Below are positions 1-64,000 of a stretch of 64,000 nt of DNA, piece after piece. How positions within the stretch are numbered: the first letter of the stretch is position 1; every line of letters begins with the position of its first letter. The notes under the pieces are model-generated. The model made no database searches and was not told the origin of the DNA. It saw nothing but the letters and a program-made list of their open reading frames with translations. Location of the stretch: NCBI GenBank assembly GCA_965207135.1, contig OZ242272.1:2682275-2746274 (forward strand). Reading direction: 5' to 3'. Source of the DNA: Chloroflexota bacterium. Its GTDB lineage: Bacteria; Chloroflexota; UBA11872; VXOZ01. Made by a program: the position numbers and the translations under genes.

Positions 1-741
1 ATAAGCGCCATTGGGCCCCAAGGCCATGCGCCGGTCATCCTAACCACCGAACCGGTTTCCCTCCTCTTCAGCGGCGACATCAAGCTCTATCGTCGCGATC
101 AGGCGTTTGGGCTCGTGTATACGGCGGGTACCGTACTCATTGCTGAGAGCACAGACCTCGCACGCGCCGCCATAATGAATCCAGAGTTTCACGTGGGCAA
201 GCAGGTCGTCCTCGAGCGAGAGGCCGAATTTCGTGAGCTGCCGCCGCGCAATGCGTTGACAGGATTCGCGCGGCCTCTGAAGCACTGGCTCCAACAGAGA
301 GACCTGTGGGGTGGCGGACCGCCGTTCGGCGTAGTCTCTACGCAGGAGGAAGCCCGTTTTGGGGAGAGTACCGGTCCTAATGAGTTGGAACTGGCTCGGT
401 ACGAGCTTGCGAGTGACTCCGCAGCGGTTACCCTCTCTACGGAACGGCCGCGGCCTGAGCACCTTATAGTGCAGTTGGAGTCTCGCTCGCCCCAAATTCT
501 CATCTTTGCAGAGACCTTTATTCCAGGGTGGGAAGCTACAATTGACGGTCAGCCCGCCGAGATCTGGCGCGCAAACGCGTACTACCAAGCAGTTTTGGTC
601 CCCGCGGGGGCCCACGAAATCGTCTTCCGTTACCAGCCGGTAGCACTGCGCCTTGGCTTGATTGTCGCGCTCATTGCTTTGCCTACATTGGCGATACTCT
701 GGATGCTCCCCGCTCTTGTAAGAAGGCTAGGGTGGACGTAG
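1..741 (+). CDS. C-terminal part of a YfhO-like integral membrane protein (5' end outside window)
   Basis: Frame is open from nt 1 with no stop before 741. The C-terminal region FIPGWEATIDGQPAEIWRANAYYQAVLVPAGAHEIVFRYQP followed by a final TM helix (LGLIVALIALPTLAILWMLPALV) resembles YfhO-family C-termini. Confidence 0.5.
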   Translation: MSAIGPQGHAPVILTTEPVSLLFSGDIKLYRRDQAFGLVYTAGTVLIAESTDLARAAIMNPEFHVGKQVVLEREAEFRELPPRNALTGFARPLKHWLQQRDLWGGGPPFGVVSTQEEARFGESTGPNELELARYELASDSAAVTLSTERPRPEHLIVQLESRSPQILIFAETFIPGWEATIDGQPAEIWRANAYYQAVLVPAGAHEIVFRYQPVALRLGLIVALIALPTLAILWMLPALVRRLGWT

Positions 742-784
742 CGTTTACGCCGCACTGTAAATGGGAGACCTTTGCATAGCTCCG

Positions 785-832
785 TGATTCCGGCGAAAAG
801 CCGGCCCCGTATCAGGTACGGGGCCGAAATCC
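785..832. repeat. REP-like hairpin element, family A variant (nested double hairpin)
   Basis: GTGATTCCGGCGAAAAGCCGG[CCCCGTATCAGGTACGGGG]CCGAAATCC. Hairpins at 790-804 and 805-823. It translates as the widespread VIPAK... pseudo-peptide. Confidence 0.6.
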
Positions 833-1012
833 AGAGGCGGCATCACATCTAAAGATAGGTAAGGTCAATACATTTTATCTTCATCTCAACCTTCCCCTTC
901 AAGGTGAAAGAGGTTGCGCAAAAGTCTCAAATGGGGAGTAACGTCAGACACTCCTTAGCGGCAGTAAACCCTTCCGCCGCTTGCCGTTGGCTCTAGACCA
1001 CTCTACACGGAC

Positions 1013-2200
1013 ATGAAAATCACGCTTCTCGCGCCCTTTGCGATGCAACCAAAAGGCACCACCCGCGTGCGGGTGATGCCCTTGGCACGCGCGCTGGTGC
1101 GGCGCGGTCACACGGCAACAGTACTCATCCCGCCGTACGACAATCCCCAGGACAGCACCGCCCGCTGGGAAGACCAAGGCGTGGTGGTTCGCAACCTGAC
1201 ATGCGGCCCCAAACCCAGCAGTGCCTCATTGGTCGGGCTCGGCCTGTCTCTCGCGCGTGCGGCGCGCCGCACCACTCCGGACGTCGTCCACGTTTTTAAG
1301 CCGAAGGGGGTAACGGGCATAGCGCAACTCGCCTTGTGGGGCCTGCGGCAGCACAATGTGGTCCTCGACATTGACGATTGGGAAGGTCGCGGCGGCTGGA
1401 ACGAGCGGCAAAACTACTCCGCCCCGCGGCAGCGCGTGTTCGCCTGGCAGGAGCAATGGGGTATCCGCCGCGCCGGCGCAGTCACCGCGGCAAGCCGGCA
1501 GCTCTTTGCGCAGGCCTGCGAGCTTGGAGCGCATGGGGATCGTCTCACCCACCTCCCCAATGGTGTGGATGAGACCCTCTACGCGTCGTGGCGGGAGGCA
1601 AGCCGCCAGAAAATCCGCAGCCACTACGGCCTGGCCGACCGGCCAGTCGTGCTGCTCTATTCGCGGTTTCTCGAGTTTAGCGCAGCGCGCGTTGCCGCAG
1701 TCTTCACACACATCGCGCACGCCGTGCCGGCGAGCATGCTCTTGGTTGTGGGATCAGGACCGCAAGGTGAAGAGCATGAACTGGCTGCACTCTTGGCAAA
1801 TGGCGGTCTTGGCGACCGCATGATACTTGCCGGCTGGCAGGAACCGGCAGCGCTTCCCGCCCACGTGGCCGCGGCAGACGTTGCCCTCTTTCCACTGGAC
1901 GACACACTGCTCAATCGCGCCAAGTGCCCGGCAAAACTCGTCGAACTCATGGCAGCAGGCCGCCCTGTAGTGGCAGAGAGCGTGGGGGAAGCCACAGGAT
2001 ACATCGACCACGAAGCAAACGGACTCCTCGTTGAGCCGGGCGACACAAAGGCTTTCGCTGCAGCCGCCGTGCGCGTGCTCCAAGATCCGACGTTGGCCCA
2101 GCAACTTGGCGCAGCCGCCCAGCACCACGTCTGGACGCGCTACCACTGGGACGTTCTGGCACAGGAGGCGGAAAAAGCGTACGCGGCAGCGATGCAATAA
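1013..2200 (+). CDS. Glycosyltransferase, GT-B fold, family 4 / group 1
   Basis: 395-aa ORF. C-terminal donor-binding motif KLVELMAAGRPVVAESVGEATGYIDHEANGLLVEPGD is typical of Glycos_transf_1. Confidence 0.8.
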   Translation: MKITLLAPFAMQPKGTTRVRVMPLARALVRRGHTATVLIPPYDNPQDSTARWEDQGVVVRNLTCGPKPSSASLVGLGLSLARAARRTTPDVVHVFKPKGVTGIAQLALWGLRQHNVVLDIDDWEGRGGWNERQNYSAPRQRVFAWQEQWGIRRAGAVTAASRQLFAQACELGAHGDRLTHLPNGVDETLYASWREASRQKIRSHYGLADRPVVLLYSRFLEFSAARVAAVFTHIAHAVPASMLLVVGSGPQGEEHELAALLANGGLGDRMILAGWQEPAALPAHVAAADVALFPLDDTLLNRAKCPAKLVELMAAGRPVVAESVGEATGYIDHEANGLLVEPGDTKAFAAAAVRVLQDPTLAQQLGAAAQHHVWTRYHWDVLAQEAEKAYAAAMQ

Positions 2201-2297
2201 GCGCGGGCATCATCCGGTTACGTGTCGCAGCCTCTCACCAGCACCACGATGCTGGTTGATTGCAGAGGGACACTGACAGAACCTTATGTAAACAACA

Positions 2298-3041
2298 TCA
2301 GCCGCCAAGTCCGCTCGCCTGGGCACGAGTGCGCCAGATGTGATAGAGCAGCAGCGAACCCGCCACGGCAGCATTGAGGGATGCCACTTTGCCGGTCATG
2401 GGAATATGCACGAGATAGTCGCACGCGCGCTTCACCAGCGGGCGCAGGCCTTTGTCCTCGCTTCCTACCACCACCACCACCGGCCAATCGTAGTCCAGCG
2501 TATCGTACCTCGTCTCGCCGGCGGGATCGAGGCCCACCACCCAGACGCCACGCTCCTTATACTGCGCCAGCGCGCGCACAAGATTCGGTACAGCGCACAC
2601 CGCCAAGTGTTCCACCGCGCCGCTCGAGGCCCGCGCCACGGTGGTGTTCACGGCGGCGCTGCGGTCTTTGGGCAGCGCCACCCCATGGACACCGACCGCC
2701 TCCGCGGTGCGCAGCAACGACCCGAGATTCTGAGGGTCCTGCAAATGATCGAGCGCCAGCACGAAGGGAGTTTCCGCGCGCTGTTCCGCGAGCGCGAGGG
2801 GATAGTCTAGCGCATGCAGAGCGCGGTCGGGAAAGCGCGCGGCTACATTCTGGTGGCGGCTACTACCGCAAATATTGCCCAGTTCCTGTCGCGAGACCGT
2901 CCGGACGTTCACGCCGCTCGCGCGCGCGACCGCCGCGATCTCGTCCAAGCCCTTCGCACCCGCTACCGTCCACACGGCTTCCGGCACACGCCCGGCGCGC
3001 AGTGCCTCCCGAACCGGATGAATTCCGAACAATAATTCCAT
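2298..3041 (-). CDS. rlmB: 23S rRNA (guanosine-2'-O)-methyltransferase RlmB (SpoU/TrmH family)
   Basis: 247 aa. N-terminal substrate-binding start (FGIHPVREAL). SpoU motifs LDHLQDPQNLGSLLRTAEAVG, VVVGSEDKGLRP and IPMTGKVASLNAAVAGSLLLY. Confidence 0.85.
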   Translation of the reverse strand: MELLFGIHPVREALRAGRVPEAVWTVAGAKGLDEIAAVARASGVNVRTVSRQELGNICGSSRHQNVAARFPDRALHALDYPLALAEQRAETPFVLALDHLQDPQNLGSLLRTAEAVGVHGVALPKDRSAAVNTTVARASSGAVEHLAVCAVPNLVRALAQYKERGVWVVGLDPAGETRYDTLDYDWPVVVVVGSEDKGLRPLVKRACDYLVHIPMTGKVASLNAAVAGSLLLYHIWRTRAQASGLGG

Positions 3042-3421
3042 GTGGAGTCCTTAGGCGCCTCTCATGCCTGCGCTACGGCATAGTATAGAATGAGAGAAGG
3101 GGGCACGGCTACGCGACCGGTCCCGCGCCGACAACGACACAGCCGCAAATCAGCGCTGGCTCGCAGCTTGGGACTCGCTTTTGTGGCAATGAACTGATGC
3201 TTCCTTTCGCGCTGAGCCTGTCGAAACGCACATTCGTGGCGGACTGCGGCTCTTTTTTGGCAAGGAAAGACTCTAGCCGTTCGCCCTACGGCCCTTAAAC
3301 AAGCACACAAGAGGCCATCTGAGGGCGGAAGGGGAAACTCTACAGTCTTAGTGTGAAGCGGCTCAGTCTGCGGGAAGAACTGTGCGATCAAACCGAACGG
3401 CATGGCGCAGAGTGAAATACC

Positions 3422-4198
3422 ATGATTATTGACGTGCACGTGCACATTCGTTCAATGCCGATGCTGGAGCGCGCGCTGCGCCAAGCCGAGCAACTCAACA
3501 TGATCCTCTGCCTCAACAGCATTAACCTGGAGGGCAGTAGTTCGCCCAACTTCCCTTCGCGGCAGTTTGTGACGCTCTGCAATGACCGTACCGCTGCGGT
3601 AGCCGCTGCTCACCCCAGTCGCGTCATTCCCATGTGGTACCTCAATCCCGCCCACGGCCAATACGCCGTTGCTGAGTTAGAGCGGCGAGTCAAGCAACAT
3701 CACGGCCCCCAGGGCGTGAAACTCTGGACGGCGGTTAAGGCAGACGATGCGCGTATCGATGCGGTCTTCGCGGTGTGCGCCGACTACCGGCTGCCCGTAT
3801 TGCAGCATACCTGGATGGAAGTTACGGGCAATCTACCCGGTGAAACCGATCCTTTCGCAATGCGTGCCGCCGCCTTGCGCCACCCGAATGTGAGTTTCTT
3901 CTGGGGGCATGCCAGCGGTGATATTGAGTACACTGTCAAACTCGCAGGCGGCCTGCCCAACGTCTTTCTGGACATCGGCGGCTGTGAAGCCACAAACGGC
4001 TACACGGAAACGCTGGTCAAGTACGTCGGCGCCAACCACATTGTCCAGGGAAGCGACGGTACCGGTAGGTCGTTCGTATCGCAGCTTGCGAAAGTCTACG
4101 GCGCCGACATCTCGGCGGAGGAGAAGGCGCAGATACTCTACAAGAATGCGTCGGCATTATTCACTCAGCAGAACCTTAGCCACCCGCTCTTCGCATAG
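3422..4198 (+). CDS. Amidohydrolase-family metal-dependent hydrolase (amidohydrolase_2-like TIM barrel)
   Basis: 258 aa. Starts MIIDVHVHI (HxH metal motif). Later WGHASG and GSDG motifs. Confidence 0.7.
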   Translation: MIIDVHVHIRSMPMLERALRQAEQLNMILCLNSINLEGSSSPNFPSRQFVTLCNDRTAAVAAAHPSRVIPMWYLNPAHGQYAVAELERRVKQHHGPQGVKLWTAVKADDARIDAVFAVCADYRLPVLQHTWMEVTGNLPGETDPFAMRAAALRHPNVSFFWGHASGDIEYTVKLAGGLPNVFLDIGGCEATNGYTETLVKYVGANHIVQGSDGTGRSFVSQLAKVYGADISAEEKAQILYKNASALFTQQNLSHPLFA

Positions 4199-4212
4199 AT
4201 ATCACACCTCCC

Positions 4213-5127
4213 ATGGCCGGTCTCGCAATCACCACCCACCAGCTACGCAAAGTCTATGGCGACACGCCTGCCGTCGCGAGCCTTGATCTCGCGGTGCCGC
4301 AAGGAGAAATCTTTGGCTTTCTCGGACCCAACGGCGCGGGCAAGAGCACGTGCGTAAAGATGCTCTTGGGCTTGGTCTTTCCGACGGGCGGCAACGGCAC
4401 GTTGTTAGGCGCTCCCTTGGGCGACCGGCGCGTCAAAGCACGAATTGGCTTTCTGCCGGAGCTCTTTCGCTTTCATGAGTGGTTTACTGCGAGGGAGTTT
4501 CTTGACTTTCACGGCAAGCTCTACGGCATGAGCGCCAGGCAACGTAAGGAGCGTATCTCGGCAGTCCTGGCACTCGTCAATTTGGAGCACACGTCCGGCC
4601 AGCAACTGCGCACCTTCTCAAAAGGCATGCTTCAACGCATTGGCATCGCCCAGGCACTGCTGCATGATCCGGAGTTGATCTTCCTCGACGAGCCCACCAG
4701 CGCCCTGGACCCAATCGGCCGCCGTCTCGTGCGGGACATCATCCGCAAACTCAAAGGGGAGCAAAAAACCGTCTTTCTCAATTCTCACCTGCTCTCCGAG
4801 GTAGAAGCGGTTTGCGACCGCGTGGCAATCATCCAGCGCGGGGAAGTGGTGCGCGACGGCACGTTGGACGAACTCCTCGCTGCCCGCCGGCTGCTGGACA
4901 TACACGTAGAGAGTATGAGTGCCGCTGTCTTGGAGCGCGTGAAGTCGCAGTGGACCGCCGCGGCACGCGAGGGCAATCAGCTTACGCTGGCCCTAAATGA
5001 CCCCGCGGACGTGCCGCACGTCGTGGAGTTGCTCGTCACCGGCGGCGCCGACGTACACCATGTGGCACTCCGCCATGAGAGCCTGGAAGACCTTTTCGTG
5101 CGCACCGTGGATGACACCGGCTCATGA
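4213..5127 (+). CDS. ABC transporter ATP-binding protein (ABC-2 type)
   Basis: Walker A GPNGAGKST, signature FSKGMLQR, Walker B LIFLDEPTSALD. Confidence 0.9.
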   Translation: MAGLAITTHQLRKVYGDTPAVASLDLAVPQGEIFGFLGPNGAGKSTCVKMLLGLVFPTGGNGTLLGAPLGDRRVKARIGFLPELFRFHEWFTAREFLDFHGKLYGMSARQRKERISAVLALVNLEHTSGQQLRTFSKGMLQRIGIAQALLHDPELIFLDEPTSALDPIGRRLVRDIIRKLKGEQKTVFLNSHLLSEVEAVCDRVAIIQRGEVVRDGTLDELLAARRLLDIHVESMSAAVLERVKSQWTAAAREGNQLTLALNDPADVPHVVELLVTGGADVHHVALRHESLEDLFVRTVDDTGS

Positions 5128-5148
5128 CCGCCGCATTTTTTCCGCCCC

Positions 5149-6018
5149 ATGCGAACACAGGAGCACTCTAGCTTGACCGGTCCCATACTCATCATCGCCC
5201 ACATAACCCTGCAGGAAGGCGTGCGGAAGAAAGCCGTGCTCGGGGGCGTGTTGCTCGCCGCCGCCTTCCTCGCCCTCTATGGCTTGGGCATGTATTTTGT
5301 CATGCGCGACCTACGGGTACCCGAAGGCTTTGTGGACCCGGATGTGTTTCGCGACGCCGTGGCGGGGCAGCTTTTGGCTTCTGCGCTCAACGTCGCGGGC
5401 ATGCTGACGGCGCTGGTGGCTATCTTCACGTCTGCCGGCGCGATTGCCACCGAAGTTGAGCAGAACACGCTCCATGCCATCATTCCCAAACCGCTCATGC
5501 GGTGGCAGGTACTGGTCGGCAAGTGCTGCGGCTTGGGTGCGATGTCCGCTGCGTTCGCCATTGTGACAACCTTGGCCCTGCTCAGCTTGACCTGGGTTTT
5601 CGCGGGGTTCTTCTCGTGGTCGAGCTGGCAGTCCGCGCTCTTACTCGGATTGCTTGGAATTCTGCTCACGTGCGTCACCGTGTGCGCGAGCTCGCTCCTT
5701 TCCAGCCTTACGGCGGGAGTGACCGTAATCATGCTGTACGGCTTGGCCTTGGTGGGCGGCATGGTGGAGCAACTCGGCGTGCTTCTGCAAATCCAGGTGA
5801 TGCAGAATATTGGCGTTATCTCCAGTCTCGTGCTGCCGTCCGATGCGCTGTGGCGCATGGCTGCGCAGCGGCTGGACGTGCAAGAGTTCGCCGGCCTCGC
5901 GGGCGGCCCGTTCGAAGGCTTCAGTCAACCCTCGATCTTCATGCTCGCCTGGGCGCTCTTGTACATCCTCCTTGCCGTGCTGCTCGGCGTGCGCGCGTTC
6001 GGCCGAAGAGACCTATAG
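5149..6018 (+). CDS. ABC-2 family transporter permease
   Basis: 289-aa polytopic hydrophobic protein 22 nt downstream of the ATPase. About 6 predicted TM segments. Confidence 0.7.
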   Translation: MRTQEHSSLTGPILIIAHITLQEGVRKKAVLGGVLLAAAFLALYGLGMYFVMRDLRVPEGFVDPDVFRDAVAGQLLASALNVAGMLTALVAIFTSAGAIATEVEQNTLHAIIPKPLMRWQVLVGKCCGLGAMSAAFAIVTTLALLSLTWVFAGFFSWSSWQSALLLGLLGILLTCVTVCASSLLSSLTAGVTVIMLYGLALVGGMVEQLGVLLQIQVMQNIGVISSLVLPSDALWRMAAQRLDVQEFAGLAGGPFEGFSQPSIFMLAWALLYILLAVLLGVRAFGRRDL

Positions 6019-6121
6019 CGTTCCCATGTTTGGTGATGCAGGAGCGCGAATTTGTGGGAGAAAGAGACGTAGGCCGAGCGGCAATGTAGCCCCAATGTAG
6101 GGAACCACTGCCAGTGCCCTC

Positions 6122-6742
6122 TTACACTTTCCGCGCGATCATCCTGCTCATCGCGTGTTGATGCAGAACGCCGCCGGACATACAGTCGAAGATCTCTTCG
6201 GTGCAGAACTCGATCTTCCAGTCATGGTAGAGCGTCAGGAGTTCGCCCGACAGCCAGGGCTCCGCGCCCGGGTCGCCATCGGGTGCTTTGCCGATGAAGG
6301 GCTTGCGCACGAAGACCGAGAAGCAATGCAAGCCCCCACTGTTGGTTTGCGCTTTGTAATGTCCGAAGACTTCCCGGCGCAGCTTCTGGGGAATGATGTG
6401 GAATACGCCGGTAGAAAACAGAATATCGAAACTTTTCTCTAGCCTGTATTCGTTCACATCTGCTTTAAAGACCGTAATTGGTATGCCTGCCGTCGCGGCA
6501 AGGCGTTCTGTCTTTGCCGCGCCCGCCGCCGAGAGGTCGAACGCCGAAACCCCATATCCGCGGTGCGCGAAGTAAACGGCATTCCTGCCCTCGCCGCAGC
6601 CAATATCAAGCAGCGTCACCGTTTGATCCGGCGGCAAGAGCTGCAAGACTTGCCAGCAGATTGCGGAAGGTTTCGTGCCCCAGTAATAGTCCTCAGCGCC
6701 GTATCGCTGTGCGTAGGAATCCTGTTGCATGGTGATTTTCAA
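6122..6742 (-). CDS. Class I SAM-dependent methyltransferase, TehB-like
   Basis: SAM motif I LLDIGCGEGRNAVYFA, followed by an acidic residue in SAFDLS. Size of 206 aa fits TehB-like proteins. Confidence 0.7.
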   Translation of the reverse strand: MKITMQQDSYAQRYGAEDYYWGTKPSAICWQVLQLLPPDQTVTLLDIGCGEGRNAVYFAHRGYGVSAFDLSAAGAAKTERLAATAGIPITVFKADVNEYRLEKSFDILFSTGVFHIIPQKLRREVFGHYKAQTNSGGLHCFSVFVRKPFIGKAPDGDPGAEPWLSGELLTLYHDWKIEFCTEEIFDCMSGGVLHQHAMSRMIARKV

Positions 6743-6827
6743 CTCGCGTTAATTCTGAGAGGCAGCCATTCGCGTTGACCAAGTCCCAACCCCGTGCGCC
6801 GCATGCCCTTAGCAGTGCACTGCACGC

Positions 6828-8087
6828 TTACTCGTAGCGCAGCGCCTGGATGGGGTCCAAGCGAGCCGCGCGATTGGCGGGATAGATGCCAAAGAAGATG
6901 CCCACAGAGCCCGCCACGCTTACGGCAAGGAAGATGATGTCCAGCGTAACCGCGGTCTGCAAACTCTCGCCATCACCTCCAAACGGAATCTGTGCAATTC
7001 CGAACGAGATCAACGTGCCGAGCAGAATTCCCAGCACGCCTCCTAGCACACTCACCACCACGCTTTCCACGAGAAACTGAATGAGAATGTCGCGCCGCTT
7101 TGCCCCCACTGCCTTGCGAATGCCGATCTCGCGGGTGCGTTCGGTCACGGAGACGAGCATGATATTCATGATGCCAATGCCGCCTACCAGCAAGGAGATT
7201 CCCGCAATCGCGCCCAAGAAGAGGGTAAAGACGCCAAGGGCCGCGCTGACGGCCTCGATGAGGTCCTTGGGACTCATGATGATGAAGTCGTCGTCCGCTT
7301 CTTCAGGGATTTCATGGCGTTCCCGCAGAATCTGCCTGATCCCCGCCGCGCCCGCATCGATCGTCTCTTCCTGTTCATCCAACAGCTCTATGCTGATAGA
7401 ATTGACGGGCCGTTCACCTCGCGCGGTCACCCACCTACTGAGGCGCGCTTGCGCGGTAGTAATCGGTATCAAGATCGCGTTGTCGCTGCTGTTGCCGAAG
7501 CCGCCGCTACCGCCCTGCTCCTCCAACACCCCAATTACGCGCAAGCGCAGGTTTTCCGCGCGGACGGTCTGGTCGATTGGGTCATCGTCCGGAAACAGGT
7601 CTGCCGCGGCTTTGGAGCCCAAGACAGCCACGGAAGCGCGCGAGTCTACGTCGATTTCAGAGATCGGCTGACCGTAGGCCAGCGTAAGATTGTTCACCGA
7701 TATGTAACTAGCGGTCACGCCCTGCACTGAGACATGCGTATCGTTGCCTTGCGCTACTACGCTGAGGCTGCGGCTGCTTCCTTCCGCAGCCACACCGACA
7801 ACGGTCCCATCCCACGTCAACTCCTCCAGCGCCAGCGCATCTTCGTACGTGAGTTGCTGTGGGGGTTCCTCGCTTGGAGAACCGCCCGGCCGGCCGCTGA
7901 AGATGAAGAGGACGTTCGTGCCGGCCGCCTGCAACTCCGTAGTAATCTGCCTCTCCACGCCGCGACCGATTGACATGAGCGCAGTGACTGAGGCCACGCC
8001 AATAATCATGCCCAGCAAGGTCAGGCTCGTGCGCAGCTTATTTGCAGCCAGGGCGCTGATGGCTACTTTCAATGTCGCGAAATTCAC
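6828..8087 (-). CDS. ABC transporter permease, MacB/FtsX type
   Basis: 419 aa. N-terminal TM, large extracytoplasmic domain, C-terminal FtsX 3-TM bundle ([24 protein letters not shown]). The GTG start overlaps the stop of the upstream ATPase (GTGA). Confidence 0.85.
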
Positions 8088-9061
8088 GGGGCAACCTCGC
8101 TAGATCGTGCTGGTGTTGCTGGTGAAGATCCGGCCTGCGAGGGAGTCTCCTCACCATCGCCAAATGAGGGCTCGCTTGGAGCCTGGCCTGCCCCTGCACC
8201 GGAATTGGAGGATTCACCACCGGCAAAGTCGCCCCGCTCCTCGTCCGCAATGCGACCGTCGCGCATGCGGATGATGCGGTTAGTGCGGCGGGCGATCTCC
8301 TCCTCATGCGTAATAAAGAGCACCGTAATGCCCCGATCGGCATTGAGCCGCAAGAGGAGCGCCATGAGTTCTTCACTCGTGCGTGAATCCAAGTTGCCGG
8401 TGGGCTCGTCCGCCAAGATGATGGCAGGGTCGGTTACCAGGGCGCGGGCAATGGCGACGCGCTGCTGTTGACCGCCGGACAGCTCGGTTGGCTTGTGAGA
8501 CATGCGGTCTTCCAGGCCGACGGCAATCAACGCCTCGCGTGCGCGGTCGCGCCAGCCGGTACCGCCTTTCTGCAGCATGAGGCCTCTCGCCACACCGGCT
8601 CGCTGCTCCGCATCGGATAGTTCGTTCGGCGCCTTGCCCGCGCCAACCGGTGCGCCTGCAGCCGCCGGAGCGCTCTTCGCAGGTTTCTTCCGACTATTCC
8701 CGCCGCCGTAGAGCAAGGGCAGTTCCACTTGCTCCAATGCGCTCACTCGCGGCAGCAGATTGAAGGACTGAAATACGAACCCTATCTTGCGGTTGCGGAT
8801 TTCCGCCAAACGATTGTCATCGAGCGTGGCAACGTCTTCGCCGTCCAGCAAGTAGTCGCCGTCATCGGGACGGTCCAGACAACCAAGGATGTTCATAAGC
8901 GTGGACTTGCCCGAGCCCGAAGGTCCCGTAATCGCCAACAGGTCGCCCCGCTCCACGTTGAGCGAAACCCCGTCGAGGGCATGAATCTCAGAGTCACCCA
9001 TCACGTAGGTCTTTCTGAGGTCGGACGTTTCGATCACAGAATCCGGCATGGACGTCCCCAA
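8084..9061 (-). CDS. ABC transporter ATP-binding protein (MacB/LolD-like) with an internal low-complexity insertion and a disordered C-terminal tail
   Basis: Walker [10 protein letters not shown], signature [15 protein letters not shown], Walker [13 protein letters not shown]. About 50 extra residues lie between LPLLYGG and [12 protein letters not shown] Gly/Ser/Pro-rich tail is present. Confidence 0.85.
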
Positions 9062-9111
9062 TGTCTCAATTCATGCAAAGCCCGCAGGCTCTTTCTTTAC
9101 CCAAACTTCGT

Positions 9112-10965
9112 TTAGCGTGTGCGAATATCAATGCCACCGCCGCCGATGCTCCCGCCCACTCGTGACGGTATGGCGACCTCTTCCCCTTCGCTGATGCCGC
9201 TCAGGATTTCCGATACTTCGCTGTCCCGTACGCCAACCTCAACGACACGCCGTTCCAGATCGTCCCCTGCTTGCCGCACGTAGACGACGCGCTCGTCACC
9301 TTCCCGCCGGATTGCCCTATTAGGCAGCAGCAGGACGTTTGCAAGGCTTGAAACTTCGATCACGGCGTTCGCGGAGAGTCCTCCCCGCAGGTTTTGGTTG
9401 CCCGGTTCCAGCCGAATAGTAATGGGATAGAGCACCACGCCCTGTTGTTCAACAGCGGTTGGGGAGATTGTCTCTACCGTGCCGGCGATCTTCTCATCGG
9501 GTGACGCATACGTGGTCACCACAACCGGCTGCCCGACTTGAATGGACGAAACATCTGCCTCGTCCACTCTTGCCTGCATTTCGATCCGGTCCGCGCGCAC
9601 CAGTGTGACAACCTTATTGCCTGCCTTCTGACCGACATAGCCCTCCACGGCAGCCACCACACCGGCAAACGGCGCCCGCAACACGGCTTGGGTCAAGTCG
9701 CGTTTCGCTTTCTCAAGATTCAATTGCGCGCGCTCGACCTGAAGCTGCTGCAGCTCCACCTCCTGCGAATTGGCGCCGGCGCGGACTGTGTCCAAGTCGA
9801 GGCGGGCACGTTCAATATCGTTGTCCGCCTTTCGCTGCGCCTCTTCGAGCTCGGTTTGGGCAGTCTGCACCTTATCCCTGGCTTCTTCTACTTTCTCCGT
9901 GCTTGGCTGCACCAGCGCATTTTGTTCGTCAATAGCGATTGCCAGCGCATCCCTCGCGCTCTGGACCTCTCGTTCGGCTGCTTGCAGATCACTGCCCGCC
10001 GACACGCGCACGCTCTGAAGGTTGAGCTGCGCCTCTACCAACTTGGCCGTTAGCTCGCCAACAATGGTGCCTGGGGGTGGATTGCCGGACAATTCGTCCT
10101 GTCGAATGCTAATCTCCTGGTCGACGCGGTCTTTCACCTCCTTGAGGTTCTTCTGCGCGTCTTCCAGTTCGGCACGGTGTGATTCACTACCATCCTTGCG
10201 CAGTCTTGCCGCCGCATCGTCGAGACGCTTCTGAGCTTCTTCCAACTCGCTGGTGAACCCCGCGATGTCCTTGCGTACGCGTTCTTTCTCTTTCTCAACT
10301 GCGTTTTGCGCGGCCAATAGCGCGTTATTGGCCGCTTGGATTTTTGCAGCGCCACCGCCGGCGCGCAGCGCAGCCAGCCTCTCTTCCGCTTGTAGCAGGG
10401 CGCTTCTGGCGTCGGCCACTTTCTTATCGGCTGCCTTTACGCCGCTCTCTTCAGGACTAAGCAAGTCCGCCAGCGCTTTTTCGGCATCTTCCAAGGTAGT
10501 TCTGGCATTTCTCAGATTTGCTTCCGCCTGGGACTGCGCAGATTCCAAAGCGAGTTCCGCCTTGCGCACATCCTCTGAAGCGCTCGGCGCCAGGAGCTTT
10601 TCCAGGTTAATTTCAGCGGTACGCAAATTCGACTCTTCCCGCAGCACCGCATCCCGTAGTTCCAGGTCGTCCAGAGAGGCAAGCTGGTCGTCTTTCTCCA
10701 CGGCATCCCCTACGGCAACAAAGACCTCAAGGATGTCTCCCATCACAGGAAAGGCGAGCTCCACTTGCTCCGGATACACAATGTTTCCGGAGGCGTTCAC
10801 CGTAGTCATAATCGTCCCGCGAGTGACCGTGACAAACTCAGTTTCCGCAACGACCTGGCCTTCGTCGTCATCGCCGCCGAGAAACTGCAAAACGGCAAAT
10901 CTTGCACCAACAATGAAGGCTGCCAAGATAACTATCAGGACGATGATTTTCTGCCATCTAGCCAC
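9112..10965 (-). CDS. HlyD/MacA-family periplasmic adaptor (efflux membrane-fusion protein) with a very long coiled coil
   Basis: 617 aa. N-terminal TM anchor. Biotinyl-lipoyl-like halves (VAVGDAVEKDDQLASLD ... APFAGVV). About 350 aa of heptad-rich A/E/L/R sequence. C-terminal beta-barrel region. Confidence 0.8.
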   Translation of the reverse strand: MARWQKIIVLIVILAAFIVGARFAVLQFLGGDDDEGQVVAETEFVTVTRGTIMTTVNASGNIVYPEQVELAFPVMGDILEVFVAVGDAVEKDDQLASLDDLELRDAVLREESNLRTAEINLEKLLAPSASEDVRKAELALESAQSQAEANLRNARTTLEDAEKALADLLSPEESGVKAADKKVADARSALLQAEERLAALRAGGGAAKIQAANNALLAAQNAVEKEKERVRKDIAGFTSELEEAQKRLDDAAARLRKDGSESHRAELEDAQKNLKEVKDRVDQEISIRQDELSGNPPPGTIVGELTAKLVEAQLNLQSVRVSAGSDLQAAEREVQSARDALAIAIDEQNALVQPSTEKVEEARDKVQTAQTELEEAQRKADNDIERARLDLDTVRAGANSQEVELQQLQVERAQLNLEKAKRDLTQAVLRAPFAGVVAAVEGYVGQKAGNKVVTLVRADRIEMQARVDEADVSSIQVGQPVVVTTYASPDEKIAGTVETISPTAVEQQGVVLYPITIRLEPGNQNLRGGLSANAVIEVSSLANVLLLPNRAIRREGDERVVYVRQAGDDLERRVVEVGVRDSEVSEILSGISEGEEVAIPSRVGGSIGGGGIDIRTR

Positions 10966-11362
10966 CGCTCTGTCTCCAAACTGTGCTGAATTGGTGTCCT
11001 ACTGACTCTTGCGGCTTCTTCTTGCGCCATCTCGCCCGTGCCTGTGGACGAAACAGGCACGTCAAGCGGTAGAATAGAATAGTCTATCTAAACTAAAGTA
11101 TACCAGCCTGACTTGAAGAGCCGTTGGTCGGAGTTTCAAGTGTTGTTCCCGCATCCAATTTGCCCATCAACGTTAGCCGTAGTTCACATCTCAAACTAAC
11201 GATGTCCATGATATTATAATATATGGTTTGCAAACTTACAAGTATCGTTTACATTTCATCATAGAATTGTAACTTGAACAACTACGATCATTAACATGAA
11301 AATGGAATAGCCATAAGAGATTACCGCGCTATTGTTTGGCGCTGTGCAGGAGGAGCATCACG

Positions 11363-12157
11363 ATGGTAACTCAACGCTTGGCAGGCCGCGCTGCCCTTGT
11401 CACGGGCGGTAGCCGCGGCATCGGCAGAGCAATCGGTCGGGGGCTGGCAGCAGAGGGCGCAGACGTGGCCCTGGTGGCGCGCACGTCCGACGACTTGAGC
11501 GAAGCCGCACACTCGATTGCGCAAGAGACAGGCAGCAGGTCACTTGGCATTGCCGCGGACGTAACGAGCCTTGATGCAATTCAAGAAGCGCTGCACACAG
11601 CCAACGCGGAATTTGGCCGGCTCGACATTTTGGTAGCATGTGCAGGTGGCGGCGTGGTCGGCGGCAACTTTGACGTGCCGGATTCGACCTGGGAAGAGCA
11701 AATTCGCCTCAAGCTGTTGGGCTATATTCGCTCAGCGCGGGAAGCGGTGCCGTACCTGCGGCAAAGCGGCGGCGGCGCGATAGTCCTGATTGGCGGCGGC
11801 TCTGCGCACGATCCTTCAACACGCCTGGCCATCGCGAGTGTGATGAACGCCGGTCTGCTCGCATTCACCAAGACCTTCGCGGATGAAGTAGCGTCAGACG
11901 GCATCCGCATCGTCATGGTGAATCCCGGCCTCACGGAAACCGGCTTGATCGATGACATGGCGCGGCAGAACGAGCGCCTGCGGGGCGAGCCGGCACAGCA
12001 GGCGGCCGACGAGATGCGCGCTCCCAACCCGTTAGGACGCATGACGATGCCGGAGGACGTCGCCAACTTGGTAGCTTTTCTGGTCTCGGACCGCGCCGCC
12101 ATGATAACGGGCACGTCTGTCGACATCGATGCCGGCGCGCGCCGGGGGCTGGCATGA
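11363..12157 (+). CDS. Short-chain dehydrogenase/reductase (SDR) family protein
   Basis: Cofactor motif ALVTGGSRGIGRAIG. Start placed at MVTQRLAG (the ORF track starts 9 codons earlier). The canonical YxxxK is not evident where expected (SVMNAGLLAFTK), so it may be an atypical SDR. Confidence 0.7.
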   Translation: MVTQRLAGRAALVTGGSRGIGRAIGRGLAAEGADVALVARTSDDLSEAAHSIAQETGSRSLGIAADVTSLDAIQEALHTANAEFGRLDILVACAGGGVVGGNFDVPDSTWEEQIRLKLLGYIRSAREAVPYLRQSGGGAIVLIGGGSAHDPSTRLAIASVMNAGLLAFTKTFADEVASDGIRIVMVNPGLTETGLIDDMARQNERLRGEPAQQAADEMRAPNPLGRMTMPEDVANLVAFLVSDRAAMITGTSVDIDAGARRGLA

Positions 12158-12254
12158 ACGCTAAGCGCTCCCTCATGCAACGAGCCGTGTCCGGAGTATT
12201 GGCGCCGCGCGCAACCGACAAACACCAAACATTTGGTCCTCCAGTGGAGCATCT

Positions 12255-13472
12255 ATGGATACCGTTTCTCTAATCGTGGGCGGCCTAGCTGGGCTAGTGC
12301 TCGGCCTCGCGCTTGCCGCGCTCATTGGCCTATGGCGCAGGCAAACCGCCGAGGCCATCGGCGAGCGCATCCGCGAACAGTCTGAACGCGCGCAGCAAGA
12401 ACACGTGCAAACTCTCTTGCAGTCTATGTCCGACCAGTTCCGCAGCCTTTCCTTGCAGGCGCTTAACCAGAGCACGAGCCAACTGGTTGAGATTGCCAAG
12501 AGCCAGCTCGGCGCACAGCAGACTCAGAACACCCAGGAACTCGACGGCAAGAAGCGTCTCATCGATCAGCAGCTCAATCAAATGGGCGCGACGTTGGAGC
12601 AAGTACGCACGCTCATGACCGATGTTCAGGCGCAGAGCGGCGAGCGCTTGAGCGCGCTTACCACAGAAATCCGCAATACCGCCGACCAGACCAAGCGCCT
12701 CACGGAAACCACCAATACGTTGCGCGAGACCCTCGCCAACAGCCGCGCGCGCGGCGCCTGGGGCGAGCGCATGGCCGAGGATGTGCTGCGGGCAGCGGGC
12801 TTGTTGCCCAACATCCACTACACAAAGCAGGAAACCACTGCGGCAGGCACACGACCCGATTTCACCTTCAAGCTGCCCAAAGACCTGTTCCTAAACATGG
12901 ACGTCAAGTTTCCGCTCGATAACTACCTCCGGGCGCTGGAAACGGAATCCGATACGGAACAAGCACAATTTGAGCAACAGTTCTTTCGCGACGTGCGCGC
13001 GCACGTGAAAGCAGTAACCTCGCGGGATTACATCGATCCTGCCGCCAACACCGTGGATTGCGTACTGCTTTTCATCCCTCTTGAACAGGTGTACAGCTTC
13101 ATCATGCAGCGCGACAGCACCCTCCTAGAGAATAGCCTCGCAAGCCGTGTCGTCCTTTGCTCGCCTTTCAGCCTCTTTGGCGTCCTCAGCGTCATTCGCC
13201 AGGCTGCCGAGTTCTTCTCACTCCAGCAGGCTGCGGGCGAGATGCTCACGCTCCTAGGCGCGTTCTCCAAAGAATGGAACCGCTACGTTGACGCGATCAA
13301 CCGGGTAGAAAGTGACATCCAAAAGCTCTCCAAGGACTTCGATGCGCTCACCGGCACCCGCCGCCGCGCGATGGAACGGCAACTCCACAAAGTAGAGACC
13401 TTGCGCACGCAGCAAGCTGACGGTATTGCCGAGCTAGCGGACGGGGAGCAGTCTAAGCCTGAGACTGCATGA
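12255..13472 (+). CDS. rmuC: DNA recombination protein RmuC
   Basis: 405 aa. N-terminal TM helix, long Q/E-rich coiled coil, C-terminal RmuC nuclease-like region (RPDFTFKLP...FLNMDVKFPL...VLLFIPLEQV). Confidence 0.8.
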   Translation: MDTVSLIVGGLAGLVLGLALAALIGLWRRQTAEAIGERIREQSERAQQEHVQTLLQSMSDQFRSLSLQALNQSTSQLVEIAKSQLGAQQTQNTQELDGKKRLIDQQLNQMGATLEQVRTLMTDVQAQSGERLSALTTEIRNTADQTKRLTETTNTLRETLANSRARGAWGERMAEDVLRAAGLLPNIHYTKQETTAAGTRPDFTFKLPKDLFLNMDVKFPLDNYLRALETESDTEQAQFEQQFFRDVRAHVKAVTSRDYIDPAANTVDCVLLFIPLEQVYSFIMQRDSTLLENSLASRVVLCSPFSLFGVLSVIRQAAEFFSLQQAAGEMLTLLGAFSKEWNRYVDAINRVESDIQKLSKDFDALTGTRRRAMERQLHKVETLRTQQADGIAELADGEQSKPETA

Positions 13473-13959
13473 CTCTTGCGGGCAGACGCCTCTGATCGAG
13501 AATCTCATGCCCTGTGTAATGCTGATTCGGTTGCGCGCTCGTCAAACCAGGAGGGCGCAGCACGCACGCCAGCGTTGGCAATCCACCTTGCGGGGCATCC
13601 GAGGCTGCATCCTTTACTCCGAATCCGGTCGACAAAGACGAGGGTACGGGGCTTCGTTTCGCAAATGACATCGTGGGCCGGCGCGGCGGCTAAGTGGCGC
13701 CTGTATCCGAATTAGGCGAGAACACAGAGATGATTTTCTCAGCCCAGTAGCTTGAAACTAAGGCACGAGAGGCGTGCGCAGCGCCAGCAGACGAGTCCAG
13801 ATAGAAGAAGGCAGCAATAGATTATTCCGCAGCACCGGCCGCCATCGACACCGATTCTAGCCGCAATCGGGGAGAGGCCGTGAAATGGGCGCGCTTTCCA
13901 GCGCACCCAGCCGCTTCGCATGCTGCCCTGGCAACACCAAGACCCGTGCGGCGCGCCGG

Positions 13960-16035
13960 CTAGTCGCCCGCCACTTCCGCCGGTTCCTTGGCAGGCGCTT
14001 TTTCAGCCGAGTCTTTGTCAGCAGCAGGCGGACGCGAACTCGCGAATTCGCAGTCGGGATATCGAGAGCAACTGTAGAATACGTTGCGGCGTTTGTTGAG
14101 CTTCCGCACGATCTCCCCTTGACCGCACTGCGGGCAGCCGACGCCAATCGTATCTAAGTAAGGCTTGGTATTGCGGCATTGCGGAAAGCCGCTGCACCCG
14201 ATAAATTTGCCAAAGCGGCCGCTGCGCAGGAGCAGTGGTTTCCCGCACTCTTCGCACATCTCGCCGGTCTCTTCCACTGGCGGCTTGACACGCTCAGCTT
14301 CTTGGTCCGCCTTCTCCAGTGCTTCGCTGAAGCCGCCGTAGAACTCTTTGAGAACGGGCGTCCACTGCTTTTCCCCGCGGGAGATTGCGTCCAGGTCTTC
14401 CTCCATAACCGCCGTAAATTCAGGTTTGATGATGTCTGGGAAATGCTTGACGAGCATGTCCCGCACCACCATCCCCAGCTCCGTAGGCTTGAGGGTGCGG
14501 CGTTCGCGCTCCACGTAGGTGCGCTCCTGAATCACCGACAAGATAGGCGCATAGGTGCTCGGCCTGCCAATTCCCTCCTCTTCCAACGCTCGAATGAGGC
14601 TCGCCTCGGAAAAGCGCGGCGGGGGCTGGGTGAAGTGCTGCTCCGGCCAGAGTTTATTGAGATCCAACTCCTCGCGTTCCGCCAGTGGGGGCAGGAAATT
14701 CTTCTCGTCTGCCTGTTCTTCGTCTGCGCGGTAGACCTGATAGAATCCGGGAGTTTTCACTTTCGTTGCCGACGTTCTGAAGCGGTACTTCAGGTCCGCC
14801 CCATCTTGTTGCGGCACAATGTCTACCGATGTTGTCTGCAGCACGGCCGGGCGCATCTGGCTGGAAACAAATCGCCGCCAAATGAGCGTATAGAGCTTGA
14901 GTTGGTTGGTATCCAAGAATTCCCGCATTTGCTCCGGCGTACGCGAGACGCTGGTTGGGCGGATTGCCTCGTGGGCCTCCTGGGCATTCTTCACTCGAGA
15001 CGTGTAGCGATTTGGCTTCTCGGGCACTTCATCCGACCCAAACGTCTGACCGATGTACTGCCGCACCTGCGCAATCGCCTCATTGCTGACCTGCACGGAG
15101 TCGGTGCGCATGTAGGTGATAAGACCCACTTGGCCTTCCCCGCCAATTTCAATGCCCTCATAGAGCTGTTGTGCTAAGCGCATGGTGCGGGCGGCGCCAA
15201 AATTCAAGCGACTGGAAGCGTCCTGCTGCATAGTGCTCGTGGTGTACGGTGCGCTTGGCCGTCGCCGTCTCTCTCGCACTGAAATCTTTTGCACCGGCCA
15301 GGTGGCGCCGTCAAGCTCCGCAACGATGTTCTCCGCTGTCGCTCCATCGTTGATTTCAGGCTTCTTGCCGCTCACCTGCACCAGCTCAGCGTCGAATTGG
15401 TCCTGAGCGCGCTTGGCGGGCCGCTTGGCAAGACCAGCGTGAAGCGACCAATATTCCTGCGGCGCAAACGCCTCGATTTCGCGTTCGCGGTCCACGATGA
15501 GACGCAGAGCGACGGATTGCACCCGTCCGGCGGACAGACCCCGTTGGACCTTGCGCCAGAGAAATGGGCTCATCTTATACCCGACCAGGCGATCCAGCAC
15601 TCGCCGCGCTTGCTGCGCGTCCACTAAGTCGGCGTTGATTTCGCGTGGTTCGTCCAGAGCGTGCCTAACGGCATCTTCGGTTATCTCATGAAAGACGACA
15701 CGCTTCGCGCTCATGTCCGGGCTCTTCATTCTCCGCTTGAGCGCCTCGAGCAAATGCCACGCAATAGCTTCACCTTCCCGGTCGGGGTCAGTGGCAAGCA
15801 AGACTTCACTTGCCTTTCGCGCGTGCTCAGTGAGTTTCTTGACGGTGGCACTCTTGTCGCGCGGAACGACATACGACGGCGTAAAGTCTTTCTCCACCTC
15901 CACCCCAAGTTTGCTCTTGGGAAGATCCCGCACATGACCCATAGATGACTCAACCGCGTAATTGCGGCCAAGGAATTTCTTGATTGTCCGCGCCTTCGTA
16001 GGCGATTCAACGATGATCAGTTTTCGTTTAGCCAA
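13960..16035 (-). CDS. topA: DNA topoisomerase I
   Basis: Toprim start KLIIVESPTKA and DPDREGEAIAWH. Active-site region GLITYMRTDS. Two C-terminal C4 zinc ribbons (CEECGKP...CSGFPQC; CPQCGQG...CSRYPDC). Confidence 0.95.
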   Translation of the reverse strand: MAKRKLIIVESPTKARTIKKFLGRNYAVESSMGHVRDLPKSKLGVEVEKDFTPSYVVPRDKSATVKKLTEHARKASEVLLATDPDREGEAIAWHLLEALKRRMKSPDMSAKRVVFHEITEDAVRHALDEPREINADLVDAQQARRVLDRLVGYKMSPFLWRKVQRGLSAGRVQSVALRLIVDREREIEAFAPQEYWSLHAGLAKRPAKRAQDQFDAELVQVSGKKPEINDGATAENIVAELDGATWPVQKISVRERRRRPSAPYTTSTMQQDASSRLNFGAARTMRLAQQLYEGIEIGGEGQVGLITYMRTDSVQVSNEAIAQVRQYIGQTFGSDEVPEKPNRYTSRVKNAQEAHEAIRPTSVSRTPEQMREFLDTNQLKLYTLIWRRFVSSQMRPAVLQTTSVDIVPQQDGADLKYRFRTSATKVKTPGFYQVYRADEEQADEKNFLPPLAEREELDLNKLWPEQHFTQPPPRFSEASLIRALEEEGIGRPSTYAPILSVIQERTYVERERRTLKPTELGMVVRDMLVKHFPDIIKPEFTAVMEEDLDAISRGEKQWTPVLKEFYGGFSEALEKADQEAERVKPPVEETGEMCEECGKPLLLRSGRFGKFIGCSGFPQCRNTKPYLDTIGVGCPQCGQGEIVRKLNKRRNVFYSCSRYPDCEFASSRPPAADKDSAEKAPAKEPAEVAGD

Positions 16036-16194
16036 TGTTTCCTACCTACATAGTCTGCTGTGAGCACGCCTATACTACACTATGCACTACGGCAAGAAAA
16101 TGAGAAGATCCTACGTATGAACCAGGAACCGAGGCGCCACCCATCCTCCATACCCATTCAAGTCGAACACACTACACTAAGGACCCGCGCTTTG

Positions 16195-17487
16195 TCACGC
16201 AGGCGTCCCGTCAGCGTGTGCCTGTTCCCAAGCATGCAGTTCAGCGACATTTTCGCGAACTTTGCGCACGGCGTCAAGAATTAGATCCATGTTGTGCTGT
16301 GGCCCTAAGAAGAGCGTGTGCGAAAAGGCCAGCGCTTCCGTGGCCGCGATGCGCTCAGTTTCAACGCAGGTGTTGCTTGCGTAGTCGAGCGACTGCCCAT
16401 ACACGCGCGCATTGAAGGGAAAGTTGGTGCGACCACAGTTCATCTCTGTGAGCGCGGCCTGCTTGTAGAGTGGTGCAGTTTGGCCCGTACTCGTCGGCAC
16501 GCCTTCCGCCTTGAGCGCCGCGAGGAATGTGTCGCGTTGAATATTCTCGAATTCGGACTGCACAAAACGCCAGTGCCAGATATAGAAACTCCAGCGGGTC
16601 ACTCGTGAATCCCACTCGAGACTGTCGACACCGGGGATCTCGGCAAGACCTTGCCTGAGATGGCGGACGTTGGCTTCACGCGTGGCAATCTGGTCCGGCA
16701 AGCGCTCCAGTCCAACCAGCCCCAACGCGCCAACCCATTCGGTCATGCGCAGATTTGTGGCGGGCAACGAACGCTCCGGCTTGGGACGCCCTACAATACC
16801 GTTCACGTGGTGGTAGCCGAAAAGGCGCGCTTGGATTTCGTCCGAGTCTGTGAGCACCATGCCGCCCTCGCCCAACGGCAGCACTTTGCTGCCCTGAAAG
16901 CTAAAGACTCCCGCGTCCTCGATGGCCCCTACGCCGCGGCCCCGCCACTGGCTGCCGTGCGCATGCGCGCAGTCTCCTACCAGGGCAACGCCATGCCGGT
17001 CGGCCAGCGCCCGCAGGGCATCCATATCCGCCGGCATGCCGCCATTGTGGACGCAGAAGATGGCGCGGGTCTTGGGCGTAATTGCTGCGGCCACCTTGCG
17101 AGCGTCTAGGTTGTAGGTGCCGGGGTCGATATCCACAAATACCGGCGCAGCCCCAACGGTGATTACCGCGGTGGCCACGGTAATCCACGTTGCCGCCGGG
17201 ATGATGACTTCATCACCGGGCTCTACCCCTACCGCCTTCAGCACAAGCTCCATGCCACTTGACCCCGTGGCAACCGCTACGCCATGTCGCGCATCCTGAA
17301 AGGCGGCGAAGGCGTCTTCAAACCGCCAAACCCACGACTCGGCGCCCTGCGACTTACTGCGCGTCCACGCGCCGCTCTGCAAGACCGCCAGCAGCGCCCG
17401 CTCATCCCGTCCATCGTGTACGGGCCAGGTACTGTCCAATGGCTTACTGACGATCGGTGTCCCGCCAGTTAGGGCTAACTTTCCCAT
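16195..17487 (-). CDS. DegT/DnrJ/EryC1/StrS-family PLP-dependent aminotransferase
   Basis: FSFQGSKVLPLGEGGMV (PLP lysine context). Start placed at MGKLALTGG. The track ORF extends 16 codons further, to 17535. Confidence 0.8.
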   Translation of the reverse strand: MGKLALTGGTPIVSKPLDSTWPVHDGRDERALLAVLQSGAWTRSKSQGAESWVWRFEDAFAAFQDARHGVAVATGSSGMELVLKAVGVEPGDEVIIPAATWITVATAVITVGAAPVFVDIDPGTYNLDARKVAAAITPKTRAIFCVHNGGMPADMDALRALADRHGVALVGDCAHAHGSQWRGRGVGAIEDAGVFSFQGSKVLPLGEGGMVLTDSDEIQARLFGYHHVNGIVGRPKPERSLPATNLRMTEWVGALGLVGLERLPDQIATREANVRHLRQGLAEIPGVDSLEWDSRVTRWSFYIWHWRFVQSEFENIQRDTFLAALKAEGVPTSTGQTAPLYKQAALTEMNCGRTNFPFNARVYGQSLDYASNTCVETERIAATEALAFSHTLFLGPQHNMDLILDAVRKVRENVAELHAWEQAHADGTPA

Positions 17488-17650
17488 TTTTGCACGATCC
17501 TTCTGTAGTCTCTGCAATCCCCATTGTGGGTTCAACCCTTATTGGAGTGCCACCCACTCATCCTCAATTGAACCGACCAACGGCCGCTATGTGTAGAACG
17601 CAGCCACAACATTTCGAAACAAAGTACCACCATCAACTAAGTGTAGCCTA

Positions 17651-18844
17651 CTACTCCGTCCTCTTCTCTTGCACCAGCACGCGGAAGCCTCCCATGCCAT
17701 CGGGCCAGACGAGATCGGTAATTGCCCGTTTAGCGCGCTGCGACTCCGCTGTTGGCGGTCGGACCGAAAGGGCAGCCAGCTCCTCGCCGATGCCGAGTCC
17801 AATCAGGTACTCGGCCTGAGACTCATAGGTTGCCGTGCGCAGGCCGGATCCCTCGCCAGCGTCCATGAGCGCGGAAAAATTCACGTGGGCAGTGATATCC
17901 TGGGCGCCAATTCTCGCATAGGGATCATTGCTCACACGGTGCCGATAGTAACAGGACAGCGTACCGCCGGCATGCCGCGGGCTGCAGAGTTCTTCCCAGG
18001 TTGCGCCGTAGTCGATGGTGATCACTGTGCCTCGGGTCAGCAATTGCGCCACGTGCTCAAGCCATGCCGTGGCCTGGAGGCCTATCTCGCCCCGCCAGCC
18101 CTCCGGCGGGATGCCAAGCCGCTCCACGTACACCACGAGATCCTCCGAGGATGGCCTGTCTATAACCTCGCACAGTCGGCCGGCACGCAGCGTTACGTAG
18201 ACCTCTTGCAGCCCCTTACCCTGAACGCACACCCGATGTACCGGCAGCGCATCCAGCAGTTCGTTAGATAGAATCACACCGCTCACTGGCGTGACGAGTA
18301 CGCGGTCGCTCTGCACGGGATGCGCCGCAACTTCAGCGAGGGCTCTCTTTTCTCTGTCACTCGGTCCGGGGCCGCGATCGACCAAGTGGTAATGCGTGCG
18401 CTCCCAACAGCGCGGCGTTGATTCGCACAATCCACGAAGAATGTCCCAGGCGAGAATACCACGCCCCGCACCCATCTCCACTACGTCAAAGTGTTCCGGC
18501 TCGCCAAGTTCTCGCCATACCTGGGCTACATGCCGGGCAAGGTAGGCGCCAAACACGCCATGAAGCTGGGGAGCGGTGTAATAGTCGTGTGATGGACCGG
18601 ATTGCAACTGGCGCTGTGGACTCCCGCTTTCGCGGGAGTGACGGTTTGAATCGCGGGAGTGACGGTCTGATCCGCGAGAGAGACGGCCCGTGGGCGATTT
18701 GCTTTCATTGAAGCTGCCGGGTGATGCCGTATAGTACCCCGCGCCCGGGGCATAGAGCGCGATCTCCATAAACTCAGCAAAGGTAATCTTACCCTTTTCC
18801 GCGATCGCTGCCTGCACCAGATCCGTAGGAGAAGGAAGACTCAT
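17651..18844 (-). CDS. SAM-dependent methyltransferase, DUF185 / MidA (NDUFAF7-like) family, carrying a repeat-derived in-frame insertion
   Basis: Motifs ITFAEFMEIALY, DYYTAPQLHGVFG and VVEMGAGRGILAWDIL. About 35 extra low-complexity residues (SRGSDRHSRDSNRHSRESGSP) are encoded by a 21-bp tandem at 18631-18693. Confidence 0.75.
   Translation of the reverse strand: MSLPSPTDLVQAAIAEKGKITFAEFMEIALYAPGAGYYTASPGSFNESKSPTGRLSRGSDRHSRDSNRHSRESGSPQRQLQSGPSHDYYTAPQLHGVFGAYLARHVAQVWRELGEPEHFDVVEMGAGRGILAWDILRGLCESTPRCWERTHYHLVDRGPGPSDREKRALAEVAAHPVQSDRVLVTPVSGVILSNELLDALPVHRVCVQGKGLQEVYVTLRAGRLCEVIDRPSSEDLVVYVERLGIPPEGWRGEIGLQATAWLEHVAQLLTRGTVITIDYGATWEELCSPRHAGGTLSCYYRHRVSNDPYARIGAQDITAHVNFSALMDAGEGSGLRTATYESQAEYLIGLGIGEELAALSVRPPTAESQRAKRAITDLVWPDGMGGFRVLVQEKRTE
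18631..18693. repeat. 21-bp tandem repeat (about 3 units) derived from a family A hairpin, inside the DUF185 CDS
   Basis: CGCGGGAGTGACGGTTTGAAT / CGCGGGAGTGACGGTCTGATC / CGCGAGAGAGACGGCCCGTGG, preceded by the hairpin CTCCCGC-TTTC-GCGGGAG (18621-18638). Confidence 0.75.
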
Positions 18845-19168
18845 GCGTTTCCCTTTGCCGCCGGAATTTGCAGCCAGCCGGCTTTCATCACTACCTTCAC
18901 AGACTCTCTATAGCACGTGGAGGAATGTCCACAGCCACCGTCAACCACACGCAACCCTGGCGTAGGCAAAGTGGGGATGGAGCATTTTGCCGCAAGCTGC
19001 CTGCCAAGACTGATGACCCTCCCAGTCAGCAGCCTGTCGACATAGCTCTTCCTACGCTTGGCGACCAACTCCTACCGTCCTCTACGCGTTCACTCTGCAC
19101 ACTATTCTGTACAATAGAGTGCAAGACGGCACCACACAACCCATGAAGAGACCGAGGGAGGCGAGGGT

Positions 19169-20929
19169 ATGGCGTTGCGGAGTCAGAAGTTGCGCGACCT
19201 CAACCGCCAGGGCGATGCCCTGCGCATGGGAATGGACTGGACGGTAGACGATCTGGGCAAGCCGCAAGTGCTGGTGGAGAGCGTGACAGGCTGCTCACAC
19301 CCCTCCAGCGTGCATCTCGGCGACCTGGTCGAGCAAGCCAAGTTTGGCGTCTACACGCGCGGCGGCAAGCCCGCTGAATTTTACTGCACCGACATCTGCG
19401 ACGGCGTGGCCCAAGCCCATGCCGGCATGCGCTTTAGTCTGCCCTCGCGGGACATCATCAGCTATATGACCGAGATCCACGCGCTGGCCCATCCCCATGA
19501 CGCCATGGTGTGCATTTCCACTGCTGATAAGGCCGTACCCGGCCATCTGATGGCCATGGCGCGGGTCAATCTCCCAGCCATTCACATTCCCGGCGGCACG
19601 CAGACCAACGGCCCCTGCAACATGTCGTCAGAACTCATGTATCCGCTTGGCATTATGCGCGACAAAGGGCAGATTACTGAGGAAGAACTGATTGCCAAGC
19701 AGAAGCACGCGTGCCCCACGCCGGGTGCGTGCCAGTTCATGGGCACCGCCAGCACCAACCAGGTGATTGCGGAGGCGCTGGGGCTAGCGCTGCCCGGCAG
19801 CGCGCTCATTCCGGCTGCTCTGCGCGAACTCACCCGCATGGCCAGGGATGCCGGTGAACAAGTGATGACCCTGCTGGAACGAAATATCCGGCCCCGCGAC
19901 ATCCTGACGCCGGAGGCATTCCACAATGCCCTCGTACTTCACGCTGCCGTGGGCGGGTCCACCAATCTCCTTCTCCACCTGCCCGCTATCGCCGCAGAGG
20001 TGGGCATCGAGGTCCTCCCGCAGCAATTCGACGAAATCGGCCGCAAAGTCCCGGTGCTGACCGATGTGAAGACGTACGGTACGCATCCCGTGGAGTACAT
20101 CTGGTACTGCGGCGGCGTGCCGGCCCTGATGAATGAGGTCAAAGACTTTCTTTACCTTGACTGCCTCACGGTTACGGGCAAGACCATCGGTGAGAATCTG
20201 GAAGACCTGGAAGAGTCCGGTTGGTTCGACGAGATCGCAGGCTACCTGGACAACCACGGCCTGCGCAAAGAGGAAGTGCTCTATCCCATTGAACGGCCCT
20301 ATAAGACCGGCGGCACAATTGCGGTGCTCACCGGCAACCTGGCGCCGGAGGGAGCCGTGATGAAGCACGTAGCCGCCGACCCGCGCACGCACCAGATGGT
20401 CGGGTGTGCCGTGCCCTATGACTGCGAAGAAGACGCCATCGCCGGCGTGAAGAACGATGAGATCAAGCCGGGCGACGCCATGGTCATTCGTTACGAGGGC
20501 CTGCGTTCCTCCGGCATGCCGGAGATGTACTTTTGCACCACCGTCATCTCGGCACGGCCTGACCTTGAAGCCAGCACCGCCATCATCACCGACGGCCGCT
20601 ACTCCGGCGCTGCCAAAGGGCCCAACATCGGCCACGTGATGCCGGAAGCAGCGTTGGGCGGGCCGCTCGCGCTGGTGGAAAGAGACGACTTGATCGAGAT
20701 AGACGTGCCCGCTCGGTCGCTCGCCATCGTGGGCGTGAAAGGCGAACGCAAGTCTCCGGCAGAGATCGAGCAATTATTGGCGGAGCGCCGCAGCCGCTGG
20801 CAGCCGCCGGCGCTCCGGCATGAGCCTGGAGTCCTGTCGCTCTACCGGCGAGACGCTGCTGTTTCCACGAACGGCCTCCCAGAAGACGTGCCGGCGCGTT
20901 CACTGCCGGAATCACTCCCACGTCCATGA
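19169..20929 (+). CDS. IlvD/Edd-family dehydratase (dihydroxy-acid or sugar-acid dehydratase type)
   Basis: 586 aa. Family motifs CDGVAQAHAGMRFSLPSRDII, ADKAVPGHLMAMARVNLPAIHIPGG and GACQFMGTASTN. The usual CDK is ADK here. Confidence 0.8.
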   Translation: MALRSQKLRDLNRQGDALRMGMDWTVDDLGKPQVLVESVTGCSHPSSVHLGDLVEQAKFGVYTRGGKPAEFYCTDICDGVAQAHAGMRFSLPSRDIISYMTEIHALAHPHDAMVCISTADKAVPGHLMAMARVNLPAIHIPGGTQTNGPCNMSSELMYPLGIMRDKGQITEEELIAKQKHACPTPGACQFMGTASTNQVIAEALGLALPGSALIPAALRELTRMARDAGEQVMTLLERNIRPRDILTPEAFHNALVLHAAVGGSTNLLLHLPAIAAEVGIEVLPQQFDEIGRKVPVLTDVKTYGTHPVEYIWYCGGVPALMNEVKDFLYLDCLTVTGKTIGENLEDLEESGWFDEIAGYLDNHGLRKEEVLYPIERPYKTGGTIAVLTGNLAPEGAVMKHVAADPRTHQMVGCAVPYDCEEDAIAGVKNDEIKPGDAMVIRYEGLRSSGMPEMYFCTTVISARPDLEASTAIITDGRYSGAAKGPNIGHVMPEAALGGPLALVERDDLIEIDVPARSLAIVGVKGERKSPAEIEQLLAERRSRWQPPALRHEPGVLSLYRRDAAVSTNGLPEDVPARSLPESLPRP

Positions 20930-22194
20930 GTGCGCGGTCGCCCTACCCGCTGTATGCCGTGCTCACAGTCGCGGTGCATGCCCAGGGACTAGGCAGATCG
21001 CCGGGAGAACCCACCCGCCCGGGATTAGAGGACATTTGTGCGGCAATCGAACGCGTCGGCTGGGTGCAGATCGACACGCTCCAAGTAGTCAACAGAGCGC
21101 AATACCTCACGCTCTGGAGTCGGCTGGGCACCTATGACACCTCCTTGCTCGACAAGCTCCTCTTCGACGACGGTAACACCTCTCCCGACAACAACCGCCG
21201 CCTGTTCGAGTACTGGGCACATGCGGCCTGCATCATTCCGCTGAGTCTCTATCCGTATTTCCTGCCGCGCATGCGCAGCTACCGGCAAGGCGATAACAAA
21301 TGGTACAGGAATTGGGTGAAGAATCCTGAGAAGCAGCAATTGGCAAGTGACATCTTCGCAACTGTGCGGGAACGTGGGGGCTCCCGACCGGCGGACTTTC
21401 GCACCGGCGAGCGCGCGCCGGGCACATGGTGGAACTGGGATGACGCGAAGGTTGTTCTGGAGCATCTCTATAACATTGGTGAACTCGCCATTGCCAACCG
21501 CGTGAATTTTCAGCGCATCTATGACGTTCGCGAGCGCGTGCTGCCCGCCTGGGTTGAATGGCATGAGCCGCCCGAAGAGGAAGCCCTTAAACGCTTGCTG
21601 GAGATCTCCATGCGGGCCTTGGGGGTATGCGCGCCGGAGCAAGTCGGCAACTACCTCAAGCTAAAGTCAACCGTTGCAAGACCGCTGGTGGCGGCACTGA
21701 TTGCGGACGGCACATTCGTTGCAATTGAAGCCGAGCTTGCCGATGGGGAAACGCACCAACTCCTGGTGCATCGCGACAACCTGCAACTGCTGGAAGCCGC
21801 GGCGGATGGCGCCCTCCGCGTCCGCCGCACGACGTTTCTCAATCCCTTCGATAGCCTCTTTTGGGCCCGTGGACGCGACCGCGCCATGTGGAACTTCAAT
21901 CAGACGCTCGAGTGTTACAAACGAGCGCCGGACCGGATCTGGGGATATTTCTGCCTGCCAATCCTGGACAAGCGGCGGCTGGTCGGCCGCTTCGATCCAA
22001 AGCTGGAACGAAAGACCGGCTTGCTCAGGCTAAAGGCGCTCTACCTCGAACCAGGCATAAGTCCGAGCGAGCGGCTGGCTGGCTCGGTTGCCCGCGCCAT
22101 GCGTGACTTCATGCGGTTCCATAACGCATCTGACGTGGTGATCGAACGGAGCGACCCGGCAGAATTCGGCCGCAAACTCATGTCTGCCTTATGA
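20926..22194 (+). CDS. Winged-helix YcaQ/AlkZ-like (DUF1006) protein, putative interstrand-crosslink DNA glycosylase
   Basis: 422 aa. VGWVQIDTLQVV (QxD motif as in YcaQ-like proteins). FEYWAHAACIIP. Start overlaps the upstream stop (ATGA). Confidence 0.7.
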   Translation: MSARSPYPLYAVLTVAVHAQGLGRSPGEPTRPGLEDICAAIERVGWVQIDTLQVVNRAQYLTLWSRLGTYDTSLLDKLLFDDGNTSPDNNRRLFEYWAHAACIIPLSLYPYFLPRMRSYRQGDNKWYRNWVKNPEKQQLASDIFATVRERGGSRPADFRTGERAPGTWWNWDDAKVVLEHLYNIGELAIANRVNFQRIYDVRERVLPAWVEWHEPPEEEALKRLLEISMRALGVCAPEQVGNYLKLKSTVARPLVAALIADGTFVAIEAELADGETHQLLVHRDNLQLLEAAADGALRVRRTTFLNPFDSLFWARGRDRAMWNFNQTLECYKRAPDRIWGYFCLPILDKRRLVGRFDPKLERKTGLLRLKALYLEPGISPSERLAGSVARAMRDFMRFHNASDVVIERSDPAEFGRKLMSAL

Positions 22195-22268
22195 ACCGCT
22201 GCTAGACTCAAGCCAAGGTCAGGGTTCTCACTCAATGGGATGCACTATTCACCACGGGAGAATTCGCG

Positions 22269-22700
22269 ATGCAGTCAGTAGTAATCAGGAGCCACGAGCG
22301 GCTTCAGCACGTCATTGTCACGGACACACACGCGCTGGTTGCAGACGAGCCGCCGCCTGAAGGGGAAGGTCTTGGACCCAATCCCTATGAACTCCTGCTG
22401 GCCGCGCTCGGCACCTGAACTGCAATGACGCTGCGGCTGTATGCCGACAGGAAAGAATGGGGTCTCCGAGCGGTCAAGGTGGAACTCAGCCACGAGCGCG
22501 TCCACGCCCGCGACTGTGCCGAGTGCGAGCAAGAGGGCAGCTCAAGGATCGACCTCATCCGCCGCTACATTGTGGTAACCGGCGCACTCGACGCAGCCCA
22601 GTGCGAGCGGCTCTTGCAGATTGCCGAACGCTGCCCCGTGCATCGCACGCTGGACGGCGGCCCGACAATCCTGACGGAGTTAGATTTAGTGTCGGGCTAA
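22269..22700 (+). CDS. OsmC-like peroxiredoxin-family protein with in-frame TGA (candidate selenocysteine) at 22416-22418
   Basis: ATG at 22269 preceded by GGGAGA. Translation is MQSVVIRSHERLQHVIVTDTHALVADEPPPEGEGLGPNPYELLLAALGT[TGA]TAMTLRLYADRKEW...IAERCPVHRTL. The TGA sits where OsmC/YhfA-like proteins carry the first conserved Cys. The same frame continues into track ORF 22425-22700. Confidence 0.65.
22431..22450 (+). other. Candidate bacterial SECIS hairpin for the OsmC-like gene
   Basis: CUGCGGC-UGUAU-GCCG(A)CAG. It starts 12 nt after the TGA and has G and U in the apical loop. Confidence 0.4.
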
Positions 22701-22797
22701 GGGTAATCTCATTGCGTAGGTCATCTAAGCCGGAGGAGAAGCCGAGAATCGAAAGGTGGCAAACCTCCACTCGACGGCACCTGCGACTGGAGAAGAT

Positions 22798-22985
22798 CGG
22801 ATGGATTCCCGCTTTCGCGGGAATGACGGAGTGATGTATTTCCCTCTTTGTAGCGCGGGGGCTTGTCCCCCGCGAGAGACCGTGGGTTTGTGGTGGGTAG
22901 GCCTTTCCGCCGCTTAGACTCAAGGGCACGCTGCACGGATCGGATGAAACCCCACTAGCGCAGGAATGCCGGGCCGGTCTGCTCA
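22798..22985. repeat. Composite REP/MITE-like element (family A hairpin plus family B hairpin plus shared 3' segment)
   Basis: ATTCCCGC-TTTC-GCGGGAAT (22805-22824). TGTAGCGCGGGGGCTTGTCCCCCGCG (about 22849-22874). GAAACCCCACTAGCGCA near 22945. Confidence 0.65.
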
Positions 22986-23078
22986 ACCTCCGATTTCCAA
23001 AGGCGGTTTGTTCAGGGATAGACGATTCAGCCCTGCTGCGTGCGCCTGCAAGCCCTTCCCAGTCGAGAAGAAAGAGAA

Positions 23079-24470
23079 TTAGCGCATGTTGCCCAACAAT
23101 TCCAGCGTGGTCTTCTGGACACTCTCACCCGCGGCGGCAGTGAAGCGACTCCAGCGGCCCATTCTCACCTCGTAGCCGCCTTCCTCGTAGGCAATCGGCG
23201 TGGGAAAGTAACCCTGATAGCAGTTCGCGTAGCCAACAATGTACGTATTGGCAAAAGGCGACAGTTGCTTTATGTCTAGTCCAATCTTGCAGAACAGCTC
23301 GCCGGGCACGCCGACCCACGCGCTCTCCCCAATCTTCAGAACCTGAATCTCGCCCTCTTCTTGCCGCGCAACATTGCGGGTGAGTTCGTACTGTTCCCGC
23401 ACCAAGCCATGCGTGTTTGCCTCAGTGCGCAATTCCGCTGCTGTCGCGCCACCGTCTACCAGAAGTTGGACCTGTGCCCTCGCAGCGGCGTAAGCGCGTT
23501 CTGCCTCGTCCTTTGTCGGCAAGTCGGTGCGATAGGCCCAGTTTACGCGTTTGGACGCCACGTGGACGCGGCACTCTTCCTTTGGAAATTCGTCGGGCAA
23601 GAGTGACGCCGCTGTGCGCACCACTTCTCCGGCAAGTTGCCAACCAACTTCGCGGGCATCACGAGGGTTGCGCCGCACAAGCGGCGGATTGACGTCACCA
23701 CACGCGCCCTGGGTGAAGAGCGCCGTAACACCGTGCCCGAGGGCCGCTTCCACAGCCGCCGTTGCAAAGCCCGGAAAGTCCGCCGAAACGAGCGGCTGGC
23801 TCATGGCGCAGATGGGGTGAGCCGTAAAGTTGCAAAGCACCGCCAGGGGCGATCCATCAGGGCGCTGGGCGAGCAGCACACCTACTTCCGGATCAACCGG
23901 CCCGCGCCGCACCTCTTCGCTGGAAGCCGTGCGGTCCCAATTGCGATACACCTTGCCGTCGCGACGAATCACCCGCCGGTTCTCCGAGATGCCGTTGATC
24001 CCACCGGACGAAACTTTGATAACTGCCGGCTGACGCTGCTGCCACGCGGCAATCGCTGCGCCCGCCAGGCTGTGTATGAGGTCCTGTACCCACGGCCAGT
24101 CCAGATCAAGGGTGGAGAGGTCAATAGAGGCGTGGCTGCTGTGCGTGTGGCTCGCACTGAGCATTACATGTTCGCCTTGGATGGATGTATGCGTTGCTAT
24201 TTGCTCACGCACCGAAGCGGCAAAAGGCGCCGGGGGAAAACCAATCATGTCGCAAGCGACCAGTGCGACCGCCTGCTCGCCATCGTCAATAACGAGCGCC
24301 TTGGCCCAGAGTTCGTCGTGGACCCCCAAGAACGGGTCCTGACGGTCCCACCCATAGCCTAGATAGGGCATGCCCGCCGCGGGCGTGATGCGGGCACGCG
24401 CTGTCCCCACCTGAAAGAACCGCGTGCTGTCAGAGCTGGCTGCCGGCATGGTGCTCTCCTCGTTTGGCAC
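23079..24470 (-). CDS. Neutral/alkaline ceramidase-like hydrolase
   Basis: 463 aa. N-terminal ARITPAAGMPYLGYG...GVHDELWAKALVIDDG...VACDMIGF and LSASHTHSS resemble the Ceramidase_alk family. Confidence 0.45.
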   Translation of the reverse strand: MPNEESTMPAASSDSTRFFQVGTARARITPAAGMPYLGYGWDRQDPFLGVHDELWAKALVIDDGEQAVALVACDMIGFPPAPFAASVREQIATHTSIQGEHVMLSASHTHSSHASIDLSTLDLDWPWVQDLIHSLAGAAIAAWQQRQPAVIKVSSGGINGISENRRVIRRDGKVYRNWDRTASSEEVRRGPVDPEVGVLLAQRPDGSPLAVLCNFTAHPICAMSQPLVSADFPGFATAAVEAALGHGVTALFTQGACGDVNPPLVRRNPRDAREVGWQLAGEVVRTAASLLPDEFPKEECRVHVASKRVNWAYRTDLPTKDEAERAYAAARAQVQLLVDGGATAAELRTEANTHGLVREQYELTRNVARQEEGEIQVLKIGESAWVGVPGELFCKIGLDIKQLSPFANTYIVGYANCYQGYFPTPIAYEEGGYEVRMGRWSRFTAAAGESVQKTTLELLGNMR

Positions 24471-24783
24471 TGGCGCCTACCGTGTTTGATCATCTGCTAA
24501 GAGGATACTCAGTCAAGGCTGTATCTGTCTAAGAAGAGGGACAAGTGAGAGAATTAGAGGAGTCCCCCTTGCAATCACCAGACCAAGCCTCAGGTCGCCG
24601 CCCTGGAATAAACACTACATCTGCAAGTCGCTCTTGAAGAAGTGTCGTTGCTGCTCCAACCTAGCGATTGCCATCAATGCCGGCTGCATCGCACATCCAG
24701 GATCCGAATGCCTGGGCTGCTCTCTTGTATAATCAATGCAATGTGCGCCACGCCATAATCGGAATAGTAGGATGGAGGCATCC

Positions 24784-25557
24784 ATGCGCGAAATCCCGCA
24801 CCTCTTTGACGCCAACGCTTTTCTGGGGCCCATATTTCTCCGCCACGACGATACCCCTGATGACGTGCCGCGCCTGCTGGCGGCGCTGGACGAGAACGGC
24901 ATCAGCCGCGCGCTCGTCACGCACGGCCGGGCCAAGTGGCAGCATCCCGCCATTGGCAACCGGCTCGTCATCGAACAAACCAAGGGGATTGACCGCCTCG
25001 TGCCGTGCTGGGTCGTCCTGCCGTCCATCACCGGAGAAATGCCGCCGGAGCGCGAACTCGTCGCGCAGTTGCTGGAATCCGGCGCGCGGGCGGCGCGCCT
25101 CTGCACCGGCATGAACCGCCTTACCCTGGAACCCTTTGAAATAGACACGCTGCTCGAAGCCCTGGCCGAGCGCCGTGTGCCGCTGTTCCTGGACACCAAC
25201 AACCGGCACTGGAGCGAAGACCGGCCGTGGGCGTTTATCGAGTGGGCCGTCCGTACGTTTCCCACGCTGCCGCTCGTGCTCCTGCGCGAGCCGCCGGCGA
25301 ACTACCGTACGCTCTTTACGCTCATGGAGCGGCATGCCAACCTGTATATTGAGACTTCCTATTTCCAGGGCCACGATGCCATTGCCCATGTTGCGGGACG
25401 GTGGGGTGCGGACCGCTTGGTCTTTGGCACCGGCATACCGGAGTGGGATCCCGGCATGGCCATTACGGGGCTTACCTATGCCAGCTTCTCCGTGGAGGAA
25501 CGTGACGCCGTAGCCGGCGGCAGCCTGCAACGCCTGCTCGACAACTGTGTCGTCTGA
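24784..25557 (+). CDS. Amidohydrolase-family protein (amidohydrolase_2-like)
   Basis: Start placed at MREIPHLFDANAFLG, 6 nt after GGAGG. TIM-barrel hydrolase-like pattern, C-terminal LVFGTGIPEWDP. Confidence 0.6.
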   Translation: MREIPHLFDANAFLGPIFLRHDDTPDDVPRLLAALDENGISRALVTHGRAKWQHPAIGNRLVIEQTKGIDRLVPCWVVLPSITGEMPPERELVAQLLESGARAARLCTGMNRLTLEPFEIDTLLEALAERRVPLFLDTNNRHWSEDRPWAFIEWAVRTFPTLPLVLLREPPANYRTLFTLMERHANLYIETSYFQGHDAIAHVAGRWGADRLVFGTGIPEWDPGMAITGLTYASFSVEERDAVAGGSLQRLLDNCVV

Positions 25558-25616
25558 CCGCATGCGGCAAGACACGCGTGGATTCCCAAGAATTATGAAC
25601 AGAAAGACGTGAAGAC

Positions 25617-26441
25617 ATGGCACAGACAACGACAGCGACTGACTCCTCTACACTGACCATCCGCGAGGCGGCCCTGCGCGGCGAACCGCTCACCGATACG
25701 TTCATTGTGAACAATCACTCCCACCTCGGCCTATACTACGGATTCGCGCAGCCCGCGCCGGACGCTGATTCGCTGGTGCGGACGATGGACCGCGTGGGCA
25801 TCGATCAATCGTGCGTCTTCCCCAGCCTGGCGATAACGGCTGACATGCGCGCCGGCAACGACATGAGCCTGGAGGCGGCCCAGCGGCATCCCGGCCGCGT
25901 CTTGGCATACGCCGTACCGGACCCGAACCTGGCCAGCCAGGTGCGGGACGAGATGCAACGCTGCATTGACGCCGGAGTGCGCGGCATCAAATTCCATACC
26001 GGACTGCATGAGTACCCCTTTGCGGGTCCGGGATATATCCCGGCGTTTGAACTGGCGGACAGACACCGGTTGCCGCTCATCAGCCACGGCGTAGACTCGC
26101 CTGACGTGCTGCGGCGCACCGCCCGCGCCTATCCCAACGCCCACTTCATCGTGGCCCACGCCGGCGCAGGCAGAAGACGCCCGGAAGCGGACCCAATTTA
26201 CGACGTTGCGATTGAGGAGCCGAACGTCTATCTGGATACCGCCGGTTCCGTTGCGTACTACGGAATATTCGCGCAATTGGTCAAGCACGTGGGAGCCGGC
26301 AGGATTCTCTACGGTGACGACTTCCCGTGGATGTGTCCCACGCACCAGATCGGCCGCATTCTGCTGGCGCCCATCACCGACGATGAGAAGAAGCAAATCC
26401 TCGGCGGCACCATGCAGCGGTTGCTGAGCACCCGGCAGTGA
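25617..26441 (+). CDS. Amidohydrolase-family protein (amidohydrolase_2-like)
   Basis: NNHSHLG (HxH), GIKFHTGLH, IVAHAG, LYGDDFPW. Confidence 0.65.
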   Translation: MAQTTTATDSSTLTIREAALRGEPLTDTFIVNNHSHLGLYYGFAQPAPDADSLVRTMDRVGIDQSCVFPSLAITADMRAGNDMSLEAAQRHPGRVLAYAVPDPNLASQVRDEMQRCIDAGVRGIKFHTGLHEYPFAGPGYIPAFELADRHRLPLISHGVDSPDVLRRTARAYPNAHFIVAHAGAGRRRPEADPIYDVAIEEPNVYLDTAGSVAYYGIFAQLVKHVGAGRILYGDDFPWMCPTHQIGRILLAPITDDEKKQILGGTMQRLLSTRQ

Positions 26442-26524
26442 GCTTCTGTAGAGTTTGTAGGGAGAGGCGGCGCGAAGCACGGGAACATGCCCTTGGCCAT
26501 TGGCGGAACCCTGGTGGAACAGAA

Positions 26525-26665
26525 TAGTTGGATCCCGCCAGGGCGGGAGTGACGTTTGGTGAGTTCTCTTGCTGCCTAGCAATTGTGAAGGGACAACTGT
26601 GTAGCGCGGGGGCTTGTCCCCCGCTCTTAACGAAACCAGACTAGCGCAATGGCGACAGGACCCCC
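26525..26665. repeat. Second copy of the composite REP/MITE-like element
   Basis: TCCCGCC-AGG-GCGGGAGTGACG (26533-26553). TGTGTAGCGCGGGGGCTTGTCCCCCGC (26598-26623). GAAACCAGACTAGCGCA. Confidence 0.65.
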
Positions 26666-26778
26666 GCAAACGTGCGAATGTTGTTTTGGGCCGTGACTCT
26701 TTGCCTAGAGAACACTTGAATTACTCCGCCACAGTTTAGTAGCCCGGCCAGCCGCATTTCCTTAGTGAGGGGAAAACC

Positions 26779-27627
26779 ATGAAGTACCTAATGCTCTCAA
26801 AGCCGTTGGAAAACCTCTCCTACGAGGAGCTCGCCGACACCGTCGCCGGTCTCGGCATGGACGGCGTGGACCTTACGGTGCGCTCGCCCGGGCACGTGCT
26901 GCCGGAAAGGGTAAAGACCGATCTACCCAAGGCGGCACAGGCCATGCGCAGCCGGGGTCTGGAAATCGGCTGGTTGACGACGGCCGTGGAGTGTGCGGCA
27001 TCGCCCCACGCGGAAGACATCCTCGCCACCGCCTCCGAGCTGGGAATCAAGCAGTTCAAGCTGGGCTACTACCGTTACGCCGGCTTCGGTTCGATGCACC
27101 GTCAGATAGACGAAGTCCGAGAGCAGTTGCGTGGCATTGAGCATCTCTGTCAAAAGTACGCCATCCAAGCCGGCATTCACGCGCACTACGGGCCTACCCT
27201 TTCCGCCACCACCCACGTGGTCTCGTTACTCTTGGAGGGGTTTGACCCCGCCGCCCTTTGCTACTATCCCGACCTCGGCCACATGGGGGTCGAGGGGAGT
27301 TTCGGCGGCTGGGTCCACGGCCTCGACCTGCTTGCGGACCGTATAGACATGCTTGCCCTGGAAAACGTCGCCCAGTTCCGTGAAGAAGACCCGGAGACGG
27401 GCGCCGCGCGCTGGCAGACCAAGGTCGTGCCCTTCGACCAAGGCTTCATCCCCTTCCCCGAAGCCTTCCAATACTTGAAGCAAATCGGCTACGCCGGCTA
27501 TGCATCTCTTCAAGCAGAATACCGGGGCGCTAACAGCTTCAAAGACATGGGCCAAGCCGAACTGCTGGCCCAGGTACAGCAGGACCTGCGGTACACAAGA
27601 GAGTTAGCGGACGCAGTTGGACTGTAG
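26779..27627 (+). CDS. Sugar phosphate isomerase/epimerase (xylose-isomerase-like TIM barrel)
   Basis: 282 aa. AP_endonuc_2-like pattern (GMDGVDLTVR..., IHAHYG, DLGHM, SLQAEY). Confidence 0.7.
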   Translation: MKYLMLSKPLENLSYEELADTVAGLGMDGVDLTVRSPGHVLPERVKTDLPKAAQAMRSRGLEIGWLTTAVECAASPHAEDILATASELGIKQFKLGYYRYAGFGSMHRQIDEVREQLRGIEHLCQKYAIQAGIHAHYGPTLSATTHVVSLLLEGFDPAALCYYPDLGHMGVEGSFGGWVHGLDLLADRIDMLALENVAQFREEDPETGAARWQTKVVPFDQGFIPFPEAFQYLKQIGYAGYASLQAEYRGANSFKDMGQAELLAQVQQDLRYTRELADAVGL

Positions 27628-27820
27628 GCGCAGCCCATCTGCCGTTGAATCCTCTGGTTGTGACTCCGGCAGAATTCGCTCTTCGTCCACTCTTCTTTGC
27701 AATGCTACAATGTGCAAGCAGGTGCGCTCTTGCAGGTCGCCACTGTGCCGAGCGCTGGATTGCATGTAAACCAACTGACAGCAATAGCCTACGCACACCA
27801 AGAACAGGGGGCAGCAGCAC

Positions 27821-29230
27821 ATGGATCGTCCAAACATAATACTCATTACCACTGACGAACAACGTTGGGACACGCTTGGCTGTTACGGCAACCAGAAGGT
27901 GAAGACTCCAACGCTGGATGCCCTAGCGGCAAAGGGTACCCTCTTCGCCAAAGCCTACAACCAAAATCCCGTCTGCATCCCGGCGCGCGCCTGCCTCCAA
28001 ACCGGCCGCTACACCCACCAGCACGGCGTCAGCTACATGGAAGCGGCCGTCGACAGCACCCCCGGCCTGCCGCCGTGGGAACGCACCTTTATGGAGGAGC
28101 TGCAGGACGCCGGGTACGTTACTGCCGCCTTTGGCAAGATACACATGATGCCGCCGAAAGGCTATAACGAGACGCAACTTACCGGCGGTAAGGGTTCGCG
28201 CTGGACGCAATCGTACGGTTCGCCGTTGGGACCTGGGCCGTTAGGCCCTGTGTACGCGCGGTGGCTGGACTCGGTGCATCCCGGCGGCTATGAACTCATT
28301 TACGAACAGCGCCGCGAACCCGAATATCGCAAGTACATGACCGCCATCACCAATGTCCTGCCGCTGGAAGAGTATATCGACACCTGGATCACGGAGAACA
28401 CCCGCGAGTTTGTCTCCCGCGACCACGATCAACCCTTCTTCGCCTGGTGTGGCATTTGCGGGCCTCACGGCCCCTTTGACCCGCCACAACCGTATGACAG
28501 CATGTACCCATCCGATTTCGTGGACGTCTCACCTACGTACCTGGCGGATGATAGCGACAAGCCCAAGCATCTGCAGAACGGGGGCGGCCGCTTTGCCAAA
28601 GAGCCGGATGACAGCCTGATCCGGCGCGTGACGGCCTTCTACTGGGGGCTTTGCACGTACATTGACGACATGATGGAACGGCTCTTCCAGACACTCGAGG
28701 AGTGCGGCAAAGCGGACAACACCCTCATCATCTTCACCAGCGACCACGGCGACCACATGGGCGATTGGTCTCGCGGCGGCAAGGGGACGTTTTGGGAAGG
28801 CTCCGCGCGCGTGCCGTTCATCGTCGTGCCGCCGGCAGACTTGCCCCGCGTGCCCAACGTGGATGGCGTCATCGGCACCTTTCAGGTCGCGCCGACCATC
28901 CTAGACTATGCCGGCGTGGAAATACCACGGGAGATGCAGGCGACCAGCCTCAAGTCCGTGGTGGAAGGCGCCGAGGACGCCCCGGGCTTCGCGCTCTGCG
29001 AGTACGAAGACAACAACCAGGCCGTGCGCGGCAAATCGATCACTACGAACCGCTACAAGTACGCTTTCTGGAACACGGAAGACGGCCAGGAACTCTACGA
29101 CATGGAGAGCGATCCCTTGGAGAAGCGCAATCTCGCCCGCGACCCAGGTTCACAAGACCTCGTGCGCCAGCACAAGGAAATGCTGCTCCAGCACCTGCTC
29201 GATAGCGAGAGACCGATACGCCGCTGGTAA
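27821..29230 (+). CDS. Sulfatase (formylglycine-dependent arylsulfatase family)
   Basis: PNIILITTDEQR, then the CxPxR signature in NPVCIPARACLQTGRY. FTSDHGDHMGD. Confidence 0.9.
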   Translation: MDRPNIILITTDEQRWDTLGCYGNQKVKTPTLDALAAKGTLFAKAYNQNPVCIPARACLQTGRYTHQHGVSYMEAAVDSTPGLPPWERTFMEELQDAGYVTAAFGKIHMMPPKGYNETQLTGGKGSRWTQSYGSPLGPGPLGPVYARWLDSVHPGGYELIYEQRREPEYRKYMTAITNVLPLEEYIDTWITENTREFVSRDHDQPFFAWCGICGPHGPFDPPQPYDSMYPSDFVDVSPTYLADDSDKPKHLQNGGGRFAKEPDDSLIRRVTAFYWGLCTYIDDMMERLFQTLEECGKADNTLIIFTSDHGDHMGDWSRGGKGTFWEGSARVPFIVVPPADLPRVPNVDGVIGTFQVAPTILDYAGVEIPREMQATSLKSVVEGAEDAPGFALCEYEDNNQAVRGKSITTNRYKYAFWNTEDGQELYDMESDPLEKRNLARDPGSQDLVRQHKEMLLQHLLDSERPIRRW

Positions 29231-29322
29231 GCGATGGGTGCGCCAAGAATAGGCGCCGCTGCAAGCTAGGTATTCAGACAGCCGCAACTAGTGCCGCAGC
29301 GAAAATAACAAATCAAGAATCT

Positions 29323-29352
29323 AAGAGGGGCGCACGATTGTGCGCCCCTCTT
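29323..29352. terminator. Strong GC hairpin between convergent sulfatase and proX genes (bidirectional terminator candidate)
   Basis: AAGAGGGGCGCAC-GATT-GTGCGCCCCTCTT, a 13-bp perfect stem. T-rich flank only on the minus-strand reading. Confidence 0.6.
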
Positions 29353-29436
29353 GCCTTGCGGCTATTGCCGAATTCTACGTTCCGCTTAGAAGAACATCAT
29401 CCCTCTTTGCGAAAGACGCTGTAGCCACTAAGGCGA

Positions 29437-30498
29437 TTACTCGGCTGCCAAGGCGGCGGCAATCTTCTCAGCGGCGTCGGCGGTTACCCACTCGCGCCAA
29501 GAGTCATTGTTCTGCAGCCACCAGATCGCGACATCGGCGTACTCAGCGCCCGTCTCCGAGAAGTAGGTCTCGGCCTGCCGTTGGTTATCGAAGTTCCAAT
29601 TCCACTTCCCGAGCAGTTCGACCACGTCGGGAGCGGAATCCTTGATCTCCGTATTGACAGCGATCACGACTTCGGCCACGGGATAGGCGCAGGCATTACC
29701 AGCCGCCCAGCATTCCTCGTTATACTCCGGCTCTTCAAGGAAGTAGTAGCCACCGAGTTCGGTCTCCATCTCAAATGAAAACGTCGTCGGGCCCCAGTAG
29801 TAAAAGAGCACGGGCTCTTTCTTAAGGAATGACGCGCGAATCTCGCTCTGCAAAGTCGAATCCGCGCCGGGATTAACCAACTCTACAAAGTCCGACAGAC
29901 CGTAGGCTTCGACCTGCGCGGCGTTCACTCCCTCGCACGCCCAGCCAGGCGGGCACGTAATCAGACGCGCCTTACCATTCGAATCCGGCGTTACGAAGAG
30001 CTCCATGTGGTCTTTGAGGTCTTCCACCGTGCGCAAGTTGGGATTTTCGTCCGCAACATACTGTGGAATGATGAAGGCAGACTGCCAGTTGTCCTCCAGG
30101 CTCTTACCCACGACTTCAACGGTGCCTTCTTCTAGCGCCAGCAAGAAAGGCTCTTCCTGGTTTGGCAGCCAGATCTCCATCGTGACGTTCACGTCGCCGG
30201 CACGCAAGGCGACCAGCATCGGCAGGGTGTCGCCATAGATCGCGTCGGTCTCGTAGCCATACCCATTCTCAATTAGGTAGCGTACTACCGCGTTCTGGAT
30301 TTGCGCGCTATCCCAACTCAGGTCGGAAAAGATGATGGTCGGCTTCTCCATCATTTCCGCTTCTTCGGCCTTTTCCTCCATCTTCGCTTCGCCGTCGGCA
30401 GGCGCCACCTCTGCAGTGGCGCAGGCGCTCAGCGTAAGCATCAAGGCCAGCATCAAGGCCAGCATGCCGCCTAGTATCTTCCAAGATCGTATTCTCAT
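29437..30498 (-). CDS. proX: Glycine betaine/proline betaine ABC transporter substrate-binding lipoprotein
   Basis: Start placed at MRIRSWKILGG. Lipobox LTLSAC. OpuAC-type body. It is the last gene of the proV-proW-proX order. Confidence 0.8.
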   Translation of the reverse strand: MRIRSWKILGGMLALMLALMLTLSACATAEVAPADGEAKMEEKAEEAEMMEKPTIIFSDLSWDSAQIQNAVVRYLIENGYGYETDAIYGDTLPMLVALRAGDVNVTMEIWLPNQEEPFLLALEEGTVEVVGKSLEDNWQSAFIIPQYVADENPNLRTVEDLKDHMELFVTPDSNGKARLITCPPGWACEGVNAAQVEAYGLSDFVELVNPGADSTLQSEIRASFLKKEPVLFYYWGPTTFSFEMETELGGYYFLEEPEYNEECWAAGNACAYPVAEVVIAVNTEIKDSAPDVVELLGKWNWNFDNQRQAETYFSETGAEYADVAIWWLQNNDSWREWVTADAAEKIAAALAAE

Positions 30499-30594
30499 AA
30501 CGTTGGGAACCTCCCAATTCCTCTTATAACGTCCTGAAACACTAATGACAGAATACACTTGATCTGTCAATCTACCGCTAAACAATGAGACACA

Positions 30595-31596
30595 CTACAT
30601 CCGCAACGCCTCTTGGCGACTCTTGGCCCAAGCCTGCGTAATGCGGTCGATAATGATTGCCAGGAATACAATCCCCAGCCCGCCCAGCAGCGCTTCCCCT
30701 GGCCGCGCTCGCGCCAGCGCCCGCTGCACGTCTTCGCCCAGACCGCCGGCGCCAACGAGCGAAGCGATGACCATCATTGCCAGCGCCATCATCGTAGTCT
30801 GATTGATGCCGGCCATGATCGTCGGCAGCGCCATTGGCAACTGCACCTTGAAGAGAAGTTGGCGTGGTGTCGTGCCAAACGAGCGCGCGGCCTCAACCAC
30901 CTGCGGGCTCACCTCACGGATGCCAAGGCTGGTAAACCGAATCGTCGGCGGCACCGCATAGATAATTGTGGCAAAGACGGCGGGCACGTTGCCGATGCCG
31001 AAGAACATGACCACGGGCACCAGGTAGACGAATGACGGCATGGTCTGCATGCCGTCGAGCAGCGGCTTAAGTACCGCATCGAAGTTGTTGCTGCGCGCGG
31101 ACAGCACTCCGATAGGGATACCGACGACGATGGAGAGAATGACCGAGACGACGATCAGCGCCATCGTCTCCATTGCGCTCTCCCACAGTCCGAACACGCC
31201 GGTAGTAAGCAGAGCAACCACGGCAAAGGCCGAAAACTTCCAACCGACCGTGACCCAGGCAAGCAGAGCCGCACCGACGATCACCACTGGCCACGGCGTC
31301 CAAAGAAACGCCGTCTCGATCAAAAGCAAGAAGCGCAGCACCGCGTCGGAGACGAGATCGAACACCGGCCCCCAAGCGACGGTGATGGCTTCCACTCCCT
31401 CATTGATCCAGCGGCTAATGCCGCGACTCCAGTCGAGAGGAAACTCGGTCCTGGGACCCCACACCAACACCATCACGAGGAAGAACGCAAGAAATCCGCC
31501 AAGAACGAGCACAGCCTTGGAAGGTCCAGCCGCGCCATTGCGTGTCGCCTCGCGAATCTCGTTGGTCGTTTCTTTCAAACGCGTCATTACTGCCAT
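30595..31596 (-). CDS. proW: Glycine betaine/proline ABC transporter permease
   Basis: 333 aa. BPD_transp_1 EAA-like loop (EAARSFGTTPRQLLFKVQLPMALPTIMAG). Confidence 0.85.
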   Translation of the reverse strand: MAVMTRLKETTNEIREATRNGAAGPSKAVLVLGGFLAFFLVMVLVWGPRTEFPLDWSRGISRWINEGVEAITVAWGPVFDLVSDAVLRFLLLIETAFLWTPWPVVIVGAALLAWVTVGWKFSAFAVVALLTTGVFGLWESAMETMALIVVSVILSIVVGIPIGVLSARSNNFDAVLKPLLDGMQTMPSFVYLVPVVMFFGIGNVPAVFATIIYAVPPTIRFTSLGIREVSPQVVEAARSFGTTPRQLLFKVQLPMALPTIMAGINQTTMMALAMMVIASLVGAGGLGEDVQRALARARPGEALLGGLGIVFLAIIIDRITQAWAKSRQEALRM

Positions 31597-31608
31597 ATCA
31601 CGTTCCGG

Positions 31609-32859
31609 CTACACGCCGGCCTCCACGCGCTCTTCTGAGAAAAATGTTCGCGCCAGCGCATCGCGTTCGACGTTCCCAACCAGTCTTCCCCTTTCGTCCA
31701 CCACGGGAATCCAACCATCGTTGGACCAGGCTTGGGAAAGTGCGTCTTCAATACTCAAGCTGGCAAGCACCGGCTCACACCGGCGGGACACAGCGCGCTC
31801 GATGGTGGCATCACCGCTGTCAGCAGCCTGCCGTGCGCCGGCGCGGGTGATTTCGCCCGCATAGACGCCCTCCGCCGATGAGACAAAGGCCCGATCGGCC
31901 CCATCTGCATCCAGCGCGGCCAGCGCATCGCTTGGACTTGTCGCCACGCTCAACTGGACCGCGCATGACTCCTTGATGTAGCCCACGGTAACAATTGAGC
32001 AGGTTCGGACGTCCTGGGTGAAGTCTGCCACGTAGTCGTCGGCCGGATTCGCCAAAATTTCCTCGGGCGTCCCGATCTGCACGATGGCGCCGTCGCGCAT
32101 AATGGCGATGCGGCTGCCCAGCTTGGTGGCCTCGGCCAGATCGTGGGTGATGAAGATGATGGTCTTGTGCATCTGCTCTTGCAGGCGGATGAGCTCATCC
32201 TGCATATCCCGCCGAATGAGAGGGTCCAGTGCACTGAAGGGCTCATCCATGAGCAGAATTTCGGGATCGCAGGCCAGCGCGCGCGCAAGTCCGACCCGCT
32301 GTTGCATGCCGCCGCTGAGGGCCGAAGCGTGGTATTCTTCCCAGCCGTCCAGCCCGACTACGCGCAGCAATTCAGCCGCTCGCGCGCGCCGATCTTCACG
32401 GGGCACCCCTTGCACTTCCAGGCCCCAGGCCACGTTATCGATCACCGTACGGTGCGGCAACAGACCAAAGTACTGAAAGACCATGCCCGTCTTCTGACGG
32501 CGCGCTTCCGTAAGCTCTTCCTCAGTGAGACTGAGAAGGTCCTCGCCGTCTATGATGACCTGGCCGGTCGTCGGCTCGATGAGGCGGATCAGACAACGCA
32601 CCAGCGTCGATTTGCCGCTGCCGGAAAGGCCCATGACGACAAAGGTCTCGCCCTGACGGACGTCGAAGCTCACGTCGTGCAACGCCAGCACGGAGTCCAG
32701 CTCGTCCTGGACCTCGTCCTTGGTCTTATCCTTAAGCGTTTCCCCCACGTCAGAGTCGGCGGCCGGGCCGAACACCTTCCACAGACCGCGCACGCTTACG
32801 CGCACCTGGCCGTTGGCAGGCGCTTCGGGCGCCGGCGAAACATCATTCGCTTGGCTCAT
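31609..32859 (-). CDS. proV: Glycine betaine/proline ABC transporter ATP-binding protein with C-terminal CBS pair
   Basis: Walker [10 protein letters not shown], signature [15 protein letters not shown], Walker [13 protein letters not shown]. About 130-aa C-terminal CBS-like region. Confidence 0.9.
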
Positions 32860-33132
32860 GACTACTCTTCATCCTCCCCTGAAGGTATCGGCAGCAATTT
32901 GCCGCGGATCGAAGCAATGCAGCTTCAGGATCGCAACATCCTACCCCACAGTAGCCATAGTCAGGGTACCAAGCTGGTATGCCCCTTGCAAGCCTTTTAA
33001 GCCAAAACTCACCCATTAGTCGTTCCGTCAATGCTAGAGGCAGCGGCTTCTCCATTGACCATGGGGCGCGAATAGAGTAATACTGATGACGACGGAACGA
33101 CTTACGCCAACGACAGCAAAAGGAGCACATCC

Positions 33133-33369
33133 ATGGCCGAGAAGCAGCGGCTCAGCATCGAATACTGCACCTCGTGAGGCTACCTCCCGAAAGCCGTCAG
33201 TTTGACGGAACAAGTGCTGGATAAACACGAACAGAACATCGAGAGCCTAGAGCTCATCCCCTCCGGCGGCGGTGCCTTCGAGGTGACCCTCAACAACAAC
33301 GTCATCTTCTCCAAACACCAAGAGGGGCGCTTCCCCGATCACGAAGAGGTGCTCAAACACCTAAGCTAA
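33133..33369 (+). CDS. selW: SelW-like (Rdx family) protein with CxxU motif; in-frame TGA at 33175-33177
   Basis: AAAGGAG lies 7 nt before the ATG. Translation is MAEKQRLSIEYCTS[TGA]GYLPKAVSLTEQVLDKHEQNIESLELIPSGGGAFEVTLNNNVIFSKHQEGRFPDHEEVLKHLS. IEYC-x-x-U, GGxFEV and GRFP are the Rdx/SelW hallmarks. Not in the ORF track because of the TGA. Confidence 0.7.
33194..33208 (+). other. Candidate SECIS hairpin for the SelW-like gene
   Basis: CCGUCA-GUU-UGACGG. It starts 16 nt after the TGA. The stem is short (6 bp), so support is weak. Confidence 0.3.
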
Positions 33370-33451
33370 ATCCAACATACCAGCTAAGTGATTGCATCCC
33401 TCGCAAGCATCCTGAGACACTAAGCGATACTACCGAGCGCAGCGTCAAGGA

Positions 33452-35251
33452 TTGCTTGTGGAGGGACTTTTCTTAACTTTCATGATTGACCCCATTCAGT
33501 CTTTAGCATTCTCCATGCACTCCAATCCAGGCGTGTATGCTCTCCTGCTTGGATCGGGCGTATCTAGGTCTGCGCAAATTCCAACGGGCTGGGAGATAAC
33601 GCTAGACCTGATTCGGAAGCTGGCAGCGGCATCGAATGAGTCGGCCGAGCCTGACCCCGAACGGTGGTTTCAGGAAAAGTGTGGGGAACCGCCGGACTAC
33701 TCAAAGCTTCTCAACGAGCTAGCCAAGACGCCAGCCGAGCGGCAGCAATTGCTGCGTCCATACTTCGAGCCAAACGAGCAGGAACGAGAAGAAGGCGCGA
33801 AAAAGCCTACAGCCGCGCACCGAGCTATTGCCCAACTAGTCGCCAAAGGCTATATCAGAATCATTATCACGACGAATTTTGATCGTTTAATCGAAAAGGC
33901 CTTAGAAGACGTAGGGATTGCAGCTACAGTTCTGAGTTCCCCGGATGATGTTCGGGGCGCGCCCCCGCTTATCCACATGTCATGCTGCGTTCTCAAACTT
34001 CACGGCGACTATCTCGACACGCGCATTCGTAATACGCCCACTGAACTTGATACCTACCCAGAGGAATTTGAGCAACTCCTTGATCGCATTCTTGACGAGT
34101 TTGGACTCATCGTATGTGGCTGGTCCGCGGCGTGGGATACGGCTTTGTACAAAGCGCTTTTGGACGCCCCATCCCGACGCTACACAACCTATTGGGCAGT
34201 ACACAAGGAAGTTAGTGGTCAGGCACGACAGGTTATCAAACGTCATTGTGCCGAGGAAATCCCAATTGATGGTGCCGACGGATTTTTAAAGGCCGTCCAT
34301 CAGCAAGTCGAGTCTCTCGAACAATCCTCGCAACCCAAGCCCATTACCTCAGAGATTGCGATCAAGCGCTTAGAGCCGTATCTTTCCGAGCCGCGATACC
34401 GAATACAGCTGTCAAAGCTCATAAAGGAGAACGTAGATCAAGTAGTCGAGGAAACTTCCGGCCAAGACTTCGGCATGCAAGATCCCAATCCTGGCGAGAA
34501 TCTTGTAACGACACTTGTCCACGCCTACGAAACTGCCTGCTCAACCCTCCTCGCTATGGCAACGGTTGGAGGCCGTTGGGCGGAAGAATACCATTGGGAT
34601 GTCTGGCAAGAAGCGTTGGAGCGTCTCGCAACGGTTTCTAACATTAGAGGACACGGGATTTTGCCTAATTTGCGCTTCTATCCAGCCACTCTGTTGCTCT
34701 ATGCATTGGGCTTGGGAGCAGTCGCGTCCGAGCGGCTTGAATTCCTTGGTCACATCTTTTGCGCTCGGGTTCGCCAGGAAGGTGGCAATGTGTGGCCTGC
34801 TGTCTTCCAACTTCCACGAATCGCACTGTCAGATTCGGACGCGAGAAGTCACTTGATCGGGATGGAAAAACGCTTGGCGCCATTTAGCGACTGGATACAT
34901 GATAAGCTGCGAAAGCACACGAAAAGCGTCATTCCCGACGACCAGTATACATTCGACTTCGACAAGCTCGAGATATTGATCGCATTGGGGTACGCACACC
35001 ACTCCAACAAAATATTAGGAAGCTACATTACTCCTATCGGCGCATTCGGATACCGCGGTGAGAACACCATACGAATTGTAAGGGACATCGAGGCGTCTAT
35101 CCGGACGCACAGTCACAATTCACCTTACGTCAGATCCGGAATCTTTGGCGATACTGCGAGTGATTGCCAACAGAATACTGAAAGGTTTAAAGACGAGTGC
35201 AATAACCTGCCGCCGTTTTGGTATCGCTATAGTGATTCGACGTGGATATGA
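33452..35251 (+). CDS. SIR2-family (SIR2_2-type, defence-associated sirtuin-like) protein with an uncharacterised ~300-aa helical C-terminal domain
   Basis: N-terminal domain motifs YALLLGSGVSRSAQIPTGWE (NAD-binding glycine loop), IIITTNFDRLIE (Asn/Asp) and VLKLHGDY (catalytic His). No P-loop anywhere. An alternative ATG start lies at 33482. The local GC is clearly lower than the flanks. Confidence 0.8.
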   Translation: MLVEGLFLTFMIDPIQSLAFSMHSNPGVYALLLGSGVSRSAQIPTGWEITLDLIRKLAAASNESAEPDPERWFQEKCGEPPDYSKLLNELAKTPAERQQLLRPYFEPNEQEREEGAKKPTAAHRAIAQLVAKGYIRIIITTNFDRLIEKALEDVGIAATVLSSPDDVRGAPPLIHMSCCVLKLHGDYLDTRIRNTPTELDTYPEEFEQLLDRILDEFGLIVCGWSAAWDTALYKALLDAPSRRYTTYWAVHKEVSGQARQVIKRHCAEEIPIDGADGFLKAVHQQVESLEQSSQPKPITSEIAIKRLEPYLSEPRYRIQLSKLIKENVDQVVEETSGQDFGMQDPNPGENLVTTLVHAYETACSTLLAMATVGGRWAEEYHWDVWQEALERLATVSNIRGHGILPNLRFYPATLLLYALGLGAVASERLEFLGHIFCARVRQEGGNVWPAVFQLPRIALSDSDARSHLIGMEKRLAPFSDWIHDKLRKHTKSVIPDDQYTFDFDKLEILIALGYAHHSNKILGSYITPIGAFGYRGENTIRIVRDIEASIRTHSHNSPYVRSGIFGDTASDCQQNTERFKDECNNLPPFWYRYSDSTWI

Positions 35252-35395
35252 CCGACACGTAACGTATACGGCAGGCAATCTCAGTGAGAATACAAGCGAT
35301 ACCTGGCGCTGAATTGCATCTGTTACGAGAGAACGAGAGACGGGCTTGCCGCTTCCTTCTCGTCCTCGGCAGAATCTCTGCTCAAGGAAGGCATT

Positions 35396-37381
35396 ATGGA
35401 GAAAGCCGCACACGGTAGCGACCAAGAGGTGACTGCTGCTTGCCGCCAGGTCGCCGATCGGGCTCGTCGGGCGAGCAATTCCGGCGACCATGAACGGGCC
35501 ATCGCCTACTATAATGACGCGATCTTCCTCAAGCCAGACTATGCATTAGCCTGGAACAATCGGGGTCTTGAGAAGTCCAAGCTTGGCAGGTATGAGGAGG
35601 CTATTGCCGACCATAGTCAAGCTATTCACCTGAAGCCAGGCTATTTCGAAGCCTTCTACTGTCGAGGCTGGGCAAAGGCCGAGCTTGGCAGCTATGAGGA
35701 CGCCATCGCTGACTATGATCAGGCGACCCGAATCAAATCTGATTCAGCCGACCTCTACATCCATCGAGGCAATGCCAAGTTCACGCTTCGTCGCTATCAG
35801 GACGCTGTTGCCGACTATGATAGAGCGATCCACTATAACCCAGAAAATGCTTCTGCCTATAGGTATCGGAGCATTGCAAAGAAGTGGCTCGGTCTCAATG
35901 ACGAGGCCACCACCGACTATGCCTTAGCCTACTTCTGGAAGGGCGATGGCGAAAGCAAGGCTGGCCGCCATAAGGAGGCTATATCGGACTACGACGAGGC
36001 GATCCGCCGTTGGCCTTATCATGCTCAAGCGTTTGTCATGCGAGGGGTTGCAAAGGACGAGCTTGGCAACCATGAGGAAGCCATCTCCGACTACGATCAA
36101 GCGATCCGGATCGAGCCGGACAATTCTAATGCTTACAATAAGCGGGGGGATGCAAAGAGCAACCTCGGCCGCTATGAAGATGCTGTCGCCGACTACGATC
36201 AGGCGATCCGTCTCAAGCCAGACTACTATGAAGCCTTTTGCAGTCGCGGTTATGCAAATGGAGAACTTGGTCGCCACCAGGACGCCATCGCTGACTATAG
36301 TCAAGCGATCGGTCTCAAGCCGTATAATGCCACAGTATTTGTTAAGCGGGGTGATGCGAAGAGCAACCTCGGCCGCCATGAGGAAGCTATCCTTGACTAT
36401 GATCAGGCGATCTCATTGGATTGGGAGAGGGATCCGGAAACCTACTTCAAGCGGGGCAACGCAAACAGCAATCTTGGACGACGTAGGGACGCCCTCCTCG
36501 ACCATGCTATGTTCTACGCCTTGCGGGGTAGAACAAAATACCGGCCTGGCAAATATGGGGACGCTATCGCTGACTTAGACCAAGCGATCCGTCTTTGGCC
36601 GCATCACGCCGATTTCTTTGTCTCGCGGGGCAATGCATGGAAAGAGCTTGATCGCCACGAAAGAGCTATCGCCGACTACGACCGGGCGATCCGCCTCGCG
36701 CCGGACGACGCCATGGCCTACAGTGAGCGAAGTATTGTAAATGTGAACCTTGACCGCCATGAGGAGGCCATCGCCGACTATGACCAGTTGATCCGCCTGC
36801 AACCGGACGATAGTCGTCCTTACTCCGAGCGGGGAGATGCCAAGAGTAAGCTCGGCCGCTATGAGGAGGCTATTGACGACTATGACCAGGCGATCCGGCT
36901 CAGGCCAGACTATGCTCTCACTTACTCTAAGCGGGGTGATGCGAATAGCAAGCTCGGCCGCTATAAAGAGGCTATAACCGACTATGACCAAGCGATCCAT
37001 CTACGTTTGGACGATTTTTGGACCCACCCCGGCTCAGACTACTCCAAGCGGGGAGATACGAACAGCAAGCTTGGTCGCCATGAGGAAGCTCTTGCCGACT
37101 ATGAGCAAGCGGTTCTCTTTGACCCAGATAACGCCTTATACTTCTACAACCGGGGGGAGGCTAATTTTACCTTAGGTAGGATCGGAGACGGACTGTCCGA
37201 TCTTAAGTCTGCGCTTCGCCTAATAGAGCAGAAGCTAGAAGAGATTCGTAACGCCAGTATTAAGCCTAAGGGTCAGGCGTGGCGGGTAGCGCGTCAACGA
37301 GAAGAAGACGCCTTTCACGATAGACTCATAGCCTCTATCAAGAAGAGGATTCAGACACTTGACAAGGCTGATGCGGAATGA
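35396..37381 (+). CDS. Tetratricopeptide-repeat (TPR) protein, at least 15 near-consensus 34-aa repeats
   Basis: 661 aa. The unit ...RG.AKS.LGRYEEAIADYDQAIRLKPDY..A... recurs with 102-nt periodicity that is also visible at DNA level. AAGGAAGG precedes the ATG. Lies 144 nt downstream of the SIR2 gene. Confidence 0.9.
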   Translation: MEKAAHGSDQEVTAACRQVADRARRASNSGDHERAIAYYNDAIFLKPDYALAWNNRGLEKSKLGRYEEAIADHSQAIHLKPGYFEAFYCRGWAKAELGSYEDAIADYDQATRIKSDSADLYIHRGNAKFTLRRYQDAVADYDRAIHYNPENASAYRYRSIAKKWLGLNDEATTDYALAYFWKGDGESKAGRHKEAISDYDEAIRRWPYHAQAFVMRGVAKDELGNHEEAISDYDQAIRIEPDNSNAYNKRGDAKSNLGRYEDAVADYDQAIRLKPDYYEAFCSRGYANGELGRHQDAIADYSQAIGLKPYNATVFVKRGDAKSNLGRHEEAILDYDQAISLDWERDPETYFKRGNANSNLGRRRDALLDHAMFYALRGRTKYRPGKYGDAIADLDQAIRLWPHHADFFVSRGNAWKELDRHERAIADYDRAIRLAPDDAMAYSERSIVNVNLDRHEEAIADYDQLIRLQPDDSRPYSERGDAKSKLGRYEEAIDDYDQAIRLRPDYALTYSKRGDANSKLGRYKEAITDYDQAIHLRLDDFWTHPGSDYSKRGDTNSKLGRHEEALADYEQAVLFDPDNALYFYNRGEANFTLGRIGDGLSDLKSALRLIEQKLEEIRNASIKPKGQAWRVARQREEDAFHDRLIASIKKRIQTLDKADAE

Positions 37382-37584
37382 ACAGCAGCCACCAAGAGTC
37401 GCGCCACGAATATCCCCGTACGCCTTTTGACAGACAGTATGATTACCACTGCCGCCAATACATCCGCGACAACCCGGCGCGCTGGAGATTCGATCGGGAG
37501 AACCATTGGCAGCGCCACACGCACCAGAGAATTTGTGACCGCCTCTGCGGGAGCCAACGCCGAACGGGGCACCTGCTTGCCTGA
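37378..37584 (+). CDS. Possible small His/Arg/Gln/Cys-rich protein (68 aa), hypothetical
   Basis: The ATG overlaps the TPR stop (ATGA). Third-codon positions are mostly G/C in this frame. No recognisable motif. Confidence 0.25.
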   Translation: MNSSHQESRHEYPRTPFDRQYDYHCRQYIRDNPARWRFDRENHWQRHTHQRICDRLCGSQRRTGHLLA

Positions 37585-37610
37585 CCGTCCGGTGCCAAAG
37601 GAGTCTTCAT

Positions 37611-37889
37611 GTGAAAGAGCCGGCTACCCAGCGTGTTTGGACCGTGGCGGAGGCCAAGGCGCGGCTTTCTGAAATCCTGCGGCTTGCGGAATCCGAGGGA
37701 CCGCAGCAAATCGGCATCCGCAATCCCTGTGTCGTCGTATCCGCCAACGACTGGTACGCGAAGACCCCGCCGCGCAAACCGCTGGGCCAATGGCTAGTAG
37801 AAAACACCCCGCGCGGCGCGAATCTTGAGATTCCCAGGCGGCGCGGATCTCAACGAGAGATTCCGTTCGCTAACGGAGACACGGAGTGA
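37611..37889 (+). CDS. Type II antitoxin, Phd/YefM (VapB-type) family
   Basis: GTG start 7 nt after AAGGAG. WTVAEAKARLSEILRLAESEGPQQIGIRNPCVVVSANDW is the classic Phd/YefM N-terminal fold signature. Confidence 0.75.
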   Translation: MKEPATQRVWTVAEAKARLSEILRLAESEGPQQIGIRNPCVVVSANDWYAKTPPRKPLGQWLVENTPRGANLEIPRRRGSQREIPFANGDTE

Positions 37890-37990
37890 ATAGCCTTCTC
37901 CTGGATACCACCATGCGCTCAGGGTTGATGTGAGACGCTCCCTACTACCGGCCTGTACTTGCCCGTTTTCCTACAACGCCGGCCGTTTAC
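37886..37990 (+). pseudogene. Remnant of a VapC (PIN-domain) toxin gene
   Basis: The GTG overlaps the antitoxin stop (GTGA). It encodes VNSLLLDTTMRSGLM, then TGA at 37931. A PIN N-terminus normally reads ..LLDTNV.SEL... Weak similarity continues for a few codons (DAPYYRPVLARF) and is then lost. No PIN core follows. Confidence 0.45.
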
Positions 37991-38130
37991 TCCCGCCGTG
38001 CGGCGCGTGACGCAGCACCGGTTCTACGTGTGGTATGCTATATTAATCCCCTTGGTTGAACGCCTTAGCCTATCCCGCTCTCTTAATTGCCGAACCGCGG
38101 TAATTCCACCGAAAACGACCCTATTTTTCC

Positions 38131-38159
38131 TTGACACCCTATATCTTGTTATCTATAAT
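38131..38159 (+). promoter_or_regulatory. Consensus sigma70-type promoter upstream of nrdJ
   Basis: TTGACA (38131-38136), a 17-nt spacer, then TATAAT (38154-38159). About 150 nt upstream of the nrdJ ATG. Confidence 0.65.
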
Positions 38160-38185
38160 CTCCACTACAACAAGATATACTATGT
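38134..38185. promoter_or_regulatory. Two NrdR-box-like 16-bp palindromes overlapping and following the nrdJ promoter
   Basis: ACACCCTATATCTTGT (38134-38149) and ACAAGATATACTATGT (38170-38185) resemble the NrdR box acaCwAtATaTwGtgt. Centre-to-centre spacing is 36 bp, longer than the usual ~31-32 bp. Confidence 0.45.
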
Positions 38186-38306
38186 ACGCAGCACATTGAG
38201 TAGCGCAGCTACGCCGCATAGCGTATACGTTAGTCTCTAGTGCATTCCATTTCTTCCAGCAATTCGCGCAGTCTGCCACATCCACGAACCCAAGGAGATT
38301 CCAGCC

Positions 38307-40724
38307 ATGGCACTCATTCATACCAACGGCAGAAGCACCAATGGGCGGTCCCTGCCGGAATCCCAAACCGGCACCATGCTCGAAGGCATTCGGCAGAAGG
38401 TCTTTGCCGACCGGTATTCCCTAAAGGACGAGACCGGCGCTGCCTTGGAGCACTATCCGGAGCAGATGTGGCGGCGGGTAGCGCGCGGCATTGCCGCCGT
38501 GGAAGAAGAGCAGAATCGCGCCGCGTGGGAAGAAGAATTCTACCGGGCATTGCAGGACTTCAAGTTCGTCCCCGGCGGCCGCATTCTGGCCGGCGCGGGT
38601 ACGGGCCACGAGGTCACGTTCTACAACTGCTATGTAATCCCGTCGCCCCAAGACAGCCGCGGCGGCATCCTGGAAAACCTGAGCGTCATGACGGAGATCA
38701 TGGCGCGCGGCGGCGGCGTGGGCATCAATCTTTCCAGCTTACGGCCGCGCGGCTCTTACATTCGCTCAGTCAACGGCACGGCCAGCGGCCCGTGCTCCTG
38801 GGGTGAGTTGTACTCGGTGGCCACCGGCGACGTCATTCAACAGGGCGGCTCGCGCCGCGGCGCGCTCATGCTCATGCTGGACGATTGGCACCCGGACATC
38901 GAAGAGTTCATCACGGTCAAGACCGACCTTTCCCGCATCAATCACGCGAACCTATCCATCTGCGCTTCCGATTCCTTCATGGAAGCCGTCAAGCGCGATG
39001 GCAATTGGGACCTCGTCTTCCCGGACACGACCGATCCGGAATACGACGAAGTCTGGAACGGCGACCTCACCGCCTGGCGCGCGCTCGGCAAGAACGTCAC
39101 CGTCCACCGCACGGTCAAGGCCCGCGAAATTTGGGAGAAGATCTGCGAAGCGGCCTGGCGCTCGGCAGAGCCCGGCTTGGTCTTCATGGAGCGCTACCAG
39201 AAGCGCTCCAACACCTGGTACTTCGAGCAGATCCGCTGTGTGAACCCTTGCGGCGAGCAGGGCCTGCCCGAGTGGGGCGTGTGCAACCTCGGGGCCATCA
39301 ATCTCTCCGCGTTCGTCAAGGACGGCGCGATGGACTACGAGTTGCTGGGCAAGACTTCGAAGGTTGCCATTCGCTTCCTCGATAACGTCATTGATGCCAC
39401 ACCATACTTCATCCAAGAGAACGAAGAGCAGCAGCGCAACGGTACGCGGCGCACCGGCTTGGGCACCATGGGACTCGCCGACGCGCTCATCAAGATGAAA
39501 GTGCGCTACGGCAGCGAAGAGTCGATGCCCGTGGTCGAGCGCATCTATCGGACCATCCGTGATGCTTCGTACAGCGCGTCGATGGAGATTGCCAAGGAGA
39601 AGGAGCCTTTCCCGCAGTTTGACTCAGAAAAGTACATGCAGGGTTCATTTATCCAGCAATTGCCCGCAGCGCTCCAAGAGCAGATTGCGGTGCATGGGGT
39701 CCGCAACGGTGTACTGCTCACGCAGGCGCCCACCGGCACGACGTCACTGCTCTCCGGCGTATCCAGCGGTATTGAGCCCGTCTTTGACTTTGCCATGAAG
39801 CGCGTCGACCGCACCGGCGAGCACATCCTCTACCACCCGCTCTTCAAAGAGTGGAAAGACGCGCACGGCGGCGAGCCCGTGCCCGACTATTTTGCCGCCA
39901 GCAATGACCTGGGTCCGGAGGACCACGTGCGCGTGCAGGCGGTAGTGCAGGAATATACCGACTCCAGCATTTCGAAAACCGTGAACGCGCCGAATTCCTA
40001 TGAGGTAGCAGACGTCGATGAACTCTATACCCTTGCCTACGACCTAGGGTGCAAGGGCATCACCTTCTTCCGCGACGGCTCCCGCACGCCGGTGCTCTCC
40101 CGCGTGGAGGAGAAGAAGGAAGAGGAAAGTAAGAAGAGCGCTGATAGCGAGCAAGCCAAAGGCGCGGCGGTACCGATAGAGATGCACCCCCGTAAACGTC
40201 CGGCGGTGGTTTCCGGCGTGACCGTAGAGAAAGTCACTGCACGCGGCGACCTCTACGTGACCATCAATTCCACCGGCGAAGGCGAAGATCGCCGTCCCAT
40301 CGAGATCTTCTTGACGCTTGGCAAAGCCGGTACGGCGGACCAGGCATACCTGGAAGCGTTAGCGCGCTCGATCACGCTCGGCCTGCGGAGCGGCGTGCCA
40401 ATCAAGCAGTATCACAAGCACCTGCGCGGCATCGGCTCGGTGGACGTGATGGGCATCGGACCCAACCGCGTCCTGTCGATACCCGACGCCATCGCGCAAG
40501 TAATTGCCGAAATCTATGACATCCCTACAGGCGCGAACGGCATGAACGGCGCCACTACTGACGAAGAGGCGTCGGTGGTACAGCTCGGCTTGGCTGGACC
40601 TAAGACTGAGCACCAGAAGCACGAGTCTCGCCATGGCGAGATCTGCCCGGATTGCGGCGCGGCCGGCGTGGTCTACGAGGAGGGCTGCGAAAAGTGTCTC
40701 GTCTGTGGGTACTCACGCTGCTGA
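38307..40724 (+). CDS. nrdJ: Adenosylcobalamin-dependent (class II) ribonucleotide reductase
   Basis: 805 aa. RILAGAGT, NCYV, active-site NPCGEQGLPEWGVCNLG and SKTVN. C-terminal CxxC...CxxC zinc ribbon (CPDCGA...CEKCLVCG). Confidence 0.9.
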   Translation: MALIHTNGRSTNGRSLPESQTGTMLEGIRQKVFADRYSLKDETGAALEHYPEQMWRRVARGIAAVEEEQNRAAWEEEFYRALQDFKFVPGGRILAGAGTGHEVTFYNCYVIPSPQDSRGGILENLSVMTEIMARGGGVGINLSSLRPRGSYIRSVNGTASGPCSWGELYSVATGDVIQQGGSRRGALMLMLDDWHPDIEEFITVKTDLSRINHANLSICASDSFMEAVKRDGNWDLVFPDTTDPEYDEVWNGDLTAWRALGKNVTVHRTVKAREIWEKICEAAWRSAEPGLVFMERYQKRSNTWYFEQIRCVNPCGEQGLPEWGVCNLGAINLSAFVKDGAMDYELLGKTSKVAIRFLDNVIDATPYFIQENEEQQRNGTRRTGLGTMGLADALIKMKVRYGSEESMPVVERIYRTIRDASYSASMEIAKEKEPFPQFDSEKYMQGSFIQQLPAALQEQIAVHGVRNGVLLTQAPTGTTSLLSGVSSGIEPVFDFAMKRVDRTGEHILYHPLFKEWKDAHGGEPVPDYFAASNDLGPEDHVRVQAVVQEYTDSSISKTVNAPNSYEVADVDELYTLAYDLGCKGITFFRDGSRTPVLSRVEEKKEEESKKSADSEQAKGAAVPIEMHPRKRPAVVSGVTVEKVTARGDLYVTINSTGEGEDRRPIEIFLTLGKAGTADQAYLEALARSITLGLRSGVPIKQYHKHLRGIGSVDVMGIGPNRVLSIPDAIAQVIAEIYDIPTGANGMNGATTDEEASVVQLGLAGPKTEHQKHESRHGEICPDCGAAGVVYEEGCEKCLVCGYSRC

Positions 40725-40742
40725 CAGTTTCTTGAACGCGAG

Positions 40743-40782
40743 GCGCTGGAATCTGGACCGGAGTTAACTAAGATTCCAGCGC
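40743..40782 (+). terminator. Hairpin downstream of nrdJ (terminator candidate)
   Basis: GCGCTGGAATCT, a 16-nt loop, then AGATTCCAGCGC: a 12-bp perfect stem 19 nt after the stop. No clear U-tract. Confidence 0.45.
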
Positions 40783-40906
40783 CGGTGTAGCGCCAGAGCC
40801 CGACTGCCAAAGCAAACCGCATTCTTGACGACATGCGTGCGCCAGGCATGGGCAAACGTGCCGGGGATGACCGTACCCAAGCACAGATACGCAGTGCCTC
40901 TCATCC

Positions 40907-41353
40907 TTGAAGGGAGTAGTCCCGGTGGACATGGTGAGGAAGTTGCTTGCGGTATTTCACGTTGCAATCGCGCTGCTGGCGGCAGTGCACTTTGTGTTCA
41001 ATTCTTTCTACCGAGACACGTTAGACACTGTCGATGTTTGGGGCATCTTGGATTGGCCGATCGCGCTTGCCATTGTGACTGCATTTTTAGTCCACTTTCA
41101 GCGCAAGCGCGCCTTGGACCGGCAACGAACAGACCAAGCCATTACCCAAGAGTACGTGGAAGCCAATGCAGCGACGTACGTGACCGCAGTCTTGGCGCTG
41201 TGGTTTTTCTCTAACTGGTTCAACTTCCTCAACTACGGTACCGAAGGGGAGTCGACCGTCAATGCGATCATTTGGGCGCTGGTCGATGTACTTGTGGTCC
41301 TGGTTTCAAGTGCCACGGGCCGCTATCTCTGGCGTAGCGCCGGCGACCAATGA
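40907..41353 (+). CDS. Hypothetical small membrane protein (about 4 TM helices)
   Basis: 148-aa ORF with alternating hydrophobic segments (LLAVFHVAIALLAAVHFVF; WPIALAIVTAFLVHF; YVTAVLALWFFSNWF; IIWALVDVLVVLVSSA). The start could be the internal MVRKLL. Confidence 0.5.
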   Translation: MKGVVPVDMVRKLLAVFHVAIALLAAVHFVFNSFYRDTLDTVDVWGILDWPIALAIVTAFLVHFQRKRALDRQRTDQAITQEYVEANAATYVTAVLALWFFSNWFNFLNYGTEGESTVNAIIWALVDVLVVLVSSATGRYLWRSAGDQ

Positions 41354-41618
41354 GCCGATTCCGGCCCCCAATTCGATCACAGAGTCCATCCTACGACGAA
41401 TGTATGCAGGCCATAGAGTGAAAGGCATCTAAGTAATCTAGAGATCCCTTCTCAAGACAGCAGTGCGTTTCCGCCGCAGCACGCCAGCCTCCAGCACTGT
41501 GGCAGGAGTGCGCTGCCCCTCTCGCCGGCACGCCCTGTGAGCATTGCGGGGCGTGTTGGATTCTGTGGGCCGAGCAGAGCCAGGTGTTCGCCTGCGAGTT
41601 ACCAGCCGCACCGCTGCT

Positions 41619-42386
41619 TTACCCGGCGGCCAGTTCCGCAAGTGCGAACGATAGGGCGAGATAGACGGAAAAGCCGGTGTAGCCAAGCGTGGCAGTATAG
41701 GCGGAATCAGCGCGCATCCTTACTGCGGCCAGGTAGATGCCCATCACAACCAATGCTACCGCCGGCTGCCAGTACACGCCATGTATTGCGAGTTGCGGCA
41801 GTGCGAAGAATAGCGCGCAAACGAGCCCGCCTACCCAAACGCCCAAGCGTGCCACCAGAATTGGGTAACAGAAGCCAAATACCAGCATTCCTACCAATAG
41901 CGCTGTGAGCGGCACGCCTACGCAATACAGAATTATGTCGATTGGCGAGAAGAATCCCGCGGGCGGCTCCAAGAGCGGCAGCGGATAGTTGGACCAACCA
42001 AGGGCAAACCGCAGCAAAAAAGTCAACAAGACCGCGACAAGCACCACCACTGCCAGTACCCAAACAGGATTCTGACGAGTGAAGGCCAGCGCCTCCAGTG
42101 GTGCGCCGCGGTAGCGTTTTGCCACGATGCGGAACGCGATTGCCGCGGCAACCAGTATGGGGATTAGCAACGCTACCGCAACCATAGCGCCTGGGGCGAA
42201 ACTTGTGCCGCGTAAGGTTGGGGGAGTCGCCGCGCCCAGGAAGCGGAGCGGAGAGATTGCCGTATAGAGGTCGAGGAGCACCCGGCTGAATTGGGCTAAG
42301 ACCAGCCATGCCAACCAAATCAGCACAACCGCAAGGCTTCCCCAGGGAAGTTGGATTTCACCGCGATCTTGATCCTTCGGCCTCAC
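41619..42386 (-). CDS. Polytopic membrane protein, function unknown (third gene of the AAA-VWA operon)
   Basis: GTG start at 42386, 6 nt after AAGGAG and 17 nt after the VWA gene stop. The track ATG at 42491 would overlap the VWA gene by 88 nt. About 7-8 hydrophobic helices. No CPBP EExxxR or HxxxN motifs seen. Confidence 0.6.
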   Translation of the reverse strand: MRPKDQDRGEIQLPWGSLAVVLIWLAWLVLAQFSRVLLDLYTAISPLRFLGAATPPTLRGTSFAPGAMVAVALLIPILVAAAIAFRIVAKRYRGAPLEALAFTRQNPVWVLAVVVLVAVLLTFLLRFALGWSNYPLPLLEPPAGFFSPIDIILYCVGVPLTALLVGMLVFGFCYPILVARLGVWVGGLVCALFFALPQLAIHGVYWQPAVALVVMGIYLAAVRMRADSAYTATLGYTGFSVYLALSFALAELAAG

Positions 42387-42403
42387 CGTCTGCTCCTTGC
42401 TGC

Positions 42404-44398
42404 CTAGACGCCACGTATGCGGCGTTCGATTGTAGTCTGTATCATGCGGGGCAAGCGCGTCACGTCGGGCACAACTACCGTCTGCAAACAACGCAGAAAC
42501 TTGCCATCCGCTTCCACCACGTAGGACTCACTCAGCGCGTCCCCGGGTACACCGATCCCAAAGACTATGATGCCCATTGCATCGCCGGTGCCGACCATGC
42601 CGTTGCGTCGCTCGACTTGAAACAGCACTTCCTGCAATTTGCGACGATTGGACGAGATCCCGTCCGTCAAGACTAATACAGTCTTGAATCCCTTCTGCTC
42701 TTGTATGTCCTGCACCGCTTGGCGCATGGCGCCGGCGTCGTCCGTCTTCTTGTGCGGATACTCAAACATTGTGCGAAAGACACCGCTCAGGTCCCTGGGA
42801 GTGTACGTGCGTTCGTTGGCGACAACTTGGGTCGTGAACGTGCACTCCTCAAACGTACGCAGCCGCCATACGTCCTCCGAGAACGCCATCATCTGATATG
42901 GAATGCGCAACCGCTCGTGGATTTCCGCGAAGATCACAGCGGCATCCACCGTATGGTCGAACTTGCGGGTCGAGTACCCCTTCGCGACCATACTTCCACT
43001 CACATCCATCAGGATAATAGCAGCAAAGTCCTTCTGGTGGTCGGCGCGCGGCGTACGCACGCCCTTTAGAAAGGCCTGTTCGGGAGAGACAACCAGCCGC
43101 TCCACGTGGTCGGTGTCGATTTCACCGCTATCGCCGCCGCGTCGGCGGCGGGGGCGTCGTCCCGGCTCCACAGTGCCAAAACGGCGGCGCATCATAATCT
43201 CCTTGAGGCCCTTGCTTCCGGCCTCGCCATTGAGCGACCGCAGGATCGCGGGTTCCAGGCGCCTCACAGCGGTCCGGTAGTCGAAGGTCGTGTAATCCGT
43301 CTTGGGCGCCGCTGGTCTTTCGCCCAGGCCCTGCATGATCGTCCGCGGCATCGGGTTTAGCCCCCCCGGCTGCGGCTTGAACATACGTGGATCGATCAAT
43401 TGAGGAGGGCCCTGACGATCCGGTCTTTGCCGCTTCGTTGGGTCCCCATCACGGCGGAGCTCGGCACGCTCATCCGGACTGCTCTCCACCTTGGCCGGGC
43501 CGCCCTCTTCATTGGCCGGCGCCGGCAAAGGATCGTCGTCGTTCTGTAGGGTCGGAGAATCCCTCATCTCTGCGTCATCACGTGCGCTTGACGACGTGCC
43601 GGCCTCGGCATCAAATTCAATGTGCAATTCGCCCACGGCCTCCGCAACGTCCTCCGGCGCAACAGCTTCGTCTGCTGCCGGGCGCTCGTTTTCCGGCCGA
43701 TCCTGCGTACGACGGCTGTCTTCTTCGATCAGCTCGTTGAGAATTGGCAGCATGCGCCGCGCGAGCACATCCAGCATTTGGGGCAGAGCGTCCCGTTGCA
43801 GCGCGTCTCGGACACCAGGCCACAGCACGTCAACGTAGCGGTTAGCGGTGCTCCCAATGTGCATAGGACGCACGCCCTCCGGCCACGTCTCGTAGAGCCA
43901 ACGCTCCATGAGGCCCTGCTGCACCTGTTCACGCAGAGGAGTGCTGCGCCGCCTGGCGGACGTCCATTGCGGGTTATCCGCATACAAAGCCCGCAGGAAA
44001 CGTGCAGAGCCCGGATGCCGCTGAAGATGCATGCGGTTCACGCGCAATTCGTTCACTAAGCGCGCAAACGGCATCACGGCGGCAAACGCTACCGGCGCAA
44101 TGCGCGAGAAGCTCTGCAACGCACGTTCTCCCATCACACCTGTGTGTTCTGCTTCAGCCATTTGCTGGCAAATTGCGCCCACTACGCTCGTACCGTTCCA
44201 AGTGTCCAGCACCCGCACGGGATAGGTCAGCGTGTGCGCGCGGGCGATGTATGCCCATTCGCGGCCCGCAACCACATTCAGGCGCGAATCCCGAAGTATC
44301 AGCCGGGCCAGTGCCACAACCTCCCCTTGCGCGTAACGCGTATTGCGCACGCGCGTCTCAAACTGGGTTGCCGAATTCGGTGTGATCGTGGTCGCCAT
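42404..44398 (-). CDS. VWA-domain protein with CobT/NorD/CbbO-like architecture (N-terminal helical domain, acidic disordered linker, C-terminal VWA with complete MIDAS)
   Basis: 664 aa. MIDAS DxSxS in ILMDVSGSM, plus VLVLTDGISS. Central acidic stretch EEDSRRTQDRPENERPAADEAVAPEDVAEAV...DDAEMRDSPTLQNDDDP. The start is 2 nt after the AAA gene stop. Confidence 0.75.
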   Translation of the reverse strand: MATTITPNSATQFETRVRNTRYAQGEVVALARLILRDSRLNVVAGREWAYIARAHTLTYPVRVLDTWNGTSVVGAICQQMAEAEHTGVMGERALQSFSRIAPVAFAAVMPFARLVNELRVNRMHLQRHPGSARFLRALYADNPQWTSARRRSTPLREQVQQGLMERWLYETWPEGVRPMHIGSTANRYVDVLWPGVRDALQRDALPQMLDVLARRMLPILNELIEEDSRRTQDRPENERPAADEAVAPEDVAEAVGELHIEFDAEAGTSSSARDDAEMRDSPTLQNDDDPLPAPANEEGGPAKVESSPDERAELRRDGDPTKRQRPDRQGPPQLIDPRMFKPQPGGLNPMPRTIMQGLGERPAAPKTDYTTFDYRTAVRRLEPAILRSLNGEAGSKGLKEIMMRRRFGTVEPGRRPRRRRGGDSGEIDTDHVERLVVSPEQAFLKGVRTPRADHQKDFAAIILMDVSGSMVAKGYSTRKFDHTVDAAVIFAEIHERLRIPYQMMAFSEDVWRLRTFEECTFTTQVVANERTYTPRDLSGVFRTMFEYPHKKTDDAGAMRQAVQDIQEQKGFKTVLVLTDGISSNRRKLQEVLFQVERRNGMVGTGDAMGIIVFGIGVPGDALSESYVVEADGKFLRCLQTVVVPDVTRLPRMIQTTIERRIRGV

Positions 44399-44400
44399 TG

Positions 44401-46884
44401 CTACTCTGCCGTTACGTTGTACTGCAAGAGCAGGGCTTCCAGCACCCGCCGCGCGGTTGGCGTCGCTGCTGACAGCACGCCCTCCTGGAAGCGTCCCACT
44501 AGGCCCGGGCCATCATCTGCATTCTGCGCAATTGCCACAAGCTCTGCGGTGCTCCAGTTTCCCGCAGCCGCTACGGCTGCGATCAATTCGGGCGAGACGG
44601 CATCCTGCCAAATGGCTTCTTGTTCCAGGTCAGCGGGTACTGCGCCGGCCGCCCAGCGTCGACACTGACCCACGAAGTCAACCACCGAGCGCAGCGCCGG
44701 CGCCGGCAGGCTGCGCCCAACACTGCGGAGAATGGCGAGTTCCTCTCCGGGAGCGGGATACGCAAGCTCGAGAATTGCGCCGAAGCGATTCTCAACCCCC
44801 TCATTGAGCGGCTTCACACCCGGCCCCTCGGGCTGACCGGTTGCGATCAAACGAAATTGCGGATGCGCGGTTACGGTTCTCCCATCCGGCAGTGTGAGCC
44901 GCCGGCCTTTGTCGAAGAGGCTATTCAGCAAGGAGTGAACGTCCGAGTAGGCGAGATTGTAGTCGTTTACCAGCACCATGTAGCCTTTGATGATGGCCTC
45001 AAGGAAGGCCTGCACCGTCCATTGTGTCTCTCCCGTGCGCAAGCGGCGACTAACTAGCAGGTCGTGCTTCGAAGTCTCGCCCGTAAACGAGAGTTCCACC
45101 AACGGCAACTGGCGCAGGCGCGCGAGCGAGCGCACGAGCGCGGACTTTCCGCTCCCTGGCGGGCCCTTAATGTAGACCGGCCGATCGAGCACGAGCGCTG
45201 CCTCCAGCAGCCGCAATGCCGTCCAACTCGAGCGTGTGAAGCAAGGCAACGCCACATCCGCCGCCGGCAGGTTGCCGATGGGTCGGGGCACTGTGATGCC
45301 AAACTCAGCGCCCAAGGTTGCCTCCAGTTCGTCCAGGCGCGCCGGATCAGTAATCTCAAATCCATTGGCGTCCCACGCTTGCAGGCGCAGGCCCAGCGCC
45401 ATGGGGTTGCCCGCCCAGCTATAGAGCGGCTCACGCAGCAGCAGACGGGTGCCGTCCGGCAAGGTGCAATCGTAGCGCGCGAGCGCCGGCTGCGCGCCGG
45501 GTGCATCGTCCGCAAGCGGCTGATAGACCTCGTTCTCCAGACCGCCCGCGCGACTCTCGGCCGCTCCGTCCTGCGCCAGAGGCAGAGAATTGTGCACAAT
45601 ACTCGCCAGGGGAACGACACTTTCCTCAGGCACCGTGACTTCAGGGAGGAGCACGCCGCTCACGCGACGGCGGGTGCGCGCCGGCCAAGAAACATCGCGG
45701 AGCGACTTCTCGACGATTTCGGCAGCCTCCTGCCGCGCTTCCGGCGGCGCCAGCGTCAGGATGGCATCTCGCGCAACTGCGGCCAAGTTGAAACCGGTCA
45801 GGCTGCACACGCTGAGCCAATGCACCAGCGAACGGGTGGACACGCGGTCGCGCATGATCCCGCCCACTTCCGGATGGCTCCGCAATTCCGCCGCTGCCGC
45901 CGCGACCGCCGCACACGCCTCCTGCGGCGGCATGGCATCCACCTGCTCCAATACCGCCACCCGCTGCAACTCGTGAAATACCGCCTCAGCCTCCTCTGCC
46001 GGCGGCAGAAAGTCCATAGCCACGTTGCCCGTGCCGTGACCGAAGCGCCGTTCCCACGTGACGCCGATCTCAAGCGTGCCGGTATAGTTGGGGTTGGCTG
46101 TGGCTATGACACCAAACTGCGGGTGCACGGGCACGGTCACGTTGCCCCACTCGCTTCCCGAAAGCACCACTTGGCGGGCGTCCAGTGCCTGCGTGAAGAC
46201 ACTGAGCAGGTCTTGGGGAATGATGTTCACCTCATTCAACAGCAGTTTCTTGCCGGTGAGCATGGCATCCACCGCCGGGCCGAGCAGAGTTGCCGTGCTG
46301 TGTGCCTGGCTACCGGCCTGGGTGACCACCTCCACCGACTGATAAAAGTCGCTCAGCGCGGTATCGCCACTGAACGTAATCTCGACACACGGCTCGTTCG
46401 CAAGGAAACAGAAGGTCTTAGCCAGCGTCGTCTTACCGCATCCGGTGGGCCCGGTAAGCAGAATAGAAGGGTTTGCCTGCTTCGTGGAAGCCACCGTCTG
46501 CGACGAAGACGCGGAGTCCGTGCTCATCACGTGCGCCATCTGCCTGAGCGTTGCCGTCATGCTCGCGGTGCAGTAGCGAAACACCTCATGTTCGCGGGGA
46601 ACTGCGCTTGCAAAGCTGCGCGCGCCGTCCCACCCGTCAAACTGGCTGGGAATCTCGTCGTGCGCCGAATCTTCGGTGCGCCCTAAGGCGAGCGAGAGCG
46701 GGGGCATGCGGCGCCGATACGTTTCGTTGCCCAGGGCAAACGCGTCCTCGAAGAGCAGGACTCCACCGCCGAGATCGTGCAGCGGCCTGCCGGAGTCTGA
46801 GGGGTCGCGCTGTGTCGAACGCACCGCGGGCTCAATCTCCTCTTCATCGCGACTGCCCAGGAGCCCACTCAGAATATTCCGCAT
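44401..46884 (-). CDS. Tandem AAA+ ATPase (two AAA_5 / MoxR-dynein-related modules in one polypeptide)
   Basis: 827 aa. Walker A 1 is LLTGPTGCGKTT with Walker B-like KKLLLNEVN. Walker A 2 is IKGPPGSGKSAL with Walker B-like MVLVNDYN. Both modules show the AAA_5-type HPQF(G/R)(V/L)IAT segment. Confidence 0.8.
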   Translation of the reverse strand: MRNILSGLLGSRDEEEIEPAVRSTQRDPSDSGRPLHDLGGGVLLFEDAFALGNETYRRRMPPLSLALGRTEDSAHDEIPSQFDGWDGARSFASAVPREHEVFRYCTASMTATLRQMAHVMSTDSASSSQTVASTKQANPSILLTGPTGCGKTTLAKTFCFLANEPCVEITFSGDTALSDFYQSVEVVTQAGSQAHSTATLLGPAVDAMLTGKKLLLNEVNIIPQDLLSVFTQALDARQVVLSGSEWGNVTVPVHPQFGVIATANPNYTGTLEIGVTWERRFGHGTGNVAMDFLPPAEEAEAVFHELQRVAVLEQVDAMPPQEACAAVAAAAAELRSHPEVGGIMRDRVSTRSLVHWLSVCSLTGFNLAAVARDAILTLAPPEARQEAAEIVEKSLRDVSWPARTRRRVSGVLLPEVTVPEESVVPLASIVHNSLPLAQDGAAESRAGGLENEVYQPLADDAPGAQPALARYDCTLPDGTRLLLREPLYSWAGNPMALGLRLQAWDANGFEITDPARLDELEATLGAEFGITVPRPIGNLPAADVALPCFTRSSWTALRLLEAALVLDRPVYIKGPPGSGKSALVRSLARLRQLPLVELSFTGETSKHDLLVSRRLRTGETQWTVQAFLEAIIKGYMVLVNDYNLAYSDVHSLLNSLFDKGRRLTLPDGRTVTAHPQFRLIATGQPEGPGVKPLNEGVENRFGAILELAYPAPGEELAILRSVGRSLPAPALRSVVDFVGQCRRWAAGAVPADLEQEAIWQDAVSPELIAAVAAAGNWSTAELVAIAQNADDGPGLVGRFQEGVLSAATPTARRVLEALLLQYNVTAE

Positions 46885-46919
46885 GCGTCCGTAACTCTCT
46901 TTCGATATTTTCCGTGTCC

Positions 46920-46961
46920 GTAGAGGCTAGCACGGGCCTTCTGCCCCGTGCTAGCCTCTAC
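46920..46961. promoter_or_regulatory. Perfect 17-bp inverted repeat in the leader/promoter region of the AAA-VWA operon
   Basis: GTAGAGGCTAGCACGGG, 8 nt, then CCCGTGCTAGCCTCTAC. It lies 36-77 nt upstream of the AAA start codon (46884, minus strand), in the divergent intergenic region shared with nfo. Confidence 0.6.
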
Positions 46962-47234
46962 CAGGCCCTGCTACCGACAGCAGCGCTCACTCAAACGGGA
47001 CTGTCTCGCAATGATTTGCACCTTACTCCACATTATAGCGTCAGCAGAGTATTCCTCGTGGACGTGCGGTTTTGAGGGGATGATGGCATGGTGTCTTGAC
47101 GTCGCTGATGCGCAAATCGCACGCATCGCCAATTCTCGCAGCGCGCCTCACCACGACCACGCGCTTTGGTATAATGAACCGCAGTCAGTTTCCGGACCTT
47201 TACCTTCAATTATTGCTTACGAAGGGATCAACTC

Positions 47235-48074
47235 ATGCAACTTGGCGCCCACGTGCGCACCACCGGCGGCATCGCCACCTCCTTTGCCCGGGCCGCAGAC
47301 CTCGGGTGCGAATGCATGCAGATCTTTAGCGCCAATCCGCGCGGCTGGCAGCGCGCGCTGCCCAAAGATGAGCATATAACCGCCTTCACGGCCGCCCAGG
47401 CGGAGTCGCGCAAGATACCGGTCTTCTGCCATACCCAGTACCTCATCAACACCGGCTCGCCCAAGCCGGAAAACTACGAAAAGTCGGTGATGACGCTGAC
47501 GTTCCAACTGCAAACGGGCGACCTGCTCAATGCAGCAGGTGTCGTCACGCACGTGGGCAGTCATATGGGCGACGGTCTCGAACAGGCCTTACCCCGCATC
47601 GAGGCCGCCATCGGCGCGGCGCTGGACGCCTCCGACACGGTACCGCTGCTGCTGGAAAACAGCGCCGGCTCCGGCGGCAACATTGGCTCGAGCTTTGCGG
47701 ACTTGGGCACCATCCTCCGCGCCTGCGACAACCACGAACGCATCAAACTCTGCGTTGATACAGCCCACGCTTTTGCTTCCGGCTATCACGTCGAGACCGC
47801 GGAGGGCTTTGACGCCATGCTGGCGGAGATCGACGAGCACTTCGGTCTGGACCGCCTTGCCGCCTTTCATCTCAATGACTCGAAAGTGCCGTTCAACTCC
47901 CAAAGGGACCGTCACGAGAATATCGGCGAAGGCTATATCGGCCTAGAAGCGTTCCGTTACATCGTCAACCACGCGGCGCTTGCCGACACGTGCGCCGTAC
48001 TGGAAGTGCCCGGTTTCGACGACAAGGGGCCCGACCAAGCCAACATGGACATTGTGCGAGGGCTGAAAGCATGA
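47235..48074 (+). CDS. nfo: Deoxyribonuclease IV (endonuclease IV)
   Basis: 279 aa. MQLGAHV...MQIFSANPRGW, HGSYLINL-type segment (HTQYLINTGS), LENSAGSG, CVDTAHAF, HLNDSK. Confidence 0.9.
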   Translation: MQLGAHVRTTGGIATSFARAADLGCECMQIFSANPRGWQRALPKDEHITAFTAAQAESRKIPVFCHTQYLINTGSPKPENYEKSVMTLTFQLQTGDLLNAAGVVTHVGSHMGDGLEQALPRIEAAIGAALDASDTVPLLLENSAGSGGNIGSSFADLGTILRACDNHERIKLCVDTAHAFASGYHVETAEGFDAMLAEIDEHFGLDRLAAFHLNDSKVPFNSQRDRHENIGEGYIGLEAFRYIVNHAALADTCAVLEVPGFDDKGPDQANMDIVRGLKA

Positions 48075-48889
48075 GCCCGAAACGCGACTTTCGGCTCATT
48101 GCCATCGATCTGGACGGCACGCTCATCGACCATGGTCTCACGATTGCACCGCGCGTGAAGGAGGCTATCGCGGCCGCCCAAGCGCAGGGAGTCACCGTTA
48201 CGCTCGCCAGCGGACGAATGTTCGCCGCTATGGTCCCGTTTGCGCAAGAGCTCAACATTGCAGCGCCACTCATTTGTTACCAAGGCGGTTTGGTGCGCCA
48301 TGCCGTATCGCGCGAGACCACCTTTCATTTGGCTGTGCCGACAGACATGGCGCAAGAGGTGGTAACCCTAGCGCGGACGCGCGGCATTCAGGTAAATGCC
48401 TTCGCGGATGACCGGTTGCACGTGGAAACTATGACCGCCGAAGCCGAAGCATATATGCGGCTGGCGCGCGTGGAGGCCACGGTTGTGAATGACCTGGTGC
48501 TCTTCTTGCAGGACAACCCTTCGACTAAGCTTGTGCTGGTCAACCTCGATGAGAATAAGACGAACCGCCTTGTCGAAGAATTCACTGCCCATTTCGGTAA
48601 CCGACTAGGCATTACGAAGTCCCACCCCTACTACACTGAAGCAATCCATCCGGAAGTCTCCAAAGGACGCGCGCTCACACAGCTTGCGAGCGTCCTCGAT
48701 GTCTCTCTCGATCAGGTAGTGGGCATCGGGGACAATCTCAACGACCTGAGCCTTGTCGAGACGGCCGGTTTTGGGGTAGCCATGGGGAACGGCGACCCGC
48801 GTGTAAAGGCGGCCGCGGACTTTGTAACAAGCAGCTTCGAAGAGGACGGTGTCGCCGTGGCGATTGAGCAGCACGTGCTGCATGCGTGA
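48071..48889 (+). CDS. Cof-type HAD-IIB phosphatase
   Basis: The start overlaps the nfo stop (ATGA). Motif I IAIDLDGTL. C-terminal GIGDNLNDLSLVETAGFGVAMGNG. Confidence 0.8.
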   Translation: MSPKRDFRLIAIDLDGTLIDHGLTIAPRVKEAIAAAQAQGVTVTLASGRMFAAMVPFAQELNIAAPLICYQGGLVRHAVSRETTFHLAVPTDMAQEVVTLARTRGIQVNAFADDRLHVETMTAEAEAYMRLARVEATVVNDLVLFLQDNPSTKLVLVNLDENKTNRLVEEFTAHFGNRLGITKSHPYYTEAIHPEVSKGRALTQLASVLDVSLDQVVGIGDNLNDLSLVETAGFGVAMGNGDPRVKAAADFVTSSFEEDGVAVAIEQHVLHA

Positions 48890-49023
48890 GCGTACGATTG
48901 TGGGGCATTCGCACACGTTCGAGGTCTAGAGACTGCGTTGCCCTTGACAATTGCCTCAGTTCCTTCGCCCACTTTGGACAGCGTCCATGCTTGACTGTCT
49001 GTAACGAACATAGCTTTGAGAAA

Positions 49024-49653
49024 ATGAACGAAAGAATCCTCTCTGCGTCCGATCCCGCCGCCGTCGCGCGTGCAGCGGCAGCGATCCGCGCCGGCGGCAT
49101 CGTCGCCTATCCCACAGACACAGTGTATGGGCTGGGCGCCAATGTCTTTCTGCCGCACGCACTTGAAAAGGTGATGGCGGCCAAGCGAAGGCCGGAAGAG
49201 AAGTCCCTGCCGGTCTTGATTGCCGCGCTAGACCATCTGCAGGAGCTCGTGACGCAAATTCCCGCGGACGCAGAACGCCTCATGTCGGCATTTTGGCCGG
49301 GAGCGCTCACCATCGTCTTGCCGAAACAACCGGGCCTCTCGCCGCTCTTGGGAGAAACGACGCTGGCAGTGCGCCAACCGAATAACCCGGCAATCATCGC
49401 TTTGCTGGAAGCGGCAAACTGTCCGCTCACCGGCACGAGCGCTAACCGCAGCGGTTGGTCTGCCGCCACCACCGCGCAGGAGGCTTGGGCGCAACTGGGC
49501 GACTCAGTAGACTACATTCTGGATGGGGGGGCTGCGCCCGGCAACACGCCTTCCACCATTATCGACTGCACGGTGCGGCCCCGGCGAATTCTCCGCGAGG
49601 GTGCGCTCACGCAGAACGCGCTAGCTGTTGTTCTAAAAGACCTTGCGCTTTAG
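49024..49653 (+). CDS. tsaC: L-threonylcarbamoyladenylate synthase (single-domain YrdC/TsaC type)
   Basis: GGIVAYPTDTVYGLGAN, SLPVLIA, WPGALTIVLP, TSANRSG, STIID. Confidence 0.85.
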   Translation: MNERILSASDPAAVARAAAAIRAGGIVAYPTDTVYGLGANVFLPHALEKVMAAKRRPEEKSLPVLIAALDHLQELVTQIPADAERLMSAFWPGALTIVLPKQPGLSPLLGETTLAVRQPNNPAIIALLEAANCPLTGTSANRSGWSAATTAQEAWAQLGDSVDYILDGGAAPGNTPSTIIDCTVRPRRILREGALTQNALAVVLKDLAL

Positions 49654-50113
49654 CCCACAGACCGGCTTCATTGGCAAAGGTCAAGGTGTGCTTCACCTCG
49701 CCTTTCGGCACCCAGAGCACCGCGCGCACTTCAGGACTCTCGTCGTTGGTCGTGCCGCCGACATATTCCATCAAGTAAAAGAGCGCCGTCTTCGCAACCT
49801 GTCGACCGCGCGCGCGAAAGACATAGCGAATTGTGCCGACACGCTCTAGGATTCTTGCATCTACGCCGGTTTCTTCCTTGACCTCTCGCAACGCGGCGTC
49901 GCTTGAAGTCTCACCGTGCTCCAAATGGCCCTTAGGGAATATCCAGCCGTCATGGGCGCTGCTCTGCGTGACAAGTATCGTCACCTGGCCGTTTTCTCTG
50001 CGAAAAACGATGCCGCCGGCAGAGTGCTCTTTCTGCGTGCGGCGGGTACGTTTCCGATTGGGATTGGATGGCTTCGGCGCGCGGGGACGCTGCTTTGAAT
50101 GCTTGCGATTCAT
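49607..50113 (-). CDS. NUDIX hydrolase
   Basis: Nudix box GHLEHGETSSDAALREVKEETGV. Start placed at MNRKHSK (50113). The upstream part of the 337-aa track ORF runs antisense to proA and is not supported. Confidence 0.8.
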   Translation of the reverse strand: MNRKHSKQRPRAPKPSNPNRKRTRRTQKEHSAGGIVFRRENGQVTILVTQSSAHDGWIFPKGHLEHGETSSDAALREVKEETGVDARILERVGTIRYVFRARGRQVAKTALFYLMEYVGGTTNDESPEVRAVLWVPKGEVKHTLTFANEAGLWAKAQGLLEQQLARSA

Positions 50114-50249
50114 GACTTTTGCAGAGATCCGCTCCACGTCACTATACTGAAACTGTATGCTCAGCACACTGGGCGAAACACAACACGAATTTTCGTGAAA
50201 TTTGGAACAAGCATACCACGATTCAAACGCAGTTAGTGGAGAAATAACG

Positions 50250-51521
50250 ATGAGTGTGACTATCGACGTGTTGGCAGAAAAGCTAATGCAGGCGCGCCTG
50301 GCAGCCCGCCTTGTGGCGCAGCTCTCGACGAGAGCCAAGAATTCAGTGCTCGCGGCAGTTGCCGATGCCCTTGAGTCGGAAGCCGAGTATCTCATTTCGG
50401 AGAACGGTAGAGACGTTGCCAACGCGACCCAAGCAGGGATCGATGCGGCGACGATCGATCGTCTCACGCTTTCAGCAAATGTGCTGGCAGGCATTGCCGG
50501 TGACGTGCGCAAGGTGGCTTCCCTGGAAAACCCAGTAGGTGAGGTGACTGAAATGCGCACAGTCGAGAGTGGAATTACGGTGGGGCGGATACAAGTGCCC
50601 TTCGGCGTGGTTGGCGCCATTTATGAATCGCGTCCCAACGTCACGGTGGACATTGCCTGCCTGTGCTTCAAGTCCGGCAATGCCGTCGTGCTGCGGGGCG
50701 GTTCGGAGGCGATTTTTTCTAATATCGCCCTGGCGCGGGTAATCCATGACGCCGGCGTATCCGCCGGCGCGCCGGAACACTGGGTGCAACTCATCGAAGA
50801 CACGGACCGCGTCCTTGTGCACCGGTTGCTCCAGGCAAAGGGAGAGATCGACCTGGTGATTCCGCGCGGCGGGGCCGGTCTTATCAACTTTGTCGTTGAG
50901 AACGCAACCGTGCCCGTCATCGAGACCGGCGCGGGCGTCTGTCACACCTACGTGGATGCGGATGCTGACTTGGAAAAAGCGCACCGCATCGTTGTGAACG
51001 CGAAGACGCGTCGGCATACGATATGCAACGCGCTGGATACGCTGCTCGTCCATGAAGCCGTTGCGTCCCGGTTTCTCCCGGCGGTTTTTCCCGACCTTGC
51101 CGCTGCCGGCGTGGAGATTCACGGCTGCCCCTGCACTCAAGACATCCTGGGAGAATCGCCCCGCGTGTTACCGGCGATCGATGACGACTGGGGCCAGGAA
51201 TTTCTGTCGCTCACGCTGGCGGTGAAAGTGATCGCTGACTTCGATGCCGCCATGGAGCACCTGCACACCTACACGTCCGGTCATTCTGAAGCGATCGTGA
51301 CGCAGGACTATTCCGTGGGTCAGCGCTTCATGCGTGAAGTGGATGCCGCCGCCGTCTATTGGAACGCCTCGACGCAGTTTACCGACGGCGCACAGTTTGG
51401 TCTTGGCGCCGAGGTGGGCATCAGCACGCAAAAGCTCCATGCCCGCGGTCCTATGGCCCTGCAAGAAATGACCACGTACAAGTGGATTGTCTACGGCGAC
51501 GGCGCCATCCGGCCCCTCTAG
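50250..51521 (+). CDS. proA: Gamma-glutamyl phosphate reductase
   Basis: Aldehyde-dehydrogenase-fold ProA motifs VPFGVVGAIYESRPNVTVD, NAVVLRGGSEA, ICNALDTLLVH and HSEAIVT. Start at MSVTIDVL after GGAGA. Confidence 0.9.
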   Translation: MSVTIDVLAEKLMQARLAARLVAQLSTRAKNSVLAAVADALESEAEYLISENGRDVANATQAGIDAATIDRLTLSANVLAGIAGDVRKVASLENPVGEVTEMRTVESGITVGRIQVPFGVVGAIYESRPNVTVDIACLCFKSGNAVVLRGGSEAIFSNIALARVIHDAGVSAGAPEHWVQLIEDTDRVLVHRLLQAKGEIDLVIPRGGAGLINFVVENATVPVIETGAGVCHTYVDADADLEKAHRIVVNAKTRRHTICNALDTLLVHEAVASRFLPAVFPDLAAAGVEIHGCPCTQDILGESPRVLPAIDDDWGQEFLSLTLAVKVIADFDAAMEHLHTYTSGHSEAIVTQDYSVGQRFMREVDAAAVYWNASTQFTDGAQFGLGAEVGISTQKLHARGPMALQEMTTYKWIVYGDGAIRPL

Positions 51522-51547
51522 CAGCCCTTTGGCCCGTCGCATCTCTT

Positions 51548-51955
51548 CTAGTTCTTCGGCACAGGCGTCTGCACCACCGTGGGACCGGCGGGTGTCGGAG
51601 TGGGTACCTGACCTGGCGGCGGCGGGATTTTTATCTTTTGACCGATCGAGAGACTGTCAGGATTCTCTAGGCTATTTGCATCAATGATCGCCTGCATCGA
51701 AATCCCATATTGCTGAGCTAGGCCGCTGATGGTGTCTCCATCCTGCACCACATGGATAGTCTCCTCATCCGGAGGTGCCGTCGGCTCTGCCACTGCCGTA
51801 GGACTTGGCCGGATAATTGTGATCGTCGGCGACGGCGTTGGGGGCACGCCGTCTTGCTCGTCCTCCCCCAAGAAGGGAATGCACCCTCCTAGGAGCACGG
51901 TCATGGATACACCCAGTAGCACTGAGTAAATGGCAACGATACGTCCACACTTCAT
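51548..51955 (-). CDS. LysM-domain lipoprotein
   Basis: Signal/lipobox MKCGRIVAIYSVLLGVSMTVLLGGC. Pro/Thr linker. LysM motif HVVQDGDTISGLAQQYGISMQAIIDANSL...GQKIKIP. Confidence 0.75.
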   Translation of the reverse strand: MKCGRIVAIYSVLLGVSMTVLLGGCIPFLGEDEQDGVPPTPSPTITIIRPSPTAVAEPTAPPDEETIHVVQDGDTISGLAQQYGISMQAIIDANSLENPDSLSIGQKIKIPPPPGQVPTPTPAGPTVVQTPVPKN

Positions 51956-52389
51956 GCTGTTCTTCTCCGCAGTGAAGCAGCGCCACACGCCGCACAACTA
52001 CAGCCTCTGCCAACTAAGACTCCGTGGTCTGCCTCGACGCACTTTGTGGCTGCGCTGCCACACGCTTCGCGGGTTGGAATACTTGAACGCTAGCCCCACC
52101 AATCGCTGAAGCTCGGAGATGAGCCCAGCAGGCGAGCCAGGATGCGCTCAAACACAGCTTGCGCCGCTCGCATCGCCCCGCTCTTGCCAACCAGCGCCAG
52201 CAGAAGTCCACTGCCTTGCTCGGCGTTGCCCGTTCACAAGCGCTCACAGTTAATGTAGTACACCTGTGCGGGCCATGACAAGCTCACAAGGTTGGAACGG
52301 CCAGGCGCGGCTGGACCGGCAGATTCAGTGGCGGCGAGTAGCGCTCAGGGCACGCGGCGTACACCACTCTTTGAGAGCCCTTGATACGT

Positions 52390-53124
52390 CTATGATCCCG
52401 TCAGCATGTCGTCCGGCAGGTGCTCTACACGGTTTTGGTAGCGCAGGGCAGTCTCATTTTCTCCCAGGGTCAGACTTGTAATGCCCGTATGGGCATGATT
52501 GAAATAGAGTCTCTCTTGGTCTTCGCTGCCCAACAAGGCATGCAACAAGAAACTGGCCGCTGTCCCGTGTGTCACAACTGCAATGTGCTCATCCGATTTC
52601 ACTGCCATTGCTCGCAGGGCCTGCGCCACACGCCCAAGGCGGGCAAGATACCGGTCTCCTTCCGGCGGAGGATTCCACCAGCCGGCATCCGGAAAGTCCC
52701 CAGGTATGACGTACTCGGGAAAATACTTTTCCACCTCTGCGCGGGTAAGCCCCGGAAAGTTGCGCGCGCCCCGCCCGTCACCTTCGTCATGCTTTACACC
52801 GTTCACTTCGTGCAAGTCCAGCCATATTTTGGGGCGCAGACCGAGTGCGGTTGCTATGGGCTGCGCCGTCTGCAACGCGCGCCGCATAGGGCTGCTAAAG
52901 AGGCGCGTAATCGCAAAGCCTGAGCGATCGTTGGGCACTGGCTCGGCTAGGCCGTCCGGTGCCGCTCTCTTCCTCAAGTGTTCACCAAGCAGCGCAGCCT
53001 GATTGCGGCCCAAGTCCGTAAGTGCAGGATCAGGCAAGTGACTCCGTTCTGCCGGCGGCACACTGTCCAAGGGTATGCCCCGGCGGTATGTTACGTGGCC
53101 GTGGCGGATAATGTAGAGTTTCAC
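52390..53124 (-). CDS. Histidine phosphatase family protein (phosphoglycerate-mutase-like)
   Basis: Starts MKLYIIRHGH (RHG catalytic motif). Later SSPMRRALQTA and VVTHG. Confidence 0.8.
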   Translation of the reverse strand: MKLYIIRHGHVTYRRGIPLDSVPPAERSHLPDPALTDLGRNQAALLGEHLRKRAAPDGLAEPVPNDRSGFAITRLFSSPMRRALQTAQPIATALGLRPKIWLDLHEVNGVKHDEGDGRGARNFPGLTRAEVEKYFPEYVIPGDFPDAGWWNPPPEGDRYLARLGRVAQALRAMAVKSDEHIAVVTHGTAASFLLHALLGSEDQERLYFNHAHTGITSLTLGENETALRYQNRVEHLPDDMLTGS

Positions 53125-53280
53125 GGCTGAATTAGTCCTTGTCTATGTGGCAAATGCATCTTCCCACTTTGACCCGGAATTCGGTTCCCGAAAAATCAAA
53201 GCACGCAAGAATACGATTGCATTACTACAGGATTCTCCGGTAGGTCAACACGCGATGTCCTACAGTCAACGGGCGCTGCT

Positions 53281-53862
53281 TCACCTGTCGTCGCGCCGTC
53301 CGAAGTCCTCATGCACCTTGCTCTCGGTGGGTCTGTCCTGGTCCTGGTACTTGCTGCCCAAGCCGGGAGAACCGTAGGGCCGGTCAACCGGTGTCGTCAG
53401 CGTGAGAAAAGAGATCTGCCCGATGAACATGCCCGGATAGAGTGGGATAGGGAGCTTGGCGACATTGGAGAGCTCCAGGGTGATCGTGCCGGAAAAACCG
53501 GGATCGATGTAGCCCGCCGTCGAGTGGATGATGAGACCCAGACGCCCCAGCGAACTCTTGCCTTCCAACCGGCCCACCAGGTCATCCGGCAGCCCCACGC
53601 GCTCCAGCGTCGTTCCGAGCGCGAACTCGCCCGGATGGAGCACAAACGGTTCATCTTCGTTTACCTCGATGCTCTGTGTCAGATCAGGCTGGGGTTCACG
53701 CACGTCAATATGTGTATAGCGACTGTGCTGGAAGATGCGAAAGTGCCTACCCAGCCGCACGTCGACGCTGGACGGCTGCACATGCGCATCAAAAAACGGC
53801 TCAATGCGCAAGCGGCCGGCGGCTATCAATTCAGATATGGTGCGGTCGCTGAGTACTGACAT
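53281..53862 (-). CDS. dcd: dCTP deaminase
   Basis: 193 aa. SVDVRLG, GRLEGKSSLGRLGL, HSTAGYIDPGF. Confidence 0.9.
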   Translation of the reverse strand: MSVLSDRTISELIAAGRLRIEPFFDAHVQPSSVDVRLGRHFRIFQHSRYTHIDVREPQPDLTQSIEVNEDEPFVLHPGEFALGTTLERVGLPDDLVGRLEGKSSLGRLGLIIHSTAGYIDPGFSGTITLELSNVAKLPIPLYPGMFIGQISFLTLTTPVDRPYGSPGLGSKYQDQDRPTESKVHEDFGRRDDR

Positions 53863-54128
53863 AGCTAGGTCTCTGTAACAGTCGGCACGAGATCTCTCCG
53901 GCTCCCCTGCAAGTATAGAGGAGTAGGCTTCTGTGTGCGAAAGCTCACCTCAGGCGCCTCGTTTAGGCCCGTGGCGCTTCCAAAGACTAGAAGGTTCAGC
54001 CCGTCATGCATGCGGCTTGACCTCGCCAACATGCTAACGGCTGCTTGTTCGTGCTATCCTACCGTGTAAGTACCTTCCCAATTACCCATTAGCTACACGT
54101 ATTAAGTGACAGGAAAGGAAACGGTGGC

Positions 54129-55463
54129 ATGCAAGTAAAGTCGAAGCTGGCATTGCTGGGCGGTCCCAAGTCGGTGCAGAGCAATCCCGGAGACATTTTC
54201 ACCTGGCCTATCGTCACGCCGGAACATGAAGAAGCCGTCTTGGAAGTGTTGCGACGCGGCGGCATGTCCGGCACGGACGTGACCCGGCAGTTTGAAGCAG
54301 AGTACGCAGACTGGGTCGGGACGACATTTGCGCTCGGCGCCAATACGGGCACTGAGGCGCTGCGCGCCGCGATGTACGGCTGCGGCGTGGGCGTCGGCGA
54401 TGAGCTAATCTCTCCCAGCGTGACGTATTGGGCATCCTGCCTGCAGGCGCTTTCCTTGGGAGCCAGCGTTGTCTTTGCCGATATCGACCCTGACTCCCTC
54501 TGCATCGATCCCAACGACATCGAGCACCGCATCACCGATCGCACGAAGGCCATCGTGGCCGTCCATTACTGCGGCCATCCCGCCGACATGGATGCCATAT
54601 TGGAGATCGCGCGCAAGCATAACATCAAGGTAATTGAGGACGTGTCCCACGCGCAGGGCGGGCGCTACAAGGGGCAAACTGTAGGCGCAATCGGCGACGT
54701 TGGCGGCATGTCGCTCATGAGCGGCAAGTCATTTGCTACCGGTGAAGCGGGCATCATGACCACCAACGACCGCGAAATCTACGACCGAGCCTTGGCTTTC
54801 GGCCACTACGACATGTACTCAGAAGAGAACATCGAGACCGAGTACCTCAAACCCTGGGCCGGCCTGCCGCTCGGTGGGTACAAGTACCGCGTAAACCAGC
54901 TCAGTTCCGCCATGGGACGTGTGACTCTCAAGTACTACGACGGCTACATTGCGGAAATCCAGCAAGCGATGAACTACTTCTGGGACCTCCTGGAAGGCGT
55001 CCCCGGCCTTGCGCCGCATCGGCCTGACAAAGATTCCGGCAGCACCATGGGCGGCTGGTACGCGGCTCGCGGTCTCTACCGTCCGGAAGAGGTCGGCGGT
55101 CTCTCGATTTCCAGGTTTGCGCAGGCAGTTTCGGCCGAGGGCGCGCGCTGCGGGCCGGGCACCAATAAGCCCCTTCATCCGCATCCGCTCTTCCACGAGG
55201 CGGACGTCTACGGCCACGGCAAGCCCACCGCCATTGCCAACGCCAGCCGGGACGTGCGCCAACCTTTGGGCAGCCTGCCGGTGAGCGAAGGGATAAGCGC
55301 GCGGACCTACAGCATCCCGTGGTTCAAGAAGTTCAGTCCGCACATTATCGAAGAATATGCAGCCGCGTACCGCAAAGCTGCCGAGAGCTATGAAGAGCTG
55401 CTCGAAGACGACGAGGGTTCGCCGGAAGACATCGGCACCTGGCGGTTCTACTCTCCGGCGTAA
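54129..55463 (+). CDS. DegT/DnrJ/EryC1/StrS-family PLP-dependent aminotransferase
   Basis: 444 aa. VIEDVSHAQG. MSLMSGKSFATGEAGIM (PLP-lysine context). Confidence 0.8.
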   Translation: MQVKSKLALLGGPKSVQSNPGDIFTWPIVTPEHEEAVLEVLRRGGMSGTDVTRQFEAEYADWVGTTFALGANTGTEALRAAMYGCGVGVGDELISPSVTYWASCLQALSLGASVVFADIDPDSLCIDPNDIEHRITDRTKAIVAVHYCGHPADMDAILEIARKHNIKVIEDVSHAQGGRYKGQTVGAIGDVGGMSLMSGKSFATGEAGIMTTNDREIYDRALAFGHYDMYSEENIETEYLKPWAGLPLGGYKYRVNQLSSAMGRVTLKYYDGYIAEIQQAMNYFWDLLEGVPGLAPHRPDKDSGSTMGGWYAARGLYRPEEVGGLSISRFAQAVSAEGARCGPGTNKPLHPHPLFHEADVYGHGKPTAIANASRDVRQPLGSLPVSEGISARTYSIPWFKKFSPHIIEEYAAAYRKAAESYEELLEDDEGSPEDIGTWRFYSPA

Positions 55464-55587
55464 CGGTGTTGGGTCTCGGAAAAACGATGTCCGCCAGGTT
55501 GAACGCTGCTTGACGTACTTGCAGCCAACTCACCGCTGGGTGGCTGTCTCGCGAAGAGATGCCTCGCCAAGATAAATTGAATTGCAT

Positions 55588-55630
55588 CACGCGCCTGTCG
55601 TGCGAATGTGCGACAGGCGCGTGCTTTTGG
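55588..55630 (+). terminator. Intrinsic terminator downstream of the aminotransferase gene
   Basis: CACGCGCCTGTCG, a 10-nt loop, then CGACAGGCGCGTG, followed by CTTTTGG. Confidence 0.7.
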
Positions 55631-55677
55631 TCGCACCCATGCATTTGGTGGAGTAATAGTCTTAGGATCGCAAGCGC

Positions 55678-55703
55678 CGTAGCGCGGGGGATTCGTCCCC
55701 GCC
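55678..55703. repeat. Family B hairpin, solitary copy
   Basis: CGTAGCGCGGGGGATTCGTCCCCGCC. Same GTAGCGCGGGGG...CCCCGC core as at 22.85 and 26.6 kb. Confidence 0.6.
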
Positions 55704-55940
55704 TTTGTGAATCCACCGGGTGAAAAAGTCGCCGGCATTCTCCCGGCAGACGCTGCGCCACCTACGCTGCAAGATATCCGCTGGATTTCTTGTGCTGGCG
55801 CCAACCTAAGGCGCCTCAACAGAAAAATTCTGTGGGAGCGTCTGCACGCTCCTATCGCGCTGCGCTCTATCGGAAAACCACACCTTTGGCTTACACTGTG
55901 AGTAAGAGGGTGTTCCGGTACGTGGAGAGAGGTAGCAACT

Positions 55941-56162
55941 ATGGACCAACTGGGAATTGTCTTAATCGTTGGCGTGCTTGTCATTAGTGCCTGGATCCTC
56001 ATTCCCCGCATCTTTCCCCATCCGCAAATGGTCTGCACCCGGTGCGAGGGCACCGGCGCGGTAGATGAAAAGTGGCCGAACCCGGACGAACCGAGCGGCT
56101 GGCATGAGCTCAAGGGGCAATGCCCCAAGTGCGACGGCAAGGGCAAGGTGAAAGCGGCGTAA
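55941..56162 (+). CDS. Small single-pass membrane protein with a DnaJ-like CxxCxGxG zinc ribbon
   Basis: 73 aa. N-terminal TM helix LGIVLIVGVLVISAWILIPRIF, then CTRCEGTG...CPKCDGKG. Confidence 0.55.
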   Translation: MDQLGIVLIVGVLVISAWILIPRIFPHPQMVCTRCEGTGAVDEKWPNPDEPSGWHELKGQCPKCDGKGKVKAA

Positions 56163-56287
56163 CGGCGGCGAACCGGGTTGGGGAAGCCGTCCGGCAGTGT
56201 GCGCCTCTTCTTTGCGGAGAATCTAAGAGGACGACCCGCCATCGTCCCTAGGCTATAACCGGCTCGCCCAGGTTAGAGAGGCCAAGT

Positions 56288-57244
56288 TTGCTCCTTATAC
56301 CCATCGACGCCGCGCCTGAAGAGGAGCGAAAACGGCAGCCGTTCGTCACCATCGCGCTGGTGGCGATCAATCTCGGCATGTTTGTGGCGGCGCACAGCCT
56401 GGGGTGGAGCGCGCAAGAGTACGGCCTGAAGCCTGCCGGGCTTTGGTCCGGCGAGATCGTCCAACTCCGCAATCTGCTGCTCTCAGCCTTCCTCCACTTC
56501 GGTGTGCTCCACCTAGCCGGCAACATGCTCTTTCTCTGGGTCTTTGGCGCCAACGTTGAAGACGAGATGGGGCACGTGGGATTTGCCGCCTTCTTCGTCG
56601 CATGCGGCCTCGGCGCGGGCATCATCGAGACTGCGATTTTCGCCAGCGATACGATTCCACGCATCGGCGCCAGCGGGGCGATTGCCGGCGTGCTCGGCGC
56701 TTACCTGGTGCTCTTCCCGCTCTCGCCTATTGGCATCATGCCCATCCACCTTCTCGGCTTCTGGATGATAGGCCGCCTCATCGGAGAGGCAGAGCAGCGT
56801 CCGCCGGCGTTCGACGTATCGGCCCTGATTGTCATTGGCGTCTGGCTGGTACTACAGATTGTTGGATCGATAGGTTCGGCGTCGGGGCAAGGCGGCGGCA
56901 TCGCGTACACCGCCCACCTCGGCGGGTTTGCCGTCGGCTTTGTGATAGTCCAAGCGCTGCGGCGGGGGTTTGGCTTTGCGCCCGATGCAGTACAGAGCGA
57001 TCTCAATGCGCCTAGGCAGGAAGGCGGACAGGTAGTAGTGGCAAAGCGACCGCTGCCAGCCGGCTATACGCTTACACCGGACGACGTGGAACCCTACATT
57101 TGGCGCCACGCTTTGCCTGAGGGTCACTTCAAACCGGATCAGATAGACTGCCTCAGCGGCAAACGCCTGCGGCGCACGCGCTATCGTTACCAAGCCATCC
57201 TTGCGGAAGACTTAGAGGAAGAGGATCCCTGCAGGAAAGAGTGA
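56288..57244 (+). CDS. Rhomboid-family intramembrane serine protease with a C-terminal SAF-like domain
   Basis: TTG start after GAGAGG. Rhomboid motifs FLHFGVLHLAGNMLFLWVFG, GASGAIAGVLGAY (catalytic Ser) and AHLGGFAVG (catalytic His). The C-terminal VVVAKRPLPAGYTLTPDDV...GKRLRRTRYRYQAILAEDL resembles SAF/CpaB N-domains. Confidence 0.8.
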   Translation: MLLIPIDAAPEEERKRQPFVTIALVAINLGMFVAAHSLGWSAQEYGLKPAGLWSGEIVQLRNLLLSAFLHFGVLHLAGNMLFLWVFGANVEDEMGHVGFAAFFVACGLGAGIIETAIFASDTIPRIGASGAIAGVLGAYLVLFPLSPIGIMPIHLLGFWMIGRLIGEAEQRPPAFDVSALIVIGVWLVLQIVGSIGSASGQGGGIAYTAHLGGFAVGFVIVQALRRGFGFAPDAVQSDLNAPRQEGGQVVVAKRPLPAGYTLTPDDVEPYIWRHALPEGHFKPDQIDCLSGKRLRRTRYRYQAILAEDLEEEDPCRKE

Positions 57245-57362
57245 GCGCAAATCGCCTCAACGCTCCACGCATCTCCGGAGGGTGTGGCGCTACGCTACGA
57301 AAATTCCGTTCGTGCGACACCGCAACAAGCTTGATGCGCGTTCACTCTCAAAGCCCCCATTG

Positions 57363-57986
57363 CTACATCTTCTGCAGGATATTCGCCTTGAGAGTCTCGT
57401 ACTCAGCCTCAGAAATCAGCTCCTTGTCGAACATTTCTTTGGCTTTTGCCAGCTTTTCTACCGGGTCTTCGGCCGCATGCGCAGGTCCAACATCACCGCC
57501 TTCCGGCATCGTAATCTGGGTACCGCCTGCCTTGGCGCGCTCCTCTTCCATCTTGCGGACACGCCGGCGCTCCCGCCATTCCTGTTCCTTCTGTTGGCAA
57601 ATGGTATAGAGCGTCCGCGCCTGGTCCTTTACGAGGCTGCTAGTCTGATACGATTCCCCGTTAGTCAGCGTACACTCGAGAGAGGAAGACAGCATGTTCT
57701 GATTTATCTTCACATTTGCCACGTCTTCCCAGAGAAAGTCATGGAAATCGAATCCCCTAAACCGGTGCCGCTGAAATATGATCATGCGATTGTTAGTAGC
57801 CGCCACTGCGTCATACTTCTGGCCCAGTACGGTCCAAGCCTGGTAGGCAATGTACGAGATGCTCTCATTGGCTGTGAGGACGGAACTAACCTCTTCGGCA
57901 ATCGAACGCAGGACGTCTAATTTCTGGGTTTCGTCAATTCGCTCTATGGCAAGCTCTTGGCGAACACTTTCGCTGGTGTCTGCCAT
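57363..57986 (-). CDS. PH-domain (bacterial YokE-like) protein with C-terminal SHOCT domain
   Basis: Start placed at MADTSES after GGAGGAGG. The C-terminal AKEMFDKELISEAEYETLKANIL is a SHOCT signature. Confidence 0.55.
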   Translation of the reverse strand: MADTSESVRQELAIERIDETQKLDVLRSIAEEVSSVLTANESISYIAYQAWTVLGQKYDAVAATNNRMIIFQRHRFRGFDFHDFLWEDVANVKINQNMLSSSLECTLTNGESYQTSSLVKDQARTLYTICQQKEQEWRERRRVRKMEEERAKAGGTQITMPEGGDVGPAHAAEDPVEKLAKAKEMFDKELISEAEYETLKANILQKM

Positions 57987-58020
57987 GACAGTTTCTCCTC
58001 CTCCGGAGCATGCGGGGGCT

Positions 58021-58473
58021 CTACTTTGGCGGCAACCTGACAATCGCGAACCAAAAGTCTTCCAGAGACTGCACCACAGTCGAGAACTGCTCCAAGCCGA
58101 CCGGCTTAGTTATGTAACAGTTTGCGTGCAGCTCATAGCTCTTCAGGATGTCTTCATCCTGTGACGACGTCGTGAGCACCGCCACCGGAATTGTCTTGAG
58201 ATCCGGATCCTCCTTTATGTCTGCGAGCACTTCGCGGCCGTCTTTGCGGGGCATATTTAAGTCGAGCAAGATGAGATCCGGGCGGGGCACACCATGATAT
58301 TGTCCCTCTTTTCGCAAGAACGCTAGCGCCTCTACCCCATCGCTTACCACGTGTAAGTTTGTCCGAATCTTGCTGCCGAGAAGTGTTTCCTGGGTGAGGA
58401 GCACGTCGCCTGGGTCATCCTCAACCAACAAGACATCAACCGGCTTCGCCGTGGGTTGTACCTGCATTTGCAA
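58021..58473 (-). CDS. Single-domain response regulator (receiver only)
   Basis: [22 protein letters not shown] (phospho-acceptor Asp context), VLTTS, KP. Confidence 0.9.
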
Positions 58474-59760
58474 TTACTCCGGAACTTGGGGAAGGGTGAA
58501 GCGGAAGGTTGCGCCGGCGCCTTCCGCAGATTCTACCCAGATGCGGCCGCCGTGTCGCTCGACGATCTTCTTGCACACCGCCAGACCAATGCCGGTGCCC
58601 CCGTATTCCTCACGAGTGTGCAGCCGCTGAAAGATAACAAAGATGCGCTCGGCGTATTCCGGGGCGATGCCGATGCCGTTGTCTCGCACGGAGAAGACCC
58701 ACTCGTCGCGCTCTTTGGCCGCGGCGAGGTGGACTTGCGGCGGCGCCTCGCCGCGATACTTGATGGCGTTGCCGATGAGGTTTTGCAGCAAGCGCACAAG
58801 CTGTGGCGCATCTCCAAAGACGGCAGGCAGCGCGTCGCAAGAGACCTGTGCCTCGCACTCTGCAATCGCCACGTCAAGATTTGCCTGGGCCTCCTGCATA
58901 ACATCATCCATGTTTGCAGGCGCGAATTCTTGGCCTCGCGTCGTTACCCGCGAATAGAGCAGGAGATCGTTTACCAGCGCCTGCATCCGCATGGCGCCAT
59001 CCACAATGTAGTGAAGGTAGGTGCTTGCGCGATCGTCCAACTGGCTGGCGTACCGCGACTCGAGCAAATTGCAAAAGCTCGCGATCTTGCGCAGCGGTTC
59101 CTGAAGGTCGTGCGAGGCGACGTAGGCGAATTGCTCAAGCTCTTGATTAGACCGGCGCAGTTCCGCTGCGGTCTTTTCAAGTTCGCCCTGGGCGGCTTCC
59201 AGCTTCTCGTAGGCGAAGGAATTGGCGATGGTACCGGCGATCTGGGCGCCAATCCGTTCGGCCTGTGCCAACTGGCTTTCATCGTACGCATACGGCTGCA
59301 GCGAACGGATATTCAGGGCGCCGACGAATACGCTGCGCGCGATGAGGGGCACGGCAATCCGGGTCTGAAAATCGCCGCCCAGGTCGCGGGCGGGCTGCTG
59401 CCCGGCCTCTTCCTCCTCGGCCGGCGTCTTAAATAAAATCCCGCGGCGTTCACTTTCCAAAATATCACTAATACCGCCGGGCACAATTTCGTGCACGACA
59501 CCCCGTTCCCAGCCTGGAATCTCGCCGCCCACCGCATACACCGCCTGCACCGTATGGGCTTCCATATCGACAGCCGAGATTGAGAGACGGTCAAACGGAA
59601 TGAGCAACGACACCTGGTGGGCAAACTGCTCGTAAATTTCGTCGATATTGAGGGTGGAGCTGATAATGCGGCTGATCTCCGCCAAAACTGCAAATTCGGC
59701 GACTTGCTGCTCGGGCGAAGGCGGCCGCGGCACGCGGACCTGTTCCGTGGCATCACTCAT
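58474..59760 (-). CDS. GAF-domain sensor histidine kinase
   Basis: Start placed at MSDATEQ. GAF-like N-half. H-box ASHDLQEPLRKI. N/G boxes NAIKY, DNGIGI and GTGIGLAV. The stop abuts the response-regulator start. Confidence 0.9.
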   Translation of the reverse strand: MSDATEQVRVPRPPSPEQQVAEFAVLAEISRIISSTLNIDEIYEQFAHQVSLLIPFDRLSISAVDMEAHTVQAVYAVGGEIPGWERGVVHEIVPGGISDILESERRGILFKTPAEEEEAGQQPARDLGGDFQTRIAVPLIARSVFVGALNIRSLQPYAYDESQLAQAERIGAQIAGTIANSFAYEKLEAAQGELEKTAAELRRSNQELEQFAYVASHDLQEPLRKIASFCNLLESRYASQLDDRASTYLHYIVDGAMRMQALVNDLLLYSRVTTRGQEFAPANMDDVMQEAQANLDVAIAECEAQVSCDALPAVFGDAPQLVRLLQNLIGNAIKYRGEAPPQVHLAAAKERDEWVFSVRDNGIGIAPEYAERIFVIFQRLHTREEYGGTGIGLAVCKKIVERHGGRIWVESAEGAGATFRFTLPQVPE

Positions 59761-59923
59761 CTGCTGCTCCCAGCGGCGTTCGCGTTTCTCGCATCGATTG
59801 AAGCGGTGCAGTGAACCCTCAATACACCCCACAGGCACACTTGCAGCGCGAATATGCTAGAGTGGAACATACATTTACGTGGCAAGTTTACCACACCAAT
59901 CGATCAGGGGAGCCTACGACGGT

Positions 59924-60325
59924 ATGGACACAAATATCTTCGAAATCCTCCTCGTGGAAGACGATAGCGGCGACGCCGAATTGCTCTACGAGTTGCTTGA
60001 ACAGGTTCCAAACATGCAGTTCGACGTGACGCACGTGACACGACTGGCGGAAGCAAGTGAGCAAACGAAGATTGAGCCCTACGACATCATCCTGCTCGAC
60101 CTGGCTTTGCCCGACAGCCAGGGCATGGATACCATTCGCTCAATGGTCGACGCCGCCCCCACTATCCCCATAGTGGTACTCACAGGCAACAACGATGAAG
60201 AGACCGGTCTCGCGGCGCTCAGAAACGGCGCGCAAGACTACCTCGTGAAGGGGCAGGTGGACAGCGGCGCGGTCACACGCGCCATGCGCTTCGCGATCCA
60301 GCGGCACAACGAGCCGCAAGCCTAA
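59924..60325 (+). CDS. Single-domain response regulator (receiver only)
   Basis: ILLVEDDSGD, ILLDLALPDSQG, VLTG, KG. An alternative GTG start lies at 59879. Confidence 0.85.
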   Translation: MDTNIFEILLVEDDSGDAELLYELLEQVPNMQFDVTHVTRLAEASEQTKIEPYDIILLDLALPDSQGMDTIRSMVDAAPTIPIVVLTGNNDEETGLAALRNGAQDYLVKGQVDSGAVTRAMRFAIQRHNEPQA

Positions 60326-60394
60326 CGAGGCCGGCGAGTCGAGCAATAGACCGCCAGGGTCTAGCCGGAGGGCGGCATTCGTCGCTACCGCAAC

Positions 60395-61021
60395 TTAGAG
60401 TTGCTTCTCTTCCATGACTTTCACGACGATCCGCACGGCCGTGTCACTGTCGGTGCGCGCCGAATTTATGACTATGTCATAGAGTGTCGGATCATCCCAG
60501 TCCACATTGAACATGCGGCGAATGTAACTGCGGCGTTCGGAATCGGTGCGCTGCACTTCTGCCTCAGCATCGCCGAGGTTCATGCCAATAGTCCTGGCCT
60601 GATAACGGGCACGATGCTCCACCGGAGCAACTAGGCGCAGCTTGAGAACGCCGCGCATGTCACCGAGGATGATGCCGGCGCCGCGTCCGACGATGATGGC
60701 GTCATCGCGCCGGGCAATCTCGCGGACCACCGAGCGCAACGCGGTACGGACGATTTCAGGCCGCACGCCACCCTCTTCTCGGCGTATCGAAGGCTGACGC
60801 CGCACACTTCCTCCCGTGATTCTGGCTAGAACACTCTGAATTGCGGTGGGCTCTAACCGTTCGTCATAGGCCCGCACCACCCCGGTGTGCACTTCCAACT
60901 CCGCGGCAACTTGCTGGATGAGCCTATCATCATAGAGGGGATAACCGAGCGTGTAGGTTAGCTTGTCCGTGAATTCGACTTCACTGGTGCCAAGTTGCCG
61001 TGAGATGGTGATAATCGCCAT
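60395..61021 (-). CDS. Cytidylate-kinase-like family protein (degenerate P-loop)
   Basis: MAIITISRQLG...YPLYDDRLI resembles the cytidylate-kinase-like family. The glycine-rich loop is not canonical. Confidence 0.5.
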   Translation of the reverse strand: MAIITISRQLGTSEVEFTDKLTYTLGYPLYDDRLIQQVAAELEVHTGVVRAYDERLEPTAIQSVLARITGGSVRRQPSIRREEGGVRPEIVRTALRSVVREIARRDDAIIVGRGAGIILGDMRGVLKLRLVAPVEHRARYQARTIGMNLGDAEAEVQRTDSERRSYIRRMFNVDWDDPTLYDIVINSARTDSDTAVRIVVKVMEEKQL

Positions 61022-61030
61022 ACAAACCTC

Positions 61031-61840
61031 CTAAGCTACCGCGTACCCCACTGCGGCGAGCGTGTCTTCCAAGAAGTGTCGCGCGCGCACGGCCTGATGA
61101 TTGACTTCGTCCAGGGTCTCGCCGCTCAGGCACTCCACGACGCACGGGCCGGCAAATCCCGCGTCCTTGAGCGCAGTGAATACGGCGGCAAAGTCTACCA
61201 AACCGTCGCCCGGCGTGACCATTACATCGCCCTTCTGGCCGCCCACCTCATCCTTGATGCACATTCCGCCTACGATTGGCGCAATCTCGTGAATGTGTGC
61301 CATTGGATCTTCACCAGCGTAGTAGAGCAGATTGCCCGCGTCGTAGCAGATCTTGAAATTCTGGTGATTGACCTTCTTCCAGGAATCGATAGTTTCCCGG
61401 GTCGTATTGCTCAGGCCGCCGTGAGGCTTGAGCATGAGCGTGATACCTTTGTGCAACGCATACTCGGAACACTCGCGCATTATGGCGTAATAGGTGTCAT
61501 ACTGGGCGGGGTCGGATGCGCCGCCGGTCATCACGTGGTGGAAGCCAAGCTGTTCCACATGGTCGAGTTCACGATTGAGCGCAGCCACACCCTCTTCCAC
61601 ACTGGTCAGCGGGTACGTTGCCATCATGATGGCGAACTTGAGACCGGCGCCCTTCACCGTCTGCTCAATCGCCGCCACCTCTTCAGGGGTCGAGTCGTAG
61701 TCGATAAGCCGTGTCGGCCCCATGCTCATCGGGCCAAAGTACTTGAACCCGGCTGCCCGCATCCCTGCGGCGGCGGCTTCGACACCAAATTCTCGCCACG
61801 GGCGGGTGAAACAACCAAGTTTTATTTCCATGACAGGCAA
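61031..61840 (-). CDS. Sugar phosphate isomerase/epimerase (xylose-isomerase-like TIM barrel)
   Basis: 269 aa. AP_endonuc_2-like pattern (LMLKPHGG, CYDAGN, MCIKD, VECLSGE). Confidence 0.7.
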   Translation of the reverse strand: MPVMEIKLGCFTRPWREFGVEAAAAGMRAAGFKYFGPMSMGPTRLIDYDSTPEEVAAIEQTVKGAGLKFAIMMATYPLTSVEEGVAALNRELDHVEQLGFHHVMTGGASDPAQYDTYYAIMRECSEYALHKGITLMLKPHGGLSNTTRETIDSWKKVNHQNFKICYDAGNLLYYAGEDPMAHIHEIAPIVGGMCIKDEVGGQKGDVMVTPGDGLVDFAAVFTALKDAGFAGPCVVECLSGETLDEVNHQAVRARHFLEDTLAAVGYAVA

Positions 61841-61889
61841 TTCTCCTCACTACGCTCGCTACGTTCCGCCAACACTCTGTGCAATTTCT

Positions 61890-63059
61890 TTACGACTCCG
61901 CCGGCATCGAACCGGCCGGCCGCGCCGCGCTGGGCCGGAAATCGGGTACTGAAAGCAGTTTTGAATCCTGCGCGATTGACTCTGCAGCCAGAATGGCCGG
62001 CGCAGCAGTATCCATGGCGCGGTAAACGTCAAACTCCAGCGGCCTCGTGCCCCTGACCGCATCGCGAAAGGCCGCGTGCACGTAATAGTCCGCATCACCG
62101 TGACCGCTGCCCCGGGCTTCTGGCGGTGCATCCGTACGCTGGAATTGCCAATCCACCTCAGCCATATCGTGCATCTGCGCGCTGGCAAGCCACATCTTGG
62201 GACGCTCACGGGCCGAACGGCGCCACTCCACAGAACCGCGCGTGCCCATGATTTGGTACCAGTGGTAGTCGCGCGGCGGCTGCGGCTGGGCAAAACTCGC
62301 TGCCAACCGCAGGATGGCATCCTTTTCGGTCTTCATCAGACTAACCTGCATGTCGGGTTGGGGAATCTCCGGGTGCGCCGAGCTCGGGCCCTGCGTGCTC
62401 ATGCCGGTCACCGACACCACCCGGTCGTCGAGCACGTAGAGCAGCGGACTGAGCTCATGGGGCAGATAGTGGATGGACGGCATCAGCGCGCTCCAGGTAG
62501 GCTCAGCCTCCGGGTGCCCTGCTAATTCAGTGGGGCCGTAGAACGTGCCTGTCGCCTTCTCCCAAAAGAACTGGGAGACGTAGTAGTGAAAGTACTGTCC
62601 TTCTACAAACGTCACGCGACCGAGTTGCCCCTCGGCAACCATATCGTGCCAAGCCTGCATCACTCCCAAGTAGCGGGTCTGCTCGGCCAACTGGTAGACC
62701 TTGCCGGTGCGTTCCGCGGCAACGACAATGCGCCAGCAGTCGTCGATGAAGTGCGCTGCGGGCACCTCCTGATTGACGTGCTTCCCTGCCTCCAGCGCCT
62801 GCGCCGCCAGTGCTCCCTGGCGCGGACTGCGCACGGTTAAGGCAACAGCCTCCACATTTGAGTCGGTAAGAAAGTCCTCGTACGACGCATAGATGGCGAC
62901 ACCGTCGCTATCATCAAGAGCGGCAAGCGCGCGCTCATGCGTGGCAGTTATTGGATCGCAGAGCGCGACAATGCGGTAGCCCGGCACGCTCTGCAGCAAG
63001 CGCATCCAGTGAATACCGCGGCCTCCCAGTCCTGCCACGCCTATGCGAATATCAGCCAT
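61890..63059 (-). CDS. Gfo/Idh/MocA-family NAD(P)-dependent oxidoreductase
   Basis: Start placed at MADIRIGVAGLGGRG (Rossmann GxGxxG). EKP-like motif region NQEVPAAH. Confidence 0.8.
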   Translation of the reverse strand: MADIRIGVAGLGGRGIHWMRLLQSVPGYRIVALCDPITATHERALAALDDSDGVAIYASYEDFLTDSNVEAVALTVRSPRQGALAAQALEAGKHVNQEVPAAHFIDDCWRIVVAAERTGKVYQLAEQTRYLGVMQAWHDMVAEGQLGRVTFVEGQYFHYYVSQFFWEKATGTFYGPTELAGHPEAEPTWSALMPSIHYLPHELSPLLYVLDDRVVSVTGMSTQGPSSAHPEIPQPDMQVSLMKTEKDAILRLAASFAQPQPPRDYHWYQIMGTRGSVEWRRSARERPKMWLASAQMHDMAEVDWQFQRTDAPPEARGSGHGDADYYVHAAFRDAVRGTRPLEFDVYRAMDTAAPAILAAESIAQDSKLLSVPDFRPSAARPAGSMPAES

Positions 63060-63192
63060 TATCTCGTCCTTTTCCAACGATGGTCTTGCATTTGCATTGT
63101 CTTCCTCAGCACACCAAGCCAAATACGCTTTACCTCAGCGCCGCCCGCCGCACGAGCGACGCGGCGTCACCGCGTATAAACTGGGCGGGAGC

Positions 63193-63909
63193 TTATTCTG
63201 CTTCCGCGCCAATTGCCGCACCTGTTCGCAGCGGCTGCGCGGCAGCCAAGAACTCGTCCGACGTAATGGTTCCCGCGATGTCTCGCAACTCGTAGTCGTG
63301 GATCGCAATGGTGGTGCAGAGGAGACCGTCAATCGTTTCGCTCGTTTCTATGCCGGTTGTACAATCGCGCAGCAGCACAAGCCCATAGCCGCGTTCGCGC
63401 ATGGCAAGCATGCCGTAGTCCCGATGCGGCACGCACAAGTTGGTGGCAAAACCCACGTATAATAAGTAGAGTATTTTGCGGTGGGCGCAAAGTCGGTGGA
63501 GTTGCTGACCGTTGGCGATCACAAAGTCGTCCGGCTGCGGAAAGACCGATTCGTCGATGTAGCGGTCGTGGTTGATTTGTTCGATCTCATCGGCCCAAGT
63601 ATCCGTACGGTCCACGCGCAGGTTTGCCCATTCCCCTCTGCGTTTGGCAAAGTCCTCCGGCGGCCAAGACGGCGCGGCTTGCGGTTCGGATGCTAGCTCA
63701 CTGTCGCCTGCATAGCGGAGCCACTGGGGGAATTTATGTGCCACGCTTGGCGAAGGCGCATGGATCACCGTAATACCAAGGTCGCGGCAAGCGTCAAGCA
63801 CCGGCGCAATGCGCTCACGGCAAATCCGGCCGGTCCGTTCCACGTGGCTTGCGGTTATGTGTATATCCCAGCAATCGACAAGGACAATCCCGGCCTGCTC
63901 CGGCGGCAC
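63193..63909 (-). CDS. Isochorismatase-like cysteine hydrolase
   Basis: GIVLVDCWD. LLYVGFATNLCVPHRDYGMLAMRERGYGLVLLRDCT (catalytic Cys context). The frame stays open upstream to the window end, so the true start may lie beyond nt 64000. Confidence 0.6.
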   Translation of the reverse strand: MPPEQAGIVLVDCWDIHITASHVERTGRICRERIAPVLDACRDLGITVIHAPSPSVAHKFPQWLRYAGDSELASEPQAAPSWPPEDFAKRRGEWANLRVDRTDTWADEIEQINHDRYIDESVFPQPDDFVIANGQQLHRLCAHRKILYLLYVGFATNLCVPHRDYGMLAMRERGYGLVLLRDCTTGIETSETIDGLLCTTIAIHDYELRDIAGTITSDEFLAAAQPLRTGAAIGAEAE

Positions 63910-64000
63910 TGAGAGATCATTGAAGCGATAGCCGAAATTCTCTTCACGAAACGCAAGGCCGGGCGCGGTGGGTTCGTGGACGATATGCCGTGTTGAAATC

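Follow-up and report, generated by a model that had tools for sequence, protein, structure and literature searches.

Two adjacent genes with lowered GC content raise the question of whether a SIR2-family protein and a TPR protein together form a two-gene defense module, as the initial annotation proposed. The genes lie in a 64-kb stretch of DNA, which we refer to as the window. We favor, with a probability of about 0.62, a reading in which gene 1 encodes a stand-alone, single-polypeptide defense sirtuin of the candidate family PDC-S65, and gene 2 encodes a TPR-only scaffold that is a neighbor in a hotspot and not a required partner. The features on which the argument draws are as follows.

33482-35251, plus strand: gene 1, SIR2-family protein and PDC-S65 member, 589 amino acids from ATG.
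33482-34333, plus strand: SIR2 domain of the NADase type, approximately amino acids 11-294 of the 599-amino-acid ORF (Pfam SIR2_2, Foldseek, profile match).
34334-35251, plus strand: all-α C-terminal domain (CTD) of gene 1, amino acids 295-599 (AF2 model, conservation profile).
35396-37381, plus strand: gene 2, TPR-only protein of 661 amino acids (Pfam TPR_11), absent from syntenic relatives.
37459-37594, plus strand: 3′ remnant of an IS200/RayT-like (Y1 transposase) gene; the window-specific segment is bounded by it on the right.
37611-37889, plus strand: intact phd/YefM-like antitoxin gene, 92 amino acids (Pfam PhdYeFM_antitox, nucleotide identity to relative L166).
37886-37933, plus strand: vapC (PIN) toxin stub of 15 codons (VNSLLLDTTMRSGLM, then stop), overlapping the phd stop by 4 nucleotides; read from the sequence.

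The two ORFs were confirmed as annotated (599 and 661 amino acids, a 144-nucleotide gap, a separate RBS for the second), with the start of gene 1 moved to 33482. The full ORF of gene 1 spans 33452-35251 and begins with TTG at 33452; an alignment of 28 sequences (A1) points to the ATG at 33482 (MIDPIQ...) as the best start. Pfam SIR2_2 (PF13289) matches amino acids 137-227 with 39.2 bits (E = 9e-10), above the gathering cutoff of 24.5 bits. The three motifs to which attention had been drawn are located at amino acids 34-38 (GSGVS), 140-144 (TTNFD), and 182-187 (KLHGDY), and the catalytic Asn/His pair was found in both the family alignment and an alignment with SPARSA. Column conservation across 161 PDC-S65 members revealed that N142 and D144 are invariant (161/161), and that position 184 is occupied by His in 147 members and by Asn in 14. 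These 14 NG variants correspond to the NG variant of the HG motif in Avs5, which is functional by experiment (PMC12931631). Foldseek comparison with the PDB returned ThsA, SPARSA Sir2-APAZ, DSR2, and KomBC as the best matches of gene 1 (E values of 1e-8 to 3e-11); these are, without exception, anti-phage NADases, and the SIR2 half of gene 1 superposes on each. A profile search of the PDB aligned amino acids 22-257 motif for motif with the SPARSA Sir2 protein (8jkz/8jl0/8in8; E = 3e-14). Neither protein contains an NTPase domain according to Pfam, NCBIfam, and PADLOC models. The description of gene 1 as a defense-type SIR2 protein that has the catalytic Asn and His and lacks an NTPase is supported by these matches and by the defense contexts of its family; NADase activity is predicted.

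The architecture had been regarded as unnamed, a view overturned by PADLOC. Model PDLC05061 (PDC-S65) matches gene 1 over essentially its full length (residues 9-584 against profile positions 10-587 of 592; E = 8.3e-206), and a second model, PDLC05060, matches with E = 2.5e-136. Judged by profile similarity, gene 1 is a member of PDC-S65, an already catalogued single-gene candidate family for phage defense whose proteins likewise join SIR2 to a helical CTD and are ~585 amino acids long. What defines PDC systems is that their genes were found lying within BREX, DISARM, and type I R-M loci (Payne et al., bioRxiv 10.1101/2024.01.29.577857). They are predictions that were termed unvalidated as late as 2025, and a literature search for PDC-S65 by name returned no mention. 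Homologues of gene 1 number more than 5,900 and span many phyla; the best 120 are full length with 55-61% identity. The family is patchy across bacterial phyla and archaea and is represented on 55 plasmids and a few viral contigs.

Members of PDC-S65 are often found inside or adjoining type I R-M operons. A set of 80 genome loci confirmed this defense context independently, with HsdR in 16, HsdM in 12, and an HsdS/NTase cluster in 19; further neighbors include pAgo, PDC-S14, and PDC-M24B. No neighbor is conserved throughout the family in these 80 loci, the largest cluster being the 19 loci with R-M subunits. The pAgo proteins near some members are long, SLFN-fused forms that are not adjacent to the SIR2 gene. 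The copy studied here lies between proV/selW and nrdJ, with no R-M, BREX, DISARM, or other known defense neighbor.

The C-terminal ~300 amino acids of gene 1, annotated as helical and devoid of a P-loop, proved to be all-α with no P-loop. The AF2 model of this domain has a pLDDT of 81 and a pTM of 0.85. It matched no PDB structure (best E = 0.16; TM ≤ 0.28), and neither a DSR2 chain nor a SPARSA chain appeared among the matches. The CTD is present as a domain family-wide, yet it is the most variable part of the family; across the 161 members, column conservation is 0.77-0.79 for the SIR2 half and drops to 0.36-0.59 for the CTD. Divergence is extreme at this very locus. Between the syntenic relatives L166 and L010, identity drops from ~80% to ~40-50% across the SIR2 gene and is regained directly after it, and the CTDs cannot be aligned even though the flanks share 85-99% identity. 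Because the CTD has no known fold, the lowest conservation, and divergent alleles at a fixed locus, we infer that it may act as a sensor or regulatory domain. A phage-sensing domain engaged in an arms race would be expected to diverge in this way.

Comparison with DSR2, ThsA, SPARSA, and Avs5 suggests a model in which the N-terminal SIR2 domain of gene 1 is an NAD+ hydrolase that is kept inactive. The all-α CTD would sense a sign of infection, which most probably is a phage protein, and sensing would cause the SIR2 domain to be released or assembled. Depletion of NAD+ would then arrest the infected cell, an outcome known as abortive infection. NADase activity, trigger, and abortive outcome are all assigned to gene 1 by this analogy. 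Gene 2 would have been inserted, or retained in this lineage only, in a variable slot between the SIR2 gene and the phd-vapC remnant.

The reported dip in GC content is real, but the figure of ~48% overstated its depth. GC measures 0.51-0.54 by gene and 0.49-0.56 in 500-nucleotide windows, compared with 0.56-0.63 in the flanks; GC3 is 0.54-0.56 in gene 1 and 0.59 in gene 2, compared with 0.70-0.79 in the flanks. The low-GC island had been taken to begin right after the SelW gene. However, SelW and the SIR2 gene at this site are common to the relatives, which leaves the TPR segment as the sole part unique to the window. L010 and L166 both keep the SIR2 gene between proV and nrdJ and have no TPR gene, and the segment 34990-37458 has no counterpart in either. 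No intact transposase is found at the locus, in agreement with the initial annotation, which nevertheless overlooked the remnant at 37459-37594. This remnant shares 72-75% nucleotide identity both with the spacer between the SIR2 and phd genes of L166 and with the 3′ ends of two intact L010 ORFs of 189/190 amino acids that match Pfam Y1_Tnp (E = 9e-5). The neighboring toxin-antitoxin pair had been called a remnant, which holds for the truncated toxin and not for the antitoxin. The phd-like gene, whose PhdYeFM_antitox match (E = 1.3e-4) is under the gathering score, shares 80% nucleotide identity with a 92-amino-acid gene of L166; there the pair is whole, the antitoxin gene preceding an intact PIN gene (139 amino acids, Pfam E = 1.7e-15). 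Similarity to L166 and L010 stops at 37935-37941. The adjacency of gene 2 is best explained by a small hotspot for accessory genes that extends from proV/selW to nrdJ.

Gene 2 starts 144 nucleotides after gene 1, preceded by the RBS AAGGAAGG. Its product matches Pfam TPR_11 in 14 stretches (E = 9e-101) and TPR_1 (E = 2e-99), and consists of 14 clean and a few degenerate repeats of 34 amino acids each, with no effector domain and no TM segment. The repeats had been described as near-identical, which is true only of a 9-residue motif, A[IV]xDY[DS]QAI, present in 14 copies; whole repeats share a mean of 45% amino acid identity and 60-75% nucleotide identity. The database contained no orthologue of gene 2, the best match being a 1125-amino-acid protein with 49% identity over 76% coverage.

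A census of the family revealed how rarely a TPR gene accompanies the sirtuin. A downstream TPR gene occurs in 4 of 132 usable PDC-S65 loci, leaving more than 96% without one, and a further case, L167, was found later. PDC-S65 normally lacks such a gene, whereas the present locus has one. The TPR-bearing loci form no clade. Wherever a TPR gene adjoins the SIR2 gene (the window, L017, L022/L033, L038, and L167), it is downstream on the same strand, a constancy that exceeds random expectation. The TPR proteins of L017, L022, L033, L038, and L167 contain a linker before the repeats, a C-terminal cap, and a TM or TIR-like N-terminal domain. HMMs of linker and cap, built from six SIR2-adjacent TPR proteins, gave strong matches in 16 and 27 of 120 generic matches. 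In gene 2 these HMMs detected no linker, and the best cap match was a partial, repeat-like one (iE = 0.037); membership in the linker-TPR-cap family was rejected, since gene 2 has neither linker nor true cap. TPR families that adjoin SIR2 elsewhere are also found without SIR2 in the same slots, where one adjoins a truncated SIR2 gene. The TPR gene has the appearance of an insertion confined to its lineage and not of a conserved partner, and the proposed two-gene system is therefore probably not real. The lack of a conserved TPR neighbor is an outcome that the initial annotation itself had named as speaking against its module, and it was observed here: TPR neighbors are rare and form no clade, the syntenic relatives are TPR-free, gene 2 has neither an orthologue nor the linker and cap modules, and the other SIR2-adjacent TPR families occur without SIR2.

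Among the alternatives, the best survivor is an independent role for gene 2, which would be a conflict or defense gene in its own right, or what is left, in degenerate form, of an effector-linker-TPR-cap protein after loss of the N-terminal effector, co-located with gene 1 through a common hotspot. The TPR arrays nearest to gene 2 are fused to TIR, caspase/CHAT, trypsin, KAP/AAA_16 NTPase, and SIR2 domains, a type-B TIR-like-TPR family is located in R-M operons, and gene 2 itself has low GC3 and is missing from relatives. We nonetheless consider this reading unlikely: gene 2 has no effector domain, linker, or cap, TPR-only proteins serve many unrelated cell functions, and the lack of an orthologue leaves no comparable context.

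A true two-gene system is less likely again. The TPR protein would then be a sensor, adaptor, or regulator acting in trans, which binds a phage protein and activates or restrains the SIR2 NADase, making the pair a split, NTPase-less analogue of Avs5 and SIR2-TPR fusions. Co-transcription of the two genes is plausible, because they share a strand and low GC3 and are separated by only 144 nucleotides, in which neither a terminator nor a promoter was predicted. A functional link between SIR2 and TPR has precedent in fusions that carry the SIR2 subtype of gene 1 (P0172 and P0214). Haloferax virus Halfgib1 probably encodes a SIR2-TPR fusion as well. In addition, the five other loci with a downstream same-strand TPR gene represent at least three genomic contexts, and TPR or other α-solenoid arrays are proven sensors of phage proteins in Avs5 and DSR2. 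Against these points stand the rarity of the pairing, including its absence from L010 and L166, which hold the SIR2 gene alone, and the conserved CTD of gene 1, which a TPR array replaces in the fusions. Moreover, gene 2 belongs to a different TPR family than other SIR2-adjacent TPR proteins, and those families stand alone in the same hotspots, one of them with its own TIR-like effector domain.

A notion slightly less probable still is that the TPR protein is a detachable sensor or regulator that acts in trans to retarget a self-sufficient PDC-S65 sirtuin. Such pairs would have been assembled repeatedly by landing in the same hotspot, with a bare TPR array here and a TM- or TIR-linked TPR protein in loci of the Latescibacterota type. 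Least probable of all is a non-immune gene 1. It would then encode a sirtuin-like enzyme of regulation or metabolism, either a protein deacylase or an ADP-ribosyltransferase, whose helical domain is peculiar to the lineage, and its low GC content would be owed to old horizontal acquisition. Housekeeping surroundings (proVWX, selW-like, nrdJ), a shared site in three related genomes, and the prediction-only status of PDC-S65 would fit, but CobB-type deacylase models score 17-22 bits against cutoffs of 243-395, all structure and sequence neighbors are defense NADases, the family is R-M-embedded, plasmid-borne, and patchy, and alleles at the fixed locus diverge far more than the flanks do, as arms-race genes typically will.

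With the pairing not upheld, SIR2 plus TPR as a system offers little new biology. PDC-S65 itself merits attention as a large family of bacteria, archaea, and plasmids that is catalogued only as a candidate. Its confidently modeled CTD has no solved structural relative and could represent a sensor fold that is new to immunity by NAD+ depletion.

How does the stand-alone sirtuin compare with known SIR2 systems? SIR2-HerA was rejected, since no HerA ATPase ORF flanks gene 1. Avs5 (SIR2-STAND-TPR) and the SIR2_2-TPR fusions P0172 and P0214 join a SIR2 effector to a TPR-type sensor array, and the fusions share 24-28% identity and a KLHGDY..IRNT motif with gene 1. Here, by contrast, SIR2 and TPR are separate proteins whose pairing is not conserved, there is no STAND NTPase, and gene 1 retains its own CTD. 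Avs5/STAND membership was rejected because neither protein contains a Walker A/B NTPase domain. ThsA, the NADase effector of type I Thoeris, is the top Foldseek match of gene 1 (8wc0; E = 3e-11) by virtue of its SIR2 domain, but gene 1 lacks the SLOG ligand-binding domain and a ThsB/TIR partner gene. The PADLOC ThsA match covers only amino acids 116-188 (E = 1.5e-6) and the window contains no TIR gene, which excluded Thoeris.

The closest solved sequence relative of the SIR2 domain is SPARSA Sir2-APAZ, with which gene 1 has in common the motifs GxGxS, TTNFD, KxHGD(F/Y)...I(K/R)N, and FGLxVxGxS and a length of ~585 amino acids. Its C-terminal half, however, is not APAZ-like; the structural match is confined to the SIR2 half, and PADLOC Aga_SIR2 models cover amino acids 25-260 only. 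No short pAgo adjoins gene 1 and no pAgo of any kind was found in the window; SPARSA membership was rejected for want of an APAZ match and an adjacent short pAgo. Membership in DSR2 was likewise rejected. DSR2 is larger (~1000 amino acids, compared with 589) and contains MID and HEAT-like solenoid domains, superposition of gene 1 on it is limited to the SIR2 part (TMq ~0.34, rmsd of 17-20 Å over long alignments), and the PADLOC Dsr1 match reaches only E = 0.0025. As a functional analogy, DSR2 is the best for gene 1; it too combines an N-terminal SIR2 NADase with an all-helical C-terminal domain in one polypeptide. In DSR2, binding of the phage tail tube protein to this helical domain switches on NAD+ depletion (PMC11850899).

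Both genes of the proposed defence module lie where the initial annotation had placed them:

33452–35251, ORF of gene 1, encoding the SIR2-family protein; likely start ATG 33482, 589 aa
35396–37381, gene 2, encoding the TPR-only protein; 661 aa, 144 nt downstream of gene 1 and preceded by a AAGGAAGG RBS

ATG 33482 is the likely start of gene 1 because its homologues begin at MIDPIQ... in a 28-sequence alignment. The reported dip in GC content is real, with values of 0.51–0.54 for the two genes compared to 0.56–0.63 in the flanks, but its size had been overstated, since 500-nt windows range from 0.49 to 0.56; GC3 is 0.54–0.59 in the island and 0.70–0.79 in the flanks. The regularity ascribed to gene 2 holds for 14 clean copies of A[IV]xDY[DS]QAI but less so for the whole repeats, which average only 45% identity. 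A scan revealed no promoter or terminator between the two genes; its counts did not exceed the shuffled expectation, which renders the scan uninformative on co-transcription. The three SIR2 hallmark motifs (GSGVS, TTNFD, and KLHGDY) are all present in gene 1. N142 and D144 are kept in 161 of 161 family members, and the position of H184 is occupied by His in 147 and by Asn in 14, the latter carrying NG in place of HG (KVNGDY). In Avs5, an NG motif standing in for HG was shown to be functional (PMC12931631); by analogy, the NG variant is probably active.

The PADLOC model of the single-gene phage-defence candidate PDC-S65 covers gene 1 end to end (E = 8.3e-206), and gene 1 is a further member of this catalogued candidate family. 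The PDC catalogue comprises 145 candidate systems, predicted from genes that lie inside BREX, DISARM, and type I restriction-modification (R-M) loci (bioRxiv 10.1101/2024.01.29.577857). At E ≤ 1e-5 the family comprises more than 5,900 proteins distributed patchily across many bacterial phyla and archaea, with genes on 55 plasmids and a few viral contigs; the best 120 homologues of gene 1 are all ~585 aa in length and 55–61% identical. No universal neighbour of the family SIR2 gene emerged from 80 reference-genome loci. Recurrent neighbours were HsdR (16), HsdM (12), and an HsdS/nucleotidyltransferase cluster (19), with pAgo, PDC-S14, and PDC-M24B among the others, and these counts independently reproduce the R-M-embedded context of PDC-S65. 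A literature search returned no paper on PDC-S65 and no experimental study of the gene 1 architecture; S65 and SIR2 are not listed in the accessible part of the PDC preprint's supplements. In 6 of the 80 loci (L001–L080), a long SLFN/AlbA_2-fused pAgo (for example, L032 11218–14784; full-length match to PADLOC PDLC02394, E = 0) is encoded no more than 5 kb from the PDC-S65 gene, at varying distance, on either side, and never adjacent. This proximity is notable because the SIR2 domain most resembles that of the pAgo-associated Sir2-APAZ.

The proposal that genes 1 and 2 constitute a two-gene module found no support in neighbour counts, the phylogenetic tree, syntenic relatives, or a search for gene 2 homologues. 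Gene 2 was compared by phmmer with all ORFs of 165 family loci, 132 of which extend 1 kb or more downstream. A TPR ORF adjoins the SIR2 gene in only 4 of these 132 (L017, L022, L033, and L038), and the comparison gave one further, distant case; a conserved TPR neighbour is therefore rejected as a family trait. The TPR-linked SIR2 proteins do not form one clade; they are scattered in a neighbour-joining tree of 161 sequences, in which the window SIR2 clusters with copies from Chloroflexota whose loci lack a TPR gene. The reciprocal search with gene 2 yielded no orthologue (best match 49% identity over 76% coverage), and its matches are generic TPR arrays joined to a wide variety of domains. The SIR2 gene of L033 (10001–11335) is truncated near residue 421 and runs into the TPR ORF; it is likely a pseudogene. 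L022 is a 4.7-kb contig binned as Dehalococcoidia, and its downstream SpoU/RlmB-like gene (4412–4674) is nearly identical to that of the Latescibacterota chromosome L033 (15987–16730); the contig may be mis-binned.

Two syntenic relatives carry a SIR2 gene between proV and nrdJ, and the TPR gene is absent from both. In L010, a Chloroflexota MAG chromosome, the order is proX-proW-proV, a selW-like gene, SIR2, two IS200/RayT-like ORFs, the phd region, and nrdJ. In L166, which holds the closest homologue (P0002), the order is sulfatase-proXWV-SIR2, with an intact phd-like gene and the gene of a PIN toxin immediately after SIR2. At the nucleotide level, similarity to the window extends through selW into SIR2, as far as 34596 for L010 and 34989 for L166, is absent across the 3' end of SIR2 and all of gene 2, and resumes at 37453–37459 in a RayT-like 3' remnant, from which it extends across phd, a 15-codon vapC stub, and nrdJ. 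The SIR2 gene is accordingly a resident of the locus in this lineage, and gene 2 is window-specific. Downstream of SIR2, L010 contains two near-identical IS200/RayT-like Y1 transposase ORFs (11993–12565 and 13482–14051), and only a 135-nt 3' remnant of the RayT-like gene is left in the window and L166, which identifies the site as a hotspot of recombination.

Consistent with the initial annotation, no integrase was found at the island borders, nor was a tRNA or Rfam match; tRNAs and Rfam families (riboswitch or other RNA) are absent from the whole 64-kb window. Only one flanking repeat was seen, a weak and imperfect direct repeat of 17 nt (14/17 matches; 35412–35428 and 37382–37398, 1970 nt apart) that almost exactly brackets the TPR ORF; it is probably due to chance and could be an insertion scar. 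Three further features accompany the locus:

33134–33370 (+), small selW-like ORF, Rdx/SelW family by Pfam (PF10262, E = 1e-22, U read as C), in-frame TGA at 33176–33178
38000–38306, AT-rich nrdJ leader containing palindromes of the ACAAGATAT type that may be NrdR boxes
38131–38159 (+), perfect sigma-70 consensus promoter TTGACA-17-TATAAT upstream of nrdJ

The in-frame TGA and the redox motif C-T-S-U indicate that the selW-like product is likely a selenoprotein. This ORF is common to L010 and L166, and its GC3 (0.58) is also below that of the flanks.

SIR2-adjacent TPR proteins at other loci share a linker module preceding the repeats and a C-terminal cap, and occur in two forms: one is TM-anchored and the other has a TIR-like N-terminus (PADLOC TIR effector model, E = 1.8e-9). 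HMMs for linker and cap produced strong matches in 16 and 27, respectively, of 120 generic TPR matches and none in gene 2, which by sequence does not belong to this family. Three members found without reference to SIR2 (P0165, P0209, and P0197) directly follow hsdS in type I R-M operons that contain no SIR2 gene, and the locus of P0235, syntenic with L033, has none either. Because members occur without SIR2, its adjacency to TPR genes elsewhere most plausibly reflects independent cassettes that became co-embedded in shared slots. In L167, P0207, which is among the top 120 gene 2 matches, lies 1.7 kb downstream of the SIR2 homologue P0041, with a further TPR gene and a gene for a DUF1828 protein in between. 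We rejected this locus as support for a genuine pairing, since gene 2 lacks linker and cap and the TPR family stands alone in R-M operons. The TIR-like form (TIR-like domain, linker, ~10 TPRs, and cap; ~600 aa) occurs within type I R-M operons alongside MNT/HEPN pairs, immediately after hsdS and overlapping it by 4 nt:

L169, 6001–7824
L170, 6001–7812
L172, 6001–7812
L017, 12918–14750
L167, 13514–15451

Because PADLOC returned weak TIR/TPR matches only, this family could represent an embedded defence candidate absent from current catalogues.

Functional coupling of genes 1 and 2 in the window is improbable, even though all SIR2-adjacent TPR genes lie downstream of SIR2 and share its strand. 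P0172 and P0214 (1003 aa) unite the SIR2 subtype of gene 1 (24–28% identity, KLHGDY..IRNT motif) with a long TPR array in single polypeptides, and a Haloferax virus protein appears similar to these fusions. In P0172 and P0214, however, the array stands in place of the all-alpha C-terminal domain (CTD) that gene 1 retains. The Haloferax virus gene (MW344766.1 13350–14189, H13) is annotated as a TPR protein and shares 25% identity with the SIR2 domain.

Of greater interest than the two-gene pairing is the hypervariable CTD of the PDC-S65 family. Between L166 (SIR2 at 8001–9749) and L010 (10007–11767), the flanks are 85–99% identical, whereas identity within SIR2 declines from ~80% at the 5' end to ~40–50% at the 3' end and recovers immediately past the gene. 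This profile points to either allelic replacement or diversifying selection that acts mainly on the CTD. Within the sample, the window CTD lacks a close relative (best, 50–61%), and in this domain the syntenic relatives are no nearer to the window than random family members. When modelled separately with AF2, the C-terminal 305 residues form an all-alpha domain (pLDDT 81, pTM 0.85) for which Foldseek detected nothing significant in the PDB (best E = 0.16, TM ≤ 0.28); we therefore rejected its assignment as APAZ, SLOG, or a DSR2-type solenoid.

The full-length AF2 model of gene 1 (pLDDT 80) matches only defence sirtuins in the PDB (ThsA, SPARSA Sir2-APAZ, DSR2, and KomBC), and good superpositions span the ~300 residues of the SIR2 half. 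Gene 1 combines an NADase-type catalytic set with structural kinship to NADase effectors, and its family resides in a defence context. Most likely, the CTD acts as a rapidly diversifying sensor that would activate the SIR2 domain, which in turn would deplete NAD+ and abort infection. In a sequence-profile comparison, the SPARSA Sir2 protein emerged as the nearest solved relative of gene 1 (aa 22–257, E = 3e-14), and the two agree motif for motif. The proposed mechanism would resemble that of DSR2, in which the tail tube protein is the ligand of a helical CTD (PMC11850899).

Follow-up and report, generated by a model that had tools for sequence, protein, structure and literature searches.

The minus-strand locus described here, located within a window of 64,000 nucleotides of Chloroflexota DNA (the window being the whole stretch analysed, by whose numbering all positions are given), is best explained, with a probability that we place at about 60%, as a two-gene MoxR-class AAA+/VWA remodelling module that is restricted to the Chloroflexota, is accompanied by a clade-specific third gene, and works by the mechanism proposed below. 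MoxR/VWA pairs are widespread, and few of their clients are known, these being cNOR, Rubisco, cobaltochelatase, CO dehydrogenase and, via RavA/ViaA, respiratory complexes. The locus in the window comprises the following:

44401-46884, minus strand: ATPase open reading frame, 827 aa, tandem AAA_5 (MoxR-class, NorQ/CbbQ-like)
42404-44398, minus strand: VWA-MIDAS adaptor open reading frame, 664 aa
41619-42386, minus strand: open reading frame of the third gene, 255 aa, GTG start; polytopic membrane protein, predicted CPBP/Rce1-like pseudoprotease, clade-specific
42393-42398, minus strand: AAGGAG, ribosome-binding site of the third gene as read from sequence, 6 nt before the GTG

A gap of 2 nt (44399-44400) separates the ATPase stop from the start of the VWA gene, and 17 nt (42387-42403), containing the ribosome-binding site, separate the VWA gene from the third gene; re-reading of the sequence recovered this arrangement as the first-pass annotation had given it. 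In marine relatives the ATPase and VWA genes overlap by 14 nt, as compared with the 2-nt gap in the window. Approximately 7 kb from the pair are a gene with a SIR2_2 domain and a variable patch of low GC content.

Comparison with 73 related loci, each taken from a MAG of the Chloroflexota (74 sequences in the ATPase motif audit and 26 in the VWA partner set), demonstrates that the conserved unit is the ATPase and VWA gene pair and not the triad. Specifically, in 68 of the 73 loci the gene that immediately follows the ATPase gene on its strand encodes a VWA homologue; among the five without a VWA hit, four lie on contigs that end there and one (L016) has an ATPase without an adjacent VWA gene. 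The family extends to some 90 genomes at species level, none from a cultured organism. The idea that all three genes form the conserved unit is not borne out: the triad is not kept together across the 73 loci, the outcome named in advance as speaking against it, and the membrane gene is confined to one close clade. Within this clade, composed of the window and L001-L015 with ATPase identity of at least 78%, the third gene was found in all 14 loci long enough to reveal its presence. In a second clade an unrelated membrane protein occupies the same position, and in other clades housekeeping genes are found there. The third gene is best regarded as co-transcribed in the window's clade and not as part of the core machine.

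Although the membrane protein had been annotated as being of unknown function, its kind is not wholly obscure. An exhaustive HMMER search among 1.84 billion representatives yielded seven of them, the distant ones being true CPBPs, to which phmmer aligned the protein over its whole length (E 8e-5 to 1e-3). These phmmer matches are the sole support for CPBP homology, scores against Pfam PF02517 (15.2 and 19.2 bits) falling below the gathering cut-off of 22.4. Alignment of the window protein and four clade members places replacements at all three catalytic motifs (EExxxR, FxxxH, HxxxN/D):

41874-41900, minus strand: degenerate CPBP motif, EExxxR replaced by LVGMLVF
41793-41810, minus strand: degenerate CPBP motif, FxxxH replaced by FFALPQ
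41676-41690, minus strand: degenerate CPBP motif, HxxxN replaced by TLGYT

The third-gene product is a CPBP/Rce1-like protein in which every catalytic residue is replaced, and is predicted to be catalytically dead. In the window's clade it most likely serves as a membrane tether or adaptor, and is possibly a local client of the pair.

Variation in the third gene between clades also bears on the link to biological conflict raised in the first-pass annotation for MoxR-vWA modules; here it would mean a vWA-MoxR ternary (defence) system, the membrane protein being its effector or sensor. Such ternary systems have been described, including in Chloroflexi (PMC7159879), and the SIR2_2-domain gene and variable patch mentioned above lie within several kilobases. 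However, PADLOC returned only P-loop-level matches, no VMAP, iSTAND, FtsH or beta-propeller third component is encoded, and the VWA protein stops at its VWA domain, with no effector attached; the third component and vWA-fused effectors by which these systems are recognised (Kaur et al., 2020) are thus lacking at this locus. Moreover, GC content is normal, just one matching locus was recovered from each genome record, and the variable patch lies beyond the RNR gene and excludes the pair. Throughout the window's clade the locus sits beside endonuclease IV, HAD, Sua5 and RNR genes, and in other clades it adjoins housekeeping genes, among them LexA, ClpC, RadA, IspDF and CysS. With PADLOC negative, neither an effector nor a third component resembling VMAP encoded, and the housekeeping synteny stable, the suggestion finds no support, and we consider a defence role highly improbable.

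The remodelling-module reading draws instead on the two conserved proteins. The ATPase (44401-46884, minus strand) is composed of a small N-terminal beta region, a first module (D1), a beta-rich inter-module region (about residues 454-504) and a second module (D2). Pfam AAA_5 matches it twice (E 1.3e-35; 122.9 bits against a gathering cut-off of 22), placing it in the MoxR class. For the AF2 model (pLDDT 72.9), Foldseek aligned the modules with NorQ (9qh4/9qh8; TMt 0.72-0.75, 24% identity) and CbbQ (6l1q; TMt 0.69), and the helix-2 beta-hairpin inserts appear as paired strands 182-188/194-200 and 611-616/618-624, local confidence being low in D1; the overall fold and these inserts are those of MoxR proteins. 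Both insert regions are strongly conserved (F171-S-G-D174...E185; G602-E603...W622). D1 and D2 are 30% identical (E 6e-17), and the protein consists of a NorQ/CbbQ-like AAA_5 module that has been duplicated internally. The tandem arrangement first noticed in the window is a family-wide trait, and its motifs are distributed as follows:

45685-46476, minus strand: D1 module, about residues 137-400, all catalytic motifs except the Walker B Asp, which is Asn
46429-46452, minus strand: D1 Walker A, GPTGCGKT
46231-46245, minus strand: D1 Walker B, LLLNE
46090-46101, minus strand: D1 sensor 1, TANP
46045-46050, minus strand: D1 Arg pair
45832-45840, minus strand: D1 sensor 2, STR
44404-45189, minus strand: D2 module, about residues 566-827, degenerate site
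45142-45165, minus strand: D2 Walker A, GPPGSGKS
44962-44976, minus strand: D2 Walker B, VLVND
44830-44844, minus strand: D2 sensor-1 position, ATGQP, variable in the family
44782-44790, minus strand: D2 Arg finger, NRF
44542-44553, minus strand: D2 sensor-2 position, STAE, Arg replaced by Ala

D1 retains Walker A, the catalytic Glu, the sensor 1 Asn, the Arg finger and the sensor 2 Arg, the latter three invariant, and K151, T152, N217, E218, N264, R279, R280 and R351 are found in 74 of 74 sequences. Equally invariant in D2 are K580, S581, N640 and R700, while position 641 is E in 55 sequences and D in 19, the sensor-1 position (684) is Y, F, Q, S, A, R or L, and A780 replaces the sensor-2 Arg in 73 of the 74. 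D2 thus keeps its P-loop, Asn-Glu/Asp and Arg finger and has lost both sensors. The earlier description of two complete AAA_5 modules holds for the two Walker A motifs, present in every sequence, and fails for D2, which is incomplete.

In both modules, and in all 74 sequences, the Mg-binding Asp of Walker B is Asn, so that the canonical hhhhD-E pattern is absent. HMMER alignments set the N-E and N-D residues against the D-E of midasin Walker B motifs and, since the Asn is invariant in both modules, it reflects neither alignment error nor chance; the first-pass reading of N for D was correct. The Asn-Glu motif could make the protein a nucleotide-gated switch instead of a motor.

The partner encoded downstream has the architecture of CobT, NorD and CbbO, namely an N-domain, a disordered linker and a C-terminal VWA domain with a complete MIDAS:

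43724-44398, minus strand: N-terminal helical domain, residues 1-225, no known family matched
44138-44158, minus strand: conserved N-domain motif (H-E)-x-A-E, which reads Q-Q-M-A-E in the window's clade
44036-44053, minus strand: conserved N-domain motif N-[DE]-L-R-V-N
43283-43723, minus strand: low-complexity linker, residues 226-372, acidic and Pro-rich
43139-43189, minus strand: conserved basic segment RRRFGTVEPGRRPRRRR, candidate pore-inserting finger by position
42407-43033, minus strand: VWA domain, complete MIDAS, conserved C-terminal R-I-R motif
42992-43006, minus strand: MIDAS DVSGS
42743-42745, minus strand: MIDAS T552
42659-42667, minus strand: MIDAS TDG

No Pfam match to the N-domain was found even at E up to 10 in ten diverse members, nor any PDB sequence match. 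Linker residues 226-325 include 29 D/E, 13 K/R and 10 P with few hydrophobic residues, and the linker is acidic in most clades, L033 and L046 being exceptions. The basic segment sits within a conserved stretch of about 55 residues immediately before VWA strand beta1 and is invariant at R405, R406, R414, R415, P416 and R417 in 26 of 26 partners, making it a candidate pore-inserting finger; the assignment follows from position and conservation, the AF2 model of the partner, built from a shallow alignment, having a pLDDT of 36. The MIDAS reported for the window is indeed complete, with D465, S467, S469, T552 and D579 invariant (26/26), and R660, I661 and R662 are conserved at the C-terminus. At 23.5 bits the window protein falls short of the Pfam VWA gathering cut-off of 27, but VWA_2 is matched by every one of the 26 relatives tested (best E 5e-8), and 11 of them match VWA_CoxE weakly. 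CobT_C is matched by one of the 26 (E 0.083) and CobT by none, and against a PDB library that included NorD-, CbbQ- and CobS-containing entries the partner profile retrieved, at E up to 1, only weak integrin I-domain matches (E 0.27). The likeness to CobT, NorD and CbbO proposed earlier therefore extends to architecture and not to sequence, since no such family was reached in the Pfam or PDB profile searches.

The Arg-rich segment, invariant as it is, would also suit a pair that acts on nucleic-acid or ribonucleoprotein machinery, whether in responding to DNA damage or in assembling ribosomes, as a bacterial equivalent of midasin split between two proteins. The highest PDB sequence score (223 bits) is to midasin, the acidic linker and MIDAS resemble its tail, and DNA-repair genes adjoin the pair in several clades: a divergent LexA in 8 loci, a divergent endonuclease IV in the window's clade, PolX on the upstream side in 2-5 loci, and, downstream in 14 loci, ClpC and RadA together with an S1-domain gene. 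The midasin score is not specific, however, because it sums over six midasin modules, and per-module scores of 30-54 bits equal those of NorQ (57) and CbbQ (40-45). Furthermore, none of the loci has GAAC-N4-GTTC upstream; the palindrome of the lexA-ATPase spacers adjoins lexA, approximately 100 nt ahead of the putative promoter of the ATPase gene; the S1-domain gene, at a distance of 128-213 nt, belongs to a common clpC-radA-ispDF block; and the neighbours are clade-specific, as inherited synteny predicts. We regard this role as very unlikely.

Somewhat greater, though still small, is the likelihood that the locus encodes a divergent form of one of the known pairs dedicated to a particular client (CobS/CobT cobaltochelatase, NorQ/NorD, CbbQ/CbbO, CoxD/CoxE or GvpN) whose client lies elsewhere in the genome. 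The shared architecture agrees with such an origin, as do the best NCBIfam matches (GvpN and CobS), the best PHROG match (a CobS-like family) and the VWA_CoxE matches; CobS/CobT genes are often not linked to cobN, and in 5 loci a small molybdopterin-domain oxidoreductase lies just upstream on the same strand. Against this, the NCBIfam scores are far below their equivalog cut-offs (66.3 against 266.8 for GvpN, 28.9 against 558.6 for CobS), the partner profile reaches no chain of these families in the PDB search described above, and the known AAA_5/VWA pairs are, to our knowledge, all single-module ATPases with a D-E Walker B. Within 10 kb in the 73 loci there are no cobN, nor, Rubisco, cox or gvp genes, in agreement with the initial observation that no obvious client gene is adjacent, and no client candidate recurs across clades. 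The first-pass view of an uncharacterised MoxR-class AAA_5/VWA-MIDAS pair is upheld: the pair is a lineage-restricted version of the known chaperone pair of ring ATPase and adhesion-domain adaptor, its client is encoded away from the locus, and by analogy it most likely acts as NorQD does, as a variant of the MoxR/VWA remodelling pair.

As a remodelling module the pair would work as follows. Three ATPase chains would assemble into a ring of six modules, competent D1 sites taking turns around it with D2 sites that bind nucleotide and hydrolyse it poorly, and the VWA domain would be seated on this ring as in NorQ-NorD. The basic segment would enter the pore as a finger and touch the conserved helix-2 inserts, and the conserved C-terminus would contact the ring. 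ATP turnover, which the Walker B Asn probably slows, would twist and stretch the linker between VWA domain and N-domain, and this stretching would remodel a client gripped by the MIDAS and N-domain. Finger-in-pore and C-terminal contacts with the ring, together with a linker-stretching model, have been described for VWA partners, whose N-domains are unrelated to one another and determine target specificity (PMC13036017; PMC9976466). A bolder proposal, which we offer only tentatively, is that the family is a prokaryotic intermediate, standing midway between hexamers of single-module MoxR proteins and the concatenated rings found in midasin and dynein. It would be a trimer whose tandem AAA_5 chains carry active and regulatory sites in alternation, all with an Asn-Glu Walker B, and it would be driven by a separate acidic-linker MIDAS protein, whose N-domain, lacking known relatives, would recognise a new Chloroflexota-specific client. 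As unrelated membrane proteins have come to occupy one and the same place in the operon in two clades, such a client could be a membrane or envelope assembly.

Several features give the family wider value. Because D1 and D2 are fused and one of the two sites is degenerate, active and inactive sites would follow one another around the ring in a fixed order, and the strictly conserved Asn in both modules would constitute a natural experiment on how the Mg-binding residue tunes hydrolysis. The partner contributes a predicted target-recognition domain without known relatives. Though its reach is limited to those roughly 90 uncultured species-level genomes, the family could model how concatenated AAA_5 rings arose, and may indicate a step of assembly or metal insertion that is particular to the Chloroflexota of the sea and of sponges.

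Comparison with known systems reveals both similarities and differences. The third gene shares size and polytopic topology with CPBP (Rce1-like, PF02517) intramembrane metalloproteases and differs in the replacement of all three catalytic motifs. CobS/CobT, the aerobic cobaltochelatase motor (PDB 9ujv and related), likewise combines an AAA_5 protein with an acidic-linker, C-terminal-VWA partner of about 630 aa, whereas the window ATPase is a tandem with N-E and a CobS model score well under the cut-off. The Rubisco activase CbbQ/CbbO (PDB 6l1q, 5c3c) shares the fold of each module (TMt 0.69, 40-45 bits) and a VWA-MIDAS partner bearing a linker, and a few family members match the CbbQ_C lid (PF08406); the tandem ATPase, the N-E Walker B, the lack of Rubisco or carboxysome genes nearby and a partner unrelated in sequence set the present pair apart. 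Midasin/Rea1 also concatenates AAA_5 modules in one chain, some with degenerate sites, and has an acidic region followed by a MIDAS domain, a loop of which enters the ring pore (PMC13036017); the present system differs in having two modules per chain rather than six, a MIDAS on a separate protein, and no long linker domain. Finally, NorQ/NorD, the FeB-insertion chaperone of NO reductase (PDB 9qh4-9qh9), shares the AAA_5 fold and a partner of similar length (638 against 664 aa) in which a disordered linker joins the N-domain to a MIDAS VWA at the C-terminus. In contrast to NorQ, the window ATPase is a fused tandem whose D2 lacks both sensors and whose Walker B is N-E rather than D-E. The partner's sequence shows no detectable similarity to that of NorD, no nor genes lie nearby, and the family is confined to Chloroflexota. 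The NorD finger (residues 403-448 of 638; PMC13036017) nonetheless has its positional counterpart in the partner's conserved segment, likewise immediately before the VWA core, and the C-terminus of the partner is conserved as well.

The locus consists of three consecutive open reading frames (ORFs):

44401-46884, minus strand: tandem AAA_5 ATPase, 827 aa
42404-44398, minus strand: VWA-MIDAS adaptor (hereafter the partner), 664 aa
41619-42386, minus strand: CPBP/Rce1-like membrane protein (the third gene), 255 aa, GTG start

The gaps separating these ORFs measure 2 nt and then 17 nt, and AAGGAG is located 6 nt 5' of the start codon of the third gene; in each of these respects, as in strand, the sequence description in the first-pass annotation was accurate. 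GC content of the locus (0.59-0.64) is on par with the remainder of the window, and neither tRNA nor Rfam features were detected in the 64 kb scanned. Pfam analysis yielded two AAA_5 matches in the ATPase (E 1.3e-35), a sub-threshold VWA_2 match in the partner and a weak Rce1-like match in the third protein. NCBIfam returned GvpN and CobS matches alone, both far below threshold, PHROGs returned generic P-loop or CobS-like matches alone, and the generic P-loop matches produced by PADLOC included nothing meaningful.

Several additional features are found in the vicinity of these genes. A perfect 17-bp GC-rich hairpin (46920-46964, minus strand; GTAGAGGCTAGCACGGG ... CCCGTGCTAGCCTCTAC) lies approximately 35 nt 5' of the ATPase ATG and 3' of a TATAAT-like hexamer; relatives carry other GC-rich hairpins at the same site, some of them REP-like in appearance, with no conservation of sequence. 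Convergent with the third gene is an ORF (40907-41353, plus strand) encoding a small membrane protein of approximately 148 aa with three predicted TM segments and no Pfam match, which is kept in 13 loci of the window's clade. Further away, just past the RNR gene, a gene for a 599-aa protein with a SIR2_2 domain and one for a TPR protein of 661 aa occupy a patch (33452-37381) with a GC content of 0.52-0.56 versus approximately 0.60. At the same position, locus L074, whose ATPase is 95% identical, contains PIN-domain, Y1-transposase-like and SLFN_AlbA_2/HATPase genes. This patch looks like a variable island, possibly related to defence.

Searches for relatives of the ATPase revealed a restricted distribution. 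A protein search identified 109 clusters, for which every source name stating a lineage is Chloroflexi or Chloroflexota, one source being an unclassified 'uncultured bacterium'. Similarly, scanning 185,579 species, each represented by a single genome, produced 93 matching stretches representing 73 distinct loci, all in Chloroflexota MAGs, and many of their isolate labels look marine or sponge-derived. In 68 of the 73 loci the ATPase gene is followed immediately, in the same orientation, by a gene for a partner homologue, with a 14-nt overlap between the two in marine relatives; the remaining five comprise four contig ends and a single locus, L016. Only L001-L015, the window's close clade (ATPase identity at least 78%), have a detectable third gene. 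At the downstream position, 14 loci of a second clade encode a membrane protein of approximately 285 aa (c4), 14 others carry an S1-domain gene and, after it, clpC, radA, ispDF and cysS, and the rest have convergent genes. Since the partner accompanies the ATPase in 68 of 73 loci and the third gene is confined to one clade, the ATPase-partner pair is the conserved unit and the triad, put forward in the first-pass annotation as a three-gene operon, is a local elaboration.

L016 (9944-13942) is the sole locus with a tandem ATPase and no adjacent VWA gene. There, genes for an aldehyde dehydrogenase and an M3 peptidase follow the ATPase, and genes of sulfate assimilation are situated upstream. The locus was rejected as a pointer to a client; it has no VWA gene and offers nothing informative. 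The c4 gene lies 34-151 nt 3' of the partner gene (L037 and a subset of L040-L072; e.g., 14188-15051 in L072), has no Pfam match and occurs in two copies in L037 and in L047. Homology between c4 and the third protein was rejected (hhalign probability 0.3%), the two membrane proteins being unrelated.

HMMER, run exhaustively against 1.84 billion representatives, returned only seven matches to the third protein, three from the window's close clade and four that are true CPBP/Rce1-like proteins (Pfam 58-75 bits). In an alignment with these proteases, their EExxxR is replaced by LVGMLVF, FxxxH by FFALPQ and HxxxN by TLGYT in the window protein and in four clade members. Judged by these substitutions, the third protein is a predicted CPBP-derived pseudoenzyme confined to one narrow clade.

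Within the ATPase, an alignment of 74 family members was used to audit the motifs of both modules, D1 and D2. In D1, K151 and T152 (Walker A), E218 (catalytic Glu), N264 (sensor 1), R279 and R280 (Arg finger) and R351 (sensor 2) are invariant, and Asn precedes the catalytic Glu in all 74 sequences. In D2, K580, S581, N640 and R700 are likewise invariant and position 641 is Glu in 55 sequences and Asp in 19; sensor 1 is not conserved (Y/F/Q/S/A/R/L), and Ala replaces the sensor 2 Arg in 73 of 74. HMMER alignments to midasin match its Walker B Asp with Asn in both D1 and D2, bearing out the earlier reading of Asn at this position. The two modules are 30% identical (E 6e-17) and have in common N-E and F-[ST]-G-[DE]-T motifs, which suggests that the duplication probably arose within this lineage, once Asn was fixed.

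An AF2 model of the ATPase (pLDDT 72.9) matches NorQ module by module (TMt 0.72-0.75, 24% identity), as well as CbbQ (TMt 0.69), and gives only long multi-module alignments at low TM to dynein. The whole-ATPase profile scores 223 bits to midasin versus 70 to CbbQ, the former value being an artefact of summation over several midasin modules; single-module scores equal those to NorQ and CbbQ, and special kinship to midasin was therefore rejected.

Characterization of the partner relied upon an alignment of 26 diverse sequences translated from the loci, a profile search of the protein database having recovered only the same 19 close sequences. Invariant residues in this alignment include the MIDAS (D465, S467, S469, T552, D579), a C-terminal R-I-R and a basic segment (R405, R406, R414, R415, P416, R417) belonging to a conserved stretch of approximately 55 residues immediately before strand beta1, together with W48, Y59-P60, W67, E82, G87 and N116-x-x-R-V-N121 in the N-domain. 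The linker is acidic and Pro-rich in the window protein (29 D/E versus 13 K/R) and in most, not all, clades. The AF2 model of the partner, built on an alignment of 19 sequences at least 77% identical, is too poor for use (pLDDT 35.7). Positions 78-82 read H-E-x-A-E in most clades (H in 23/26, E in 21/26), a motif that raised the suspicion of kinship to the presumed metallopeptidase N-domains found in other VWA proteins; this link is unsupported, the N-domain having no Pfam match even at E up to 10. Q-Q-M-A-E (44138-44158) occurs only in the window's clade, which also carries the dead CPBP-like gene, and may signal that a metal-binding or catalytic site has been lost.

Generic VWA profiles match all 26 partners, the CobT, CobT_C and CoxE profiles have essentially no match among them, and a PDB search with the partner family profile did not find NorD, CbbO or CobT chains. 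The failure of these tests of family membership disfavours the view that the pair is an ordinary chelatase or activase whose client gene is unlinked. Moreover, cobN, nor, Rubisco, cox and gvp genes are absent from all 73 loci, extending the initial observation that no obvious client gene is adjacent. In five loci (L018, L019, L020, L044, L065), a protein of approximately 200 aa with an Oxidored_molyb domain is encoded directly 5' of the ATPase on the same strand; it is conceivable that this protein is a clade-specific client of a metal-centre chaperone.

Upstream neighbours are clade-specific: endonuclease IV/HAD/Sua5 in the window's clade and, in others, LexA, PolX, a GT4 glycosyltransferase, a molybdopterin-domain protein or an MFS fusion. 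The suggestion that the genes belong to a biological conflict system, and with it a role in defence, is disfavoured by stable synteny with housekeeping genes, by the absence of effector domains and by the negative PADLOC result. Neighbouring genes in three clades, as well as the Arg-rich segment of the partner, hint at involvement in DNA damage or in the assembly of ribonucleoproteins; a search upstream of the ATPase found no regulatory evidence. GAAC-N4-GTTC occurs within 500 nt 5' of the ATPase in 0 of 74 sequences, a weak test, the LexA box of these lineages not being known.

In eight loci (L033, L046, L048, L051, L054, L060, L061, L066) lexA is divergent from the ATPase gene and sits approximately 200 nt before position 10001. 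A TACAAATATTGTA-like palindrome is present near lexA in the spacers of L046, L048, L054, L060 and L066, and TAACCTA is conserved approximately 50-110 nt 5' of the ATPase start in seven of the eight. SOS regulation is unsupported; the TACA-N5-TGTA-like palindrome in these spacers adjoins lexA and not the putative ATPase promoter.

A MoxR ATPase acting with a VWA-MIDAS adaptor is a well-known kind of system. New here are a tandem ATPase whose second site is degenerate, a family-wide Asn-Glu Walker B, a partner outside every named family, and confinement to uncultured Chloroflexota. A literature search of limited reach found no account of such a tandem-ATPase/VWA family, which is absence of evidence.

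Cryo-EM studies of NorQ-NorD provide the closest framework for comparison: the NorD VWA domain carries, at its N-terminal edge, a finger (residues 403-448 of 638) that inserts into the pore and touches the helix-2 inserts of NorQ, the NorD N-domain binds the ATPase lid, and rotation driven by ATP stretches the linker, remodelling the client (PMC13036017, PMC9976466). The N-domains of different VWA partners are not related to one another and determine target specificity (PMC13036017, PMC9976466). The pair has the components of NorQ-NorD, identically arranged; the helix-2-insert regions of D1 and D2 are also strongly conserved, and the C-terminus of the partner is conserved. What the data establish are these components and their conservation; from them we infer that three tandem ATPase chains would form a ring in which D1 and D2 sites alternate, that the partner finger would be inserted in the ring pore as in NorQ-NorD, and that hydrolysis may be slow or gated because of the Asn.
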